A stretch of DNA of 64,000 nucleotides from Minisyncoccota bacterium (GCA_031972295.1 DALYEZ010000001.1:57759-121758), one strand, 5' to 3'. Positions 1 to 64,000 are shown, numbered from the stretch's first letter. Made by a program: numbers and translations. The notes: a model not told the origin generated them from the sequence alone.

Positions 1-369
1 GCAGACAAATCAAAAATTCTTTTGGTAAAAAATATAACTGTTAAGGATTTTCATTTACCAGGAGGTGGTATAGACGGACAAGAAACCCCTGAAACTGCGG
101 TCATTCGAGAGGTCAAAGAAGAGCTCGGCATAAACACAACCATTCTCTACAAACTTGGAAGATATCTGTACCAAGGAACAAACAAGTATGTTGATATTTT
201 TGTCACTCAAACTGAATCAGAAGAATTTTTTATGCAGTGGGAACTTGACGCGGCGGAATGGTTTTCTATTAAGAGTCTCCCAATTTTACGCAAAACAACA
301 AAGCAGGCAATTCGTGACTTTCTAGCCCAAAATCAACCAGTCACAGGAGTCTGGGGATTAGAAGATTGA
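1..369 (+). CDS. NUDIX hydrolase, 5'-partial (frame is open to the window edge)
   Basis: Nudix box GGGIDGQETPETAVIREVKEELGI (Gx5Ex7REUxEExGU); frame open from nt 1. Confidence 0.7.
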   Translation, partial: ADKSKILLVKNITVKDFHLPGGGIDGQETPETAVIREVKEELGINTTILYKLGRYLYQGTNKYVDIFVTQTESEEFFMQWELDAAEWFSIKSLPILRKTTKQAIRDFLAQNQPVTGVWGLED

Positions 370-431
370 CAAAGCAATGCGTTTTGTTGTTTAATAGAAG
401 GACCCTATTCTCTTAGAGGAGGATTTGTATC

Positions 432-764
432 ATGTTGGCTGAAACGCTAATAGAAAAACAGTTTCGAGTAATGCCTGCTGGGTTAGGGCCGCATGGCGAG
501 CAAAAGGTAGTGGTGCTATGTGATGAACCAGTGGAATCATGGGTATTCACACTCAAAGGAACCGGGGTGTATTTGTTGCAAGGAAACGGTGCTACTACCC
601 AATTCCAGAGAGCAAAAGCGCTAGCTGAAGGAAAACTTCATGAAATGGCTCGTTCTGAGCGAGGAATCGTGAAGTCTGGCGCAAAAAACGTCACTTCAAT
701 CACCTCGCGATTTGCCAGAGGTCATGTAGGCCCAGATCGGGCGACGGAAATCTTCAATAAATAA
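432..764 (+). CDS. hypothetical protein
   Basis: 110-aa ORF with upstream GGAGG; no family recognised. Confidence 0.35.
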   Translation: MLAETLIEKQFRVMPAGLGPHGEQKVVVLCDEPVESWVFTLKGTGVYLLQGNGATTQFQRAKALAEGKLHEMARSERGIVKSGAKNVTSITSRFARGHVGPDRATEIFNK

Positions 765-794
765 CAGGAAGTAGCTATGACACAAGAGTCCTAC

Positions 795-838
795 TGACCC
801 CGAACGCTAGGTTGCGTCGGGGTCATTACTTTTTATAT
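795..838 (+). terminator. intrinsic terminator hairpin (gaccccg...cggggtc) plus T-run
   Basis: GC stem followed by ttacttttt, seen in sequence. Confidence 0.4.
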
Positions 839-851
839 TTAATCTATTTTG

Positions 852-857
852 TATACT
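852..857 (+). promoter_or_regulatory. -10-like TATACT 6 nt upstream of the alr ATG (leaderless-type start)
   Basis: no SD; the same geometry recurs at other genes. Confidence 0.3.
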
Positions 858-863
858 GAGAGC

Positions 864-1985
864 ATGAAAATACCCGCGGCATCATGGCTAGAGATTTCCC
901 AATCGGCTCTCACTCACAACTTTACACAATTCAAGAAAAATCTTTCACCAAAGACAAAGATTCTTTGTGTGATTAAAGGGAATGCCTATGGCCATGATTT
1001 AAAAACAATTCTTTCTGTACTAAAAAAAGAACATTCTGATTTTTATGGAGTATTTGATATACAAGACGCTCTCACTATTCGTGCCACAGACCAGAAAACT
1101 TCTATTTTAGTTTTATGTCCAACCACACCAGAATTCATACCACTCGCACTCAAACATAATCTTTCTCTATCAATTACATCAAATGAAACTCTTGCCAAGA
1201 TTACCCACAAAAAACTTTCAAAGCCTCTCAAAATTCATCTTTGCATTGAAACAGGGCTCGGGCGTGACGGTATTCCAAATCAAGAAATTTCTCGAACACT
1301 CGCCCTCATTCACAACAAAAAGAACGTCGTGATTGAAGGTCTATACACCCACTTTTCAGGCGCTGAGAGTAGAACATTTGATCAATTAACTCGATTACAG
1401 ACAAGCAGACTTATTGAATGGGAATCAGCACTCCATAATTTCGGAATCAAACCAATTACACACGCATCTGGTACAGCTGGAAGTTTGCTTGGAGACACCT
1501 TCAAACTTGATATGTGTCGCGTAGGCCTCGGACTCTACGGATTATGGCCAAGCGAAGAAACAAAACTTACCGCTAAAAAAGTCACCCTCAAGCCAGTGCT
1601 TTCTTGGAAAACAAAAATAGTTGATATAAAAGTATTGCCAAAAAATCACGGTATTGGATATGACGCGTCATTTATTACAAACAGAGACACAAAAATTGCA
1701 GTCGTACCTGTAGGCTATTACGATGGTATTCCGCGAAGCGCATCGAATAAGGGCTGGATGCTTGTAAAAGGGAAGCGTGTGCCTCTGAGAGGAAAAGTAA
1801 TGATGAATATGTGTGTACTTGATATTACCGACCTGGATGTAGAAGTAGAGGATGAGGTGGTTATCATAGGAAGACAGCTAAAAAACAATATCTCAGTTGA
1901 AGATTGGGCAAATTATTCTGGGACAATAAATTACGAAATAGTAACAAAAATAAACCCTCTTTTGTTAAGAATATTTGCTAAATAA
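864..1985 (+). CDS. alr: alanine racemase
   Basis: PLP-lysine motif VIKGNAYGHD; length and N-terminus typical of Alr; ATG 864 preferred over the upstream TTG. Confidence 0.85.
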   Translation: MKIPAASWLEISQSALTHNFTQFKKNLSPKTKILCVIKGNAYGHDLKTILSVLKKEHSDFYGVFDIQDALTIRATDQKTSILVLCPTTPEFIPLALKHNLSLSITSNETLAKITHKKLSKPLKIHLCIETGLGRDGIPNQEISRTLALIHNKKNVVIEGLYTHFSGAESRTFDQLTRLQTSRLIEWESALHNFGIKPITHASGTAGSLLGDTFKLDMCRVGLGLYGLWPSEETKLTAKKVTLKPVLSWKTKIVDIKVLPKNHGIGYDASFITNRDTKIAVVPVGYYDGIPRSASNKGWMLVKGKRVPLRGKVMMNMCVLDITDLDVEVEDEVVIIGRQLKNNISVEDWANYSGTINYEIVTKINPLLLRIFAK

Positions 1986-2042
1986 GATTTATCGTGTTAT
2001 TATGCTCCCAACCAAGAACATTCATTCCTTGAGGAGGCTTCC

Positions 2043-2300
2043 ATGTCTGAGCAAGAAGAGAGATACTTCATTTTCACAAAAGGGCAATATACGGCTATAT
2101 ACGGAGAAGTTTTGAGGTTCTTACGAAGTGCACATCCTTTTCTGGCAACAGAAAGCGTAGTGTCTGACAAATCTGGGCAAGCTATGCAATACATTCGTAG
2201 CAAAGTTAGCCCAGAAAAAAGGCGTGCCGAGGAAGGTGTGTTTTTGAATAAAGAAGAAGAGGGATTCTTACAAGATTTCCTCGCTTCAGAAATGTGTTAA
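2043..2300 (+). CDS. hypothetical protein
   Basis: 85-aa ORF with GAGGAGG SD. Confidence 0.35.
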   Translation: MSEQEERYFIFTKGQYTAIYGEVLRFLRSAHPFLATESVVSDKSGQAMQYIRSKVSPEKRRAEEGVFLNKEEEGFLQDFLASEMC

Positions 2301-2316
2301 AAATATCCAAGAAACA

Positions 2317-2369
2317 AAACCCCATAAGCCTCCGACGCAAAGTGCGCTGGATGCTTATGGGGTTTCTTT
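2317..2369 (+). terminator. hairpin aaaaccccataagc/gcttatggggttt with T-run
   Basis: 13-bp stem seen in sequence. Confidence 0.4.
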
Positions 2370-2385
2370 GTTGTATAATAGCCCC

Positions 2386-3021
2386 ATGGTAATCACATAT
2401 CACGGAAAGCAATTCTTTAAGGTCCAGTTTGGGGACACTATTTTTGCTTTTAATCCAATCTCTAAAGACTACAAATCGCTAAGTGGTAAAAGCACTCGTT
2501 TTGGAGCCTCTGTAGCACTCATCACAACAGACTTACCTGAATGCAATGGTGCAGAGCAGGTTGCTTATGCCGGAAAGGACCCCTTTGTTATCACAGGGCC
2601 AGGAGAATATGAAGTAGGTGGGAACTTTATCAAAGGCATCTACGGCGAAACAACTGTAGGTAAAGAAAAGAAAGTGAATACAGCATATGTAACCACAATT
2701 GATAATATTAAAATTGCATTCCTAGGATTTTCATCTGGCAAATTAACAGGGGATGTGAAAGAGCTCGCAGATCAGGTGGATATTCTTTTCGTCCCCGTAG
2801 GCGAGGAAACAGACGGACAAATGAATTACCACGATGCGCATGCGGCAGTTGTTGCACTTGAACCAAAACTTATCATCCCTATGGGCTACAACGAAAAAAC
2901 GCTCCCACTTTTCTTAAAAGAAGCTGGTGTTAAGCAGCTCGAAGCAGTTGAAAAGCTCACCCTCAAGCGAAAAGATTTGGACGGAAAAAGTGGTGAAATC
3001 ATTATCTTAAGCGAAGAATAG
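2386..3021 (+). CDS. MBL-fold metal-dependent hydrolase (UPF0173-like)
   Basis: MVITYHGKQFFKV N-terminus like M-I-W-GHS-F of UPF0173; beta-lactamase fold pattern; TATAAT 6 nt upstream of ATG. Confidence 0.6.
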   Translation: MVITYHGKQFFKVQFGDTIFAFNPISKDYKSLSGKSTRFGASVALITTDLPECNGAEQVAYAGKDPFVITGPGEYEVGGNFIKGIYGETTVGKEKKVNTAYVTTIDNIKIAFLGFSSGKLTGDVKELADQVDILFVPVGEETDGQMNYHDAHAAVVALEPKLIIPMGYNEKTLPLFLKEAGVKQLEAVEKLTLKRKDLDGKSGEIIILSEE

Positions 3022-3032
3022 AGCATCTTTCT

Positions 3033-3347
3033 ATGCGCCTCCTTACAGCACTCCGGCGACTAGAGAATCAAAAAAAGGATCTTTTTATTCTGGTAACGAC
3101 TTGTCTACTCACGGCATGTATCGTTATTTTCGGTTTTTTTTATACAAAGCCTTCTTTCTTTTACTCACAAAAAGAGGGGGCTGAGAACACACAAACCACC
3201 AGCACATTTACCTCTTTTCTTAGTGATGCAAAGGCGACCATGTCACCTGCATTTTCAAATATAAAAGAAGGGGTTAGTAGTGTATCTGAAGGCTATAAAA
3301 ACAGTAGTTTTAAAGATTTCTTTGTTCCAAAAAAAGATCAAAACTGA
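3033..3347 (+). CDS. hypothetical membrane protein
   Basis: N-terminal TM helix. Confidence 0.35.
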   Translation: MRLLTALRRLENQKKDLFILVTTCLLTACIVIFGFFYTKPSFFYSQKEGAENTQTTSTFTSFLSDAKATMSPAFSNIKEGVSSVSEGYKNSSFKDFFVPKKDQN

Positions 3348-3364
3348 TATACTAGTAAGCATCT

Positions 3365-5833
3365 ATGGCACGAAAGAACGAACCAGAAAGCGAAAGTGGA
3401 GTTGTCCGTCTTGGAAACGAGATCATACCGGCAGATATCGCGGGAGAAATGCGTACCGCCTACCTTGACTACGCGATGAGTGTCATTACCTCACGTGCTC
3501 TTCCTGATGCTCGTGATGGATTAAAACCAGTGCATCGCCGTATTCTCTTTTCAATGTATGAAAATGGACTCACTCCAACTGCAAAGTTTCGAAAATCAGC
3601 AACAGTAGTCGGAGATGTGCTTGGTAGCTACCACCCTCACGGTGACGCTTCCGTGTACGACGCGATGGTGAAAATGGCACAAGACTTTTCATTCCGTTAC
3701 CCGCTCGTTCTTGGACAAGGTAACTTCGGATCAATCGACGGTGACAATGCCGCCGCGTATCGTTATACCGAAGCAAAAATGTCTCGAATTTCAACAGAAA
3801 TTTTACGAGATATTAACAAAGAAACAGTTGATTTTGTTTCAAACTACGATGGACGTAAAAAAGAACCGACCGTACTTCCAACAGCAGTTCCAAACCTTCT
3901 CTTAAACGGTACCTTAGGTATTGCGGTTGGAATGGCGACCAACATTCCTCCTCATAATTTAGGAGAAGTTGTTGATGCGTCTATCTATCTTCTTGAAAAC
4001 GATGACGCAACTACAGAAGACCTATTACAATTTGTAAAAGGGCCAGACTTTCCAACAGGAGGTGTTGCTTTTGGTCAAAACGATATCGCGCGCGCCTATG
4101 CCACAGGGCGAGGTGGTGTTGTATGTCGTGGTGAGGCAGAAGTGGTGGAACAAAAAGGTGAGCAATACCAAATTATCATCACCTCACTTCCATACCGTGT
4201 TGTAAAAACAAATCTTATCGAAAGCATTGCTGACCTCGTGCGTGACAAAAAAATTGAAGGTATCCGCGCGCTTCGTGATGAATCTACAAAAGATATCCGT
4301 ATTGTTGTTGAACTTAAAAATGGCACAAATCCTCAGAGTATTTTAAATTATCTCTATCGACATACTGAGCTTGAAACAACGTTCCACTTTAACTGCGTAG
4401 CGCTTGTTGAAGGTATTCCGCAAACACTTTCGCTCAAAAACTTTCTATCAGAATTTACTAAGCACCGCAAAGAAGTTGTCCGTAGACGCACAGAATATGA
4501 CCTCCGGAAGGCTGAAGAGCGCGAGCATATTTTACTTGGGCTTAAAAAAGCACTTGATCATATTGATGAAATAATCAAGCTCATTAAAGCTTCTAAAGAC
4601 ACTCCTACTGCGCATAAAAATTTAATAGATAAGTTTAAATTTAGTGCCATTCAAGCAACGGCAATTCTTGAAATGAAACTCCAGAAACTTGCTGGACTCG
4701 AACGTAAAAAAATTGAAGACGAACTCGCAGAGGTTCAAGATTTAATTGCCGAACTTAAAAGTATTCTTTCAAACATAAAGAAGATGGTAAAAATTATCAT
4801 CGATGAACTTCGTGATATTAAAGAAAAGTACGGAGATGAGCGACGAACAAAGATTGTTAAGGGTGCAGTCGCAAATCTTTCACAAGAAGACTTTATTGCA
4901 GATGATGAGCACGTGCTTGTATACACTTCGGGAGGCTATGTAAAAAGAACTGACCCTGCTGAATTCCGCATGCAAAATCGTGGCGGAGTTGGTGTTGTTG
5001 ACCTTGACGCTAAAGAAGAAGACTTCATTACTCACATTCTTACCGCCTCAGCCCACAGCGATCTTCTCTTCTTTACTGATCGCGGAAAGGCATACCAACT
5101 TAAAATGTACGACATTCCTGAAGGCAAACGTGCAACTCGTGGTAAGTCAATCATGAACTTTTTGCAGATTCAAGCAAACGAAAAAGTAACATCTATTCTT
5201 GTCATGCCAAAAGGTACAAAGCAAAAATCTCTTGCGCTCATGATGGTTACTAAAAATGGTACAGCTAAGAAATCTTCAGCTGATAGTTTTAGAGACGTGC
5301 GCCGTAGTGGTATCATCGCTATTCGTCTTGACCCAGGAGACGAACTTCTTTCAGCACTTTTTGTAGAGAAAGGTGATGAAGTAATTCTAGCAACTTCTGA
5401 TGGACAATCTATTCGTTTTAAAGAAAGTGATATTCGAGAAATGGGTCGCGCGGCCGGAGGTGTACGTGGTATGGCAATTGATAAAGGTGACTACCTGGTA
5501 AACGCAGACGTTATCCGGAAAGATATGAAGAATCCAGAATTCTTGGTTATGACCGCAACAGGTAACGGAAAGAAAACGCCACTTGATGAATACAAAACAC
5601 AAAAAAGAGGTGGTAGCGGTATTAAAACAGTAAACGTAACTGCAAAAACAGGACGCCTTGTTATTGGGCGAGTTATTACGGACGATCACACAGAGCTCAT
5701 TGCTATTTCAAAACGAAGTCAGGTGATAAAAGTGGATACAAAAGCTATCCCATCACTTGGAAGAAGCACACAAGGTGTTAAAATTATGAAACCACGAGAA
5801 GGTGACTCCATTGCATCCCTCACACTTCTTTAA
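3365..5833 (+). CDS. gyrA: DNA gyrase subunit A
   Basis: [26 protein letters not shown] signature; catalytic Tyr region; 822 aa. Confidence 0.95.
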
Positions 5834-5839
5834 ACAAAC

Positions 5840-6373
5840 ATGAACTTCACAAATCCTACAATTCACATAGACGCTCTCGGTCTTAATCCAGGCGATGTAG
5901 TTGTAGACCTTGGAGCAGGAAGTGGTGCATATGCAAAAGTTGCAGCCAGAGCCGTGACAGCACGAGGTACTGTCTACGCAGTTGATCTCAATCGCGATCT
6001 TCTCACCCGACTCAAGAAAGACGCGACAGACGAACAGTTCCTTAATATCGATACTGTTTGGGGTGACATTGAACGAGAAAATGGCGTACAACTTACCTCA
6101 CACATTGCAGATGCAATTTTACTTTGCAATACGCTTTTCATGGTGGAAAACAAGCAGGGACTGTTACAAGAAATAAAACGTATTCTAAAACCAAAAGGAA
6201 AAGTACTCATTGTTGAATGGAGTGATTCTCATGGGGGAGTTGGCCCACACAAAGATCATGTTTTCAGTGAAGTAGAAGCAAAAAACCTTTTTAGTGCCGA
6301 CGGATTCACTATCTCTCACGCAAGCGACGACGCATCGTACCATTATCGATTTGTCGCAACAAACAATATATGA
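5840..6373 (+). CDS. class I SAM-dependent methyltransferase
   Basis: VVDLGAGSGAYA glycine-rich motif I. Confidence 0.6.
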   Translation: MNFTNPTIHIDALGLNPGDVVVDLGAGSGAYAKVAARAVTARGTVYAVDLNRDLLTRLKKDATDEQFLNIDTVWGDIERENGVQLTSHIADAILLCNTLFMVENKQGLLQEIKRILKPKGKVLIVEWSDSHGGVGPHKDHVFSEVEAKNLFSADGFTISHASDDASYHYRFVATNNI

Positions 6374-7692
6374 AAATGTCACCATTTCAACTTGTCATCG
6401 TTGGTTTATTTGGGCTCGCTGCGCTTGGAGCTGTCGGAGTCCTTTCAGGTGTCATAAAACTCCCTCAATCAGCAAATGAAAATCTTTCAGGGAGTGTCAC
6501 TATGTGGGGTACTATTGATGCAAAGGCTTTTCAATTTACTGAAAACTTTCTTCAGTCACAAAACAAAAATATCTCTTTCAAGTACGTACAAAAACCACAG
6601 GCAAATTTTGAGTCAGTCTTAAGCGAAGCAATCGCCTCTGGAAGAGGTCCTGACCTTATTCTTATCTCACAAGAACAAATTTTAAGAAATAAATCAAAGT
6701 TAGTACTACAAAAACTCGATGCAGATACAACACTTGCGTACAAAAACGCATACATAAACGGCGCTGAACTTTTCCTTACCGAAGAAGGGCTTACGGCACT
6801 TCCATTTGGTGTCAATCCACTTGTGATGTATTACAATGATCGACTTTTAACTTCTGCTGGCTTCTCAAAGCCACCACAGTATTGGGATGAAATGGAAACA
6901 TATGTAGACGCTCTCACTGTAAAAAACGACGACAAAGACATTCGTCAGTCTGCCATAGCTCTTGGTACTTTTGAAAACCTAGAATATCCGCTGGACATAG
7001 TGAGTGCACTCATTCTTCAGACAGGAAATAAAATTGTCGAAGGAAAAACAACCTATGACAATACAGACAACGCTCGCACAACCTATCAATCATACCTCGC
7101 AACAAATACATCAAACCAGGTTGTTGAATTTTTTAATGCCTTCTCAAATCCCCAAAAGAAACTCTATTCATGGAACAAGTCACTTCCTGACGATCTAAAT
7201 GCGTTCACATCAGAACTCATCACTTTCTGGTTTGGATATCCCACAGACGAAGCTCGTATCGAAGCAAAAAACCAAAATCTCAATTATAAAGTAACTTCAA
7301 TTCCTCAAATTAGAAATTCAAAGAATCGTCTTACCTATGGGAAAATATATGGTATTGGGATTCTAAAGTCGTCGCCAAACAAATCTGCAGCAAGCTTTAT
7401 TGCCCAAGAACTTACACGTAATGAAGCTCAAAAAGTAACACTCGAAGATGGGGGATTGCAATACCCATACCGTACAACTCCAACAGGTACCACCAAAAAC
7501 GACGTATCTGCATTGTTTGCTCGCCAAGCGATACAAGTTGTTGGCTATTACATGCCATCATTTGACTTCACCTACGCACTTTTTAATAGTACGTTGAGTC
7601 AAATAGCCTCCGGTGCACTTGATACAGATAGAGGGGTTCAAAGAATAGAAGCTGAATTGAACAATTACATTAGTAAAAATCAATTAAACTAA
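6370..7692 (+). CDS. membrane-anchored extracellular solute-binding-protein-like protein
   Basis: N-terminal TM then SBP-like pattern (WDE, NPLVMYYN). Confidence 0.4.
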   Translation: MKMSPFQLVIVGLFGLAALGAVGVLSGVIKLPQSANENLSGSVTMWGTIDAKAFQFTENFLQSQNKNISFKYVQKPQANFESVLSEAIASGRGPDLILISQEQILRNKSKLVLQKLDADTTLAYKNAYINGAELFLTEEGLTALPFGVNPLVMYYNDRLLTSAGFSKPPQYWDEMETYVDALTVKNDDKDIRQSAIALGTFENLEYPLDIVSALILQTGNKIVEGKTTYDNTDNARTTYQSYLATNTSNQVVEFFNAFSNPQKKLYSWNKSLPDDLNAFTSELITFWFGYPTDEARIEAKNQNLNYKVTSIPQIRNSKNRLTYGKIYGIGILKSSPNKSAASFIAQELTRNEAQKVTLEDGGLQYPYRTTPTGTTKNDVSALFARQAIQVVGYYMPSFDFTYALFNSTLSQIASGALDTDRGVQRIEAELNNYISKNQLN

Positions 7693-7694
7693 CC

Positions 7695-7801
7695 ATGAAA
7701 AAAACTCTCGCAACATTCTTTCTTCTTTCTGCTTTCACGGTAATTGCGTTTGCTCAACAACCAAGCACAGGCAATGAAGGTGCGCCAAGTACGGGGAATG
7801 A
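7695..7801 (+). repeat. 107-bp direct repeat copy A (5' end of paralog 1)
   Basis: identical to 8185-8291 apart from one c/t mismatch. Confidence 0.9.
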
Positions 7802-8183
7802 GAAGCCTGCATATTGTGCCACTATAGATAGGTCAGAGTTGGAAACATCTATTGTTCCTTGTGGAAGACAAGTTCATATTTGTTATAGTCCAGAAAATGC
7901 ACAATGTGAGTTTAAACATCTATTCATTTTAGTTAACAATATGGCACGAAACTTCATCGTAGTCGTATTTGCACCATTACTCACAATTGTCCTTATGTAC
8001 ATTGGATTTCTATTCATAAAAGATCAAGCAGGGGCTAAGGTAAAAGCAAAAGCTCTCCTTTTGCGAGTTCTTATTGGTACATTCTTTGTACTTGGAGCGT
8101 GGCTTGTAGTAAACTTTATCTTAAGTGCCTTAAATGTAGATACAGAGGTCAAAAAACCACTTCAAGGTAACAACACAAACTAA
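7695..8183 (+). CDS. VirB2/TrbC-like two-helix secreted membrane protein, paralog 1 (with Cys-rich insert)
   Basis: Sec signal AFA/QQ; two hydrophobic helices separated by a charged loop; 4-Cys insert. Confidence 0.45.
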   Translation: MKKTLATFFLLSAFTVIAFAQQPSTGNEGAPSTGNEKPAYCATIDRSELETSIVPCGRQVHICYSPENAQCEFKHLFILVNNMARNFIVVVFAPLLTIVLMYIGFLFIKDQAGAKVKAKALLLRVLIGTFFVLGAWLVVNFILSALNVDTEVKKPLQGNNTN

Positions 8184-8184
8184 C

Positions 8185-8291
8185 ATGAAAAAAACTCTTG
8201 CAACATTCTTTCTTCTTTCTGCTTTCACGGTAATTGCGTTTGCTCAACAACCAAGCACAGGCAATGAAGGTGCGCCAAGTACGGGGAATGA
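8185..8291 (+). repeat. 107-bp direct repeat copy B (5' end of paralog 2)
   Basis: see copy A. Confidence 0.9.
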
Positions 8292-8568
8292 CAGCATCTC
8301 TATTGTAAACCCAATAGGCCCAGACAATATCCAGGATCTTCTCGCCACTATTTTAAGTGCTATTGTACAAATCGCAATTCCATTTCTTGTACTCGCGATA
8401 ATGTATGTTGGATTTCTTTTTGTGGTTGCTCGAGGTAATCCAGAAAAGCTCGCTCAAGCAAGACAAGCTCTTTTCTACACACTTTTAGGCGCACTCATTA
8501 TTCTTGGAGCTCAAACTCTCTCAGTTATTTTAAGCGGTACCATTAACCAACTTACGAATCAAAATTAG
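8185..8568 (+). CDS. VirB2/TrbC-like pilin-type protein, paralog 2
   Basis: signal peptide identical to paralog 1; helix1-RGNPEKLAQARQ-helix2. Confidence 0.45.
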   Translation: MKKTLATFFLLSAFTVIAFAQQPSTGNEGAPSTGNDSISIVNPIGPDNIQDLLATILSAIVQIAIPFLVLAIMYVGFLFVVARGNPEKLAQARQALFYTLLGALIILGAQTLSVILSGTINQLTNQN

Positions 8569-8576
8569 AAACATTT

Positions 8577-9038
8577 ATGAAATATCTTTTTTCTCTTTCA
8601 TTATTTGCGCTCCCTCTGGTTGCCCAAGCAGAAATTCGAAACCTTGGAGATGTGCTCGCATGGGTACTCAATATAGTAAATGTTTATTTTATTCCACTTC
8701 TTGTATCTCTCGCTCTTCTTGCATTCTTTTGGCGTAACATTGTGGCGCTGGCAAAAAAAGATGAGCTCGTATCAAAAGCAGAAACAAAATGGTACCTCTT
8801 TTGGGGAATCATTGCTCTTTTTGTAATGGTATCTGTGTGGGGACTTGTGGGTATTTTAGCTGATGCGCTTGGTATCAAAAATGTTGTGCCCCAACTCAAT
8901 ACTGGTGACAATCCTAATGATGTAAACATTCCTGGTTGTGGTGTGCTTGCAGATCCAGAAACCTGTAACCCAGGCGGAGAAGATGGTTCTCCATTTTTTC
9001 CTGTTCCACCAGACTATGGGGGAGGTACGCGCCCATAG
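8577..9038 (+). CDS. VirB2/TrbC-like pilin-type protein, paralog 3
   Basis: signal peptide AQA/EI; two helices plus charged loop; Gly/Pro-rich C-tail. Confidence 0.4.
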   Translation: MKYLFSLSLFALPLVAQAEIRNLGDVLAWVLNIVNVYFIPLLVSLALLAFFWRNIVALAKKDELVSKAETKWYLFWGIIALFVMVSVWGLVGILADALGIKNVVPQLNTGDNPNDVNIPGCGVLADPETCNPGGEDGSPFFPVPPDYGGGTRP

Positions 9039-9106
9039 TTTACTGTGGATAACACTATACTTTTCAAGTTTTTCTTGCGATAATGAAAAGGTACAAAAAT
9101 ATAATT

Positions 9107-9460
9107 ATGAAAAGACTTTTAGCATCAGCTTTTGTGTTCGTTATCCCCGCAATTGCGTTTGGACAACAACGAATCGGATACCTATTTCAGCAGATTCTTA
9201 ACTTTATTGCTGACGTAATTCAGTTTTTAGGCCCAGTTCTTATTTCACTCGCTCTTCTTGCTTTCTTCTACAGTCTTATTCGATACTTGCTCGATAAAGA
9301 CAATACTGCAAGTTCAAAATCATACCTTGGATATTCAATTTTAATTCTCTTTGTAATGGTTTCTATTTGGGGAATTGTTGCTTTCCTTCAGCAAAACCTT
9401 GGTATTGGTGACGGACGAGATCTCTACAATACTCCTGGTGTAAATATCCCGAATCTCTAA
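9107..9460 (+). CDS. VirB2/TrbC-like pilin-type protein, paralog 4
   Basis: MKRLLASAFVFVIPAIAFGQQ signal; same two-helix layout. Confidence 0.4.
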   Translation: MKRLLASAFVFVIPAIAFGQQRIGYLFQQILNFIADVIQFLGPVLISLALLAFFYSLIRYLLDKDNTASSKSYLGYSILILFVMVSIWGIVAFLQQNLGIGDGRDLYNTPGVNIPNL

Positions 9461-9468
9461 ATCTAAAA

Positions 9469-9756
9469 ATGATAGCGTACGGACAAGAAGTTGACGCCTT
9501 TGTTCAAGGGGCAATAGGGAAGTTTGTTGAGATAATCATTAATCCAATTATTATTCTCTTTGCCACCGCATCTCTACTTGTCTTTATTTGGGGAATCATT
9601 GAGTTTTTGGCTCAAGGAAATAACCCAGAAAAAGCATCTACTGGTAAAAGGCATATGTTTTGGGGAATCATCGGACTCTTCATCTTCATTGCTTCTATCG
9701 GCATCCTACGCATCATCTCAAACACAGTAGCTGGTCCACAAATTCTTGGAAATTAA
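9469..9756 (+). CDS. VirB2/TrbC-like pilin-type protein, paralog 5
   Basis: helix1-QGNNPEKASTGKRH-helix2. Confidence 0.4.
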   Translation: MIAYGQEVDAFVQGAIGKFVEIIINPIIILFATASLLVFIWGIIEFLAQGNNPEKASTGKRHMFWGIIGLFIFIASIGILRIISNTVAGPQILGN

Positions 9757-9784
9757 ACTCTTCAAAAATTCTACGGATAAAAAT

Positions 9785-9816
9785 AAAAGGCGATCGCATC
9801 CATGCGTCGCCTTTTT
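9785..9816. terminator. bidirectional intrinsic terminator between convergent genes
   Basis: aaaaggcgatcgcat...atgcgtcgccttttt. Confidence 0.45.
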
Positions 9817-9823
9817 GATTTCC

Positions 9824-10246
9824 TTAGTCTTGGCAAACCCGCCAAGACTCACCTTTTGGGTAGATGCAGTACTCCACCACATCTCCGGGATTTCCACGAA
9901 ACTGAAGCTTGTTCGCCCCAGCTCCGCCAAATAAACCCGAAATCCCATCTTGATAGGTCTTTTCCACCCAACCTTGTTTTTCAGCCCTGAAAAACATACC
10001 TTCAGGGCCCCAGACTGCGATTGTCTGACTTACACTGTGTTCCACCATCTCGCTCCAATTTTCTTGGAGCCTCAGGGTTACCTTTCGGTACACCTTAGGT
10101 ACAGAGATTGTGTGTTGTACTGGGGTTTGCTGGGAAGAAGCTTGTTGCTGTTTTTGTTTCGATGGATCACCCTTTGGTCCCGGAACAAATACCCAAACCA
10201 CCAGTAAAACAAGAATGATCAGAACTCCGATGCCAACCTTGTTCAC
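9824..10246 (-). CDS. hypothetical membrane-anchored protein
   Basis: N-terminal TM; Gln-rich linker; overlaps the SPFH gene by 4 nt. Confidence 0.4.
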   Translation of the reverse strand: MNKVGIGVLIILVLLVVWVFVPGPKGDPSKQKQQQASSQQTPVQHTISVPKVYRKVTLRLQENWSEMVEHSVSQTIAVWGPEGMFFRAEKQGWVEKTYQDGISGLFGGAGANKLQFRGNPGDVVEYCIYPKGESWRVCQD

Positions 10247-11127
10247 GGAACACCTCCTTGGTTACCACTTTCGTTTTGACCAATGACAACAACTGGCCGA
10301 GCGCCACCACCTCCTGTGCCTCCCGTAATTTGGTTTGTGGTAACAGTAGTACGCTTACCAGTAACCCGATCTGCTTCGGCCTGTGCCTCAGCAAAACTTG
10401 CGCCCGCAGCAAGAGCGTCATTGATGATTTTCGTACGGAACGCAAGTTCCTGCTCTTGAGCGATTTTTTCCGCAGTTTCAATCACGTACTGATTACGAGC
10501 CGCCTCGAGAGCTGCTGGAATATCAGCTGATTCAAAGTACAGATCACAAATTTCTACACCTTTTTGCTTTGCTTCATAAGCCAAAGCTTGCGCACGATCA
10601 CTTGGCAGGACTGTGGTTAAGTCGACTTTCGCATCCTCAACCGTGAGAGAATTAAGTGTCGAAAGATAATATCGCACAGTCGCAATCCCAAGACTCTCAA
10701 GGGCGTCCCTTAAATTTTCCACAAGAGCCGCTGCATACGGATCAATCACTTTGTAAGCAATCAACCCTTTTGCCTTGTTCAACGTAACACCATCCTTAAG
10801 CTTCGGTTTTTCGATGGTGATGGGTATCGTTACCAGTTTCGAGGGTATTCTGATTGTGCCAATGACACCCGGCAGCTCAAAATACAAGCCCGTCTTCACC
10901 TGGAAGCCTGTGACCGCCTGAAAAACTGTTAGTATTCCTACTTCTCCAACTGGAACATTGTTGTTCAGGAAGAAGATAAATCCACCTCCAAAAACAATGG
11001 CCATTGAGAGCCAAATCCTAATGTCCTCCACTGGAGAGAAGATTTTTCCCCAACCTGCAAGCACCAGTAGACCAATCAAGGCCCCCAGCGTAAAACCAAA
11101 GAAAATTGAAATAATATTCCCGTTCAT
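10243..11127 (-). CDS. SPFH/band-7 domain protein
   Basis: N-terminal TM plus SPFH core and Ala/Glu-rich coiled region; Gly-rich tail. Confidence 0.65.
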   Translation of the reverse strand: MNGNIISIFFGFTLGALIGLLVLAGWGKIFSPVEDIRIWLSMAIVFGGGFIFFLNNNVPVGEVGILTVFQAVTGFQVKTGLYFELPGVIGTIRIPSKLVTIPITIEKPKLKDGVTLNKAKGLIAYKVIDPYAAALVENLRDALESLGIATVRYYLSTLNSLTVEDAKVDLTTVLPSDRAQALAYEAKQKGVEICDLYFESADIPAALEAARNQYVIETAEKIAQEQELAFRTKIINDALAAGASFAEAQAEADRVTGKRTTVTTNQITGGTGGGGARPVVVIGQNESGNQGGVP

Positions 11128-11326
11128 TTTTATGCCCTCCGGGCGTAAGTAACTGTGTGAATTTTCAACGATCCGAGGCTTTCTTTAGCCTTGTTTATAT
11201 TATATCATATTTAGCATATTTGTCAATATACCTATTCCATAATTTTACGTTGGCATTTAAATGTATTTTTGTGATTTTTTCACCACAAATACAATAATTT
11301 CTTTCCGTACGTGATAAAATATATTC

Positions 11327-12121
11327 ATGCAAATAGAACTTCTTCAAATTGTACTTTTTTCAATGAAAGTAGTAGCCGTAGTACTTGTAGCCACATGGCT
11401 CTATGCACTCGCAAAGAAAGATAATTCTGTTATGGATGTTGCTTATGGAATAGGCTTTATTGCGCTCGCAACATATACATACTTTTGTTCAGATATTCCA
11501 CAAGATCTGCGTGCAAGCATTATCACGCTTTGTACAATAGTGTGGGGAAGTCGGCTTTCTATTCGTATCTATCGACGCAACAGACATAAAGGGGAAGATT
11601 TTCGATATCAAGCATGGAGAAATACATGGATGAAATACGGAAAACTGTATTTTCACATTCGAAGCATTGTGCAGATATATCTCCTTCAAGGAATTATTAT
11701 CGGTGTAGTGGGACTTCCTATTATTTTTGCCAACACTCTTTCCTCAGAATCTTTCTCTTTACTCAACCTTTTTGGACTCTTCATTTTCTGCCTCGGATTT
11801 TACTTCGAAGCTCGTAGCGATGAAGAGCTTGATACGTTCTTAAAATACAGAAAAGGCAACGAAACAATATTACAGTCCGGGCTTTGGAAATATTCTCGCC
11901 ATCCAAACTACTTTGGCGAAGCGCTCATTTGGTGGGGAATGGCCCTCATGGTAGTAGGTATTGTGTACTGGCCGATTGTGTTTTTAAGTCCTATCCTCAT
12001 TACTTTTCTTTTACGATTTGTGTCTGGGGTACCAATGCTTGAAGCAAAGTATAGAAACAATCCTGAGTATCAGGCATATACACGGAAAACCAACGCCTTT
12101 ATTCCTTGGTTTTCGAAATAA
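11327..12121 (+). CDS. DUF1295 / steroid 5-alpha-reductase-like membrane protein
   Basis: KYSRHPNYFGEALIWWG motif. Confidence 0.65.
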   Translation: MQIELLQIVLFSMKVVAVVLVATWLYALAKKDNSVMDVAYGIGFIALATYTYFCSDIPQDLRASIITLCTIVWGSRLSIRIYRRNRHKGEDFRYQAWRNTWMKYGKLYFHIRSIVQIYLLQGIIIGVVGLPIIFANTLSSESFSLLNLFGLFIFCLGFYFEARSDEELDTFLKYRKGNETILQSGLWKYSRHPNYFGEALIWWGMALMVVGIVYWPIVFLSPILITFLLRFVSGVPMLEAKYRNNPEYQAYTRKTNAFIPWFSK

Positions 12122-12135
12122 AAAGAGCAAAAAAT

Positions 12136-12165
12136 AAAACCCGCATTTGGCGGGTTTTATTTTTT
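12136..12165. terminator. bidirectional terminator cccgc-atttg-gcggg with T-runs
   Basis: seen in sequence. Confidence 0.5.
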
Positions 12166-12180
12166 GTAACTTAAGAAAAA

Positions 12181-12618
12181 CTATTTGCAAGTACAGACAC
12201 CATCCTTACAGTTGCAGTTTGCACACATTTTGTCTTTCAAAAGAGCGTACTTTCCAGCACCAGTAAACACCATCGCAAGTGACGCAAGAAGGAGAACAAG
12301 TTGGAATTCATATCCACCATTACCTCCAAATCCATTTGCTAAGTGAACCTTAAAGATTGCTGTAAGCATTACTATTGTAAGAAGTGCGCCTGCTTCGCGT
12401 ACACAAATACCAAGAATTAAGAGAAGTCCACCGAGAAGCTCTACCCAAGCCGTAATGTATGCCCAGAAAGGCGCAAGTCCAATAGATCCAAAGAATCCTA
12501 TTGTTGCCTCCATGTTGTCCACCTTACCCCAACCGTGGTACACAAACACAAGTCCGAGCGCTATTCGAATAAGAAGAAGACCGAAATTTTTATTATGACA
12601 AGATGCTAAAGAAAACAT
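12181..12618 (-). CDS. DoxX-family membrane protein with Cys-rich C-tail
   Basis: LLIRIALGLVFVYHGWGK DoxX N-terminus; tail CANCNCKDGVCTCK. Confidence 0.6.
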   Translation of the reverse strand: MFSLASCHNKNFGLLLIRIALGLVFVYHGWGKVDNMEATIGFFGSIGLAPFWAYITAWVELLGGLLLILGICVREAGALLTIVMLTAIFKVHLANGFGGNGGYEFQLVLLLASLAMVFTGAGKYALLKDKMCANCNCKDGVCTCK

Positions 12619-12825
12619 AAAAATAATTATATATAAGGCGAAACCGCCTGTTTCTATTGTACACCCTTTAAAAAGAAACTGTCTCTGCGGTTAAGTCCGT
12701 CAAACAAATTACTGAATAAATACGTACATGCCGTAAAGCGCAAAAGTGACTACAATTAAAGAAGTGGCGAGTTTGAGGTTTGTATTCATATTGTTGTATG
12801 TATTATATCTGATAATTTTAATTAT

Positions 12826-12868
12826 AAAAAAGCCCCCAACCACACATCCTTGTGTTGGGGGGCATGGT
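12826..12868 (-). terminator. intrinsic terminator (cccccaaccacacatccttgtgttgggggg, T-run on minus strand)
   Basis: long GC stem. Confidence 0.5.
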
Positions 12869-12875
12869 AAGGCAC

Positions 12876-13268
12876 CTACCTGAACATCCTTTTTAGCTCT
12901 GGCCGAAGGTGTCGATTTTCCAAAATCATTTCCTTCACGAACTGACTCGTGAAAGGCATGACCTTTTTAAACCTGTCAACCACCAGATCCTGTAGGATCG
13001 GGACCTTTTCCATAAGATCCACAAGGTGAAAAGGTGATTGCGTCCTTTCAATTACCTTACGACCGAGTTCAATCAATACCTTTTCAGGCATGATCAACAA
13101 TTTGTTTGCGCCACGCTTTTGGTTTTCACGAAGTCGAAAACCAAAGAGAAGAGCGTTGAACAGGATGTCTGGATCGTTTACATCACTAGAAGTGGTGATG
13201 TAAACGAGAACACTCTGAGTCTCGTGTGAACTTTTGGCGTCCATAAGACGCCCGATGTAATCGTCCAT
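12876..13268 (-). CDS. hypothetical protein (start taken at MDDYIG)
   Basis: ORF; internal ATG avoids overlap with the upstream small gene. Confidence 0.35.
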   Translation of the reverse strand: MDDYIGRLMDAKSSHETQSVLVYITTSSDVNDPDILFNALLFGFRLRENQKRGANKLLIMPEKVLIELGRKVIERTQSPFHLVDLMEKVPILQDLVVDRFKKVMPFTSQFVKEMILENRHLRPELKRMFR

Positions 13269-13270
13269 GG

Positions 13271-13531
13271 CTACAGTCCCAAAGCGGCGCGGCGGCCATC
13301 TGGGGTTGTCAGCCAGGTGGAAAAAATGAGGGCTGCGAAAGCTAGAAGCGTGCACAAGCAGAGAGCAACTGTGCCAACAGCAGCGAAAAAACTGCTACCC
13401 GAAACAATTGCCAAAAGGCTGGAGACCAACACGAACCCCAGAATAAAGAGTCCGGCCAGTACGAGAAACTTATTCACAGTTTTCATTGAAAAGATCCTCA
13501 AATTACCGCACCATTTGCGGATAAAAGACAC
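13271..13531 (-). CDS. small hypothetical membrane protein
   Basis: two predicted TM helices. Confidence 0.35.
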   Translation of the reverse strand: MSFIRKWCGNLRIFSMKTVNKFLVLAGLFILGFVLVSSLLAIVSGSSFFAAVGTVALCLCTLLAFAALIFSTWLTTPDGRRAALGL

Positions 13532-13569
13532 TATAACACAATATATTACAGTGTCAATTTAAACTGACT

Positions 13570-14331
13570 TTATTTTTGAACTATTTTCTCTAGAATCTTT
13601 TCCGCAAATGCAAGTGACGGCTCACGTTCAAATGGCACAATAACGTCCGGAACATTTTTGTAAAAATCCATAAACATATCTATCTCCCTTGCTTCATCGA
13701 CAACTTTGTTGAGTGCAAACAAATATTTGGTACCGAAAAATTCAAGTAAATCAATAATCTGTTTTCCCACTCGCATACTGTTTTCTGTAGCTTCAACAAC
13801 CACAATTGCAACATCAAAACCACTTGTTACTCCCGTACTCAAACCATCAATACCAGCACGCTCATCAATAACAGCAAATTCATTCTCCTGTAATTTCAAA
13901 AAGGGAAGATATACCTTGAGGGCCTCAATAAGCTCATGATTACAATTTTGCGACTGAAGCATAGCTTTGGTAATAGGTCCCGCACTCATAAGGCGCACAT
14001 GCTCGCTTACTGGAAAAGAATACTTTTCAGATACTGTATCGAGTGGAGAAAGTGCGAACTCAGGACTCACAAGCAATTCGTGCTCGTGTTTACATTCTGG
14101 ACCATGGACATGAGCAGTGTTATAGCCTTTTTCTATGTGCGCCAAAACGTCCGGCATGCCCGCACCGATAAACTGCATCTCTTTTGGACCTTTGAGATTG
14201 TTGGTAAGGTCCATATTGTAATCAGCGTCTATCGCTAGAACCTTTTTTCCTGACTGCTCAAGGTACTTTACAAAAAGGGTCGAGAGAGTCGACTTTCCGC
14301 TACCACCTTTTCCAACAAATCCTATCTTCAT
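13570..14331 (-). CDS. ParA/MinD/CooC-superfamily P-loop ATPase
   Basis: deviant Walker A FVGKGGSGKSTLS; start at MKIGF. Confidence 0.65.
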   Translation of the reverse strand: MKIGFVGKGGSGKSTLSTLFVKYLEQSGKKVLAIDADYNMDLTNNLKGPKEMQFIGAGMPDVLAHIEKGYNTAHVHGPECKHEHELLVSPEFALSPLDTVSEKYSFPVSEHVRLMSAGPITKAMLQSQNCNHELIEALKVYLPFLKLQENEFAVIDERAGIDGLSTGVTSGFDVAIVVVEATENSMRVGKQIIDLLEFFGTKYLFALNKVVDEAREIDMFMDFYKNVPDVIVPFEREPSLAFAEKILEKIVQK

Positions 14332-14397
14332 AATTTCTTTATACTGGAAAAAGTCTGTGCTGTAAATTTTTGCATTATAGCGGTATACTTCACACAT

Positions 14398-14973
14398 ATG
14401 CCTGAAGCGTTATTTACTGACATTGTGAGTACTTTGGTACTCTTGTCCATTCCACTTATTGTTATCCTTTTTATCTTCCGTTTTAGCTACGCACTGCCAT
14501 ATACCGAATGGGTACGAGCGCAGTTGAATGAAAACGCCCTTATCTTTGCTTTTTTGATTAGCCTTTTTGCAACACTTGGCGCACTTACATATTCAAATCT
14601 CTATCTTTTTGCAGTGTGTGATTTTTGTTGGTATCAAAGAATTGCAATATATCCAATGATCTTACTTTTAGGTATTGCAGCGTTCCGAAAAGAACGGCTC
14701 ATCAAACCGTATGTTATCGCACTCGCAAGTGCAGGACTCCTTGTCTCTATCTATCACTGGACAATTCACATGGTAGCAACCTATGGCTCTCAAAGTGCGG
14801 CTGACGGACTTGTGCCATGCAGCGCGGATGCCTTCCTTCCTTCATGTAGTCAGACAGAAATTCTCGAGTATGGATTCATCACGATTCCATTTATGGCAAT
14901 TACAACACTTTCTCTTGTTATCGTACTCATGCTTTTTATCAAAAACAAAAGAAGTTCGTTTGATACAATGTAA
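14398..14973 (+). CDS. disulfide bond formation protein B (BdbC-like)
   Basis: CDFCWYQR motif; 4 TM helices; second Cys pair in loop. Confidence 0.6.
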   Translation: MPEALFTDIVSTLVLLSIPLIVILFIFRFSYALPYTEWVRAQLNENALIFAFLISLFATLGALTYSNLYLFAVCDFCWYQRIAIYPMILLLGIAAFRKERLIKPYVIALASAGLLVSIYHWTIHMVATYGSQSAADGLVPCSADAFLPSCSQTEILEYGFITIPFMAITTLSLVIVLMLFIKNKRSSFDTM

Positions 14974-14979
14974 TCAAGA

Positions 14980-17262
14980 TTGACCATGGAACTCACGAAA
15001 ATAGAACTCACCGGATTTAAGTCATTTGCGAAGAAAACAACGTTTCGTATTGATAGTTCTGTGACAGGAATCGTGGGTCCAAATGGCTCAGGAAAATCAA
15101 ATGTTGCAGAAGCATTTCGGTTTGTTCTAGGTGAACAGTCGGTAAAATCGATGCGCGGGAAAACAGGAAGTGATCTTATTTTTAAAGGCTCTAAAGGTCT
15201 AGGACAAATGTCGCGTGCGAAAGTTGATCTTACATTCAAAAACAATTCAGAAGACAAAGATGATTCTACATACGCATCTTTTCCTGAAATAGTACTCGGG
15301 CGAGAAATATTTGCTGATGGGACAAACGATTATTCCATCAATGGCACAAAGGTGCGTTTGAAAGACATTCAGGAACTCCTTGCACACAACAACATAGGAA
15401 CATCCCATCATCACATTATCTCTCAAGGTGAAGCAGACAGAGTACTGCACTCTTCGGTAAAAGAGCGTAAAGAAATGGTCCAAGACGCTCTTGGTTTGCG
15501 AATATACGAATGGCGATTGAAAGAAAGCGACAAAAAGCTAGCAACTGTGCTTGAAAACATGCGCGAGGCTCAAATAAGTCGCCGTGAAATAGCCCCGCAC
15601 GTACAATTTCTCAAAAAACAAATTGATAAAGTTCAAAAGGGAACAGAACTTCGGAGTGAGCTTTCTGCCCTCTACCACACCTATCTCGCACAAGAAGAAG
15701 CGTATATTCATGATCTAGAGTCTAAAGAGCCACACACTTTTGAAAGTCTCAAAAAAGAGCTCGGAAAAATTACTCAAGAAATCACCGAACACACAAACAA
15801 AAAACAAGTAACACTTCCAACAGAAATAACTACAAATCTAGTTCGAGCCGAGGAAGCAATTAGAAAATATGAACAAGAAAAAAATACTATTGTTCGTTCT
15901 GTTATTTCACTTGAAACAGAGCTTCGTATTTTAGAAAAAAATATTGAGAAAGCGCAAAACGGAGAAGCTGAAAAAATACAAGTAAGCACAGATGGACATG
16001 TTTCAAAAAAAGAAGTTGTTGAATTCGCTTCATCTATTAAAGAAATACACGAAAAAGTTATCTGGCGCTATGAACATAAAGAGTTTCAAGAGCTTCCTGC
16101 GCTTTTCAACCTGCTCAAAGCACGTCTTCATTCTTTTGAGTCTTTCTTAGAGAATGCTTCACATACACAGTCCGTTGTTCAAAAAGTGGATACCAGGGAG
16201 TTACTTCTTTCTGTCCAAAAACTCAAAGAAGATCTACGTGCGGCTACTGAAGACCAAACACGCATCACGCACGAACTTGAAAAAGCACTCGCACAAAAGA
16301 AACAAGCTGAAGAAGCAAAAGATGCCTACAAGGAAAGTTCTTTTGTAGACGAACGTCGAGTTTTTGAACTTGAACGTCTGCAGGCAGAACTACAAGGAAA
16401 GCTTTCTCTCACAGAGCTCAAAATAACCCAGATCCGAGAGCGAAAAGAACGATTTGAAGCGGAACTTGCCGAAGCCTCCGTACTCATTGGAGCATCTGTT
16501 TTACAATACAAAAATACCACTCTTACTCCTTTTGACCCTCACACGCAAGACGAACACCGAAAGAAGATCGAACGTCTCAAGCTCCGTATTGAAGACATTG
16601 GTTTCGTGAACGTAGATGAAGTTACAAAAGAATACGAATCAGTAAGCGGTCGCGATGAATTTTTATCAAACGAAATCCGAGACCTTGAAACAAGTAAAGA
16701 AAAACTCGAACAAGTGATGGAGGAGCTCAGAACAACTCTTGCCACACAGTTTGAAACAGGACTCACAACTATTAACACTCATTTCCAAAAATTCTTCCAT
16801 ACTATGTTCGGCGGTGGGGAAGCAAAGCTTGTTTTAATTGAGAAAGAAAAGCGTCAAAGAAAATCCGACACAGAAGAAGACGTGGACGATGCAGAGAAGG
16901 AAACAGAAACTGGTATTGATGTGACTGTGTCGCTTCCTCATAAAAAAGTAAAAGATATTGCCATGCTCTCAGGAGGTGAGCGAGCCCTTGCTTCTATCGC
17001 ACTTCTCTTTGCGCTTTCTCAGGTAAATCCGCCGCCATTCTTAATCCTCGACGAAACAGATGCTGCGCTTGATGAGTCAAACGCTAAAAAGTACGGTGCA
17101 GTATTAAACGAGCTCAGTGCACATTCAAAACTCATTGTAATTACGCACAACAGAGAAACAATGGCCCGCACCCACTCACTCTACGGTGTGACAATCGACG
17201 TCGATGGCTCATCACGCATTCTTTCTGTAAAATTAGATGAAGCTAATGTGTACGCAAAATAA
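14980..17262 (+). CDS. SMC-family ATPase, short (760 aa) and apparently hinge-less
   Basis: N-terminal Walker A GPNGSGKSN; C-terminal FGGGEAKL, LSGGERALASIALLFAL signature, LILDETDAALD Walker B; long coiled coils. Confidence 0.75.
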   Translation: MTMELTKIELTGFKSFAKKTTFRIDSSVTGIVGPNGSGKSNVAEAFRFVLGEQSVKSMRGKTGSDLIFKGSKGLGQMSRAKVDLTFKNNSEDKDDSTYASFPEIVLGREIFADGTNDYSINGTKVRLKDIQELLAHNNIGTSHHHIISQGEADRVLHSSVKERKEMVQDALGLRIYEWRLKESDKKLATVLENMREAQISRREIAPHVQFLKKQIDKVQKGTELRSELSALYHTYLAQEEAYIHDLESKEPHTFESLKKELGKITQEITEHTNKKQVTLPTEITTNLVRAEEAIRKYEQEKNTIVRSVISLETELRILEKNIEKAQNGEAEKIQVSTDGHVSKKEVVEFASSIKEIHEKVIWRYEHKEFQELPALFNLLKARLHSFESFLENASHTQSVVQKVDTRELLLSVQKLKEDLRAATEDQTRITHELEKALAQKKQAEEAKDAYKESSFVDERRVFELERLQAELQGKLSLTELKITQIRERKERFEAELAEASVLIGASVLQYKNTTLTPFDPHTQDEHRKKIERLKLRIEDIGFVNVDEVTKEYESVSGRDEFLSNEIRDLETSKEKLEQVMEELRTTLATQFETGLTTINTHFQKFFHTMFGGGEAKLVLIEKEKRQRKSDTEEDVDDAEKETETGIDVTVSLPHKKVKDIAMLSGGERALASIALLFALSQVNPPPFLILDETDAALDESNAKKYGAVLNELSAHSKLIVITHNRETMARTHSLYGVTIDVDGSSRILSVKLDEANVYAK

Positions 17263-17296
17263 AACACCGCGTTTTTAGACGCGGTGTAAGTAAATC

Positions 17297-18664
17297 TCAA
17301 GTGTAGTGGGGATCAATATCTACAGGCACATCCGAAAGTGAACTAACGAGAGATTGTAGTCCTTCCGTAACAACACCGAACTCCTTTATCAAAAACACCC
17401 CTCTGCTATAGCCCCCACGAAAAGCTTGGTATGTATGGAAGCAAATTTTTTCTACGTATTCACGCAGATGTGCTTCCTTGATTTCAAGACGTCCTGCAAC
17501 AAACGAAATCAACTTCGACCTCTCTGCAAATTGCATTTGCACCAAAGCACCCTGAGCGTGGGCGCTTTCAATGCCGAAGCGAATCTGTCGAAGCTTATCC
17601 ACCAAATTGGTGACGACTGCAGCGTTACCGCTTCCTTGCGGCAATACACCCTTTTCTTCAAGCCAATAGATGAATTGCAGACCGAAAACATCAGCCTTTA
17701 ATTCCTCGAGACCATGACATGCTTCTCGAAAATCTGAGTCAAAATGAAAACTAAGACCGTGAGAAATTTCATGCCCGATCGTGGCCTCAAAAAAACCCCT
17801 GAAAGTAAAAAGTTCTTGTGAGTGTGGAGGTAAAACTCGTCTGGCTATTTCTGTAGTGATGACTTCAAACTTTGCCTCCATGCTATTCACAAAAAAACAC
17901 TTTTTGGATCCAAATTCTCGCCTAATGTTTTCTTCATTAGGTAAACAGCAAGCCATTGGAACAATTTCGTATAGACTACCACCAGCACTCTCTACCACAT
18001 CTAAAGCGACCATCGGACAGAGAATGGGACTGGATTCAAACTGAAACGAATTCCCAAGCCACGCATCAAAGGCATTGGCATACGACTGAAACAATTGAAG
18101 ACGCTCATTCTTCTCTGGGGTAATCACCCCGAGAACTGCTTCCATTGTTGTCTTCACACCGAAGCGTGTATCTGCATAGCTCTCATAAAACCCAATGATT
18201 ATTTCGATCGCCGACTCTACCTTGAGCCAATTGATTTCACTTTGTTCGTAATCGTTTGACTCGAAGCTGCTAGCACGAGAAATCAGAAATGTCCGGAAGG
18301 AGTCGCTTGAAACTTTTTTTGCGGCTTGCCGGAGCAGTTCACAAATTTTTGCCAACCCCTCTTCATATTTCACACTGTAAGGAGTTTCTTCTAGCGATTC
18401 GCCCGAACCCATTACTACCGTCCGAGGATTCATGAAATTTGAAACTTCTTCCTGAGTCACTCCCTTAGGCCAGAACGGGAACTCTTTGTGGAAAATTTCA
18501 CCAGGAGCAAGAAAGGGTTGTGTCGATTGGGCAAGAAAAACCGAGTTTACAAACGGCATTGCCGTCTGCAAAATTTCCACAGCCTCTTTGTCGCCGGCAC
18601 TGAGACGATCAAGGTTAACCCTAATTTGATAGGGGATATGGGGAAGCTTCGCATTACGAGTCAT
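17297..18664 (-). CDS. putative gluzincin-type metallopeptidase (M49-like)
   Basis: HEISHG ... EELKAD resembles HELLGH/EECRAE of DPP-III; GGAGG SD before the ATG at 18664. Confidence 0.4.
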   Translation of the reverse strand: MTRNAKLPHIPYQIRVNLDRLSAGDKEAVEILQTAMPFVNSVFLAQSTQPFLAPGEIFHKEFPFWPKGVTQEEVSNFMNPRTVVMGSGESLEETPYSVKYEEGLAKICELLRQAAKKVSSDSFRTFLISRASSFESNDYEQSEINWLKVESAIEIIIGFYESYADTRFGVKTTMEAVLGVITPEKNERLQLFQSYANAFDAWLGNSFQFESSPILCPMVALDVVESAGGSLYEIVPMACCLPNEENIRREFGSKKCFFVNSMEAKFEVITTEIARRVLPPHSQELFTFRGFFEATIGHEISHGLSFHFDSDFREACHGLEELKADVFGLQFIYWLEEKGVLPQGSGNAAVVTNLVDKLRQIRFGIESAHAQGALVQMQFAERSKLISFVAGRLEIKEAHLREYVEKICFHTYQAFRGGYSRGVFLIKEFGVVTEGLQSLVSSLSDVPVDIDPHYT

Positions 18665-18771
18665 GGCGTTTCCTCCGAGGATTTTGGTTAAGAGAATACA
18701 AAGAACAACACACAATTCTTACCATAGGTTTGTTTTTTATTCAATAAAATCAGGTATACTAGTGAGTAATT

Positions 18772-20724
18772 ATGGTCAAGACACAATCATTCATCACGCC
18801 GCAATACGGCGATGAACTCGAAGGAACAATTGGAATTAATACAAAAGGTTTTGGGTTTGTAAAAGTTCTCACCCTAGAACAAAGCGTTGAAATACCTCAA
18901 CACGATCTCAACACAGCCCTTCACGGCGACGCAGTGCGGGTAAAAATAACAGGTAAGAATAAATTTGGACAATTTGTTGGGGAAGTTCTTGAGATTATCC
19001 GCCGAAGTAAACACGGTTTTGCAGGAACTCTTTTCAAAGAGAAAAATGTGTACTTCGTAAAGGCGCAGGACGCAAAAATGTACACGGAAATCATGATTCC
19101 AGAATCTGCGCTCAATGGTGCGGAGGCTGGGCAAAAAGTATTCGCAAAAATCACCGAATGGACTGACTCTAAAAAAAGCCCGTGGGGAGCAATACACACC
19201 GTCTTAGGTAAACCAGGTGACAACGACGCCGAAGTCTCGGCATACGCGCTTGAGCGAGGTTTTAACACTAGTTTTCCTATTGATGTAGAAGAAGAAGCGC
19301 GACAAATTGAAGAAAAAGGTATTACTGAAGAAGATCTCAAAGACCGAAGAGATTTTAGAAATGTACTTACGTGTACTATCGACCCTTTTGACGCAAAAGA
19401 CTTTGACGATGCGCTTTCGTTTCAAAAACTTCCAAACGGAAATTATGAGGTAGGAGTTCATATTGCCGACGTGTCACATTACGTTCGAGAAGGCACCGCA
19501 CTCGACAGAGAAGCAAAACTTCGAGCAACCTCTGTGTATCTTGTGGACCGCGTGATCCCGATGCTTCCTGAGGTGCTCTCAAACAATCTGTGTAGTTTGG
19601 TAGAAGGAAAAGATCGTCTTACATTTAGTGCTGTCTTTGAAGTAAACGAAAACGCAGAAATAGTAGGGAGTTGGTATGGAAGAACTGTCATCCATTCTCA
19701 AAAACGTTTCAGCTACGAAGAGGCACAAGAAATTTTAGATGCCGGTGGAGGACTTCACTACGAAGCACTCAACACACTAAATATTCTGGCAAAAAAGATC
19801 CAGAAACGTCGTTTTGAAAATGGTGCTCTTTCACTTGAAACAGAAGAAGTGAAGTTTAAACTTGATGAAAAAGGATTTCCTGTCTCTGTGTACAAAAAAG
19901 TTCGTGGTGATACACACAAAATGATTGAAGAGTGGATGCTCTCTGCAAACAAAGGTGTTGCAACATACGTTTCAAATCTCCCTAACCCGCAAGAACATAC
20001 TTTCATATACCGTGTCCATCCAGAACCAGAAGAAGATCGTATGCTCAAGCTTGCTAACATTTTGCGTAACGCCGGGCATCCGATTAATTTCACCAACGGA
20101 CTTGTACCTTCAAAAGACATTAATAAAATTCTTTCTTCACTCGAGGGAACAAAAGAAGGTGGACTCTTGCAGGTATATGTAACTCGGGCAATGCAGAAAG
20201 CGATATACAGCACTGACAATGTGGGACACTACGGACTTGCTTTTGATTTTTACTCCCACTTTACTTCACCCATCCGTCGCTATCCAGACACTATGGCGCA
20301 CCGGCTTTTGGCTATCTATTTGTCAGGTAATCGCTCAGAAACTTCCGCAAAAAAGTTTTATGAAGAGCTTTGTGCTCATTGCTCATTCCGAGAAAAAGAA
20401 GCTGCTGATGCTGAACGAGGTTCTGTAAAATACATGCAGGTACTCTATATGTCAGTCCGCATTGGTCAGACATTCAATGGAGTTGTCTCTGGTGTGTCAC
20501 AGTGGGGAATTTATGTTGAAGACTCTGCTACAAAATGTGAGGGGATGATAAAACTCCGTGATCTAGGGTCAGACTTTTATATGTACGACGACAAAAAGGA
20601 CCTTATTTATGGAGAAAATAGCGGACAAATCTTCAAATTAGGCGATGAGATGAAGATTCAGGTCAAGGGAGTAAATATTGAGGAGCGCCTTATTGATTAT
20701 GCCCGTGTTATTGACTCAAAGTAA
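18772..20724 (+). CDS. rnr: ribonuclease R (RNB-family exoribonuclease)
   Basis: RNB motif TIDPFDAKDFDDALS; C-terminal S1 domain. Confidence 0.9.
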   Translation: MVKTQSFITPQYGDELEGTIGINTKGFGFVKVLTLEQSVEIPQHDLNTALHGDAVRVKITGKNKFGQFVGEVLEIIRRSKHGFAGTLFKEKNVYFVKAQDAKMYTEIMIPESALNGAEAGQKVFAKITEWTDSKKSPWGAIHTVLGKPGDNDAEVSAYALERGFNTSFPIDVEEEARQIEEKGITEEDLKDRRDFRNVLTCTIDPFDAKDFDDALSFQKLPNGNYEVGVHIADVSHYVREGTALDREAKLRATSVYLVDRVIPMLPEVLSNNLCSLVEGKDRLTFSAVFEVNENAEIVGSWYGRTVIHSQKRFSYEEAQEILDAGGGLHYEALNTLNILAKKIQKRRFENGALSLETEEVKFKLDEKGFPVSVYKKVRGDTHKMIEEWMLSANKGVATYVSNLPNPQEHTFIYRVHPEPEEDRMLKLANILRNAGHPINFTNGLVPSKDINKILSSLEGTKEGGLLQVYVTRAMQKAIYSTDNVGHYGLAFDFYSHFTSPIRRYPDTMAHRLLAIYLSGNRSETSAKKFYEELCAHCSFREKEAADAERGSVKYMQVLYMSVRIGQTFNGVVSGVSQWGIYVEDSATKCEGMIKLRDLGSDFYMYDDKKDLIYGENSGQIFKLGDEMKIQVKGVNIEERLIDYARVIDSK

Positions 20725-20746
20725 ATTTTCAGGTATTTTATAACCC

Positions 20747-21037
20747 ATGCTTACACTAAGACTTCAAAGAATAGGACGAAAAAACGACCCACACTTTCGG
20801 CTTGTTGCAACTGACTCAAAGAACGCAGCTCAGTCAGGAAAGGCGGTAGAAACTGTTGGAACATACAACGTTAAAATGGGCGTGTTTAATCCAAACGTAG
20901 AGCGAGTAAAACACTGGCTCAAAGTAGGTGCAAAACCATCTGACACTGTATTTAACCTCCTTATCAACAAGGGTGTTATCGAAGGTAAAAAGCGAAATCT
21001 TCTCCCTTCAAAGAAAAAAGAATCTAAGAAAAAATAA
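20747..21037 (+). CDS. rpsP: 30S ribosomal protein S16
   Basis: MLTLRLQRIGRKNDPHFRLVA. Confidence 0.9.
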   Translation: MLTLRLQRIGRKNDPHFRLVATDSKNAAQSGKAVETVGTYNVKMGVFNPNVERVKHWLKVGAKPSDTVFNLLINKGVIEGKKRNLLPSKKKESKKK

Positions 21038-21044
21038 ATCTCCA

Positions 21045-21075
21045 AAACATCTGCCTCGCGCAGATGTTTTTGTTT
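21045..21075 (+). terminator. intrinsic terminator catctgc-ctcgc-gcagatg plus T5
   Basis: seen in sequence. Confidence 0.5.
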
Positions 21076-21151
21076 GACCAAAGCACGCGAGCAAGATACT
21101 ATGTAATGCGTAAGCGCGTGCTTACAAACGCTCTATAACATACACAACTCT

Positions 21152-21475
21152 ATGGAAGACAAAGTATTTCTCGAAACGGTAGTAAAAGCATTAGTAGACA
21201 ATCCGGATGATGTACAAGTGGCTCGAAAAGTTGATGAGATGGGAGTACTCCTTACTCTCGACATCAATCCCGCTGATATGGGGAAAGTAATTGGAAAAGA
21301 GGGAGCAACTGCGAAAGCGTTACGCACTATTCTCCGAGTCGTTGGAATGAAAAACAACGCACGAGTAAACCTCAAGATCAATGAGCCTGCTGGAAGCGAA
21401 AGAACAGCAGTTCGACGAACAACCCCAGAAGTACCAACAGTAGAACAGGTAATGCAGGAGATCAAAGGTCTCTAA
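21152..21475 (+). CDS. KH-domain RNA-binding protein (YlqC/UPF0109)
   Basis: GKVIGKEGATAKALR KH GxxG loop; conserved position between rpsP and trmD. Confidence 0.75.
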   Translation: MEDKVFLETVVKALVDNPDDVQVARKVDEMGVLLTLDINPADMGKVIGKEGATAKALRTILRVVGMKNNARVNLKINEPAGSERTAVRRTTPEVPTVEQVMQEIKGL

Positions 21476-21482
21476 ACCTTCA

Positions 21483-21508
21483 AAAACCACCACAAAAAGG
21501 TGGTTTTT
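21483..21508 (+). terminator. intrinsic terminator aaaaaccacc-acaaaaa-ggtggttttt
   Basis: seen in sequence. Confidence 0.5.
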
Positions 21509-21527
21509 GTGTATAGTAGGGAAATAT

Positions 21528-22187
21528 ATGCGTTTTCATGTTATAACCCTTTTTCCCAACATGTTTGAGTCGTACCTTTCCGACTCAATTTTAAAGCGTG
21601 CACAGGAAGCAAAAAAGGTTTCGTGGTTTTTCTATAACCCTCGTACTGAAAGCAAAGATAAGTGGAAACGAGTAGATGATAGACCGTACGGTGGAGGGCC
21701 GGGAATGGTGATGACAGCGGATCCTATTTTGCGAGCCATTGAAAAAATACAAAAAAAGATTGCTCGCTACAAAAAAACAAAAGTAAAGACAATTATCTTT
21801 TCACCAGGAGGGACACAATTTACAAATACTATTGCCCGAGAGCTTATTACTAAAAAGGTAACTGATATTATTCTTATTTGCGGAAGATACGAAGGCATCG
21901 ACGCTCGTGTAAAAAAGATTCTGAAAGCAGAGGAGTGGAGTATTGGTGAATATGTACTCACAGGAGGGGAATTACCTGCAATGATTGTGATTGACGCCGT
22001 GTCGCGCCACATAGACGGTGTCCTTGGTAATAATCTTTCACCTGAAGAAAACAGAGTCTCGGCTCACGAAACATACACTCGGCCAGAAACATTTGTTTGG
22101 AAAAAGAAAAAATACAAAGTTCCAGAAGTTCTTCTTTCAGGAGACCCCAAGAAAATAGACGAATGGAAAAATAACTCAAAAAAGTAG
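21528..22187 (+). CDS. trmD: tRNA (guanine37-N1)-methyltransferase
   Basis: MRFHVITLFPNMF N-terminus; SPOUT core. Confidence 0.9.
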   Translation: MRFHVITLFPNMFESYLSDSILKRAQEAKKVSWFFYNPRTESKDKWKRVDDRPYGGGPGMVMTADPILRAIEKIQKKIARYKKTKVKTIIFSPGGTQFTNTIARELITKKVTDIILICGRYEGIDARVKKILKAEEWSIGEYVLTGGELPAMIVIDAVSRHIDGVLGNNLSPEENRVSAHETYTRPETFVWKKKKYKVPEVLLSGDPKKIDEWKNNSKK

Positions 22188-22321
22188 TGCGCCTCAGTAT
22201 TGACGGTGACATTTTCGTACACCTGGCGGGTTTATACCTATACTACTACTAGAAATCCATGAGCTTTTGTCAAAGACAAGAAATCTTGCAAAAGGCAAAA
22301 AATAAGGTATTATAGGTACTT

Positions 22322-22636
22322 ATGGAAATTGCAGTAATCGAAACAGGCGGAAAGCAATACAAGGTTGCCCCAGGCACCTCTATTAAAATTGAGAAGCTTT
22401 CAGACACACAGAAAGTAGGGGACAAAGTAACTTTTGACAAAGTACTTCTTGTGGATGGAGCTACTACAGCTATTGGTGCACCATACGTAGCGGGAGCAAA
22501 GGTTGAAGCAACAGTAGAAGAAATTGGACGACATGACAAAGTTATTGTTTTGAAATACCGAGCAAAAAGTCGATACCAAAAGAAAAACGGCCACCGACAA
22601 CTTTTTGTAAAAGTAAAGATTGATTCAATCAAGTAA
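22322..22636 (+). CDS. rplU: 50S ribosomal protein L21
   Basis: MEIAVIETGGKQYKV. Confidence 0.9.
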   Translation: MEIAVIETGGKQYKVAPGTSIKIEKLSDTQKVGDKVTFDKVLLVDGATTAIGAPYVAGAKVEATVEEIGRHDKVIVLKYRAKSRYQKKNGHRQLFVKVKIDSIK

Positions 22637-22650
22637 TCAGAAACTAAAAA

Positions 22651-22680
22651 TAAAAACCGCACACTGTGCGGTTTTTATTT
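22651..22680. terminator. bidirectional terminator aaaaccgca-cactg-tgcggttttt between rplU and recR
   Basis: seen in sequence. Confidence 0.5.
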
Positions 22681-23283
22681 TCTATTTGAGAGCGCTTGCG
22701 AAAGAGTATTCGGATCGGCATATTCTATTTCCGTACCTGTAGAAAGTCCTCGTCCAAGAATACTCACTTTAATAGTTGGAACAAGTTGTCCGAGAATGGT
22801 TTGAATATACTTGTACGTATGATCACCTTCTTGAGTTGCTGCGAGTGCAACCACAACTTCTTGTAAGCCGGTTTCGACAAGTTTTTTTACCCTACGAACT
22901 AATTCCTGAATACGAACCTTTAATGAAGGTGTTTGTTCATGAAGAGGCAAGCTGCCACCAAGTACAAAATAAAAACCATCATAGACTCGACTTTTTTCAA
23001 TAGTCTGCAAATCAATATCTTTTTCAACAACAAGAAGAGTTGTTTTATTTCTGCGAGGATCTCGACACTCAGTACATTCAGCTTCATTATTACGTCGAGT
23101 AAAATACACAAAACATGACGGACACTGTGCCACATCTCTCCGCAAGACATTCATAGCATTCACAATTGCTTCATGAGACTCTTTTGATTGAGAGAGGATA
23201 TAGTAGGCAAAACGGCGCGCCTGACGCGGGCCAATGCCTGGAAACTTTGTAAACTCTTCTGACAATTTTTCAATAGGATCCAT
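22675..23283 (-). CDS. recR: recombination protein RecR
   Basis: FPGIGPRQARRFAYYIL HhH; C4 zinc finger CPSC...CTEC; Toprim. Confidence 0.9.
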   Translation of the reverse strand: MDPIEKLSEEFTKFPGIGPRQARRFAYYILSQSKESHEAIVNAMNVLRRDVAQCPSCFVYFTRRNNEAECTECRDPRRNKTTLLVVEKDIDLQTIEKSRVYDGFYFVLGGSLPLHEQTPSLKVRIQELVRRVKKLVETGLQEVVVALAATQEGDHTYKYIQTILGQLVPTIKVSILGRGLSTGTEIEYADPNTLSQALSNRK

Positions 23284-23291
23284 AGAATAGA

Positions 23292-24695
23292 TTAGAATGA
23301 TGCTCCGCCAGTAAAGTCGCTTTTTTCAATACTCAAGAAACTTGTCTTCTTGTCATCAAAGTATAATTCAACTTTTCCTGTTGGACCATTTCGATGTTTT
23401 TCGATTAAAATTTCAACAATGTTCGGCTTTTCTGGATTATCTTGATACTTATCTTCACGATGAATGAAAGCAACCACGTCGGCGTCTTGCTCGATGGAAC
23501 CTGAGTCACGAAGGTCAGAAAGACGGGGCTTACCACCACGAGCTTCCACAGCACGAGAAAGCTGTGAGAGGGCAATTACCGGCACATCAAACTCCTTAGC
23601 AAGACCTTTGAGGGAACGAGAAATTTCCGTAACCTGATTTACCAAGTTATCGTAATTTTTCGCAGTTGTCATAAGCTGCAAGTAGTCAACAATCACAAGT
23701 CCAATAGGAGCATCCGCATGTTGTGAGTTATATCGTCGCATTACGCTTCGCATACGCATAATAGAGTTTCCGGCCTGATCATCAATTGTGATAGGAGCCT
23801 TTGCAAGACGAGCGATTGCTTCTTGAAGTCGTGTAAAGTCTTCATCCAATGAAAGACGCCCCGTGCGCAACTTCCATGAGTCAACATGTGACTCAGCAGA
23901 GACCATACGATCAACGAGCTGTTGCTTACTCATTTCTAGTGAAAAGATAGCCACGGGAATATTTTCTTTTACTGCAGCATGTCGAGCAAAGTCGAGCGCA
24001 AGAGAGGTTTTACCGACAGAGGGACGAGCAGCGAGAATAATGAGATCGGCCTTTTGGAAACCAGAAAGTTTGTTGTCGATTTCAGCAAACCCCGTTGGCA
24101 CTCCACGAGTTTGCTGCCCTGACTGCTGGAGCTTCTCAAAACGATCCCAAGCATCATCAAGAAGGTCCTCGATTTTTTCTAGTTTCTGACCTTTGGAAAT
24201 ATTAGTAATATTGTACATCCGCTTCTCAGCTTCTTCGAGTACATGCTCAAGCTGTTTTTCTTCATTGTAGGCAAGTTCACCAATATGATGCGATGCGTTG
24301 ATGAGATTTCTTAAAACGGCCTTTTTACGAACAATTTCAGCGTAATAGTCTACGTTCGTAGCAGAGGGAACGGTATTTAAAAGCTCACTTACGTATGGTG
24401 TGCCGCCAATTCCTTCAAGTTCTTTTTGTTCACGAAGTTTTGTCGTTACAGTAAGAAGATCAATCGGCTCACGCTTCGACGCAAGCTCAAACATCGCTTT
24501 GAAAATAACTCGATGACGCTCAGAATAAAAAGATTCAGCTTCAACACTATCAAGAACATCGAACACTACATCCGGTCGAAGCATAATAGAACCCAGAAGC
24601 GCTTTTTCTGCCTCCAAATCTTGTGGTGGAATTCTATCAACAAACGGAGTAGTGCCTCGCATGTATCTCATACTACCATACTCACTTTTGGGCAA
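23292..24695 (-). CDS. dnaB: replicative DNA helicase DnaB
   Basis: N-terminal DnaB domain (DLEAEKALLGSIM); Walker A ARPSVGKTS; true start may be an internal Met (MRYMRGTT). Confidence 0.9.
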   Translation of the reverse strand: MPKSEYGSMRYMRGTTPFVDRIPPQDLEAEKALLGSIMLRPDVVFDVLDSVEAESFYSERHRVIFKAMFELASKREPIDLLTVTTKLREQKELEGIGGTPYVSELLNTVPSATNVDYYAEIVRKKAVLRNLINASHHIGELAYNEEKQLEHVLEEAEKRMYNITNISKGQKLEKIEDLLDDAWDRFEKLQQSGQQTRGVPTGFAEIDNKLSGFQKADLIILAARPSVGKTSLALDFARHAAVKENIPVAIFSLEMSKQQLVDRMVSAESHVDSWKLRTGRLSLDEDFTRLQEAIARLAKAPITIDDQAGNSIMRMRSVMRRYNSQHADAPIGLVIVDYLQLMTTAKNYDNLVNQVTEISRSLKGLAKEFDVPVIALSQLSRAVEARGGKPRLSDLRDSGSIEQDADVVAFIHREDKYQDNPEKPNIVEILIEKHRNGPTGKVELYFDDKKTSFLSIEKSDFTGGASF

Positions 24696-24734
24696 TTTTT
24701 ACTTTTTTGCTATATTTCTGGATAAGCTGTTGAT

Positions 24735-25649
24735 ATGGATTTCCAAATACTTCTTTATTACAAATACGTAACCATTACAGACCCCGTAGCCTTCATGAAA
24801 GAGCAGCGGGACCTCTGCGAACGACTCGGACTAAAGGGGCGTATTATTGTTGCGCACGAGGGCATAAACGGCACGGTAGGCGGAAGTGTAGACGCCACAG
24901 AGATGTATATCGCGGAAATGAAAAATGATCCGCGATTCATAGATATTCACTGGAAAAAGAGCTTCGGCCCACAAGATACCTTTCCGCGCCTTTCTATTAA
25001 AGTGCGCCCTGAAATAGTAACTACCAAAATTACCGACGTAGAATTAAATCCCCAAAAAGAAACCGCAACACATCTCAAACCGGAAGAATTACATGCTTGG
25101 TATCGTGAAGGAAAGAGTTTCAAAGTTATCGACATGCGCAATTCATACGAAATTGGTATTGGAACATTCAAAGATTCTGTTGATCCAGAAACAATGAATT
25201 TTCGTGATCTTCCGAAATCGCTTGAAAAATTAAAAGTACACAAAGATGAAACTGTGCTCACCGTATGTACCGGCGGTGTACGTTGTGAAAAAGCATCACA
25301 ATATTTAAAGACGCAAGGTTTTAAAGATGTCTATCAGTTAGATGGCGGCATTGTAAGTTACATGGAGAAATATCCCGGAAAAGATTTTGAAGGAACTCTG
25401 TATGTATTTGATAAGCGAAAGAAAATGGATTTTTGTAAACCAGGAGAACGAGATGTGATAGGGAAGTGCTCAATCTGTTTAAGTACCACCGAACGAGTAG
25501 AAAACTGTGCGGACGACGAATGTCATCTTCAATTTATTTGCTGTGATAATTGTATTTCAAAATATAACGGCATGGTCTACTGCAAAGAATGCAACAATAC
25601 TCAAGGTGAATTTCCAAAGGTGAGCGGGCGAGTAACTAAAATTATTTAA
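24735..25649 (+). CDS. rhodanese-domain protein UPF0176 (TrhO/YceA-like tRNA U34 hydroxylase)
   Basis: YYKY...HEGINGT N-terminal pattern; rhodanese Cys; C-terminal Cys-rich tail. Confidence 0.65.
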   Translation: MDFQILLYYKYVTITDPVAFMKEQRDLCERLGLKGRIIVAHEGINGTVGGSVDATEMYIAEMKNDPRFIDIHWKKSFGPQDTFPRLSIKVRPEIVTTKITDVELNPQKETATHLKPEELHAWYREGKSFKVIDMRNSYEIGIGTFKDSVDPETMNFRDLPKSLEKLKVHKDETVLTVCTGGVRCEKASQYLKTQGFKDVYQLDGGIVSYMEKYPGKDFEGTLYVFDKRKKMDFCKPGERDVIGKCSICLSTTERVENCADDECHLQFICCDNCISKYNGMVYCKECNNTQGEFPKVSGRVTKII

Positions 25650-25744
25650 AACAGGGTCAATGCCACAGAACTATTGACCCAAATGAGTATTTGTGTTATA
25701 TTGTTCAAGTACCCGAGATTGGCTTGGGAGATGGAGGCTGGGAA

Positions 25745-26073
25745 TGATTGCTCAAGAGATTCCTAACAAGTTGTTCACGGAGTTGGCAGGGAAGCTAACA
25801 CTAAGCGTACCCCCAGCCCTATTCATAGGGTCATTTGGCGAAAAAGGAAGTATTCGCTTCATCAAAGATGGACTTACCACATCGGTTGGCATCCATCGAA
25901 AAAAACAAATGGTCCCCGGGGACCCCGCAGAACTTGAAATCTCTCACGGACCACCACTGATGGTTCCGGTCATTCGCATCCTTCTGGGACTTCGTGAAGA
26001 TCCAGCATTTCTCCCAATTTTGGCGCGTTGCGATAATCTTTACGCGCGGTGCAAGGATTACGCGCGGGATTGA
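25745..26073 (+). CDS. hypothetical protein
   Basis: GGAGG SD before ATG 25745; GC elevated. Confidence 0.3.
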
Positions 26074-26096
26074 TTCTCTTTTTGCATATTGATTAC

Positions 26097-26131
26097 ATTC
26101 GCGGTCCGTAGTGACCGCGAATTTTTTATAT
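26097..26131 (+). terminator. intrinsic terminator attcgcggtc-cgtagt-gaccgcgaat plus T6
   Basis: 10-bp stem. Confidence 0.5.
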
Positions 26132-26175
26132 TTATTTCTTTACCTTATTGCCCCATCTACGCTATAGTTTAGTAT

Positions 26176-26577
26176 ATGTACAAACAAGTAACCATCATTC
26201 TCCTAGTTGTAATTGTAAGTATTTATTTATCGTTCAACTACCAACAAAAACAAAATCCCGCACCTATTGCAATTACTTGGTCATTTGAAACAAAAGAAGC
26301 TGAGGGAATGAATCCTCCGCAAACAAAAGTAACCGTTAGTATAGATGGAAAAGACTCTAATGCAGGCATCTATGATGGAACTTGTGCTTCTGTGGAACCT
26401 ACAGAACTTGAAAGTGGAGAACTTTCCGGAGTTCTTTGTTGGTGGGCGGGAGGTGGAACTGAAATTGGTGTCTTTAAAGAAAATGGAAAAATGATTCTCA
26501 AGAAAAGAAGCATGGACGAAGGTACTGCAGAAGAAGAAGGGTTTCGAGGTAATTTTCAAACAGTTCTTGAACTCTAA
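26176..26577 (+). CDS. hypothetical membrane-anchored protein
   Basis: N-terminal TM helix. Confidence 0.35.
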   Translation: MYKQVTIILLVVIVSIYLSFNYQQKQNPAPIAITWSFETKEAEGMNPPQTKVTVSIDGKDSNAGIYDGTCASVEPTELESGELSGVLCWWAGGGTEIGVFKENGKMILKKRSMDEGTAEEEGFRGNFQTVLEL

Positions 26578-26585
26578 CGTTAGGG

Positions 26586-26760
26586 GAAATAAAAAAGCCG
26601 CTCAAGATCCGGGGAGAATCGAGAGCGGCGGCACGGCGGGGGAACACACCGTGATGTCCAGAGAACTTTAGACCAAACCTCGGTCTTTAGATCCATTCCA
26701 GATGGGGATTGGTGGCCACCTGAAATGTTTCCGAACAAATACAACGTACGTTATTTTTTT
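26586..26760 (+). other. GC-rich structured 3' region of the 26176 gene ending in U8 (several hairpins)
   Basis: gccgctc...gagcggc, cacgg/ccgtg, agacc/ggtct hairpins then aacgtacgttattttttt. Confidence 0.25.
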
Positions 26761-26796
26761 ATTACTGTCAAGAATTTAGCTGGGAAAGTTAACCAA

Positions 26797-27045
26797 AAAA
26801 GAACCGCCGTGGGTCAACGGCGGTTTTGAAATGTGGCAGCAATACCACTATTAAGAATGATTGAGTTGGTTCAGGCAAACAAATGAGCAAAGATCCTGTA
26901 TCGCGCATGGAGGCTCGCGCATAGGGATCGAGCTCTGCACGATAGTGCCGTCTGGGCCCTTCGCACGTTCGTGTAGAGCATCACTGCGCAATTGTTCCGT
27001 CTGGAGAAAGCCCCCTTCAGCACAGACGTTACCTGAACCAACCCA
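26797..27045 (-). ncRNA. candidate structured sRNA B (about 250 nt) with promoter and terminator, paired 5' and 3' ends
   Basis: minus-strand TTGACA (27079-27074) -N17- TATTTT (27056-27051); 5' GTTGGTTCAGGTAA pairs with GTTTGCCTGAACCAAC near the 3' end; hairpin plus U6 terminator at 26802-26828; about 53% GC, no credible ORF. Confidence 0.35.
26865..26880 (+). repeat. GTTGG(N)TTCAGGC motif copy 1 (plus orientation)
   Basis: gttggttcaggcaaac. Confidence 0.8.
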
Positions 27046-27046
27046 C
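27033..27046 (-). repeat. motif copy 2 (inverted)
   Basis: reverse complement reads gggttggttcaggt. Confidence 0.8.
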
Positions 27047-27129
27047 TTGTAAAATACTTTATATTTACTAATCTGTCAAATATTTATCCACAAAAAAATC
27101 ACCAGACATATTGCCGGTGATTTAGGACA

Positions 27130-27147
27130 GTTGGCGGTTCAGGCGAA
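27130..27147 (+). repeat. motif copy 3 (plus)
   Basis: gttggcggttcaggcgaa. Confidence 0.8.
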
Positions 27148-27344
27148 TGTGTCGAGGCCGAGAGCGACATTGTGCGCAATGAAACTGGCTTTTGTTGAAT
27201 ACAACACATTCCACTCCGGAGGGAATCCCACCCTCGAAGATCACGCGCGCGTCTGGATTAGACCGTGACTGGTTGATTCGGAAGAAGCTCCGACAGAGCC
27301 ATATCCGGATACTGCAACCCCAAATCTGGTAGTTGCCCACGAGT

Positions 27345-27364
27345 GTTTGCCTGAACCGGCCAAC
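27345..27364 (-). repeat. motif copy 4 (inverted)
   Basis: reverse complement reads gttggccggttcaggcaaac. Confidence 0.8.
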
Positions 27365-27445
27365 TGGAGAAGATAGTACTCCCATCTACGTATCCTTGTC
27401 AATTTTTACAAAGATGCGTAGAGAATTATGTTAAAATAATAAAAA

Positions 27446-27862
27446 ATGAATAAAACTATAACTATTGAGACAGTGGTTCGTAAAGATATTAAAACAGTAT
27501 GGGACCTTTTTACCGGTCCAGAACATATCGAAAAGTGGGCACACGCATCAGATGATTGGGAATGTACTAAGGCAATAAATGATATTCGTGTTGGTGGTAG
27601 ATTTTCTTCTACCATGGGAGCAAAAGACAAATCAGTATCATTTGATTTTACTGGTACCTACACGGCAGTAGAGGAGGGTAAAGCACTTGTATACACACTT
27701 GATGATAATCGAACGGTTGTAACTTCTTTTACTGAAGAGGAAGACGGTGTACATATTATTCAAACTTTTGAAATGGAGAACGAGAACTCAGAAGAACTGC
27801 AGCGAGGAGGATGGCAGGCAATATTAGATACCTTTAAGAAATATACTGAGTCAGTTCAGTAA
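27446..27862 (+). CDS. SRPBCC (AHSA1/polyketide-cyclase-like) domain protein
   Basis: about 140 aa, pattern typical of the Aha1-like START/Bet-v1 fold. Confidence 0.55.
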   Translation: MNKTITIETVVRKDIKTVWDLFTGPEHIEKWAHASDDWECTKAINDIRVGGRFSSTMGAKDKSVSFDFTGTYTAVEEGKALVYTLDDNRTVVTSFTEEEDGVHIIQTFEMENENSEELQRGGWQAILDTFKKYTESVQ

Positions 27863-27869
27863 AACCAAT

Positions 27870-28985
27870 ATGAAAAAAATTATCATTCCCTTAGGTGTCA
27901 TCATTATTATAGGGATTCTTTTGTACGTATATCGCGGAGAAATAACCAAACATTACTTCAAGCCAACAGATACAAACGTTACTGAAGGTACTCATCAAGG
28001 AGGAAAGCAACCAGTTGTAGTTGCGGAAGATCTTAATATCCCTTGGGAATTAGTGTTCTTACCAGGTGGAGATATGTTAGTAACCGAACGTGCTGGAAAA
28101 TTGCTAAGAATTGGGAGTAATAGACAGGCGATTGAAATACAAGGGGTAGAACATCGAGGAGAAGGTGGATTACTTGGGCTCACGCTACACCCAAACTTTG
28201 CCCAGAATAATCTTTTTTACATCTACCTTACTACTTTGGATGGAAAAACACTGAGTAATCAAGTTGAACGATATACACTAACAGGCACAACTCTTTCCGA
28301 TAGAAAGGTAATTCTTGAAAACATCCCTGGCTCTACTAATCATGATGGTGGGCGAATTGCATTCGGCCCTGATGCGATGCTTTACATTACGACAGGCGAT
28401 GCGGGTACTCCTGATAATGCGCAAAAAATAGAAAGTTTGGCAGGAAAGATTTTACGAGTACAAGATGATGGATCAATACCATCTGATAATCCATTCAAAA
28501 ATGCAGTGTACTCATACGGTCATCGCAATGTACAAGGATTAGCATGGGACATTAATGAACAATTGTGGGCAACAGAACATGGAAGATCAGGGGCAGTATC
28601 TGGATATGATGAAGTAAATAAAATTATAAAAGGATCAAACTACGGCTGGCCATTTGTTCAAGGAGATGAAGTGCGGAGAGGAATGGTGTCTCCTTATTTA
28701 CATTCCACTGCAAGTGATACATGGGCCCCCGCTGGCGCAGTACATCTTAACAAACATCTTATCTTTACTGGATTGCGAGGAGAGTCACTCTACATCACAA
28801 ATACCACTACTCCAGGAGAAAACCTAAAGGCGTTTTTCAAGAGCACCTATGGACGTCTTCGTACTGTAACTATTGGGCCAGATAATATGCTCTATGTTCT
28901 TACCAACAACAAAGATGGGCGAGGGGATGCGGAAGCCAGAGATGATCGGATAATTAAAATAGATCCAAAAACATTGGGGTTATAA
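27870..28985 (+). CDS. PQQ-dependent sugar (glucose/sorbosone) dehydrogenase-family beta-propeller, membrane-anchored
   Basis: NIPWELVFLPGG, GGLLGLTLHPNF, HDGGRIAFGPDGMLY-like motifs; N-terminal TM. Confidence 0.7.
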   Translation: MKKIIIPLGVIIIIGILLYVYRGEITKHYFKPTDTNVTEGTHQGGKQPVVVAEDLNIPWELVFLPGGDMLVTERAGKLLRIGSNRQAIEIQGVEHRGEGGLLGLTLHPNFAQNNLFYIYLTTLDGKTLSNQVERYTLTGTTLSDRKVILENIPGSTNHDGGRIAFGPDAMLYITTGDAGTPDNAQKIESLAGKILRVQDDGSIPSDNPFKNAVYSYGHRNVQGLAWDINEQLWATEHGRSGAVSGYDEVNKIIKGSNYGWPFVQGDEVRRGMVSPYLHSTASDTWAPAGAVHLNKHLIFTGLRGESLYITNTTTPGENLKAFFKSTYGRLRTVTIGPDNMLYVLTNNKDGRGDAEARDDRIIKIDPKTLGL

Positions 28986-28992
28986 TGTATAG

Positions 28993-29454
28993 ATGGCGGA
29001 TGCAAATATAGAAATCCTTAAAAAGGAAACCTATTTGAAAGCTATAGAAAATAGCGTGGGGAGCAGACTGTTTAATTCTCTTTTTGTTAGATATAAACAT
29101 ACAGGAGAAGTAAAAGATATTTTAAATAACTGCGAACTCTCTTGTGCATTCTTCACAAGCAACATACTTCTTATGTTTGGAGTATTCGAGAAACCATTTG
29201 CAACAGTGAGAGGTTTGAAAGCATCAATTGATCAAAATTGTAAGTGGAAAAAGATTTCCCTTGGTGAGGTTGAAAAAGGGGACGTGGTCTTCTGGGAAAA
29301 GAAAAAACATGAGGACGGTACCGAAACGGCACATGTCGGATTCATGATTAATAAAGAAGAAGCAGTTTCAACAAGTACTCAAAGTAAAATGGTTGCTCGA
29401 CATTCAGCAATGAATAGGGCAATAGACAGTATTTACAGATACTCTTGGGAATAG
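28993..29454 (+). CDS. hypothetical protein (possible Cys/His hydrolase fold)
   Basis: ORF only; Cys...His spacing is suggestive but weak. Confidence 0.3.
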   Translation: MADANIEILKKETYLKAIENSVGSRLFNSLFVRYKHTGEVKDILNNCELSCAFFTSNILLMFGVFEKPFATVRGLKASIDQNCKWKKISLGEVEKGDVVFWEKKKHEDGTETAHVGFMINKEEAVSTSTQSKMVARHSAMNRAIDSIYRYSWE

Positions 29455-29562
29455 CACTTATTTTGACTTTAATATAAAATATGGCATTATGTATCTAAGA
29501 GTTCTTTAGGTCTTAATGCTGTAGTGTTGTGCTGTACCAATTCAACTGATGCGGAGGTTGCC

Positions 29563-29892
29563 ATGCCAAGAGACATTTTTTCGGATAATGAACCAAGCGA
29601 TGAGGAGATCATGGAAGATGTGAGTGACCAAACATTGCGTCACATGCATCTTGGTGAAAACATCAACTACCTCAGCAACAAACTGTTCGACCACACTGGG
29701 ACGCTGGTTGACGGTACCACCAAGGACGACGTCGCAAGAATGACAACTTATGCCAAGATCGGACTCCTGGAACGCATGTACAACCACACCCAAATGCAAG
29801 GCACCGGCCTGTGTTGGGAAATCGGTGCTTTCCTAGAAGACATCAGTGAGGATGAGAAGCGAGGCTTCAAGACCACTGACGACTACAACTGA
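29563..29892 (+). CDS. hypothetical protein
   Basis: GGAGG SD before MPRDIF; acidic protein. Confidence 0.35.
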   Translation: MPRDIFSDNEPSDEEIMEDVSDQTLRHMHLGENINYLSNKLFDHTGTLVDGTTKDDVARMTTYAKIGLLERMYNHTQMQGTGLCWEIGAFLEDISEDEKRGFKTTDDYN

Positions 29893-29895
29893 ACA

Positions 29896-29958
29896 CAAAC
29901 CCGCTTTGATGCGGCAAATGGAAACCCGTTTGCTTTCATCGGAGCGGGTTTTCTTTTT
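29896..29958 (+). terminator. compound hairpin terminator (aacccgct...agcgggtttt)
   Basis: seen in sequence. Confidence 0.4.
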
Positions 29959-29974
29959 GACCTATAGAAGATTA

Positions 29975-30005
29975 TAGACATAGATAGGTAATCTATGGTA
30001 CGAAT
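29975..30005 (+). promoter_or_regulatory. TAGACA-N18-TACGAAT promoter
   Basis: same architecture at 30722 and 32500. Confidence 0.35.
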
Positions 30006-30050
30006 TACTTGAACAAGTTCGTTCACATACAAGCACAAGGGGAATCCGAG

Positions 30051-30665
30051 ATGAACAAGCCACAGATCAAGAGTATTGGAGCCGGTTCCGTAACTGTTTC
30101 TGGTTTGACTCGAGAAGATGAGGAACTCTTCCAAGGACTCATCAACGGTCATCAACGCCTCAGTGTAGTTGATGGCAAGCTCGTTGCAACAGCTGTTCAT
30201 GAACCGCTGCCTGATCCAACTACGGATGAGGAGATGGCTCCATTCTGGCGTAGATGCGCACCGAATGAGGGAATACTGCAAGAAGAACTGTTCGATCGTG
30301 AGAACTATCAGAACAGCCTGTCACCATCCATCCTGATTCAGTCGTTGTGCGGATATGGTTATACACCTGAGGCTTACCGAAATCAATCGGAGCGTCTCAA
30401 GGGATATGGATTCGCGCAATTACGATCGCAACGCAGTCCCAGTGGTCAGTACTACGAGATCTGGTATTTGGCTGGTCTCTACCTTGCCCAAGGTGGCCTG
30501 GCGGAAGCTGTCGCCAAGTTCAAAAGCAACAACATGAACCTGAAAGACACCCAGGAGTACGCAAGGCGTTCGTTTAAAGCGGCCACAGACTTCTTGGCGG
30601 CGAATGTTCGCTTCGGAACTCTCGATGTGTCCGTCCAACGGTGGGCGATGTGCATGTCAGATTGA
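30051..30665 (+). CDS. hypothetical protein
   Basis: SD aagggga before ATG 30051 (30009 is a TTG). Confidence 0.4.
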   Translation: MNKPQIKSIGAGSVTVSGLTREDEELFQGLINGHQRLSVVDGKLVATAVHEPLPDPTTDEEMAPFWRRCAPNEGILQEELFDRENYQNSLSPSILIQSLCGYGYTPEAYRNQSERLKGYGFAQLRSQRSPSGQYYEIWYLAGLYLAQGGLAEAVAKFKSNNMNLKDTQEYARRSFKAATDFLAANVRFGTLDVSVQRWAMCMSD

Positions 30666-30682
30666 GGGTATCCAAATTTAGT

Positions 30683-30718
30683 CCGTCACGATGTTGTGGC
30701 GGACTTTTCTTTTTATAT
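30683..30718 (+). terminator. intrinsic terminator agtccgtcac...gtggcggact plus T-run
   Basis: seen in sequence. Confidence 0.45.
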
Positions 30719-30721
30719 TAG

Positions 30722-30752
30722 AAACAAAGTCTAGACATGACACAATGTTGCG
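30722..30752 (+). promoter_or_regulatory. TAGACA-N18-TATGAAT promoter
   Basis: shared architecture; leader homologous to the one upstream of 31491. Confidence 0.35.
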
Positions 30753-30797
30753 TGTTATGAATTATTTACTGTTCTTTAACCAACCAGGAGATTCCTG

Positions 30798-31337
30798 ATG
30801 AAAGCTCTCGTAGCAGCGATTTTCGTCATTTTGATGGTCATAGTAGTAAAGCCTCTCTCGCGGATGAATCCTCCAACGGGTGGACTCTTCATGGCTGTGG
30901 CTTTCATCCTCGTACTCATTCTGTTGGATAGAGCAGAAGAGCACTTCCATAAGAAAAAAGGAAAGAAGGAGAAACGTCCTCGAAAAACGATTTCTACGAT
31001 TTATCGCAACTATGAACCAGTGCTACGATGGTCCATTCAAGATAAGGATAAGGATACGGATTATGATCCGGACACAGCCGTTTTGTTCGATTCCGTCGTC
31101 GCAGTCGATGTGAGTTTCAAACAGTCAGTACATCTTCGAGATGGATGCGCTGTCGTCGCTGAATGTGCAGCGGCCAAGGGCAGTAACGATCCGATCAAGC
31201 TCGGTTGGGAACACCGAACCATGCGTCTGTTTTTTGAAGGAAGTTTTTTCGATAAGCAGGGACGGAGAGTTGTGGGATGCCGCAAACTCACCATGCTTTC
31301 CGACGGGAAGATGTACGCATCAGGCGTTCGCTACTAG
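30798..31337 (+). CDS. membrane protein, family A full length (2 TM, basic linker, conserved C-terminal domain)
   Basis: AGGAG SD; C-terminal domain homologous to the 31896 gene (AVDVxFxQS, AEC, GCxKLxxLxxGxxYAS). Confidence 0.5.
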   Translation: MKALVAAIFVILMVIVVKPLSRMNPPTGGLFMAVAFILVLILLDRAEEHFHKKKGKKEKRPRKTISTIYRNYEPVLRWSIQDKDKDTDYDPDTAVLFDSVVAVDVSFKQSVHLRDGCAVVAECAAAKGSNDPIKLGWEHRTMRLFFEGSFFDKQGRRVVGCRKLTMLSDGKMYASGVRY

Positions 31338-31347
31338 AAAGTTCATA

Positions 31348-31406
31348 GACGGGAGGGAAGAAATTCCTCCCGTCTCAAGCCACTCAATTGAGTGGCTTTT
31401 ATTTTT
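31348..31406 (+). terminator. two-hairpin terminator (gacgggagg...cctcccgtc, then agccactcaattgagtggct plus U-run)
   Basis: the same two-hairpin design follows the 31896 gene. Confidence 0.5.
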
Positions 31407-31490
31407 CATAACAGAATAGACATTCATAGACGAAATAGTATATTTGTGGTAATAATTATCCATTGTTCTTTAACAGAAATGGAGGTTTGC

Positions 31491-31650
31491 ATGAAAGCTC
31501 TTCTGTTCATCATCTTGTTGGCCACACTGGCAGCAACGCTTCTTTCAAGTGTCGAGTCTCTGTCAGCAAAGATCGGCATCATTGTGGTAATGATCGCCAC
31601 ACTTATTTTCTGCGATATATATTCGCGGAAGAAAAAAGGGGGTGGACTCT
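31491..31650 (+). CDS. small 2-TM protein resembling the N-terminal module of family A (MKAL..., ends RKKKGGGL)
   Basis: GGAGG SD; upstream leader (ttgttctttaac) and first codons (ATGAAAGCTCT) shared with the 30798 gene. Confidence 0.4.
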
Positions 31651-31834
31651 AATGAGATTCCTTGCACTCCTATTAATGGTTTGCGTGATTGGCCTCACGT
31701 CGATAGTGCTTCGAAAGGTTGATTTTGTACTAGCAAGAGCCGCCATCATTCTTTTTTCCATCATCGTATTCATTCTCCTCGAGAGATACATCTCTGGGGA
31801 AAGGAAGGTCCGAAGGAGAAAAAGAAGAAGGTAA
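31651..31834 (+). CDS. small 2-TM protein resembling the N-terminal module of family B (MRF..., poly-Arg tail)
   Basis: its ATG directly follows the preceding TAA (TAATGA junction). Confidence 0.35.
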
Positions 31835-31895
31835 ATGGCAAGCTTAATCCAATAGACATCGACCGTGTCGCGAAATGAAATAAGGAGAAATTCCG

Positions 31896-32420
31896 ATGAG
31901 ATTTGTTGCGATCCTTTTCTGGATTGGTTTGCTGATATACCTGCTTTTACAGCAGGATGCTGAAACGAACAAGGGTCTTGGTGTTATAGCAGTGATCCTG
32001 ATGGGGACTTTTCTCTGGTGGCTCATCCAAAAGAAAAAGGCACCTGAGCAGAAAGATACGATGCGTCGGGCAATTACGATAAGTGTCAATTACTTGGATC
32101 GAGAGTCGCCAATACGTTGGCTCCTCCACCACCAAGAATATCCCGAAACCGTCCAGGCTTTACGATCTGTCTTTGCGGTTGATGTACGTTTTCTGCAATC
32201 AAAGGACTACGAAGCTGGGTACATCTGTACCTTGATCGCCGAATGCTGGATTGCCATAGGCAATGAAATGCCTCCTTCGGTACTCGAAAATGTTCTTTTG
32301 TCTTTCGATCGTCGCACTGGTTTTTTTACCGATAGATCTGGGAAGATTGCTGTAAGCTGTGGCAAACTCTATCTTCTTCCGAATGGAAGCATCTACGCCT
32401 CGAGTATCCAGTACAAGTAA
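31896..32420 (+). CDS. membrane protein, family B full length, paralog of the 30798 gene
   Basis: AAGGAG SD; conserved C-terminal domain. Confidence 0.5.
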   Translation: MRFVAILFWIGLLIYLLLQQDAETNKGLGVIAVILMGTFLWWLIQKKKAPEQKDTMRRAITISVNYLDRESPIRWLLHHQEYPETVQALRSVFAVDVRFLQSKDYEAGYICTLIAECWIAIGNEMPPSVLENVLLSFDRRTGFFTDRSGKIAVSCGKLYLLPNGSIYASSIQYK

Positions 32421-32426
32421 TTTCAT

Positions 32427-32482
32427 CAGATGAAAGAACAGGGAGTTCTTTCATCTGAAGCCGCTCAATTGGGCGGTTTTTT
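32427..32482 (+). terminator. two-hairpin terminator (cagatgaaagaac...gttctttcatctg, then gccgctcaattgggcgg plus U6)
   Basis: 13-bp stem then a second hairpin with the same caattg loop as at 31378. Confidence 0.5.
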
Positions 32483-32499
32483 GTTGTAAATATTTTCCA

Positions 32500-32530
32500 T
32501 AGACAGAAATATACAGTCGTGGTACGAATG
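32500..32530 (+). promoter_or_regulatory. TAGACA-N18-TACGAAT promoter
   Basis: seen in sequence. Confidence 0.35.
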
Positions 32531-32564
32531 AGGAGTTGCACAAATACAACCAGAGGAGAACAAC

Positions 32565-33287
32565 ATGTCAGGTTACATAAGCAGTGCTGTGGAACAAGGT
32601 GACAGGGAATATCAACAAGACCGAGATTTCATCAAGGTGGCAGAAGGATATTCTATTCTTGCCGTCATGGATGGTCACGGCGAGAGAGGGTCGGAGATAG
32701 CGGAGTTCTGCAAGGTAGCCATCGGCGAGATTCTCGCAAACGAGGGGTACGCTTCAGATCCGGAAGAAGTGATCGGAAAGATCTTTACTGAACTCCTCGA
32801 GAAAGCCCCGTACCAGCACGATGGCGGCACAACACTTTCAATCGCCTGGATCAAGGAAGACAAAGCGGTCATCGGTGTGCTCGGCGATTCGCCGGTGCTG
32901 GTTGTGGACAAGTCTGGGCGGTGGTACAAGAGTCCTCTCCACAACACTTCAAACCAAGCAGAAAAGGATGCTGTTTTGGCAAAGGGTGGAAAGGTCGTCA
33001 CCAAGAACAACTGTCTGTACTTCCATGACCCCATGCATTACGGCGAGTACATCCAACTCAGCCGTGCAATCGGCGACAAAGTGTTCCAGGACATTCTCTT
33101 GCGAGAACCTGATATCTACACTGTCCCGAACCCCAAGTATGTTCTGGTTTCAAGCGACGGACTCCGCAGAGCAATCGCTGTAACCGTAAAAGACGACTCG
33201 ACCGCAGAAGGTCTCATGGAAGAAGCCAGGAAGTATGCCGGCGGGTTGTGGGACAATACCACGGTTCTTTTGTGGAAAAGTGCGTGA
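32565..33287 (+). CDS. PP2C-family (PPM) Ser/Thr protein phosphatase
   Basis: YQQDRDF...AVMDGHGERG...GDSPV...SDGL motifs. Confidence 0.75.
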   Translation: MSGYISSAVEQGDREYQQDRDFIKVAEGYSILAVMDGHGERGSEIAEFCKVAIGEILANEGYASDPEEVIGKIFTELLEKAPYQHDGGTTLSIAWIKEDKAVIGVLGDSPVLVVDKSGRWYKSPLHNTSNQAEKDAVLAKGGKVVTKNNCLYFHDPMHYGEYIQLSRAIGDKVFQDILLREPDIYTVPNPKYVLVSSDGLRRAIAVTVKDDSTAEGLMEEARKYAGGLWDNTTVLLWKSA

Positions 33288-33445
33288 GGCAAATAACGCA
33301 AACCATCTACCCTTAGAGAGGCCGATACACTGGTCTCTCAAGGGAGGTGGTTTTTTATTTTTATTAGAGGATAGAGATAAAAATTTTATACGCTATACTT
33401 TGAAATATGCAAATTACTAAGCTTGGAAATTGAAATACAATAAAT

Positions 33446-33904
33446 ATGAACCACTGGCTCATTAAAAGCGAACCTGATTGCTATTCCATAGACGATCTTA
33501 AGAAAGACAAGAAAATTCCTTGGAATGGCGTACGAAACTACCAAGCTCGTAACTATATGCGAGACCATATGAAAGTAGGGGATGTAGCCCTCTTTTATCA
33601 CTCAAGCACTAAACTAACAGGAGTATATGGTGTAGCAAAAGTTGTAAGTAAACCTCACGCTGATGTAAGTGCCACAGATCCGAAGGACGAACACTTCGAT
33701 CCGAAATCAACAAAAGAAAAACCAATTTGGGAATGTGTGGACTTTGCGTTTGTTAAAAAACTTCCACGAGCAGTATCGTTGGAGGAAATAAAGAGGGATC
33801 ATAAACTAGGAGGGATTATGGTTGCACAAAGAGGATCACGACTTTCAATCCAACCAGTAAGTAAAGCTCATTTCGATAGGATCATTGATTTGGGAAATAA
33901 GTAA
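33446..33904 (+). CDS. EVE (PUA-like) domain protein
   Basis: MNHWLIKSEPDCYSIDDL...WNGVRNYQARNYMR...GDVALFYHS typical of the EVE family. Confidence 0.7.
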   Translation: MNHWLIKSEPDCYSIDDLKKDKKIPWNGVRNYQARNYMRDHMKVGDVALFYHSSTKLTGVYGVAKVVSKPHADVSATDPKDEHFDPKSTKEKPIWECVDFAFVKKLPRAVSLEEIKRDHKLGGIMVAQRGSRLSIQPVSKAHFDRIIDLGNK

Positions 33905-34439
33905 GATGTACACCGTAAAGATAAATCCTAAATCACGGTATCTTCGTATTCGCATCAAACCAGGTGGCGAAGTACTGGTAACCGTACCTAAAAATGTAAA
34001 CTCATCGGTAGTAGCTAAATTCCTGCAAGATAAACACGATTGGATAGAGAAGAAGGTAAAATTGATGGAGCAATATTCAAAAATTCCAAAGGTTACATTA
34101 TCGAGAAAAGAAATTACCGCACTTAAAACAAAAGCACTGACATTTATAGAAGAACGTCTTCTATACTTCAATACAAAATACGGATACGAGTGGAATACAA
34201 TTACAATACGACAGCAGAAATCACGATGGGGAAGCTGCTCTAAGAAAGGCAATTTGAACTTTAATTACAAGATAGCATTACTGCCAGAACATCTCGCAGA
34301 CTATATTGTTGTTCATGAACTCTGCCACCTTGGAGAATTTAATCACTCAGATAGATTCTGGACACTTGTTGCTCGCACCATTCCAGATTATAGAGAAAAA
34401 AGAAAAGAACTTAGAGAGAAAGGAGTGGTGTTTCAATAA
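33885..34439 (+). CDS. DUF45 / YgjP-like zinc metallopeptidase-fold protein
   Basis: WGSCS...YIVVHELCHL (HExxH) as in YgjP. Confidence 0.7.
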   Translation: MIWEISKMYTVKINPKSRYLRIRIKPGGEVLVTVPKNVNSSVVAKFLQDKHDWIEKKVKLMEQYSKIPKVTLSRKEITALKTKALTFIEERLLYFNTKYGYEWNTITIRQQKSRWGSCSKKGNLNFNYKIALLPEHLADYIVVHELCHLGEFNHSDRFWTLVARTIPDYREKRKELREKGVVFQ

Positions 34440-34454
34440 AATTTCGTTTCTGTT

Positions 34455-34982
34455 TTGAGTCCAATTTTGTTATATTGTTTTAAAGATCGTAATCAACTTA
34501 CATCCATAATGACCTCAGGAAATAATTTTACAAGCAAACAAGAGTCTGGAAGTAGTAAAGAGTTACAGAAAGCGATGTATAGTCAGTGGTTTTTTATCCC
34601 ACTAACTCTTGCTGGGATTATTGGATTAATCTCAGGAGATTTTTTGCTCGGAATTGTTGTGTTCTTTATACTCACCATTTCTGAAACCGTTCATGTATAC
34701 CTTCCTTATGCAAATGATAATCCACAAAAGCTTTGGTTTAAACGAAAGATGTATGGATGGGGATGGGTACCTGTTACTTGGCAAGGATGGTCTGCAACGA
34801 CACTTTATAGTGCTGTTTTAGTATATTTTACTGTTACCCTCCCTCAAAGGCCTTCCGCACACGAAATAGTTTTTAACCTCCTTTTTCCAATAATCATTGT
34901 GACCCTGATGTTTATTTACCTTGCCTACAAAAAAGGCGAACGTCCAAAATGGCAATGGGGTATTAAAAATAATAATTTCTAA
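34455..34982 (+). CDS. hypothetical multi-pass membrane protein
   Basis: hydrophobic helices. Confidence 0.35.
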   Translation: MSPILLYCFKDRNQLTSIMTSGNNFTSKQESGSSKELQKAMYSQWFFIPLTLAGIIGLISGDFLLGIVVFFILTISETVHVYLPYANDNPQKLWFKRKMYGWGWVPVTWQGWSATTLYSAVLVYFTVTLPQRPSAHEIVFNLLFPIIIVTLMFIYLAYKKGERPKWQWGIKNNNF

Positions 34983-34987
34983 GGCTT

Positions 34988-36658
34988 TTACTTTTTTGTG
35001 ATCAGCGAAGCACGAACTAATCGAATATCTTCAAAAGAAGTTTCAACTTTTTTAGATTTACACAGTTGTATAATTTCTGTCAGTTTTGCCTCAGGATTTT
35101 TTGTAATAATACTAGAAATCATTTTGTGATGGGGGATAGGAGTCGCTAAATATTTTATCTTGAGGTCCGCCCCTTCTTTTAGTAAATCCTCAATATGAGA
35201 AATAATTGTTCCCGGAGTTAAATCTCTTTTTTCTGCAATTTCTTGCAAAGACAATTTTTCTTCAAGATATTTTTTTGTAATCATTCGCGTAGGGACTTTT
35301 TCTTCGTGTTCACTCTCAGATTCTTCTTGCTCTTCAATACTGCCATAGGCACGAGTAATAAAAGCCTCGTGGAGCTTTATAAGCTCAACTGCAGAATATT
35401 TTTCTAATGCGTTTTGAGCCCGAATAGATTTCGCGTGGAGCTCTTTATCAAGCATTAAAATTTCTGGATGCATGAGGAGTGCGTCATCATGAAAACCTAG
35501 AAGCTCAACACCTTCTATGGTCCGCACACGAGAAAGGGCAACATAACCCATTCCGAACGTAAATGTCTTTGAGAGGTCAATCTGAGCAGCGTCAAGCGTC
35601 ATTCCTTGTGACTTGTGCACAGTAATAGCCCAGGCATATCGAAGAGGAATTTGTTTTATTTCCGCCTTCACCTTTCCATCTTCTTCTATCCTCCAAGCAT
35701 CTTCTGTGACCGTTAATTCTGCGCCCGAGACTGTTTTTACGACAGGGAAGCCAAGATTGGTAAACTTTATAACAACCCCGAGTGTACCGTTATTATATCG
35801 CTTTCCTTGATCATTTTTTACAAACATAACCCTAGTTCCAACTTTAAGTTTCAGAGTCTCTGGCGCAAGACAACTTTGTATCAAACTATCAACAAGATTT
35901 GCTTTACCTTTTGTCTTCATCTCAAAAACTTTTTCTTCATCAGATATTTGTGCGTACTCAGTATTATTAATACGGTCAACATCTTCATTATGTGTGTATA
36001 GTTTGGTATGTGTAATATGAGCAACACTTTTTTTTGTCGAGCCCACAAGCGTACGTTTTAAATTATCTTCCAGGGTGCCAGAACGCATATCTCGCAAAAC
36101 CAAAGAAAGATTGTCTCCGGTATGACGATACTCAGTAGTCAGATAACAAACAACAGGATTTAGTTTTTTCCAAACTTTCGCATTAAATGCAAAATCATTC
36201 ACGCTCACTTCTTTATTTCTACTAACAGGAGGGAGTTGGAAGAAGTCTCCACAAAACACCACTTGCATTCCTCCAAATGGGCGACTGTCTTTACGAATAG
36301 TTCGTGCAACCAAATCAACCATATCAAGCCGATGAGCGTGGAGCATCGATATTTCATCAATAACAAGCACCTGAGTGCCTTTGTAGCGCGTATATAAATT
36401 TTTCTTTTGCTCTAACTCATCTAAATCATATTCAGTAAGTCGATCTTTGATTCCAATTCCGGACCAAGAGTGAAGTGTTACTCCTCCTATGTGCGTTGCT
36501 GCAATACCAGTAGAAGCAGTTATGGCCGCTGAAATAACATGAGACTTAAGCCATTTAATATATTCATTAAGCACGTATGTTTTACCTGCACCAGCTCCGC
36601 CAGTAAGAAATACAGAGTGTCCTAGTTTTAGAATAGCGAGAGCATCTTCCTGAGTCAT
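34988..36658 (-). CDS. PIF1/RecD-family ATP-dependent DNA helicase with C-terminal HTH-like domain
   Basis: Walker A GGAGAGKT, Walker B VLVIDEISML, ITVHKSQG motif. Confidence 0.8.
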   Translation of the reverse strand: MTQEDALAILKLGHSVFLTGGAGAGKTYVLNEYIKWLKSHVISAAITASTGIAATHIGGVTLHSWSGIGIKDRLTEYDLDELEQKKNLYTRYKGTQVLVIDEISMLHAHRLDMVDLVARTIRKDSRPFGGMQVVFCGDFFQLPPVSRNKEVSVNDFAFNAKVWKKLNPVVCYLTTEYRHTGDNLSLVLRDMRSGTLEDNLKRTLVGSTKKSVAHITHTKLYTHNEDVDRINNTEYAQISDEEKVFEMKTKGKANLVDSLIQSCLAPETLKLKVGTRVMFVKNDQGKRYNNGTLGVVIKFTNLGFPVVKTVSGAELTVTEDAWRIEEDGKVKAEIKQIPLRYAWAITVHKSQGMTLDAAQIDLSKTFTFGMGYVALSRVRTIEGVELLGFHDDALLMHPEILMLDKELHAKSIRAQNALEKYSAVELIKLHEAFITRAYGSIEEQEESESEHEEKVPTRMITKKYLEEKLSLQEIAEKRDLTPGTIISHIEDLLKEGADLKIKYLATPIPHHKMISSIITKNPEAKLTEIIQLCKSKKVETSFEDIRLVRASLITKK

Positions 36659-36697
36659 TGTGTTTCAAGTATACCGGTTTATATTCAGGAGAGGTAT

Positions 36698-36726
36698 TTG
36701 ACAATTATTTACTGTTTTGAGATTAT
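36698..36726 (+). promoter_or_regulatory. TTGACA-N18-ATTATA promoter for the GC-rich mini-gene
   Basis: seen in sequence. Confidence 0.35.
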
Positions 36727-36778
36727 ATTGATGCGTCCTCGGGATTCCCAGGCGCATCCCTCAGAAGAAAGAGGTGGA

Positions 36779-36943
36779 CAATGAAGAAGAGTTTCCAGCA
36801 GATGACCCAGCTCGTGCGCCGCAGCGTTGGCCGCGATTCCTCCACCCGGACCAACTCCACGGAGGTGACCGGCAACTCCGGCGACCGTGCAGCGAACCAG
36901 AATGAAAGTGCCGGCGCAGTCATTGCCGGCGTCGCGGGATAAG
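36779..36943 (+). CDS. 54-codon GC-rich small ORF (MKKSFQQMTQLVRR...AGAVIAGVAG)
   Basis: GAGGTGG SD 7 nt upstream; own promoter and terminator; about 60% GC against about 40% flanks. Confidence 0.3.
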
Positions 36944-36956
36944 TAGCCCACGAAAA

Positions 36957-36990
36957 CCAACCCTCCAACAAAACATCGTTGGAGGGTTCA
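36957..36990 (+). terminator. intrinsic terminator aaccctccaac-aaaacatc-gttggagggtt plus T-run
   Basis: 11-bp stem. Confidence 0.5.
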
Positions 36991-37070
36991 TTATTTTTAT
37001 AGAGTGGATTAAGATATTTGCATTAATTAATTTCTATGATAAAAATTAATTACCTCCGTTTGGGAGAAAT

Positions 37071-37328
37071 GTGATGAAAGCGTCGCAAGCGGGTTTTGGA
37101 TCACTCGGTCTATTCCAAGATCCATCTGAAACCTTAGCAGGACAGGGGATTAAGCTAGATCCTTCATTCGTGCATCTTTTGACATGTGCCGTGTGTCAAA
37201 AGGAACAACAAAATCGGTACGGAAGACATACGCATTACCCGTCACAAACTGAAGAAGCAACCTGTTGCCGGGAATGCGAAAAACGTTATGTGGAAGGAAA
37301 ATATTCCACCCGAATCATCGCTAACTAG
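37071..37328 (+). CDS. small Cys-rich (zinc-ribbon-like) protein
   Basis: CAVC ... CCREC spacing. Confidence 0.35.
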   Translation: MMKASQAGFGSLGLFQDPSETLAGQGIKLDPSFVHLLTCAVCQKEQQNRYGRHTHYPSQTEEATCCRECEKRYVEGKYSTRIIAN

Positions 37329-37452
37329 GGAAGTGTCTCATAAAAGCCCCGTTAAAATATTTTACTAACCCAAAGTGTGGTTCAAAGTAAGATAAGACGG
37401 GGCTTCGTTAATTTAATATAATGTCGCACAATATATCTTTTGCGACGTATAT

Positions 37453-37983
37453 ATGATTGAAACCATGAGGGGTATACTGGATCGAATGCTTACATATTTA
37501 CAGCGCTGGAAAGTTGTTAATGCCCTCTATCATCTATCCAGAAGCCGTGACTTACAAATCTGGCTACCTGAACATGATCTCTGTGCTTGGATTTCTGGTA
37601 GCAATATGCGTACGCATGCTGGTCCAGATACTTTTTTTCAAAAACTAAAATTCAGGTGGTGGTATTTTTTCTTTCGAGTTAGTAATCATGATCAGTTATA
37701 TCAAAAGATACGTAACGTAGTTCATCAATGTGAAAGGATCAACTGGATTGAGCGAACCAAAGGAGATGACAAAATTTCTGATTATATAGCCCTATCTTGG
37801 CGTGGTGAAGAAGTTTACCCGATCTCACATTTAATATTTGGGGTTTACTATGCAAGAACTATCTGGACAGGAGTTATGGTTGGTCTTCTTGTATGGTTTA
37901 CAATAGTTCAAGTAGAAAAGATTATTCCTAGAGAACCACAAAGAGTTCAAATAGAGATTATACAGCCTCAGATTAAACCTTAA
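37453..37983 (+). CDS. hypothetical protein
   Basis: ORF; C-terminal TM. Confidence 0.35.
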   Translation: MIETMRGILDRMLTYLQRWKVVNALYHLSRSRDLQIWLPEHDLCAWISGSNMRTHAGPDTFFQKLKFRWWYFFFRVSNHDQLYQKIRNVVHQCERINWIERTKGDDKISDYIALSWRGEEVYPISHLIFGVYYARTIWTGVMVGLLVWFTIVQVEKIIPREPQRVQIEIIQPQIKP

Positions 37984-38064
37984 TTAGAGGGGATTCGCTT
38001 CCCTGTTTTAGTAAAAGAAAAAACGACACTTGAACGTCGCAATTTCTAATCCAGTTATCCTTTT

Positions 38065-38466
38065 CTAAAATGATTTCTCAAAAAGATTATCTAGACAAAG
38101 AATATATTCTCTGAAGAAATCAAAATCCAACTCACCATCTTCTCCAGAATACTCTTCTTCACATTGAGCATGGGTTTTCTTTACATCATTTTTGTATTGG
38201 ATGTAACAAGCCTCTCCTGGTGCATCATATCTCCATCCAGTTACGTTATTCCATTTTGTGGACTCTTGTTTGTAAATAGTGAGACATGCCTCTTTTTGTT
38301 GAGCATCAAACTCTCTTTTTTCTGAGTTTTCCCGTGCATAATATTCTCTATTTGCAAGATCTGTCTTAGCTGCTAAATAGTTACTCACTATAACTGCAAT
38401 TGATACCAAAAAAATAACGACAACAATCTTAAACCAATTATTACTGATCAGATTTTTAATGTGCAT
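38065..38466 (-). CDS. hypothetical membrane-anchored Cys-containing protein
   Basis: N-terminal TM. Confidence 0.35.
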   Translation of the reverse strand: MHIKNLISNNWFKIVVVIFLVSIAVIVSNYLAAKTDLANREYYARENSEKREFDAQQKEACLTIYKQESTKWNNVTGWRYDAPGEACYIQYKNDVKKTHAQCEEEYSGEDGELDFDFFREYILCLDNLFEKSF

Positions 38467-38538
38467 ATTAATTTATATTATTAAAATAATATCACACACC
38501 CTTATTTCCCATCCCTCGTCAAATTCCCCACTCTTCCA

Positions 38539-38913
38539 TTGACATTTATATATTTTAATGCTATAGTATACGAAGCACTAGTTCATTTCACATACCAGAG
38601 GTTACAGATGAACGCAGAAACCCAACAACCGAAAAAAATTTCCCTGGAAGAGACACACATCTTCTGTTTTTGCATCGGAATACTAAACACCGTCATGGTT
38701 GGATACATACTTACCAAAAACGGTTTTCAGTACTTTGAAGAGCTGAAGGATCTAATCATGTTTGTGTTGTCTATCTACATAGCAATACGAATCAATCGTT
38801 TTATTGATCTTGATTATGAGTTCTTTGGTTTGCATTTGAAATCGGTGGTGCCTGCAATCTTGATGATAGGTGCAGTATCGGCGATTTTCAAGTACATACT
38901 GGTATATTTTTGA
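38539..38913 (+). CDS. hypothetical membrane protein
   Basis: 3 predicted TM helices. Confidence 0.35.
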   Translation: MTFIYFNAIVYEALVHFTYQRLQMNAETQQPKKISLEETHIFCFCIGILNTVMVGYILTKNGFQYFEELKDLIMFVLSIYIAIRINRFIDLDYEFFGLHLKSVVPAILMIGAVSAIFKYILVYF

Positions 38914-39423
38914 TCGAAAAAAACGGACGGCCAGAGGGCATTAACCAACAAGTTAGTGCCTTTTTATTTGCTTATATAAAAATAGAAAACCCGTCTTGCA
39001 ATAGGTTTTCTATTACATAAACGGGTTGTTACATTGAACCTGGCGATGGTTGAATTGGCGACAGTTGTTTCAACTCTTCAGAAAAAGCCACTGTGGGCTT
39101 ATCTCCCGAGAAGTTCTGGATGATGAATGCTTCGACACCATGTACCATGGTTGACTGAACCACTTTCATCTCACCACCTGAGACGCGACTGAGATCGCCA
39201 TAAAGCGGGGTGAAAAGAACAATACCCTTCATTGAATCCCTCCTCCTACAGTTGGTAAAAAGGAAACCACGCCATTAATTTATACTATATATTTGAATAA
39301 AAGTCAATAATACTAACCCTCACAACCTCCTCCCCCTTCAAAATCTAAGGGGAGATCATTATTGACAAATATGTACTCTAGTGGTAAAAATTGTTATTGT
39401 TCTCTGACAGAAGGGTGGTTTAT

Positions 39424-39666
39424 ATGCGAAACAAACTTCTGAGTGTATTTCTCGGAACAAATCCCAGCGACAAGGATATTTACGAGGCCAAAGGATTTTT
39501 GGCAGTAGCTGGCTTCCTTCTGTGGTTCTTTTGTTTTGCAATAATCGCGGAGCAAGGAATGCCATTCAGTTGGGCAGTACTCTTGCTGGCAGTTTGGGTA
39601 AGAATCATTAAGGCACTTGAAACCAATTTCGAGAAAGCGTCCGAACTTGAACGAGGAGGTGGCTAG
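39424..39666 (+). CDS. small hypothetical membrane protein
   Basis: 2 TM helices; start MRNKLL. Confidence 0.3.
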   Translation: MRNKLLSVFLGTNPSDKDIYEAKGFLAVAGFLLWFFCFAIIAEQGMPFSWAVLLLAVWVRIIKALETNFEKASELERGGG

Positions 39667-39947
39667 TGAAAATGACAGTTGCTTCAGCCTGTATTTATTT
39701 TATCGGCAAGGATGCCGATCCCGACAAACTGAATACCTTCAGAGTGCGCCTCTGGTTCGTGGTAGTGATTTTTTTCTTGTCGCTCACCACCATCGTCATC
39801 GCCATGTGTATGGAGATAGAAAATGGATGGATTGCTCTTCCTATCTGCCTTTGGAGCATGACGATGGCGAGTATTTACCGTTCGAAAACAATTTCAATTC
39901 AACAAGACAAACTAAGGAGGGGTGAATTTTGGACCCGCAAAGAATAA
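39666..39947 (+). CDS. small hypothetical membrane protein
   Basis: 2 TM helices; start overlaps the preceding stop. Confidence 0.3.
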   Translation: MKMTVASACIYFIGKDADPDKLNTFRVRLWFVVVIFFLSLTTIVIAMCMEIENGWIALPICLWSMTMASIYRSKTISIQQDKLRRGEFWTRKE

Positions 39948-40123
39948 GACTCTCACGAAATTTTGGACAGATATGGCATCGAGAATAAATCCGGTGCCAT
40001 TTTATTTTGCAAAAAAAGTAAATCCTAAAAATCCTAATATAGATTCACTTGCTGTAAACGAATTACTACTCCGAGTAGAGAAACTTGCAATAAAACGGCA
40101 TGTATACTATAGAATAGTAAGTT

Positions 40124-42541
40124 ATGAAGCTCTTAATCGTAGAATCTCCTTCTAAAGCCAAGACTATCGAAAAGTATCTCGATGGCGAATATACCGTACG
40201 TGCCAGTATTGGACACGTTCGTGATCTTCCTAAATCTAATAAGCAAGCTATCGACATTGAGGCTGGCTTTGTTCCGACATATGAGATTTCTCCCCGAAAA
40301 GACGCAGTAGTTGCTGAAATAAAAAAGCTCGCTAAAAAAGCATCTCAAGTGCTTTTGGCAACTGACCCCGACCGAGAAGGTGAAGCTATTGCGTGGCACA
40401 TACAAGAGGCTTGTAATTTGAAAGGTGCAGAGCGTGTGACGTTTAATGAGATCACTAAGGAAGCAGTGCTCGAAGCCATCAAACATCCCCGCGCAATTGA
40501 CATGAACTTGAAAGAAGCCCAAGAGGCACGTCGTGTACTTGATAGATTGGTGGGTTATGACCTCTCGGGACTTATTTGGAAAAAGGTACGCTATGGTCTT
40601 TCGGCTGGGCGAGTGCAGTCCCCTGCGCTCCGTATCATCATGGAACGTGAACGAGAAATTCGTGCATTCATTCCTGAAATTTTCTTTGTACTCGATGGTG
40701 ACTTTGAAACAACTGCAGTAAAAAAAATAAAGCTCACTCTTACGTGTGATGAAGAGCCGAAAACAAAAGATGAAGTTGATCGGATTCTGAAAATTGGCAA
40801 TGCACATGATTGGAACGTAGTGGACGTATCGCAAAGCGAAGCAAAACGAAGTCCGAAAGCCCCATTTACTACGTCTACCTTGCAACAAGCAGCGAGTTCA
40901 CGTTTAGGATTTTCACCATCACGCACCATGGGCGTAGCGCAGAAGCTTTACGAAAAAGGATTCATTACTTACATGCGTACCGACAGTACCAACATGTCAG
41001 CCCAAGCAGTTGCAGAAATAGCGAGCGTGATTACAAAACAATTTGGTAAAGACTACCTTGAAGTTCGACAATATAAAACAAAATCAAAAAATGCCCAGGA
41101 AGCCCACGAAGCAATTCGCCCAACACACGCAAGCGTAGGTCATGCCGGCGCAACAGATGATGAAAAAGAACTCTATGGACTCATCTGGGGGCGAACACTT
41201 GCTTCACAAATGAGTGACGCAAAAGTTTTGCGTACAAAAATTTCAGCGAATGTAGTTGCAAGTAAAGAAACTATTCCAAACTTTTCTGTAAACGGTTCCA
41301 TTACACTTTTCCCAGGATGGTTGCTGGCTGATCCAGACGGTAAGGGTGAGGACGTAGAATTACCTGCTCTTAAAGAAAAAGACGGACTGAAAGCACTCGA
41401 ACTCCGTTCGCTCCAAAAACAAACGGAACCACCAAGCCGTTATACTGAAGCCGGACTTGTAAAAGAGCTCGAAAAGCGTGGTATTGGTCGCCCTTCTACA
41501 TACGCATCTATTATTTCCACCATTGAAGAACGAGGGTATGTGGAGAAACAAGGTAAAACTCTCTTCCCTACTGACACTGGTGACGTAGTGAGCAGTTTCC
41601 TTGAAGAGCATTTTGGAAAATATATCAGTGACTCATTTACCGCAGAAATGGAAGACGAGCTCGACGAAATCGCAAACGGTACTCGCACATACAAAAAAAC
41701 ACTCGAAGAGTTTTACACACCGTTTTTGAAAGATGTGAAAGAGAAAGATAAGAGTGCGGGCAAAGCGACTGATTTAGGAAAAGCTGACTCCTCTATTCGG
41801 TGTCCAATCTGCACAAGTGATATGGTTATTAAACTTGGTAAAGGTGGGAAATTTTTGTCCTGCTCTCGATATCCAGAATGTACCGGTGCACTGACCCTTG
41901 ATGGTCAGGAAGTTGGCGAAGAAAAACCATTTACCTTTCACCCAAAAACAGGTGAAGCTATTTATCTTCTTACAGGACGCTTTGGGCCATACGTACAACT
42001 TGGTAAGAGTCCTAAGAAAGAACCAAAGGTAAAAGGAAAGAAAAAGAAAATTGCTGAGGAAGTTGCAGCACCAATAGTGCCCGCACCAAAACGAGCAAGT
42101 CTTCCTCCACGCTTTAAACCAGAAGACCTGACTCCTGAAATGGCAATAAAACTTCTTGAGCTTCCTCGAGATTTAGGAATGGATCCCAAGACGGGAGAAC
42201 CTATCATTGCAAACAACGGACGCTTTGGGCCATACGTTGGACGCAATCGAGAATTTAGATCTATTAAAAAACCACTCGATGCATACACCATAACCCTCGA
42301 GCAAGCAGTGGTGCTCTTAAACACACCGAAGGCATTACCAAAAGGCGCGACACTTGTGCGCACTGTTGGGATTCATCCAAAAACAAAACGTGAGATCCAA
42401 ATCTTGAACTCAAAATCCGGATTCTTTGTGAAGCAAGGCTTGCAGCGTATTTATATTCCTGACAGCATGAATGTTGAAACAATCACCCTTGATGAAGTTA
42501 TCGATATTATTAATTCTGCAAGTACACGCGGAAAAAGATAA
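40124..42541 (+). CDS. topA: DNA topoisomerase I
   Basis: Toprim MKLLIVESPSKAKTI; catalytic region; C4 zinc ribbon CPIC...CSRYPEC. Confidence 0.95.
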   Translation: MKLLIVESPSKAKTIEKYLDGEYTVRASIGHVRDLPKSNKQAIDIEAGFVPTYEISPRKDAVVAEIKKLAKKASQVLLATDPDREGEAIAWHIQEACNLKGAERVTFNEITKEAVLEAIKHPRAIDMNLKEAQEARRVLDRLVGYDLSGLIWKKVRYGLSAGRVQSPALRIIMEREREIRAFIPEIFFVLDGDFETTAVKKIKLTLTCDEEPKTKDEVDRILKIGNAHDWNVVDVSQSEAKRSPKAPFTTSTLQQAASSRLGFSPSRTMGVAQKLYEKGFITYMRTDSTNMSAQAVAEIASVITKQFGKDYLEVRQYKTKSKNAQEAHEAIRPTHASVGHAGATDDEKELYGLIWGRTLASQMSDAKVLRTKISANVVASKETIPNFSVNGSITLFPGWLLADPDGKGEDVELPALKEKDGLKALELRSLQKQTEPPSRYTEAGLVKELEKRGIGRPSTYASIISTIEERGYVEKQGKTLFPTDTGDVVSSFLEEHFGKYISDSFTAEMEDELDEIANGTRTYKKTLEEFYTPFLKDVKEKDKSAGKATDLGKADSSIRCPICTSDMVIKLGKGGKFLSCSRYPECTGALTLDGQEVGEEKPFTFHPKTGEAIYLLTGRFGPYVQLGKSPKKEPKVKGKKKKIAEEVAAPIVPAPKRASLPPRFKPEDLTPEMAIKLLELPRDLGMDPKTGEPIIANNGRFGPYVGRNREFRSIKKPLDAYTITLEQAVVLLNTPKALPKGATLVRTVGIHPKTKREIQILNSKSGFFVKQGLQRIYIPDSMNVETITLDEVIDIINSASTRGKR

Positions 42542-42588
42542 TTGAGAAATACTTGTCTTCTTAGCTATAAGATGGTTGTATATAAGAA

Positions 42589-44034
42589 ATGGCAACCATA
42601 GCAACCAAACCTTTTTCTGAATTAAAACCTCTTCTTAAAGACAAGAAGCTTTCTGAAATTGCGCTTATTGAGAAGGCATACCACTTTGCCAAAAAGGCTC
42701 ACGATGGCCAGGCACGAAAAAATGGAGAGCCGTACTTTAACCACGTATTTGCAACTGCAAAAAACGTGGCTGAACTTAATATTGATAGTCACACCATTTG
42801 TGCTGCCATGCTCCATGATGTTCTTGAAGACTGCCCTCAAGTAACTGAAGAAGAATTTAGAAAAGAATTTGGAGAAGATATTACGTTCCTTGTACAAGGT
42901 GTAACCAAACTTGGAAAATTAAAGTACCAAGGAGTTGAGCGACATGTGGAATCCCTCCGAAAGTTTTTCATTGCAATGGCAAAAGATATCCGTGTTGTGA
43001 TTATCAAACTTGCTGACCGTCTTCACAATATCCAAACGCTTGAGTTCGTTAAAAAAGAAAAACAGATGCGCATTGCCCTTGAAACTCTTGAAATTCACGC
43101 ACGGCTTGCTGATCGTCTTGGAATTGCAAAACTCAAAGGTGAGCTTGAAGATTATGCTTTCCCTTATGTGTACCCGAATGATTACAAAAAAGTTCTAAAA
43201 CTTTTACAAACACGTAAACAGGATGACGATGAACATGTCCAAAAAATGTTCCGGAAACTAAAACGGAAACTTGCAGAACAAAACATCAAGACTTCCATTA
43301 GCTATCGTGCAAAGCATCTCTATTCATTGTGGCGAAAGTTGGAGCGCTATGACATGGATATCAATAAAATCTATGACTTGATTGCAATTCGTATAATTGT
43401 GGACTCACCAGAGGAATGCTATCGAGCACTTGGTGTTATCCATAAAAACTGGCGACCAATTCCCGGCCGTATTAAAGACTATATCGCGGTTCCAAAACCA
43501 AACGGCTATCAAAGTCTTCATACAACTATTTTTACTGGAGACGGAAGCACAGTGGAAATACAAATCCGCACTCAAAAAATGCACGATGAAGCCGAGCTCG
43601 GTATCGCCTCTCACTTAATGTATAAAGAAGTTGGCAAGGATACTATCTCTAAAGAAATTGCAAAAAACACGACTTGGGTACAGCAATTGCTCCACTGGCA
43701 AGAAGATGTTGGATCACATGAACTCATGAATATTCTCAAGGCGGAGGTTTTTGATAAACGAGTATTTGTTTTAACCCCGAAAGGTGAAGTGGTTGACCTT
43801 CCTCGTGGTGCAACACCTATCGACTTTGCATATGCTATTCACTCTGATTTAGGAAGTCATTTAGCAAGCGCTAAAGTAAATGGAAAGATGGCAACACTCT
43901 CTACCCCACTTACAAGCTCTGATATTGTTGAGATAGAAACAAAAGAAAGCGCGAAACCAACTCGCAAATGGCTTGAGTATGTAAAAACGAATGACGCTCG
44001 ACGACATATTCAAAACTTTCTTGATGGAAAATAG
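42589..44034 (+). CDS. RelA/SpoT-family (p)ppGpp synthetase/hydrolase, short form (HD, synthetase and TGS only)
   Basis: HD motif HDVLED; synthetase DLIAIRIIV/GYQSLHTT; TGS; no ACT. Confidence 0.85.
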   Translation: MATIATKPFSELKPLLKDKKLSEIALIEKAYHFAKKAHDGQARKNGEPYFNHVFATAKNVAELNIDSHTICAAMLHDVLEDCPQVTEEEFRKEFGEDITFLVQGVTKLGKLKYQGVERHVESLRKFFIAMAKDIRVVIIKLADRLHNIQTLEFVKKEKQMRIALETLEIHARLADRLGIAKLKGELEDYAFPYVYPNDYKKVLKLLQTRKQDDDEHVQKMFRKLKRKLAEQNIKTSISYRAKHLYSLWRKLERYDMDINKIYDLIAIRIIVDSPEECYRALGVIHKNWRPIPGRIKDYIAVPKPNGYQSLHTTIFTGDGSTVEIQIRTQKMHDEAELGIASHLMYKEVGKDTISKEIAKNTTWVQQLLHWQEDVGSHELMNILKAEVFDKRVFVLTPKGEVVDLPRGATPIDFAYAIHSDLGSHLASAKVNGKMATLSTPLTSSDIVEIETKESAKPTRKWLEYVKTNDARRHIQNFLDGK

Positions 44035-44046
44035 TATACTGTTTGA

Positions 44047-44682
44047 ATGCGAAGCGTTGAGCATCTCATAGAACAACATCATCTCGCGCAAGAATCAAAA
44101 ACTTCTCTTGCGTTAAAAATTACCTTCGAACAATACCAGGACGATTTTTCTATTTCTGAAAAAGAACTCGGAGAAGCCGTACTTCTTGATGTTGGCACAG
44201 GCACAGGTGAATTTGTACACTACCTCAAAAAAATACTAGGAAATGATCACGTCTATGGAGTAGATTTTAATATCTCAACACCTTCCCCAGATCATCCATA
44301 CCTTGCCCACGGAGACATCCAAGCTCTTCCGTATGCAGATAATCTTTTTGACATTACTCTTTCTCGAAACGTACTCCATGGAATTTTTTTAAGTAGCCCT
44401 ACTGGTGCGTCAACAGAAAAGGCTTTGTCAGAACTTCTACGTATAACTAAAAATGGCGGTCAAATCCTATATGCAATAAAAAGCCCTGAGGCTATTAAAA
44501 AGGCAATCCTAAAAGACATCCAGAAGAAAGAAACTCAGGAAGAACTCTTGATGAGACTGCGGACCGGCGTTGAAACAGAGGCCCTTTATTTACAGCACCT
44601 GCAAACACTTGGTAATACAATTTCTGTGGTTTTCCGTGGGTCACGTAAAATAGTAAAAATACATAAACGTACGGTACAATAG
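44047..44682 (+). CDS. class I SAM-dependent methyltransferase
   Basis: VLLDVGTGTGEF motif I. Confidence 0.55.
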   Translation: MRSVEHLIEQHHLAQESKTSLALKITFEQYQDDFSISEKELGEAVLLDVGTGTGEFVHYLKKILGNDHVYGVDFNISTPSPDHPYLAHGDIQALPYADNLFDITLSRNVLHGIFLSSPTGASTEKALSELLRITKNGGQILYAIKSPEAIKKAILKDIQKKETQEELLMRLRTGVETEALYLQHLQTLGNTISVVFRGSRKIVKIHKRTVQ

Positions 44683-44686
44683 AACC

Positions 44687-45682
44687 ATGAAAGAATACGA
44701 TTTTGTAGCTATTGGCGACACAGTAATTGACGCCTTTATCCATCTCAAAGAAGCTGAAACACACAGTGATGCTCTCGGCAGAAATCGAAAACTCTGTATG
44801 GATTTTGGAACTAAAATTCCTTATGAAGCCGTATACGAACTGCCTGCTGTAGGTAACTCAGCAAATGCAAGTGTTGCCGCTGCTCGGCTTGGACTTTCTT
44901 CTGCTCTCATTACAAATATCGGAGATGATACCTATGCTGATAAATGCATCACTCACTTAAAAGACGATAATGTTTCTACTGAGTATGTTGTTCGACATGA
45001 GGGAAAGAAAACAAATTACCACTACGTACTTTGGTTTCAAGATGAACGAACTATTTTGATCAAACACGAAGCCTACACATACAACCTCCCTGCTCACTTC
45101 ACCGCACCAAAATGGATATACTTAAGCTCTTTTGCAAAAGAAGCAGAAAACTTCCACGACACTATTACTGACTACCTCCAAAAACACCCACAGGTAAAAC
45201 TTGCGTTCCAACCTGGCACTTACCAACTGAAACTTGGTTTAGATCGCCTCAAGAGCTTATACGCTCGCACAGAGGTATTTGTTTGCAATGTTGAAGAAGC
45301 ACAAGGATTACTTGGAGACACCACATCGTCTACACCTGATCTTCTAAAAGCAATTCACAATCACGGACCCAAAATAGTGGTAATTACCGATGGTGTACGT
45401 GGCGCATATATTTTAGTTGAAGGTAAAAGCTATTTTATGCCACCTTACCCTGATACAAAACCACCTCTTGAACGTACAGGTGCCGGAGATTCTTTTGCTT
45501 CGACATTTGTTTCAGCCCTCGCACTCGGACTAGCTCCTCTTGGGGCTATTATGTGGGCACCAGTAAACTCCGCTTCGGTTGTACAGTATGTTGGTGCACA
45601 AAAAGGATTGCTCACTAAGGAAGAACTTGAACAATTCCTTCGCTCAACACCTGAAGACTACAAACCCCAAGAAATAAAATAA
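44687..45682 (+). CDS. PfkB-family carbohydrate kinase
   Basis: N-terminal AIGDTVIDAF and C-terminal GAGDSFASTF motifs. Confidence 0.7.
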   Translation: MKEYDFVAIGDTVIDAFIHLKEAETHSDALGRNRKLCMDFGTKIPYEAVYELPAVGNSANASVAAARLGLSSALITNIGDDTYADKCITHLKDDNVSTEYVVRHEGKKTNYHYVLWFQDERTILIKHEAYTYNLPAHFTAPKWIYLSSFAKEAENFHDTITDYLQKHPQVKLAFQPGTYQLKLGLDRLKSLYARTEVFVCNVEEAQGLLGDTTSSTPDLLKAIHNHGPKIVVITDGVRGAYILVEGKSYFMPPYPDTKPPLERTGAGDSFASTFVSALALGLAPLGAIMWAPVNSASVVQYVGAQKGLLTKEELEQFLRSTPEDYKPQEIK

Positions 45683-45730
45683 TGCTGAAAACCTCACACG
45701 TGTGTACAGCACTCTTCTACAACTAAAAAA

Positions 45731-46693
45731 CTAAAGCTCTTTTGCTGCTTTTAGAATGTCATCTGCGGTGAGTTTGTAATGCTTGAAAAGTTCGTCTTGT
45801 GTACCTGACTGTCCGTATTTGTCTTGCACACCAATGAATCGCATTGGCACAGGATAATTTTGAGCCAAGAACTCTGCGACCGCACTTCCCATACCGCCCG
45901 CAACTTGATGCTCCTCTGCAGTTACAATTTTTCCAAACCGTTTTGCAAAAGAAAGAACAGCTTCACTATCAAAAGGTTTAATTGTGTGGAGATTTAAAAC
46001 TGCAACCTCATATCCTTCTTCTTCTAACTTTTGTGCCGCAACGATTGCATGATACACGAGAGTGCCACACGCAATGATCCCAACTTTTTTTTCATCATTC
46101 CGTATTTCTGAATCAAAAATTATATATGCTTTACCTAGTACAAACGGCGTTGCATCGTTGGTAATTATCGCAGTCTTTTCACGACCTAAGCGGATATATG
46201 AAGCCCCTCTCGTTTCAGCAATAGCAAGAGTAGCTTTTTTTGCTTCAATTGCATCACATGGGACAACTACGGTCATTTTTGGTAGCACTCTCATAAGAGC
46301 AATGTCTTCGATAGCTTGGTGTGTACCCCCATCTGGACCTACAGATACCCCAGCGTGTGCCCCGACAATTTTTACATTTACATCGTTGTAGGTAATAGTA
46401 GTACGAATCTGTTCCCAGTTTCGCCCAGGAGAAAACATTGCGTAGGAAGCCATGAATGGAATCTTGCCCATCGCTGCCATACCAGAGGCAACTCCTGACA
46501 TATTTTGCTCTGTAATCCCTACTTCAAAAAAACGTTCTGGAAATTTTTCTTTAAACAAAGAAATTTTAGTTGAGTCGGTCAAATCTGCACACAAAGCAAC
46601 AACATGAGAATCTTTTTCTCCTGCTTCAAGTAAACCTTCACCAAATCCTTGGCGAATAGGAACGTATTTAATCTCCAATGAATCTATTTTCAT
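45731..46693 (-). CDS. transketolase, C-terminal (pyrimidine-binding) subunit
   Basis: Tkt Pyr plus C-terminal domain pattern; partner tktN at 47373. Confidence 0.85.
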   Translation of the reverse strand: MKIDSLEIKYVPIRQGFGEGLLEAGEKDSHVVALCADLTDSTKISLFKEKFPERFFEVGITEQNMSGVASGMAAMGKIPFMASYAMFSPGRNWEQIRTTITYNDVNVKIVGAHAGVSVGPDGGTHQAIEDIALMRVLPKMTVVVPCDAIEAKKATLAIAETRGASYIRLGREKTAIITNDATPFVLGKAYIIFDSEIRNDEKKVGIIACGTLVYHAIVAAQKLEEEGYEVAVLNLHTIKPFDSEAVLSFAKRFGKIVTAEEHQVAGGMGSAVAEFLAQNYPVPMRFIGVQDKYGQSGTQDELFKHYKLTADDILKAAKEL

Positions 46694-46783
46694 ACGAGCT
46701 GTATATTCCTCTTTAGTATATCATCACAAAAAACAAAAACGGCCCTTTTGAGCCGTTTTTGTTTTTTAAAATAAAGTTTTTTA

Positions 46784-47116
46784 TTAAGCAATTTTCTTGA
46801 AACGACGACTACTTACAATCGCTACAACAATACCAATAATGATTGGAAGTACGATAGTGAGCACAAGACCGATAACACCTTGTACGTTTGCAAAAACATC
46901 AGTGAGAGCTGTTCCTGAATCTGCAATCTGCTTAATCTGAACACCTAAGATAATAAGGTAGAAAACCGCAACGGCAACTCCAGAGAAGAATGCTGATTTC
47001 AGAATACCTCTATGCGCAAGCGCTGAACCAACGATTATGAGTGCGAGTGAAAGTGGTAAAAGAATATTCACTGCGAAAACACTTAATTGAAATACGATGT
47101 CTAAAAATAATTGCAT
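46784..47116 (-). CDS. small hypothetical membrane protein
   Basis: 3 TM helices. Confidence 0.35.
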   Translation of the reverse strand: MQLFLDIVFQLSVFAVNILLPLSLALIIVGSALAHRGILKSAFFSGVAVAVFYLIILGVQIKQIADSGTALTDVFANVQGVIGLVLTIVLPIIIGIVVAIVSSRRFKKIA

Positions 47117-47166
47117 ATGTGTCTTAAATTATACCACCAAAACACTAGAAACACACAAGAAAAGAA

Positions 47167-47370
47167 CTACTTGAGAAGCCACTTCCCGATCCAAAATGAA
47201 ACCGCACCAATAAGAATTGCCACAAAACCAATACCAGCAATTGCCCCAGCAAAAGATATCTCATCATTAAAGCCTAAGACAGCTGGGATAAAAGCATACA
47301 ATCCCCAAAGAAACACGACGATTCCACCAAAAAGGAAAATTCCACCAAAAATAGTTTTTACTGTTTTCAT
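47167..47370 (-). CDS. small hypothetical membrane protein
   Basis: 2 TM helices. Confidence 0.3.
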   Translation of the reverse strand: MKTVKTIFGGIFLFGGIVVFLWGLYAFIPAVLGFNDEISFAGAIAGIGFVAILIGAVSFWIGKWLLK

Positions 47371-47372
47371 AT

Positions 47373-48224
47373 TTAGTTATTCATATTTTTTAATTCTTCA
47401 ATTGCGAGTGCGCCCTGCTCTTTGTTTGGAGGCATACCGTGCCACTTGTAATCATTCTCAAACATCTTTACTCCTTTACCAGGAATAGTGTGTGCAATGA
47501 TGACCGACGGACGATCAAACACGGCTTGCGCTTCGCCAACCGCAGAAATAATGTCCTGAAAATTATGTCCGTCTATTTCTTGTACGTGCCAATTAAATGC
47601 TCGCCATTTATCCGCAAGAGGTTCGAGTGGCATGATGTCTTCTGTGTATCCATCTATCTGAATATTATTTCTGTCGACAATAGCGATGATGTTTCGAAGC
47701 TTCTCTTTTCCTGCATGAAGTACCGCCTCCCACACTTGTCCTTCATTTAATTCCCCATCACCTAACATAGTGTAGAAAAAAACAGAGGATTTGTTGCCAT
47801 TATCAAGCCGGTCAGCAAGCGCCATACCTACTGCCTGAGAGAGCCCTGAGCCAAGCGGACCAGAAGACGTCTCGAGTGCAGAAAAATATTCTCGATGTGG
47901 ATGCCCTTGAAGTTTTGAACCGAACCTACGCAAGGTTTGAAGTTCTTCAACTGGAATGTATCCAGCATGTGCCATGGTTGCATAAAGCACCGGGCAGATA
48001 TGTCCATTTGAAAGAATAAGCCTGTCGCGATTTTTCCAAGTTAGGTTTAACGGATCATGATGCATGATATAAAAATAGAGAGCAGTAAAGATGTCTGCCA
48101 TACCTAAAGGTCCAGCAGTGTGTCCACTTCCCGCTTCAACAAGCATTTTGATTATCGACTGACGAATATCATTTGCTTTCTGTGTAAGCATTTCTATTTT
48201 TTCATCAGTAAGAGTTTGCATCAT
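47373..48224 (-). CDS. transketolase, N-terminal (TPP-binding) subunit
   Basis: GHTAGPLGMADIFTALYF; GDGELNEG. Confidence 0.85.
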   Translation of the reverse strand: MMQTLTDEKIEMLTQKANDIRQSIIKMLVEAGSGHTAGPLGMADIFTALYFYIMHHDPLNLTWKNRDRLILSNGHICPVLYATMAHAGYIPVEELQTLRRFGSKLQGHPHREYFSALETSSGPLGSGLSQAVGMALADRLDNGNKSSVFFYTMLGDGELNEGQVWEAVLHAGKEKLRNIIAIVDRNNIQIDGYTEDIMPLEPLADKWRAFNWHVQEIDGHNFQDIISAVGEAQAVFDRPSVIIAHTIPGKGVKMFENDYKWHGMPPNKEQGALAIEELKNMNN

Positions 48225-48910
48225 TATTGAGTAGTATCGAACAATTGTTCTAACTTCTTTATTGTACCAAGGGAATCACCTGACTCAAAGATTGCGCTCC
48301 CTGAAACGAGCCTCTCTGCTCCTGCTTGCACAAGAAGATGTGCCGTTTCTTCATTTACCGCACCATCAACAGAAACGATCATCTCAGGATATTTTTCTTT
48401 AATTAGTTTAATTCTCTCAAGCACTCGCTCATCAAATGATTGCCTCTGAAATCCTGGTCGCTCTATACCCATACATTGCACAGCATGTACTTGGTGGTCT
48501 TTATCAAGGAGTGAAAAAAGTTCAGTAAGCGGTCTATTATTATCTATCGCAAGTACAGCTTCCATATCGTAGTGCTCAAGCGCTCGAAGTGCCTTTAACA
48601 TTTCATCTTCTTTTGCCGAGCCCACATGAAGCACGGCGCGCATTCCACCAAGCTCCATTACTTTCTCAACAGCTTTCATAGGGTCAGTAACCATTAAATC
48701 AAACTCGTAGTTTACATCTTGCCAAAAAGGAAGCTCGGTATCTTGTGGAATATTTTCGAAACCACCATCATTGTATGGCCATGTTTGTGATGGAACAAAC
48801 TTCCCATCACAGAGATCTATCTGCACCCAAGGCACAAACTTAGCCACTCGTGCAACTTTATTATGTATCTCTTCAAAATCTTCGGGTAGAATTGCGGGAA
48901 TAATATGCAT
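48224..48910 (-). CDS. rpe: ribulose-phosphate 3-epimerase
   Basis: IIPAILPEDF, DLMV, VDGAVN, GSAIF pattern. Confidence 0.75.
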   Translation of the reverse strand: MHIIPAILPEDFEEIHNKVARVAKFVPWVQIDLCDGKFVPSQTWPYNDGGFENIPQDTELPFWQDVNYEFDLMVTDPMKAVEKVMELGGMRAVLHVGSAKEDEMLKALRALEHYDMEAVLAIDNNRPLTELFSLLDKDHQVHAVQCMGIERPGFQRQSFDERVLERIKLIKEKYPEMIVSVDGAVNEETAHLLVQAGAERLVSGSAIFESGDSLGTIKKLEQLFDTTQ

Positions 48911-48912
48911 AC

Positions 48913-49368
48913 TTATTTTGTAATAGCATCAATTTTTTCAATGCGGCGTCCATGACGTTCCTCTGTTGAGAAATGAGTATCTAAAAACATATCTATCGCA
49001 GCTTTTGCCTCATCAAACTGCATCATACGCGCACCCAGCGAAAGAACGTTTGCATTATTGTGTTCACGCATAAGTCGCACGATGTCTAAATTGCCTCCAT
49101 AGTAGAGCCCTGCGCGAATTCCGTGATATCGATTTGCAATAATCGCCTCCCCTTGTCCTGAGCCACCAAAAATAATGGCTCGTGCATTTTCAACTCCAAA
49201 TTGAATAAGTGCTTCTATTGCAGGCGAAATAGTATCTGGATAATCATCGGTTTCAATATATGTTTCTGCCCCACAATCTTGCACATCGTGATGGAGTGAG
49301 AGAAGATATTTTTCCACCTGCTCTTTAAGCTCAAATCCGGCATGGTCTGATGAAAGAAAGATTTTCAT
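48913..49368 (-). CDS. rpiB: ribose-5-phosphate isomerase B
   Basis: MKIFLSSDHAGFELK. Confidence 0.85.
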   Translation of the reverse strand: MKIFLSSDHAGFELKEQVEKYLLSLHHDVQDCGAETYIETDDYPDTISPAIEALIQFGVENARAIIFGGSGQGEAIIANRYHGIRAGLYYGGNLDIVRLMREHNNANVLSLGARMMQFDEAKAAIDMFLDTHFSTEERHGRRIEKIDAITK

Positions 49369-49518
49369 ATAGACAGTATACCTGGTTCATAAAAAATATT
49401 CGACAAAACAAAACCCCCATCGCAAAATGCAATGAGGGTACGGAAGTTTATAGCTATTCTTCCAACTTTTTTGACAAAGGTCTAAGGAACAAAAGTTCCA
49501 AAACCTAAGTCCGAAATT

Positions 49519-49974
49519 CTATTTTGCGAGACAAGCCGAGAGATCCTCGGCATACCAGTTGGCGTCAAGGAAAGAATAGAACCAATCCCACACGCGACCA
49601 TTCCAGCGCAGACACAGAACACATCGGTCGCCGTCTGAATTACGAAGAATGCTTCCCCCGAATAGGATCCCGTCACTGGTTTTCCAGCTTTCGGGGATCA
49701 ATGAGTCCTGCTCCCAGAGGGTCTGGAGAACTTTCGCATCGAGGCGGATGTGTCCCACCTCTTTAAGGCGACGGATCTTTTCTTCGCTTTGGATCGACAC
49801 CTCACCGGAGCGAAGCATCGTCTCAAAGGTGACCTTGTTCAGATCAAGTTCGGTAAGCGCGAGTGAGCGCTCATCCTGTTCTTCAATCGACCAGCCCTTG
49901 CCCATGAAGGCGCTGGGGTCGAATGGAGTGGTGCGGTCAATACAAATCAAGTTTGAATTAGTTACCATCGTCAT
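49519..49974 (-). CDS. hypothetical protein (GC-elevated ORFan)
   Basis: 151-aa ORF, about 55% GC against about 42% in gap. Confidence 0.35.
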   Translation of the reverse strand: MTMVTNSNLICIDRTTPFDPSAFMGKGWSIEEQDERSLALTELDLNKVTFETMLRSGEVSIQSEEKIRRLKEVGHIRLDAKVLQTLWEQDSLIPESWKTSDGILFGGSILRNSDGDRCVLCLRWNGRVWDWFYSFLDANWYAEDLSACLAK

Positions 49975-50130
49975 TCTCCCTCTTGTCTTTTGATATTTTG
50001 TTTCGAGTTTGCCACAGCTTTAAATACTCATTTACTTAAATATTCGAAGCTATGGCAAACAAATAACACTTGTTTTAATGAGCTTTTAACTTTTTTTATT
50101 ATAGCACAATAATGTGCTATGTGTCAATAT

Positions 50131-51159
50131 TTAGACAGTTCGTCCTGTTTTCAAAACATGGTCTACAAGTGTATATGTATACCCCATTTCGTTGTCATAC
50201 CACCCTAAAACTTTTACTAAGTTTCCTCCCACAACTCGCGTCATCTCTAGGTCTGCAATAGAAGCATGACTTTCTCCAAGAATATCAGTTGAGACAATTG
50301 GATCGTGCGTTACAGAGAAAACCTTATTCCACTTTTCACTCTTGGCTGCTTTTTCTAAAATAGCATTCACTTCTTCCTTAGTTGTATCTCGTTTAGCGAT
50401 GAAAGTAATGTCGACAATCGAGCCAGCAACAACAGGTACACGAATAGAAATACCATCGAAAAGTCCTTCTAATTTTGGAAATGCTTTAGTAACCGCAATA
50501 GCAGCTCCAGTTGATGATGGAACAATATTCATTGCAGCAGCTCTTCCCTCTCGGAAATCTTTTTTGTTTGGACCATCTACAATACCTTGGCTCGCTGTGT
50601 AGCCATGAACTGTATTTAGAATTGCTTTTTCTACACCAAGCACTTCATCTAAAATCGCAATGAGCGGAGATGCTGCATTTGTGGTACATGATGCATTTGA
50701 AGTAATGTCACAAGTACCGAACTTTTCTTCATTAACTGACATCAAAATAGTTTCACCTTGTGCACTACCAGTATCACCTTTTGCAGGAGCAGAAATGACT
50801 ACTTTTTTTGCACCCGCTTGAATATGAGCTTGAGATTTTTCGTATGTTGCAAAAAGTCCAGTTGACTCAACAACAACATCTATATCAAGAGCTTTCCACG
50901 GTAAAAGAGTTGGATCTTTTTCTTGAAGAAATGTAAGAGGTGCACCATCGACAAGAATTGATTTCGCATCTGCAGATACAGCAACAGAAAAACCAGGATT
51001 TCGATATACAGTGTCGTATTGCAAAAGGTACGCAAGATTGTGAACATCACCAAGATCATTTACTGCAACAACTTCTATCTCAGGATTCTTGTGTGCAACT
51101 CGCAAAAAGGCTCGGCCGATGCGACCAAATCCATTGATTCCTACTCGAATTTTTTTCAT
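50131..51159 (-). CDS. gap: glyceraldehyde-3-phosphate dehydrogenase
   Basis: VGINGFGRIGR; catalytic SNASCTTN. Confidence 0.9.
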   Translation of the reverse strand: MKKIRVGINGFGRIGRAFLRVAHKNPEIEVVAVNDLGDVHNLAYLLQYDTVYRNPGFSVAVSADAKSILVDGAPLTFLQEKDPTLLPWKALDIDVVVESTGLFATYEKSQAHIQAGAKKVVISAPAKGDTGSAQGETILMSVNEEKFGTCDITSNASCTTNAASPLIAILDEVLGVEKAILNTVHGYTASQGIVDGPNKKDFREGRAAAMNIVPSSTGAAIAVTKAFPKLEGLFDGISIRVPVVAGSIVDITFIAKRDTTKEEVNAILEKAAKSEKWNKVFSVTHDPIVSTDILGESHASIADLEMTRVVGGNLVKVLGWYDNEMGYTYTLVDHVLKTGRTV

Positions 51160-51204
51160 TGGTACATTATACGTTCTCTTAAAGATGTTTGCTATACTAG
51201 CCCT

Positions 51205-52620
51205 ATGTCAAAGCAGTATTACACAACTATTGGACTTGAAGTCCATACTGAACTCAAAACCGCCTCAAAAATGTGGTGTGGTTGTAAAAATGAGCCAGAT
51301 AATGAGTCGCCAAACACAAATGTTTGCCCTGTGTGTACTGCCCAGCCTGGAAGCCTACCTGTTGCCAATAAAGAAGCAATTAAGAAAGTTATCACGGTAG
51401 GTGTTGCGGTAAACGGTACAATCCCAGACTTTACAGAATTTGACCGTAAGAACTATTTCTACCCCGACATTCCAAAGGGTTACCAGATTAGTCAGTATAA
51501 ATACCCCCTTGTCTCAGGTGGTGAGCTCGCAGGGGTAAAACTCACACGTATTCACCTTGAAGAGGACACCGCAAAATCTTCTCATGGCACAGGTTCGTCG
51601 CTTGTTGATTTTAACCGTGCTGGTGTTCCTCTTATGGAGCTTGTGACAGAACCTGTCATTAAAGATGCGAAAATGGCCGGTGCCTTTGCGCGCGAACTAC
51701 AACTTCTCCTTCGAACACTCAAGGTATCTGATGCAAACATCGAAAAAGGTCAGATGCGAATTGAAGTAAACATTTCTGTTTCAGAAGATCCAAACAAGCC
51801 CGCCTCAAAATATGTTGAAGTAAAAAACATTGCCTCATTTCGATCAGTTGAAAAAGCTATTGAATACGAAACGGCACGACAGATTGAAATGATTGAAAAT
51901 GGTGTCCCGTTTGTAAAAGAGACACGTGGTTGGGATGACACAACAAACACAACGTTCAGTCAGCGTAAAAAAGAAACCGCTGAGGAATATCGCTATTTCC
52001 CCGATCCTGATTTACCAAAACTCTACCTCTCACAAGTTCCTGAATTTAATGTAGAAAAAATCCGAAGTGAACTCCCTGAACTTCCATGGCAAAAACGAGA
52101 AAGATTACAAACACTCGGATTAAAATCAGAAACAGTTGAGCAGTTGGTTTCTGATGAAGTGTACGGAGTTCTTTTTGACACCATCACCGGCATTTCCAAC
52201 AAAAAAGAGATGCTTGTAACTGCTGCAAACTATCTCACTGTTGATATTCCAGGTCTTCTCCAAAAAGAAGGTTCAAGTCTTCCATCTGCTGAGGCCCTTA
52301 CAGAACTATTCCTTATGACCGATGCGGGTGAACTTTCAAGTCGCGGTACAAAAGATATTCTTGCAATGCTTGTACAGGGCGAGAAAGAATCTCCGAAAGC
52401 TCTTGCAGAAAAACATGGACTCATTCAGAAAAATGACCCTGAAGCACTTCGTCTTCTCGTGCGTGAAGCAATCGCATCAAACCCAAGCCAAGTAGCCGAG
52501 TTTAAATCAGGAAAAGAAAGTATCTTAATGTTCTTTGTTGGGCAATGTATGAAAGCATCCAAAGGTTCCGGTAATCCAGGGCTATTTCAGGAATTACTTA
52601 AAGAAGAACTCAGTAAATAA
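51205..52620 (+). CDS. gatB: Asp/Glu-tRNA amidotransferase subunit B
   Basis: YYTTIGLEVHTELKT...MWCGC; C-terminal YqeY-like domain; TATACT 6 nt before the ATG. Confidence 0.9.
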   Translation: MSKQYYTTIGLEVHTELKTASKMWCGCKNEPDNESPNTNVCPVCTAQPGSLPVANKEAIKKVITVGVAVNGTIPDFTEFDRKNYFYPDIPKGYQISQYKYPLVSGGELAGVKLTRIHLEEDTAKSSHGTGSSLVDFNRAGVPLMELVTEPVIKDAKMAGAFARELQLLLRTLKVSDANIEKGQMRIEVNISVSEDPNKPASKYVEVKNIASFRSVEKAIEYETARQIEMIENGVPFVKETRGWDDTTNTTFSQRKKETAEEYRYFPDPDLPKLYLSQVPEFNVEKIRSELPELPWQKRERLQTLGLKSETVEQLVSDEVYGVLFDTITGISNKKEMLVTAANYLTVDIPGLLQKEGSSLPSAEALTELFLMTDAGELSSRGTKDILAMLVQGEKESPKALAEKHGLIQKNDPEALRLLVREAIASNPSQVAEFKSGKESILMFFVGQCMKASKGSGNPGLFQELLKEELSK

Positions 52621-52624
52621 AAAT

Positions 52625-52657
52625 AAAACCTCCGAAATTTCGGAGGTTTTATTTTTG
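52625..52657. terminator. bidirectional terminator aaaacctccgaaatttcggaggtttt
   Basis: seen in sequence. Confidence 0.55.
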
Positions 52658-52663
52658 TATCAT

Positions 52664-53833
52664 CTATACAACAAAGTTATTAATGTTGTATAGATCAGGA
52701 TCGTCTGTATTTTCTTCCTTCTTAACTTCTTCTTTCGATCTATCATCAACAAGATTCTCTTCTTGCTCAAGACTTTCTGTATACACTGGATGCTCGGCAG
52801 GCAAAGCGTTTTCAAGAGGTGTTGTTTCTACAACTGTATTTGTGGCAACCATTGGATGCTCTAGTGGAGCTTCAACAATTGTTTGTTCTGGAGCAACGTC
52901 TAGAACAACTGCAGGAATAATAGTGCTCGCAGCCATCATATCTTTTGGATTTACCCTATCAATCATTTCTCGCATACCAGATTTTGAAACAGGTGATCCT
53001 GTTTTAATGTGATCGAGAATAGATTGTAATTCTTCGTACGAGAAGAAGTCGATTGAGATTTTTCCACCAACTTCTCTCTTTTCAATATGCACTCGAGTGC
53101 CTAATGTTTCAGCAAGAGACCCTTCAATCTCAGCAATATCTGGATCAAAGAAGCGATCCTTTTTACGCACTTTATCGTAGGCAATCCGCCTTGCAATACC
53201 TTCAGCTTCACGCACAGTCATCTTTCGAAGAAGCATTTCCTTAAACAAAGTAAGTTGCTCTTCTGGGCGGTCGATAAGCATCATCAGTGGTCGGGTGTGT
53301 CCTTCTGAAATTTTTCCTGTGGCAAGTGCGTTCAAGACATCCTCTGGTAACGTAAGAAGTCGTAATGTATTTGAAACGTACTCACGACTCTTGCCCATTT
53401 TTTGCCCAATCTCACCATGCTTTAAATTAAACTCAGATGAAAGTTGTGCGAACGCTTTAGCGCGGTCAACAGGATTTAGATCTTCACGCTGCAAGTTTTC
53501 AAGAATCGCGAGTTCGAGTTTTGCACGAGAGTCGTCACCAACACGAATGAGTACGGGAACTTGTGTTAATCCAGCTAATTTTGACGCCCGCAATCGACGT
53601 TCACCAGCAATAAGTTCATAGCTTACGTTCAAACTTCCATCTTCATTCCAATTTTCAATACGCGAAACAACAAGCGGTTGTAAAATTCCATACTGCTTAA
53701 TTGAATCAGAAAGTTCCTTGAGTGCTTGCTCATCAAACTCACGCCGTGGCTGATACGGATTTGGAACAATCTTCTCAACATCTACCCAAAAGATTGCATT
53801 CTCGTATGGATTTTTTGCGTGTGTTGGTGGCAT
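52664..53833 (-). CDS. parB: ParB/Spo0J-family partition protein with long acidic C-terminal extension; no adjacent parA
   Basis: ParB box LIAGERRLRA; HTH. Confidence 0.8.
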   Translation of the reverse strand: MPPTHAKNPYENAIFWVDVEKIVPNPYQPRREFDEQALKELSDSIKQYGILQPLVVSRIENWNEDGSLNVSYELIAGERRLRASKLAGLTQVPVLIRVGDDSRAKLELAILENLQREDLNPVDRAKAFAQLSSEFNLKHGEIGQKMGKSREYVSNTLRLLTLPEDVLNALATGKISEGHTRPLMMLIDRPEEQLTLFKEMLLRKMTVREAEGIARRIAYDKVRKKDRFFDPDIAEIEGSLAETLGTRVHIEKREVGGKISIDFFSYEELQSILDHIKTGSPVSKSGMREMIDRVNPKDMMAASTIIPAVVLDVAPEQTIVEAPLEHPMVATNTVVETTPLENALPAEHPVYTESLEQEENLVDDRSKEEVKKEENTDDPDLYNINNFVV

Positions 53834-53860
53834 ATTGGTAAGAGTTGAACAGATTTTATC

Positions 53861-53890
53861 ACAAACAAAAAAAGAGTGCGCGCACTCTTT
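53861..53890. terminator. bidirectional hairpin aaaaagagtgcgcgcactcttttt
   Basis: seen in sequence. Confidence 0.5.
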
Positions 53891-53909
53891 TTTTGTTTTT
53901 TATTTTTTG

Positions 53910-53991
53910 TGCCGGAGGAGAGACTTGAACTCTCATGGGTTACCCCGCTTGCTCCTAAGGCAAGTACGTCTACCAATTTCGCCACTCCGGC
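53910..53991 (-). tRNA. tRNA-Leu (anticodon UAG)
   Basis: acceptor GCCGGAG/CTCCGGC; anticodon loop CUUAGGA; long variable arm; T-loop TTCAAGT; discriminator A; CCA not encoded. Confidence 0.85.
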
Positions 53992-54039
53992 ATGTTCTTG
54001 GATTCTAAGTCAAAATCACAAAAAAGTACATCTATATTC

Positions 54040-55017
54040 CTACTTCAACAAATTCTGTATTGCCTGAGCCAGGAGCATGCTGTCGTGACGGATAAAACTT
54101 CGGCTTTCGGCAATAGCATCTGCTTTTTGAAAAGAAACTGTCGTTTGAGATAAAAGTGGAAGCCGAACAATCTTTTTATTCGTAGGGAGGTCATCTATTA
54201 CAAGTACTCCATCTCCCTCTTGAAGCTCGTATTTTTCTAACTGTTCTTTTGACGGCGGAAAGCTATTAACCAACACAATATCGAGCGATCTTTTTAGATA
54301 ACTTTCCACATCTTCAACATAACCCTTTGCTGTCCAATACAATGTATGACCTTTTTTGTTTGTAAGATTTATGGGGAAAATAATTTTTGCTTTTGTTTTT
54401 TGCAAAGCTTCAACCATCCCAGAAACTGCAATATTAGGAAGCACTGAGCAGTAATAGTTTCCCGGACCAAGAATAATAACATCTGCGCTCTCTATAGCTT
54501 CAAGTGCACGAGTATTGAGTACAACATTACTTTCATAGTGTATCTTCGCAACTCCCCCAGCCTGCATGTCGGTGTGATTAATTGCATCCTCACCCCTTAA
54601 AAGGGTCCCATCTTCGAGTGTAATACAAAGATTAGCTTCATCATCAGTTACAGGAATAACTGCTCCTCGAACTTTCAGGATGTCACTCGCCACTTCAATT
54701 CCTTTTACAAAACTCCCTGTCACTTTCTCAAGTGCTGCAAGAAAAATATTTCCAAAACTATGTCCCGAGAGTCCACCTTCCTCGAAACGATACCCCATCA
54801 ATTTTCGCACCGTATCTGAATGTTCAGAAAGTGCAATCAAACATTGCCGCACATCTCCTGGTGGCAAAACACCAAGCTCATCTCGAAGCACGCCCGTAGA
54901 ACCTCCGTCGTCAGCCATAGAAACAATTGCAGTAATTTGTACGTCAGAAATAGTTTTGAGACCAGAAAGAATAGTGAAGCTTCCGGTACCGCCACCGATT
55001 GTCACAATCTTTTTCAT
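54040..55017 (-). CDS. YvcK/UPF0052 (CofD-like) family protein
   Basis: IVTIGGGTGSFTILSGL...DDGGSTG. Confidence 0.7.
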   Translation of the reverse strand: MKKIVTIGGGTGSFTILSGLKTISDVQITAIVSMADDGGSTGVLRDELGVLPPGDVRQCLIALSEHSDTVRKLMGYRFEEGGLSGHSFGNIFLAALEKVTGSFVKGIEVASDILKVRGAVIPVTDDEANLCITLEDGTLLRGEDAINHTDMQAGGVAKIHYESNVVLNTRALEAIESADVIILGPGNYYCSVLPNIAVSGMVEALQKTKAKIIFPINLTNKKGHTLYWTAKGYVEDVESYLKRSLDIVLVNSFPPSKEQLEKYELQEGDGVLVIDDLPTNKKIVRLPLLSQTTVSFQKADAIAESRSFIRHDSMLLAQAIQNLLK

Positions 55018-55173
55018 ATGTTGATTATACCAAGTAACCTGGGGACAGCAGTCTTTACAAAAATGAGTTTAGTAGTATAAAGGAAAGGTTGACTGTTGTT
55101 CTTTGCAAAGACTACTTTGTATTTAAAAGCCCGAATACACTGTAGTTATCCTGGAAGGGCTAGTGAGGTAACC

Positions 55174-55443
55174 ATGTCGAATATCTCTACGGAAGACGCT
55201 GTGAGTGTTGCTCGGAATATTTCCGACCTGATCCCGAATAGCCGTATCGCAGCGGCTCACCGTGCTCTGGATGACAAGATTGATGAAGCAAACGCCGGCG
55301 CCCGAGGGTTCTCGGATAAGGCAGTCCAGCAATGGAAGGAATGGAGGCTGGTACTGAAGTCTGAACTGGTGAAACGAGGAATTGAATCCTCCGAACGTCC
55401 GGCACGGGCGGTTTCATTTCAACATCAAGGAGCAGCGGCATGA
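55174..55443 (+). CDS. hypothetical protein (GC-elevated); a 37-codon basic ORF follows via an ATGA overlap
   Basis: GAGGT SD before ATG 55174. Confidence 0.3.
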   Translation: MSNISTEDAVSVARNISDLIPNSRIAAAHRALDDKIDEANAGARGFSDKAVQQWKEWRLVLKSELVKRGIESSERPARAVSFQHQGAAA

Positions 55444-55614
55444 GCATGATGCGACAATTCTGGAAGCCGCCAAAGTCACGGCGCCGGCCACCACCAGCTG
55501 AAACAACGGTACCTGCCGGCGCCGTTGTCAAAAAAAAGCAATCAAAAAAATAACGATTGCTAGCCGACCAGAATGGGGCGTCAACTGTTGACGCCCCAAG
55601 AAATTCAAAACAAA

Positions 55615-55641
55615 GCACCGCACCATGTGCGGCTTTTTTAT
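55615..55641 (+). terminator. weak intrinsic terminator ccgca-ccatg-tgcgg plus T6 (a strong hairpin ggggcgtcaactgttgacgcccc lies at 55576-55598)
   Basis: seen in sequence. Confidence 0.3.
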
Positions 55642-55832
55642 TGCCTTTTTTTAGAAGATATGCTTTAATTATCGAGTTCATTTCAAATTAACAACAAACA
55701 CGAGCTTGTAACCGTTTGCCCTTCTTCCCTTTCTGACAAGGCAAATCCATCTCGTGCAGGAAAAAAAGCTCAATTCCTTTTTCCTGAGGAATTTTTTTGT
55801 TTAATAATGAAGAACATACAAAATTAATATTT

Positions 55833-56933
55833 ATGCCAGAATTACAAAACGCAAACATTTACGGTGATGCAAATAATGCACAACTTAAAAACGCAGTCCA
55901 AACTGCACCTCACCGCCTCAAAGCAGATGACGTGGTAGACGGTACTGTCGTGTCTATCAAGAAATCAGCAATCTATGTAGACCTCGGTATTCATGGAGTT
56001 GGTATTATCTACGGAACAGAGTTCATCCAAGCTCGCGATGTTATCAAAAAGATAAACGTCGGTGATGCTATCAAAGCAAAGATCATCGAGACTGAAAACG
56101 AAAATGGTCACGTAGAACTCTCACTCAAAGAAGCAAAGCAGGCTGCAATGTGGAGCGATGCTGAAGAAGCAATCAAAGCAAAAACAGTATTTGATCTTGT
56201 TATCAAAGAAGCAAACAAGGGTGGACTTATTCTCGACTGGCAAGGTGTGGCTGGATTTCTTCCTGCATCACAGCTCAAGAGTGAAAACTATCCTCGCGTT
56301 ATGGATGGCGACAAAGAAAAGATTTTGCGAGAACTCAAGAAGCTCATCGGAAAACGTATTTCTGTGTGCGTGATTGGAGCAATGCCAAAAGAAGGTAAAC
56401 TCATTTTCTCTGAAAAAGATGTTGATGGAAAAGAGAAGACAGAAGTTATGGGTAAGTACGCTGTTGGCGACGAAGTTGAAGGTAAAGTAACTGGCGTTGT
56501 AGAGTTTGGCGCATTTGTAGAACTCGAAGACGGACTTGAAGGACTTATTCACATTTCAGAAATGTCATGGTCACTCATTGATGATCCTAAGACACTCTTC
56601 AAGGTTGGCGACAAAGTAAAAGCTCGCATTATTGAAGTGAAAGACGGTAAAGTATCACTCTCAGTAAAAGCACTCACCGTGAACCCATGGCTTGAAGCAG
56701 AAAAGAAATTCAAGAAAGGAGACATTGTGAAAGGTGTTGTAATTAAATTCAACAAACACGGCGCACTCGCTTCTATCAATGAAGGAGTAGCAGGTCTTGT
56801 ACACATTTCAGAGTTTGCAAGTGAGGAAAAAATGAAATCATCACTCGGACTTGGAAAGGTATACGACTTCGCAATCACATTCTTTGAACCAAAAGAACAG
56901 CGAATGACACTCACCTACATTTCAAAAGAATAA
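55833..56933 (+). CDS. rpsA: 30S ribosomal protein S1 (4 S1 domains, short form)
   Basis: repeated S1 motifs; start at MPELQ with TAATAT 2-3 nt upstream. Confidence 0.8.
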   Translation: MPELQNANIYGDANNAQLKNAVQTAPHRLKADDVVDGTVVSIKKSAIYVDLGIHGVGIIYGTEFIQARDVIKKINVGDAIKAKIIETENENGHVELSLKEAKQAAMWSDAEEAIKAKTVFDLVIKEANKGGLILDWQGVAGFLPASQLKSENYPRVMDGDKEKILRELKKLIGKRISVCVIGAMPKEGKLIFSEKDVDGKEKTEVMGKYAVGDEVEGKVTGVVEFGAFVELEDGLEGLIHISEMSWSLIDDPKTLFKVGDKVKARIIEVKDGKVSLSVKALTVNPWLEAEKKFKKGDIVKGVVIKFNKHGALASINEGVAGLVHISEFASEEKMKSSLGLGKVYDFAITFFEPKEQRMTLTYISKE

Positions 56934-56951
56934 TCTTTCTGAAATAAATAA

Positions 56952-56974
56952 TAAAACCACCGAAAAGGTGGTTT
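56952..56974. terminator. bidirectional terminator aaaaccacc-gaaaa-ggtggtttt
   Basis: seen in sequence. Confidence 0.55.
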
Positions 56975-56976
56975 TA

Positions 56977-57567
56977 TTATTTTCCGTTGTATATCGACAT
57001 TGCTTTTGGTAATCCTTCTTCAACAATCATTTCGAGAGCCTGTAGAACGGTCTTTGAAAGTTTTTTTAACCCATCTTTTTCTTCATCTTTCATAACACCT
57101 AGAATCCACTTCCCTACCTTTTCTTCACCAAGTGGTTTTTTCAATTTTCCTCCCGTTGTTGTCGGAGAAATTCCAACTCGAACACGAATAAAGGCTTCTG
57201 ATTTTACCGCTTTAATAATAGACTGAACTCCATTATGTCCACCAGAACTGCGGTTAAAAGAAATTTTAAAGGCACCCCGTGCAAGGTCAAGGTCGTCATA
57301 TATCACAACCAACTTCGTCAAATCCTTTGGTGACTTTATTAGGGGCGCAACTGCTTTTCCAGAAAGATTCATAAAAGTATCCGGAAGTACGATTATTGCC
57401 TTTTTATCTGCAATTATTGTTTTTGTTTTCTGCGCACGGAGTATGCCGTCAGTTTCAAAAGCGTCAGCCTTGGTTAATTTTGCAATATGGCTCGCAACAA
57501 TACGTCCGACGTTATGTCGTGTGAATTCATATTCATTTCCAGGATTTCCAAGTCCAAGGATTATCAT
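56977..57567 (-). CDS. pth: peptidyl-tRNA hydrolase
   Basis: MIILGLGNPGNEYEFTRHNVG. Confidence 0.9.
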   Translation of the reverse strand: MIILGLGNPGNEYEFTRHNVGRIVASHIAKLTKADAFETDGILRAQKTKTIIADKKAIIVLPDTFMNLSGKAVAPLIKSPKDLTKLVVIYDDLDLARGAFKISFNRSSGGHNGVQSIIKAVKSEAFIRVRVGISPTTTGGKLKKPLGEEKVGKWILGVMKDEEKDGLKKLSKTVLQALEMIVEEGLPKAMSIYNGK

Positions 57568-57599
57568 ATTCTTCTATGATACACTATAGAGAATATTTT

Positions 57600-58268
57600 A
57601 TGCGAAACCCACTCGACTGGATAGCAGATCAGGTTCTTGAATTCTTTTTTATTCTACGCAACCTCCGAAAAACAAAAGAAGAACGTGTGGTGGCACGACG
57701 TGCAGCATGGTACGCAAAAGCGCAAGAAATACTCCGTTTTGTAACCACTGTTGGTTTTTTCTTCATCATCATTAAAACGTTCCTTATACAACCCTTCCTT
57801 GTACAGCAAACTTCAATGGTACCCACATTCGAACCCTACGACTACATTATTGTCGATCGATTTTCGTATACTTTTTTAGAAGAACCTAAACGTGGAGACG
57901 TAGTTGTGTTTAAATCTAGTCCAGAAAATGGTAATCGATACCTCATCAAGCGAATTATTGGACTTCCAGGAGAACAAATTACTATTGATGGCACAACTAC
58001 AATTATCACAAATAGTACTCACCCTGAAGGGTTTCAACTCAATGAAACATACATCGAAAACAAAGATGAGCGAACAAAAAAAGTCGCAACTCTTGGTGTA
58101 GATGAATATTTTATGATGGGAGACAACCGCCCACTCAGTCTTGATTCACGACAAATCGGTCCTATTAAGCGCACGCAAATTATTGGAAGAACACTCGTTC
58201 GTCTATATCCATTCACACAAATATCACTCTTTCCTGGCTCAGTGGACGTTTTAACTAAAACCCCGTAA
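57600..58268 (+). CDS. lepB: signal peptidase I
   Basis: S26 boxes: SMVPTF, RGDVVVF, GDNRPLSLDSR. Confidence 0.8.
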   Translation: MRNPLDWIADQVLEFFFILRNLRKTKEERVVARRAAWYAKAQEILRFVTTVGFFFIIIKTFLIQPFLVQQTSMVPTFEPYDYIIVDRFSYTFLEEPKRGDVVVFKSSPENGNRYLIKRIIGLPGEQITIDGTTTIITNSTHPEGFQLNETYIENKDERTKKVATLGVDEYFMMGDNRPLSLDSRQIGPIKRTQIIGRTLVRLYPFTQISLFPGSVDVLTKTP

Positions 58269-58314
58269 ACTGAAATAGTATTCGATATTTAGATTAGAAG
58301 AGTCGGTATACACT

Positions 58315-59622
58315 ATGTCAAAAGAAAACACACAGAACGTAAATTCGCTTCAGTCTCCGAAAGGGACGCGCGATATTATTGGAGATGACTATTACAAGTT
58401 TCAGGGGCTTTTCGAAAAAGCACAAGAAGTTTCTGTCTATTACGGTTTCAAACCAATAGAGACACCCATCCTTGAACACGAAAGTACATTTACCTCAGCT
58501 GTTGGTGTGGGCACAGATATTATCGACAAAGAGATGTATACCTTAAAAACAAAAGGTGGCGATCATCTCGCAATGCGTCCAGAACAAACTGCAGGACTTA
58601 TGCGTGCATACATTGAACACGGCATGCAGTCGCTCCCTCAGCCCGTACTTCTCTATCACTCAGGCCCCGTATTCCGTCACGATAATCCGCAAAAAGGACG
58701 CTACCGCCAGTTCTATCAATTTGATGTTGATGCACTCGGAAGTGATTGCAGTATTTTAGATGCTCTCATCATCAAAACTATTTACACCGTACTTACCGAA
58801 GCGGGCGCAAAAGATTTAGTGGTTAATATAAACTCAATCGGCGACAAAGAATCTCGTCCTGCATATATCCGCGCACTTACAAACTACTACAAGAAGCATC
58901 TCAAAGACTTACCCCTAGTAGATCAGGAACGACTCAAGACAAACCCGCTTCGCATTCTTGACTCAAAGCATCCTGTTACTAAAGAAATAAACCAAGGCGC
59001 ACCAGACGCTGTGAGCTTCCTTTCAAGTTCTGGTAAGAAACATTTCAAAGAAGTGCTTCAATACCTCGACGACATGAGTATTACGTACGAAATCGACAAA
59101 CTCCTCGTGCGAGGACTTTCCTACTACACGCACACCGTATTTGAAATCATGGAAAAAAACGAAGACGGAAGTATGGTAACCATCGCTGCTGGAGGTCGCT
59201 ACGACTATCTTGGTAAAATGATTGGTTCTAAAAAAGACATTCCTGCAGTTGGAGGCTCGCTTGGCATGGATAGAATCGTAGAACGGCCTTGGTTTAAAAA
59301 TCTTGCACCACGAATCATGAAGAAACCAAAAGTATTTTTTGTACAACTTGGGTTTGAGGCAAAATTAAAAAGTCTTGCGGTATTAGAAATTTTACGGAAA
59401 GCACGTATTCCCGTTGAACAGTCTATCTCGAAAGACAGTCTTGGAAGTCAGCTCAGTATTGCGGAAAAGCTCGGCATTCCTTACGTGCTCATCTTCGGAC
59501 AAAAAGAAGCCATGGAACATTCTGTAATTGTCCGCGATATGGAAAACAGATCTCAGGAGACAGTGAAAATTGATGAATTAAGCGATTACATCAAACACCT
59601 TAAAGACCACCAGACAAAATAA
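58315..59622 (+). CDS. hisS: histidyl-tRNA synthetase
   Basis: class II motifs; PKGTRD; HisRS anticodon-binding domain. Confidence 0.9.
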   Translation: MSKENTQNVNSLQSPKGTRDIIGDDYYKFQGLFEKAQEVSVYYGFKPIETPILEHESTFTSAVGVGTDIIDKEMYTLKTKGGDHLAMRPEQTAGLMRAYIEHGMQSLPQPVLLYHSGPVFRHDNPQKGRYRQFYQFDVDALGSDCSILDALIIKTIYTVLTEAGAKDLVVNINSIGDKESRPAYIRALTNYYKKHLKDLPLVDQERLKTNPLRILDSKHPVTKEINQGAPDAVSFLSSSGKKHFKEVLQYLDDMSITYEIDKLLVRGLSYYTHTVFEIMEKNEDGSMVTIAAGGRYDYLGKMIGSKKDIPAVGGSLGMDRIVERPWFKNLAPRIMKKPKVFFVQLGFEAKLKSLAVLEILRKARIPVEQSISKDSLGSQLSIAEKLGIPYVLIFGQKEAMEHSVIVRDMENRSQETVKIDELSDYIKHLKDHQTK

Positions 59623-59625
59623 AAC

Positions 59626-59658
59626 AGAGCTCGCGATCATCGCGAGCTCTTGTTGTTT
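59626..59658. terminator. bidirectional terminator agagctcgcgat-cat-cgcgagctct
   Basis: 11-bp stem. Confidence 0.55.
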
Positions 59659-60096
59659 TCACTGAGGGCGTTCCTCTGTGTCCTTTTCGATTGCTTGCCA
59701 GAGAAACTCAATGGCATTCATAACCACCTGTGGTGTATTTTCCCTGCGAAAGGTAACTTTCCCTGCATCATCTGTGACTGAGTCAATGATACGGATATAT
59801 TCATCCATATCATTGTCCTGCGTCACTTCAAGGAAACCCACTGACCCGACCGGAAAAGATGTAACTCCCCTTCTGTTCTTCGGCACTTGAGTTTCAAGTA
59901 CCGAACGGAGCAAACTGAGTGCAGACAAGGTCTTAGGTGAACATGTTCCACTCCGGGTGAATTCAACAAAAGGTGGTTCACCAATAGGGTTTTTTATCCC
60001 GAAAGTACTGATTTCAAAACCTCCTTCTACCAAACCCATGACCAACCTTGTACCATTTCCCATATCGCCACGACGGCTTCCCATGACAGACTCCAA
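59659..60096 (-). CDS. hypothetical protein
   Basis: ORF only; GC-elevated. Confidence 0.3.
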   Translation of the reverse strand: MESVMGSRRGDMGNGTRLVMGLVEGGFEISTFGIKNPIGEPPFVEFTRSGTCSPKTLSALSLLRSVLETQVPKNRRGVTSFPVGSVGFLEVTQDNDMDEYIRIIDSVTDDAGKVTFRRENTPQVVMNAIEFLWQAIEKDTEERPQ

Positions 60097-60217
60097 AAAT
60101 CACCCATGATTAGGTACCTCCATTCATCTCAAAGAAAGACACCTGTGTCAATCTAAGTTATAAAAAGGTTATTCTCATTGCAAAACAAACGCAAATGTGG
60201 TAAAAATATGGTTACTT

Positions 60218-60469
60218 ATGCCAACCGCTTACGTAGAAATAAAACGAGGACAAAATGAACCAGCCGCAGGTACACTTCGACGATTCACAAAAAGAGTCCA
60301 AGAATCGGGAATCATTCCAAAGAAACGAAGTCAGCGATATGCTGCCCGAGATCTTTCCCCTCTTAAAGTACGAAAGGCGAAACTCCTCAAAATCGGACGA
60401 ACAAAAACATACAACCGATTAAAGAAACTTGGCAAACTCACTCCTCCAAAAAAGAAAGGCGGACGATAA
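60218..60469 (+). CDS. rpsU: 30S ribosomal protein S21
   Basis: MPTAYVEIKRGQNEP...LRRFTKRV; basic tail. Confidence 0.75.
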   Translation: MPTAYVEIKRGQNEPAAGTLRRFTKRVQESGIIPKKRSQRYAARDLSPLKVRKAKLLKIGRTKTYNRLKKLGKLTPPKKKGGR

Positions 60470-60471
60470 AA

Positions 60472-60903
60472 ATGAAAACGGTGGAGAAAGAACTAGTTAC
60501 AATCATTCGAGAAACGGTAGGGGCAATTCCGTCCTTACCGTTTTTTGATGTTGTACAAAAAATACTCGGCAAAAAATACACACTGCGTTTGATATTCAGT
60601 ACCGAAAAAAATATTCAGTACCTAAACAAAACGCATCGCAAAAAAACATACATTCCAAACACACTTGCTTTTCCTCTTTCAAAAAACGAAGGTGAGATTT
60701 ATATGTCACTGAAAATAATGCGTTCGCAAGCAAAAGAATATACACTTTCGTACCCTGATTTTATTCTTTTTCTTTTCATCCACAGCTGTCTGCATTTGAA
60801 AGGATACGCACATGGGAGTACAATGGAAGAGCAAGAACGAAAGTACTTAAAACAATTTGCTCCACATGCCACGTACCCATACGACTATAGTGACCGGAAT
60901 TGA
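60472..60903 (+). CDS. ybeY: rRNA maturation RNase YbeY
   Basis: HSCLHLKGYAH zinc motif (HxxxHLxGYxH); LAFP. Confidence 0.7.
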   Translation: MKTVEKELVTIIRETVGAIPSLPFFDVVQKILGKKYTLRLIFSTEKNIQYLNKTHRKKTYIPNTLAFPLSKNEGEIYMSLKIMRSQAKEYTLSYPDFILFLFIHSCLHLKGYAHGSTMEEQERKYLKQFAPHATYPYDYSDRN

Positions 60904-62041
60904 TATCGGCACCTCTTACATAAAAGTGGTCGTTGGTGAACGTGCTGAAAATGATACATACCCGAGTATTCGTGCGGTGGTAACAGTTGAGAACAACGGC
61001 ATGCGACGAGGCTACATAGACTCAACTCAAGACGTTACCCGTTCAATAGAACGCGCCTTATCACTTGCAAGTAAACAATCAGGATATCCCATTACTCGAG
61101 TTGTAGTTGGTGTTCATGGTCTTGGACTTACTTCAATTCAAGGCACAGGCCACGCGGTCATTACGCGCGCCGATAGCCAAGTCACCACACTTGATACAAA
61201 CCGTGCGATCCAAAATTCAGAAGACACGCTCGGTGAACAAAAAAACCAAAAAATTCTCCACGTCATTCCACAAAAATGGAAGCTCGACAACAAAGACGTT
61301 CTTGCAAAAGTGCTCGGACTCACTGGTGGCAAGCTTGAAGTAAAAACACTTTTTGTTACCTACCCTGAGCAGCAAATAGAAGAACTCCACGCAATCTTTG
61401 AGTCGCTTGGCATTGATGTAGACGACACTATTGCAAGTCCGATTGCCACAAGCTTATGTGTGCTTTCAAAAAAAGAGCGCACTATTGGTTCGGCAGTCAT
61501 TGATATCGGCGCAGAAACAACCACTATGGTGGTATACGAACACTCCGTTCCCCTCCTTGTACATACGATTCAAATAGGAAGTAACGACATTACAAACGAC
61601 ATTGCTCTTGGTCTTAAGGTTTCTATTGAAGATGCAGAAAAAATGAAGCGTGGTTCATACGAAGGTAACGTTTCAAAACGGAAAATAGACGAAATTATTC
61701 GCGCGCGCACAACCGACATTTTTGAACTGGTTGATGCGCAGCTACGAAAAGTTCATCGTAGCGGGCTTCTCCCCGCAGGAGCCCTTCTTCTCGGCGGTGG
61801 CGCAAATCAAAAATTAATTCTAGAAATTGCAAAAGATATTTTACGAATTCCCGTAACCACAGACTCTCAAGAACTCACTACAATTACCAAAGGTAAGATT
61901 AAGGATCCGAGTTTGGGGGTTGCGTGCGGACTTGCACTGCTCCAAAGCGATGCATCAAGCGGACGTGCTGGCAGCGCCACAGAAACACTTTCACAGAGCT
62001 TTCGTGCAATTATTCACTTCTTCAAGCAGTTCTTACCATAA
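60866..62041 (+). CDS. ftsA: cell division protein FtsA
   Basis: IVTGIDIGTSYIKVVVGE actin-like fold; start uncertain (ATG 60866 or GTG 60890), overlaps the ybeY 3' end. Confidence 0.85.
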   Translation: MPRTHTTIVTGIDIGTSYIKVVVGERAENDTYPSIRAVVTVENNGMRRGYIDSTQDVTRSIERALSLASKQSGYPITRVVVGVHGLGLTSIQGTGHAVITRADSQVTTLDTNRAIQNSEDTLGEQKNQKILHVIPQKWKLDNKDVLAKVLGLTGGKLEVKTLFVTYPEQQIEELHAIFESLGIDVDDTIASPIATSLCVLSKKERTIGSAVIDIGAETTTMVVYEHSVPLLVHTIQIGSNDITNDIALGLKVSIEDAEKMKRGSYEGNVSKRKIDEIIRARTTDIFELVDAQLRKVHRSGLLPAGALLLGGGANQKLILEIAKDILRIPVTTDSQELTTITKGKIKDPSLGVACGLALLQSDASSGRAGSATETLSQSFRAIIHFFKQFLP

Positions 62042-62156
62042 GAACACACTTTTAAAGACTGTCACCTTACTGTAGTTTCTTTTCGCTTTTGTACTCCTCT
62101 AGTCTTTCTGATACTATATACCTATTCAAAAACACGTGCGTTTATTGTAATATTTT

Positions 62157-63386
62157 ATGCCAAAAATCAATCCAGAAATAGAAAATTTTGCCCGAATTAA
62201 AGTCATCGGTGTTGGAGGTTCAGGAAAAGGAGCAATCAATCACATGATAGAGTCACGTGTTAAAAACGTAGAATTTATCGCTGTAAATACTGATGTTCAA
62301 GATCTCCATAATTGTCTCGCTGAACGAAAAATTCATATTGGTAAAAACTTCACTAAAGGTCTCGGTGCGGGAATGAATCCTGATGTAGGAAAGCGTTCTG
62401 CAGAAGAAACAAAAGAAGAAATTCAAAATGCAGTGAAGGGTGCTGACATGGTTTTCATTACATGTGGTATGGGTGGTGGAACAGGAACAGGTGCGGCACC
62501 AACAATCGCAAAAATTTCTAAAGACGAAGGTGTGCTTACGGTTGCAGTTACAACAAAACCATTCTTCTTCGAAGGCGCACAACGAATGAAGATCGCAGAA
62601 CAAGGTCTTGCAGAGCTTGAACAAAATGTTGACGCCCTCATTGTTATTCCAAATGACAAACTCCTTGCAGCAGTAGACAAAAATACATCACTCAAAGATG
62701 CTTTCGCAATGTGTGATGAAGTGTTGAAGCAGGCAGTAGAAGGTATTTCTGAACTCATTTCAAACTCTGGAATCATGAACGTTGACTTTGCTGACGTACG
62801 CGCGGTAATGCAAGATTCAGGAACAGCACTCATGGGTGTAGGACGAGGAGCTGGAGAAAATAGAGCGGTTGAGGCAGCTCACGCAGCCATCAATTCCCCA
62901 TTGCTCGATGTTTCTATTCATGGAGCTCGTGGAGTACTCTTTGCTATTTCAGGAAGCGACGATCTTTCACTCTTTGAAGTTCAAGAAGCGGCTAAGATCA
63001 TTACTGAATCAGTTGATAAAGATGCCAAGATTATCTTTGGTGCATTTAAAGATGACACACTTAAGAAAGATGAGGTTAAGGTTACTGTTATTGCAACTGG
63101 CTTTCCTACAGTAAGTGGCAACAAACGTTCAACTCCCCTTTTCGGTGGCAATATGAACGCAACTCAAATCCAATCATCAATGCAGCAGCCTATCAACCGA
63201 AACCCAGAGCCTGAACGAAAAGAGATTCATAACGTTCTTCCTATTGCAGATATCGAGACAAAAAAAGAATCTACAAGCACAACTTCTTCTACTACAACAC
63301 CAAAACAAGGAGATGTGATTAATGTTATTGAGGACGATACAGACGACTGGGGCGCAGTACCTGCATTCTTACGACGACGAAAGTAG
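62157..63386 (+). CDS. ftsZ: cell division GTPase FtsZ
   Basis: GVGGSGKGAINHM, tubulin signature GGGTGTG. Confidence 0.95.
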   Translation: MPKINPEIENFARIKVIGVGGSGKGAINHMIESRVKNVEFIAVNTDVQDLHNCLAERKIHIGKNFTKGLGAGMNPDVGKRSAEETKEEIQNAVKGADMVFITCGMGGGTGTGAAPTIAKISKDEGVLTVAVTTKPFFFEGAQRMKIAEQGLAELEQNVDALIVIPNDKLLAAVDKNTSLKDAFAMCDEVLKQAVEGISELISNSGIMNVDFADVRAVMQDSGTALMGVGRGAGENRAVEAAHAAINSPLLDVSIHGARGVLFAISGSDDLSLFEVQEAAKIITESVDKDAKIIFGAFKDDTLKKDEVKVTVIATGFPTVSGNKRSTPLFGGNMNATQIQSSMQQPINRNPEPERKEIHNVLPIADIETKKESTSTTSSTTTPKQGDVINVIEDDTDDWGAVPAFLRRRK

Positions 63387-63422
63387 TTTCATCTGGTATT
63401 ATTAAATCTTTAACAAACCTAT

Positions 63423-64000
63423 ATGTTTGATCTTATTATCATTGGTGGAGGTCCTGGAGGCACAGCAGCGGCTGTATACGCTGCTCGAAAACAATTAAAA
63501 ACGTGTATGGTCATCAAGGAGTGGGGTGGACAATCTATTGTGTCCTCTGACATCCAAAATTGGATTGGTACGCCCCATATCGGAGGTAATGAGCTTGCAG
63601 AAAGCTTCAAGAAGCATGCATACGAATACAAAGGAGATTTCCTTACTTTTAAAGAAGGATTCTATGCATCGAAAATTGAAAAAGCAGCAGATGGATTTTC
63701 TGTAACTCTTGAATCTGGCGAAACATTAGAATCAAAAACAATTCTTGTATCTACTGGAAGTGCACGACGCAAGCTTGGGATTCCAGGATCAGACACGTTT
63801 GAACATAAAGGGGTTGTATACTGCGCATCGTGTGACGGTCCCCTTTTCTCTGGTATGGACGTGGTTGTAGTAGGGGGCGGAAATGCAGGCTTTGAGTCAG
63901 CCGCACAACTTCTTGCATACTGCAAAACTGTAACTCTTTTAAACCGTAGCGAAACATTCCGAGCTGACGAAATTACAGTAAAAAAGCTTTCAGCTCATCC
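63423..64000 (+). CDS. trxB: thioredoxin-disulfide reductase, 3'-partial (runs off the window)
   Basis: FAD motif IIIGGGPGG; redox CASCDG. Confidence 0.8.
   Translation, partial: MFDLIIIGGGPGGTAAAVYAARKQLKTCMVIKEWGGQSIVSSDIQNWIGTPHIGGNELAESFKKHAYEYKGDFLTFKEGFYASKIEKAADGFSVTLESGETLESKTILVSTGSARRKLGIPGSDTFEHKGVVYCASCDGPLFSGMDVVVVGGGNAGFESAAQLLAYCKTVTLLNRSETFRADEITVKKLSAH

Follow-up and report, generated by a model that had tools for sequence, protein, structure and literature searches.

We describe a horizontally acquired, strain-variable island in the probable Patescibacteria genome from which our window (the whole stretch of 64,000 nucleotides that was analysed) is taken, and within it a tandem duplication, genes A and B, whose repeated unit is made of a membrane hairpin, a basic linker, an all-beta domain of about 115 residues and a terminator. 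The C-terminal domain (C-domain) belongs to an unnamed family associated with phages, most members of which are soluble, and A and B are among its rare membrane-tethered representatives. Taken as a whole, the locus may be a phage-derived membrane conflict module. This is the reading that we prefer, tentatively and with somewhat less than even confidence, the conflict role being read entirely from gene context and from the pattern of variability between strains. The features of the locus are listed in Table 1. The five genes of the initial annotation (A, the hairpin-only genes A-mini and B-mini, B and a PP2C phosphatase) all proved to be open reading frames placed as it had them.

Table 1. Features of the island and its surroundings, in window positions.
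Feature	Position	Strand	Description
Strain-variable island	29481..33444	.	Bounded by blastn synteny breaks with sister contigs; higher GC, SD sites before all genes
109-aa gene	29563..29892	+	Own SD; terminator hairpin 29897-29951
204-aa gene	30051..30665	+	Member of a family found as lone genes dispersed over Patescibacteria genomes
Intrinsic-terminator-like hairpin	30680..30705	+	After the 204-aa gene; conserved in L035
Gene A	30798..31337	+	179 aa; membrane hairpin at residues about 3-43, basic linker HKKKGKKEKRPRK, C-terminal all-beta domain
Two tandem hairpins	31349..31400	+	After A; the second hairpin is the terminator that has a homologue after B
Sigma-70-like promoter match	31417..31444	+	Upstream of A-mini; TAGACA-16-TATATT, matching at 10 of 12; best in the region
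A-mini	31491..31652	+	53 aa; two TM segments and RKKKGGGL tail
B-mini	31652..31834	+	60 aa; two TM segments and RKVRRRKRRR tail
Gene B	31896..32420	+	174 aa; paralogue of A with the same architecture
14-bp perfect hairpin, then terminator	32426..32481	+	Terminator homologous to that after A
PP2C-family Ser/Thr phosphatase	32565..33287	+	240 aa; own SD and terminator-like hairpin; separate cassette
Hairpin and T-run	33313..33362	+	After PP2C; read by eye, unflagged by the hairpin scan; marks the island end

An island that differs between sister strains

Synteny with the sister contigs ends at window 29480 and resumes at 33445 (blastn), and between these points the GC content is 0.45-0.54, against 0.32-0.41 in the flanks. 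Translation signals differ as well. An SD match of at least 4 nt precedes all seven island genes, compared with 16 of the 61 core ORFs starting with ATG (hypergeometric probability ~2.5e-4, computed by hand), and immediately 5' of many core ORFs there is a TATAAT-like box in place of the SD. The core genes of this genome are mostly leaderless and the island genes are SD-bearing, as had been noticed from the outset. The island looks foreign because its GC is higher, its genes have SD sites where most of the genome is leaderless, and other sequence replaces it in sister strains.

In sister strain L005, whose flanks are 92% identical, the island is replaced by about 830 bp that hold only a 59-aa homologue of A-mini and an unrelated 137-aa gene; A, B and PP2C are absent, as is the rest of the island. 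In sister strain L035 (92.5% identical) the replacement is partial, and the site carries a third divergent paralogue, with only 33% identity to A; it follows the 204-aa gene, as A does, and shares the GGAGAATCCTGATGAAA context. The comparison with related genomes that the initial annotation had recommended reveals in this way three different intact alleles at one hotspot, the flanks of the strains being 92% identical. On one side of this hotspot are the GSDH and NlpC-like genes, on the other the EVE gene.

The 109-aa gene is missing from both L005 and L035 and had no match in Pfam, PHROG or PADLOC. No integrase, tRNA, phage structural or replication gene was recognised in or beside the island, and Rfam detected a single tRNA over the whole window. 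When the island proteins were compared with the PADLOC-DB v2 defence models the sole match was that of A to Cas10b (E=0.021), which is spurious. A 34-nt inverted repeat around the island (29437-29470 and 33465-33498, 71% complementary) was considered as a candidate for element ends and rejected, because both arms align to the island-less sister strain.

Paralogues, terminators and transcription units

A and B align over 140 aa with 34% identity (BLASTP, E=1e-19). Both have the two TM segments, basic linker and C-terminal domain originally proposed, the domain measuring about 115 aa. In every N-module, be it that of A, A-mini, B-mini or B, two hydrophobic segments of 19 residues are followed by a Lys/Arg-rich tail (Kyte-Doolittle, alignment). 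Given this hydropathy and charge, the positive-inside rule predicts an N-in/C-in hairpin, which would hold the domain at the cytoplasmic face of the membrane. The product of A is found identical in several aquatic metagenome assemblies.

The modular duplication recognised at first (full A, A-type hairpin, B-type hairpin, full B) is correct and comes with a further element, a homologous terminator copied along with each full gene. The terminators of A and B are 82% identical, and their motif occurs at these two sites only, against 0 expected; our scan places the terminator-like hairpins at 31377-31398 after A and at 32457-32480 after B. The accompanying idea that each gene is an independent transcription unit does not survive. 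The two genes that encode only an N-module are indeed joined, the stop codon of A-mini (31650-31652) overlapping the ATG of B-mini (31652-31654) in a junction that we read as TAATG. Because of this 1-nt overlap, of the gap of only 61 nt that separates B-mini from B and of the lack of any terminator-like hairpin between the three genes in the scan, A-mini, B-mini and B appear to form a single operon. The promoter listed upstream of A-mini is a consensus match only, promoter-like sites not being enriched overall.

A phage-associated family and its fold

The C-domain was initially said to be unassignable to any family. This holds for named families, since Pfam, NCBIfam, PHROGs and PADLOC gave no match for A, B or the C-domain relatives, and the family is not in the PDB either. 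A word-indexed homology search with full-length A as query returned A alone. Yet a large, unnamed family does exist. An exhaustive HMMER search with a profile made from A and B alone found 164 relatives at E<1e-3, 32 of them at E<1e-10 and the best reaching 1e-15; these are clusters at 50% identity, and their number is a lower bound for the size of the family. The 74-sequence family HMM, which includes the C-domains of A and B themselves, matches A at 2.2e-33 and B at 4.8e-34. Members are mostly 110-140 aa long, with the domain starting at residue 2-5, nearly all are soluble, and they share the motif IVSANYRDRxS..WLVR..V.F..S..E.GFGC..VA.C..L.L..DGSM. End to end, the C-domains of A and B are like those of this soluble family: all-beta, about 110-125 aa, with the same Trp/Phe/Cys framework. 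What the search uncovered is an uncharacterised, phage-associated family and not a well-known one of trivial function.

The family is spread over early regions of phages and prophages and over the genomes of Patescibacteria and Planctomycetes, and a member was found on 11 IMG/VR viral contigs. In Schlesneria paludicola the gene of the member P0125 is flanked by those for an HTH repressor, CsrA and a C5 methylase and, on its other side, by Mu Gam, terminase and portal genes. Other members are close to ParB_N-methyltransferase fusions, YqaJ, AAA_24, SNF2/ResIII helicases and GpA terminase, and more generally adjoin genes for DNA methyltransferases, recombinases, helicases and terminases. One member searched by tblastn against GenBank phages and PLSDB plasmids gave no match.

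The AF2 model of the C-domain is all-beta, with nine strands (pLDDT 87.5, pTM 0.81). We found no solved structural relative of it. A Foldseek search, of the kind that had been suggested as a check, returned 19 phage matches at E<0.05 from BFVD, followed by a sharp cliff in E-values. The top match, from a comparison of a predicted model with predicted models, is U5Q1I1 of Bacillus phage Staley (E=3.8e-4, TM 0.62-0.69), which we take to be Staley_110 because this is the only 135-aa CDS in the Staley genome. Staley_110 matches PF25735 (Phage_L5_gp82, the gene 82 protein of Mycobacterium phage L5) at 1e-31. The predicted C-domain may resemble PF25735, and at the fold level only: the PF25735 HMM matched neither A nor B nor any of 74 family members among hits listed up to E=10, and hhalign of the family alignment against a 9-sequence alignment of L5 gp82-type proteins gave a probability of 1.9% (E=0.026), short of profile-profile homology. 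PF25735 proteins are also small, belong to phages and lie near genome ends in early regions, but proteins of the L5 gp82 type carry an additional segment at the N-terminus and are without the cysteines conserved in the C-domain family. We found nothing usable in the literature on L5 gp82 or PF25735. Related folds were also detected by Foldseek inside large multidomain phage proteins named with ART-PolyVal-like, Zeta-toxin and PcfJ-like domains. The concept of polyvalent proteins is that of PMC5512222, which gives no basis for naming the matching domain.

Whereas the soluble proteins of the family stand alone in early regions of phages and prophages, A and B are fused to a TM hairpin, and the island that encodes them is chromosomal and contains no phage genes. 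N-terminal TM segments occur in 4 of 150 representatives (~3%), namely A, B, P0075 and P0042, the last with a single predicted TM segment; the contigs of P0042 and P0075 are too short for an informative gene context. A metagenome scan with patterns of the TM-fused subfamily returned no relatives. A and B have also lost conserved sequence. Among the 33 columns conserved at 75% or more, A keeps 22 and B 23, where the family median is 30 and the minimum 18, and the polar positions are lost in part, namely the Asn in ANY, an Arg, the E and the GFG in GFGC.

Another possibility is that the whole island is simply what remains, inert, of a decayed prophage or mobile element, in which A and B would serve a phage (e.g. 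in anti-defence or takeover) and bring no benefit to the host. The phage association of the C-domain family and the foreign GC and translation signals of the island point in this direction, as do the tandem pairs of soluble family members on phage contigs L048 and L020. Still, we think this unlikely. No gene for phage structure, integrase or replication occurs within the island or adjoining it, its seven ORFs are all intact with an SD, and a terminator-like hairpin follows each full gene. The TM fusion is found in this lineage, in P0075 and in P0042 but was absent from the approximately 30 loci of phages or metagenomes that we examined, and the hotspot holds three intact divergent alleles between flanks that are 92% identical.

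The hairpin-only genes

A-mini was said to copy the leader and first codons of A, and it does share them: the motif (C/T)TGTTCTTTAAC, in which the two genes agree at 11 of 12 positions, precedes an identical ATGAAAGCTCT start by about 30 nt in both, inside a 42-nt stretch with 71% identity between them. The count of the 12-mer by itself is not above chance (2 found against 1.2 expected), and we regard the motif as meaningful because it keeps the same spacing to an identical start. The 59-aa homologue in L005, which lacks A and B, stands alone, is intact and has the same SD-ATGAAAGCTCT context. A-mini is 42% identical to it and 32% identical to the N-module of A, while B-mini is 33% identical to the N-module of B. 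No homologue of B-mini was found outside its own strain, and an HMM of the N-module revealed no additional hairpin genes in the window or at the other loci. Conservation, the absence of which the initial annotation would have taken as a sign of pseudogenised duplicates, is split between them: A-mini has a homologue kept in L005 and B-mini has none elsewhere. Between A-mini and its L005 homologue dN/dS is ~0.57, with dS near saturation, which hints weakly at selective constraint. Both ORFs were left uncalled by the gene callers behind the public assemblies and are not in the protein collection.

One might regard the hairpin-only genes as pseudogenised remnants of extra tandem copies that lost the C-domain and are themselves without function. 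They lie exactly between the full copies, A-mini and B-mini are 32-33% identical to the N-modules of A and B respectively, gene callers ignore them, B-mini lacks a homologue elsewhere and the dN/dS of A-mini is not that of a gene under strong constraint. To this we would assign a low, if appreciable, probability, as both ORFs are intact, with SD, two TM segments, basic tail and translational coupling through TAATG. A-mini is moreover closer to its intact stand-alone homologue in L005 than to A, and the saturated dS relative to the full genes indicates an age at which an unselected ORF of 53-60 codons would not easily have stayed open. The suggestion of decaying duplicates, made when the locus was first annotated, is accordingly not favoured for A-mini, given the intact stand-alone gene of L005.

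Holins are usually short proteins whose two TM segments are joined through a short turn and whose C-terminal tail is rich in basic residues. The hairpin-only proteins have these features. They might be class II holin-like and form a lysis-type cassette with the NlpC/P60-like gene at 28993-29454, A and B then being holin-like hairpins with a cytoplasmic regulatory domain. In L005 the NlpC/P60-like gene is followed, after 124 nt, by the 59-aa homologue. The NlpC/P60-like gene, which encodes no signal peptide, has matches, all sub-threshold, with NLPC_P60, Amidase_5 (phage peptidoglycan hydrolase) and one endolysin family of PHROG. We nevertheless find a lysis cassette quite improbable. The hairpin-only proteins match no Pfam or PHROGs holin family, the matches of the NlpC-like gene all fall under curated cut-offs, and tblastn found no match to it in 50,697 phage genomes. 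The gene lacks an SD and has a core-type appearance, and L035 carries a full-length paralogue but no NlpC-like gene.

The phosphatase

The identification of the last gene of the island as a PP2C phosphatase was right. It scores above the Pfam gathering thresholds of PF00481 (45.2 bits against 20.3, 1.2e-11) and PF13672 (38.7 bits against a cut-off of 24, 1.1e-09). PP2C enzymes are defined by metal-coordinating Asp motifs, DGHG, GDS, SDG and DN, and here we found MDGHG at residue 35, DGGTT at 86, GDS at 107, SSDG at 196 and WDN at 229. From these motifs the protein looks catalytically intact. It had no tblastn match in phage genomes.

The initial annotation made this phosphatase part of an idea about the locus: A, B and the hairpin-only proteins would be a membrane signalling or effector system under its control. 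PP2C is adjacent, on the same strand, in the same variable island and apparently catalytically intact, and the predicted cytoplasmic linkers and domains of A and B carry Ser and Thr. We now see such a system as very unlikely. No PP2C gene lies beside the other members of the C-domain family or the homologues of the 204-aa gene in 65 loci (~500 kb), and no Hanks-kinase motif was found in the 64-kb window. PP2C has its own SD, behind the double hairpin terminator of B, and L005 retains a hairpin-only gene without it. We infer that PP2C is a neighbouring, independent cargo gene.

Discussion

The reading of the locus as a phage-derived membrane conflict module leads to some expectations on how its proteins might work. 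With a third of the conserved positions of the family gone, including polar ones, A and B probably no longer do the job of the phage protein, and would act as membrane-tethered binders or decoys. Their likeliest role might be in conflicts at the membrane between phage and host or between elements, for example as a superinfection exclusion protein or an abortive-infection-type effector. One might conjecture that the hairpin-only peptides, presumably co-transcribed with B, pair with the full-length hairpins and tune their assembly as an antiholin does on a holin. A more specific scheme is a long shot. In it, A, B and the L035 allele would be phage-sensing membrane effectors of a new kind: tethered, catalytically degenerate copies of an early phage protein, kept by the host, would co-assemble with the soluble homologue of an infecting phage and cluster the hairpins, producing a membrane lesion and abortive infection. 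The hairpin peptides would be antiholin-like brakes, and the rapid swapping of alleles would reflect an arms race against the phage protein.

If upheld, these results put forward a sizeable family, of at least 164 clusters at 50% identity, present in phages, Planctomycetes and Patescibacteria and in no curated library. They would also reveal a rare membrane-tethered derivative of a phage domain, in a hotspot where entire cassettes are exchanged between strains. Such swapping between strains with flanks ~92% identical is the typical pattern of a conflict locus, and to our knowledge very little is known of how Patescibacteria resist or exclude phages. In addition, the island genes differ from the mostly leaderless core genes in bearing an SD, which might provide a simple sequence marker of foreign genes in this lineage. 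The value of the locus lies in the candidates that it offers for experiment.

Known membrane systems resemble parts of this locus. The hairpin-only proteins are like class II holins and antiholin pairs in their size (53-60 aa), two TM segments, strongly basic tail and coupled paired genes, but they lack a holin HMM match (the best are sub-threshold, to unrelated small membrane families), a clear endolysin partner and a lysis module. A and B have a parallel in Cap15, the CBASS effector made of two TM helices and a minimal beta-barrel. The beta domain of A and B has no structural similarity to solved effectors, and there is no CD-NTase or other signal generator among the island genes (PADLOC, Pfam). 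Yet the layout is the same as in Cap15-type 2TM defence effectors, an N-terminal two-helix anchor followed by a small all-beta domain predicted to be cytoplasmic (hydropathy, AF2), and this likeness suggests that A and B may be membrane effectors triggered by a ligand or a partner.

Results

All five open reading frames initially described for this cassette are present (table), and the reported two-TM and basic-tail modules are seen in all four hairpin genes, i.e. the full-length paralogues A and B and the hairpin-only A-mini and B-mini: two hydrophobic segments of 19 residues, a short polar turn between them, and a Lys/Arg-rich tail. A and B are 34% identical (E=1e-19) in an alignment across their C-terminal 140 residues. 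The domain they share there had been deemed unassignable. This holds for named families, since it matches nothing in Pfam, NCBIfam or PHROGs. Yet, where a word-indexed homology search had returned only A itself, the alignment of the A and B domains, used as an exhaustive HMMER query, retrieved 164 proteins at E<1e-3, of which 32 reached E<1e-10. Nor did the family match PDB sequences or GenBank phage and plasmid records, and the sole name attached to any member is 'hypothetical protein' (in Schlesneria paludicola). The matches are nearly all soluble, stand-alone proteins of 110-140 aa, aligned from residue 2-5 and with the motif IVSANYRDRxS..WLVR..V.F..S..E.GFGC..VA.C..F.G..F..G..V..C..L.L..DGSM.A. 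Among 150 representatives, N-terminal TM segments occur only in A, B, P0042 and P0075. This is a genuine, sizeable domain family that has gone undescribed, and its two-TM-tethered form is a rare derivative. A and B keep 22 and 23 of the 33 conserved positions (family median 30), and their losses, which include polar N, R and E and the GFG, suggest that the ancestral activity was lost or changed. Among soluble members, 59 of 148 (40%; P0025-P0172) end in alanine, far above its usual frequency in proteins, most commonly as PA (11), AA (11), TA (6), EA (5) or SA (5). This could be a signal such as a degron, or a by-product of gene overlap with the next ORF.

Family members occur in MAGs of Patescibacteria, Parcubacteria, Pirellulaceae and Gemmataceae, on 11 IMG/VR viral contigs and on 18 metagenome contigs, some as tandem pairs. 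The S. paludicola member is a prophage gene, with an HTH repressor and CsrA on one side and a C5 DNA methylase, Mu Gam, terminase and portal on the other. Elsewhere the neighbours are ParB_N-methyltransferase fusions, YqaJ recombinase, AAA_24, SNF2/ResIII helicases and GpA terminase. Such neighbours place the family in the phage-genome region for early, replication and anti-restriction functions. Two soluble copies lie on a metagenome contig (L048, adjacent) and on a viral contig (L020), hence domain duplication is not peculiar to the window.

Coordinates of features (window positions unless a locus is named)
Feature	Locus	Coordinates	Length
153-aa NlpC-like gene	window	28993-29454	153 aa
Synteny lost / regained	window	29480 / 33445	3.96 kb
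204-aa gene	window	30051-30665	204 aa
A	window	30798-31337	179 aa
ORF in B-mini frame	window	31463-31834	123 aa
A-mini	window	31491-31652	53 aa
A6G5 run	window	31632-31642	
B-mini	window	31652-31834	60 aa
Inverted repeat, arm 1	window	31676-31699	24 nt
B	window	31896-32420	174 aa
PP2C gene	window	32565-33287	240 aa
Inverted repeat, arm 2	window	33283-33306	24 nt
EVE, YgjP-like and PIF1/HTH_40 genes	window	33446-36658	
Core ORFs with TATAAT/TATACT-like box upstream (examples)	window	2386; 18772; 40124; 50131-51159(-); 54040-55017(-)	
137-aa gene	L005	10821-11234	137 aa
Soluble family copies	L048	3368-3736; 3902-4363	
Soluble family copies	L020	1332-1700; 6001-6348	
AbiJ_NTD3/AAA_15 gene	L032	647-2602	

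Identical copies of the locus were found in several aquatic metagenome assemblies, and the GC content of the island is 0.45-0.54, versus 0.32-0.41 in its flanks. In three sister-strain loci (L005, L006, L007), with flanks about 92% nucleotide-identical to the window, the island is replaced by about 830 bp, coding for an unrelated 137-aa protein and for a two-TM protein of 59 aa that shares 42% identity and the AAGGAGAATTCTGATGAAAGCTCT context with A-mini. The unrelated gene of L005, directly 3' of the hairpin gene, has its own Shine-Dalgarno (SD) sequence and no Pfam match, and its product might be another soluble protein that partners the hairpin peptide. Sister locus L035 (92.5% identical) lacks the NlpC-like and 109-aa genes and keeps the 204-aa gene with its terminator. 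In A's place, behind GGAGAATCCTGATGAAA, it carries a third full-length paralogue, 33% identical to A, with a two-TM hairpin and a domain bearing a canonical IVSANYRNRKS motif. Hence, strains that diverge by about 8% elsewhere hold, at one hotspot, a minimum of three full-length alleles and three genes for the hairpin alone. This is not ordinary vertical divergence, and suggests that cassettes were exchanged with a wider pool or else diversified very fast. The genes of the island form a row of independent cargo and not a multi-gene system conserved as a unit. Inert prophage debris seems to us an unlikely reading of the island.

Directly 3' of the hotspot lie genes for an EVE (PUA-like) protein, a YgjP-like metallopeptidase and a PIF1-family helicase with HTH_40, all conserved in sister strains; genes of these types are often found with restriction or defence loci. 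The 153-aa protein adjoining the island upstream is 96.7% conserved in L005-type strains and absent from L035; it has no signal peptide and only sub-threshold matches, to NlpC/P60, phage Amidase_5 and a PHROG endolysin family. One might see in it and the hairpins, which have holin-like features, a holin/endolysin-type cassette, but the hairpins match no holin family in Pfam or PHROGs and the endolysin matches stay below threshold; we consider this reading improbable.

The mini-genes had been viewed as truncated duplicates. A-mini is nearer to the 59-aa gene (42% identity) than to the N-module of A (32%), and so stands for a separate lineage of hairpin genes and not for a recent truncation of A. 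Against its sister homologue it has a dN/dS of about 0.57 (dS close to saturation), which speaks weakly for constraint. B-mini is 33% identical to the N-module of B, and an N-module profile search of the window and fetched loci found no homologue elsewhere. Public-assembly gene-calling pipelines called neither. A-mini is probably a real gene and B-mini an uncertain one; that the mini-genes are dead remnants is unlikely. Upstream of A and of A-mini, at about 30 nt from a ATGAAAGCTCT start that is identical in the two, stands the motif (C/T)TGTTCTTTAAC. The count of this 12-mer is by itself not above chance, but the equal distance to an identical start makes the sharing meaningful, so that the leader copy initially proposed stands on its spacing.

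The A-mini stop and B-mini start overlap as TAATG. Directly 5' of this junction is a run of A6 then G5 (GAAAAAAGGGGG), identical in length in two independent assemblies, and the B-mini frame is open across all of A-mini. Judging from the reading frames, a -1 shift or a change of one base in the length of the run would join both hairpins into a four-TM protein. An inverted repeat (22/24 complementary), with one arm within B-mini and the other over the PP2C stop codon, brackets B and PP2C. Its score was equalled by 1 of 60 mononucleotide shuffles of the region; inversion or recombination might take place at it.

All seven island ORFs have an SD match of at least 4 nt, compared with 16 of the 61 ATG-ORFs of at least 100 aa taken as the core set within the window (hand-computed hypergeometric probability ~2.5e-4). 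The other 45 core ORFs have none, and in many core ORFs the ATG is preceded, within a few bases, by a TATAAT- or TATACT-like box, the arrangement that leaderless mRNAs would show. The contrast drawn by the initial annotation is thus upheld, and SD use could mark foreign genes in this lineage. Terminator-like hairpins are enriched at 29000-34500 (9 observed versus 4.4 +/- 2.1 expected) and lie 3' of the 204-aa gene, A and B; a hairpin and T-run also follow the 109-aa gene and PP2C (identified by eye in the case of PP2C). The A and B terminators, each preceded by a second hairpin, are homologous and the sole carriers of AAGCCRCTCAATTGRGYGGYTTTT (0 expected), which implies that duplication took the gene plus its terminator. 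Between A-mini, B-mini and B there is no terminator; the first two share 1 nt, and a gap of 61 nt separates B-mini from B. Hence, these three are read as one operon, and the claim that each gene is an independent transcription unit is wrong for them.

PP2C scores above the Pfam gathering threshold and keeps its metal-binding motifs, as its initial identification would have it. The membrane signalling system built on it fares differently: no PP2C was found near other family members or homologues of the 204-aa gene (65 loci, ~500 kb), and the 64-kb window has no Hanks-kinase motif. A tblastn search against phages gave no match. PP2C is ordinary, and signalling based on it is very improbable. The family of the 204-aa gene consists of solitary genes dispersed through different Patescibacteria, where they are inserted between unrelated housekeeping genes (next to BipA and TGT, FtsA and YbeY, or MacB; L030-L035), and it has a strongly conserved motif (IQSLCGYxYTPE...GF..LRS...E.W.L). 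The 204-aa protein has no Pfam, PDB or informative fold match, its predicted model matching generic folds only. One homologue, in L032, is found about 2.5 kb 3' of the gene for a defence-type ATPase (AbiJ_NTD3/AAA_15), faintly hinting that members of this family turn up near defence genes as well.

Discussion

We provisionally class the A/B cassette as accessory, phage-derived conflict-type cargo in a variable hotspot. Its descriptive parts, i.e. family membership, architecture, island status and operon structure, are held with high confidence. A domain of phage origin that is duplicated and tethered to the membrane, in a hotspot with turnover and with foreign expression signals, fits a role in phage-host or inter-element conflict at the membrane. 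The positive-inside charge distribution suggests that both hairpin ends are cytoplasmic, which would hold the beta domain at the membrane's inner face. A and B might then serve, on their tethers, as binders or decoys, their hairpins acting on the membrane and the hairpin-only peptides modulating assembly, a mechanism that we put forward tentatively, as somewhat short of an even chance.

Foldseek, run with the predicted C-domain model against predicted viral structures, gave 19 matches at E<0.05 (TM 0.52-0.69) before an abrupt drop (E>1). The best, Bacillus phage Staley protein U5Q1I1 (135 aa), was taken as Staley_110 by length (that genome has no other CDS of 135 aa), which clearly belongs to Pfam PF25735 (Phage_L5_gp82; 1e-31). 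The modelled likeness to PF25735 is at the fold level only, with hhalign of the alignments of both families giving a probability of 1.9% and E=0.026, though colinear over 90 columns. Some of the matches are small phage proteins that are uncharacterised, others are segments of very large phage proteins with many domains, whose names include ART-PolyVal-like, Zeta-toxin, PcfJ-like and lysozyme domains. PMC5512222 describes these large proteins as 'polyvalent' conflict proteins that are delivered early.
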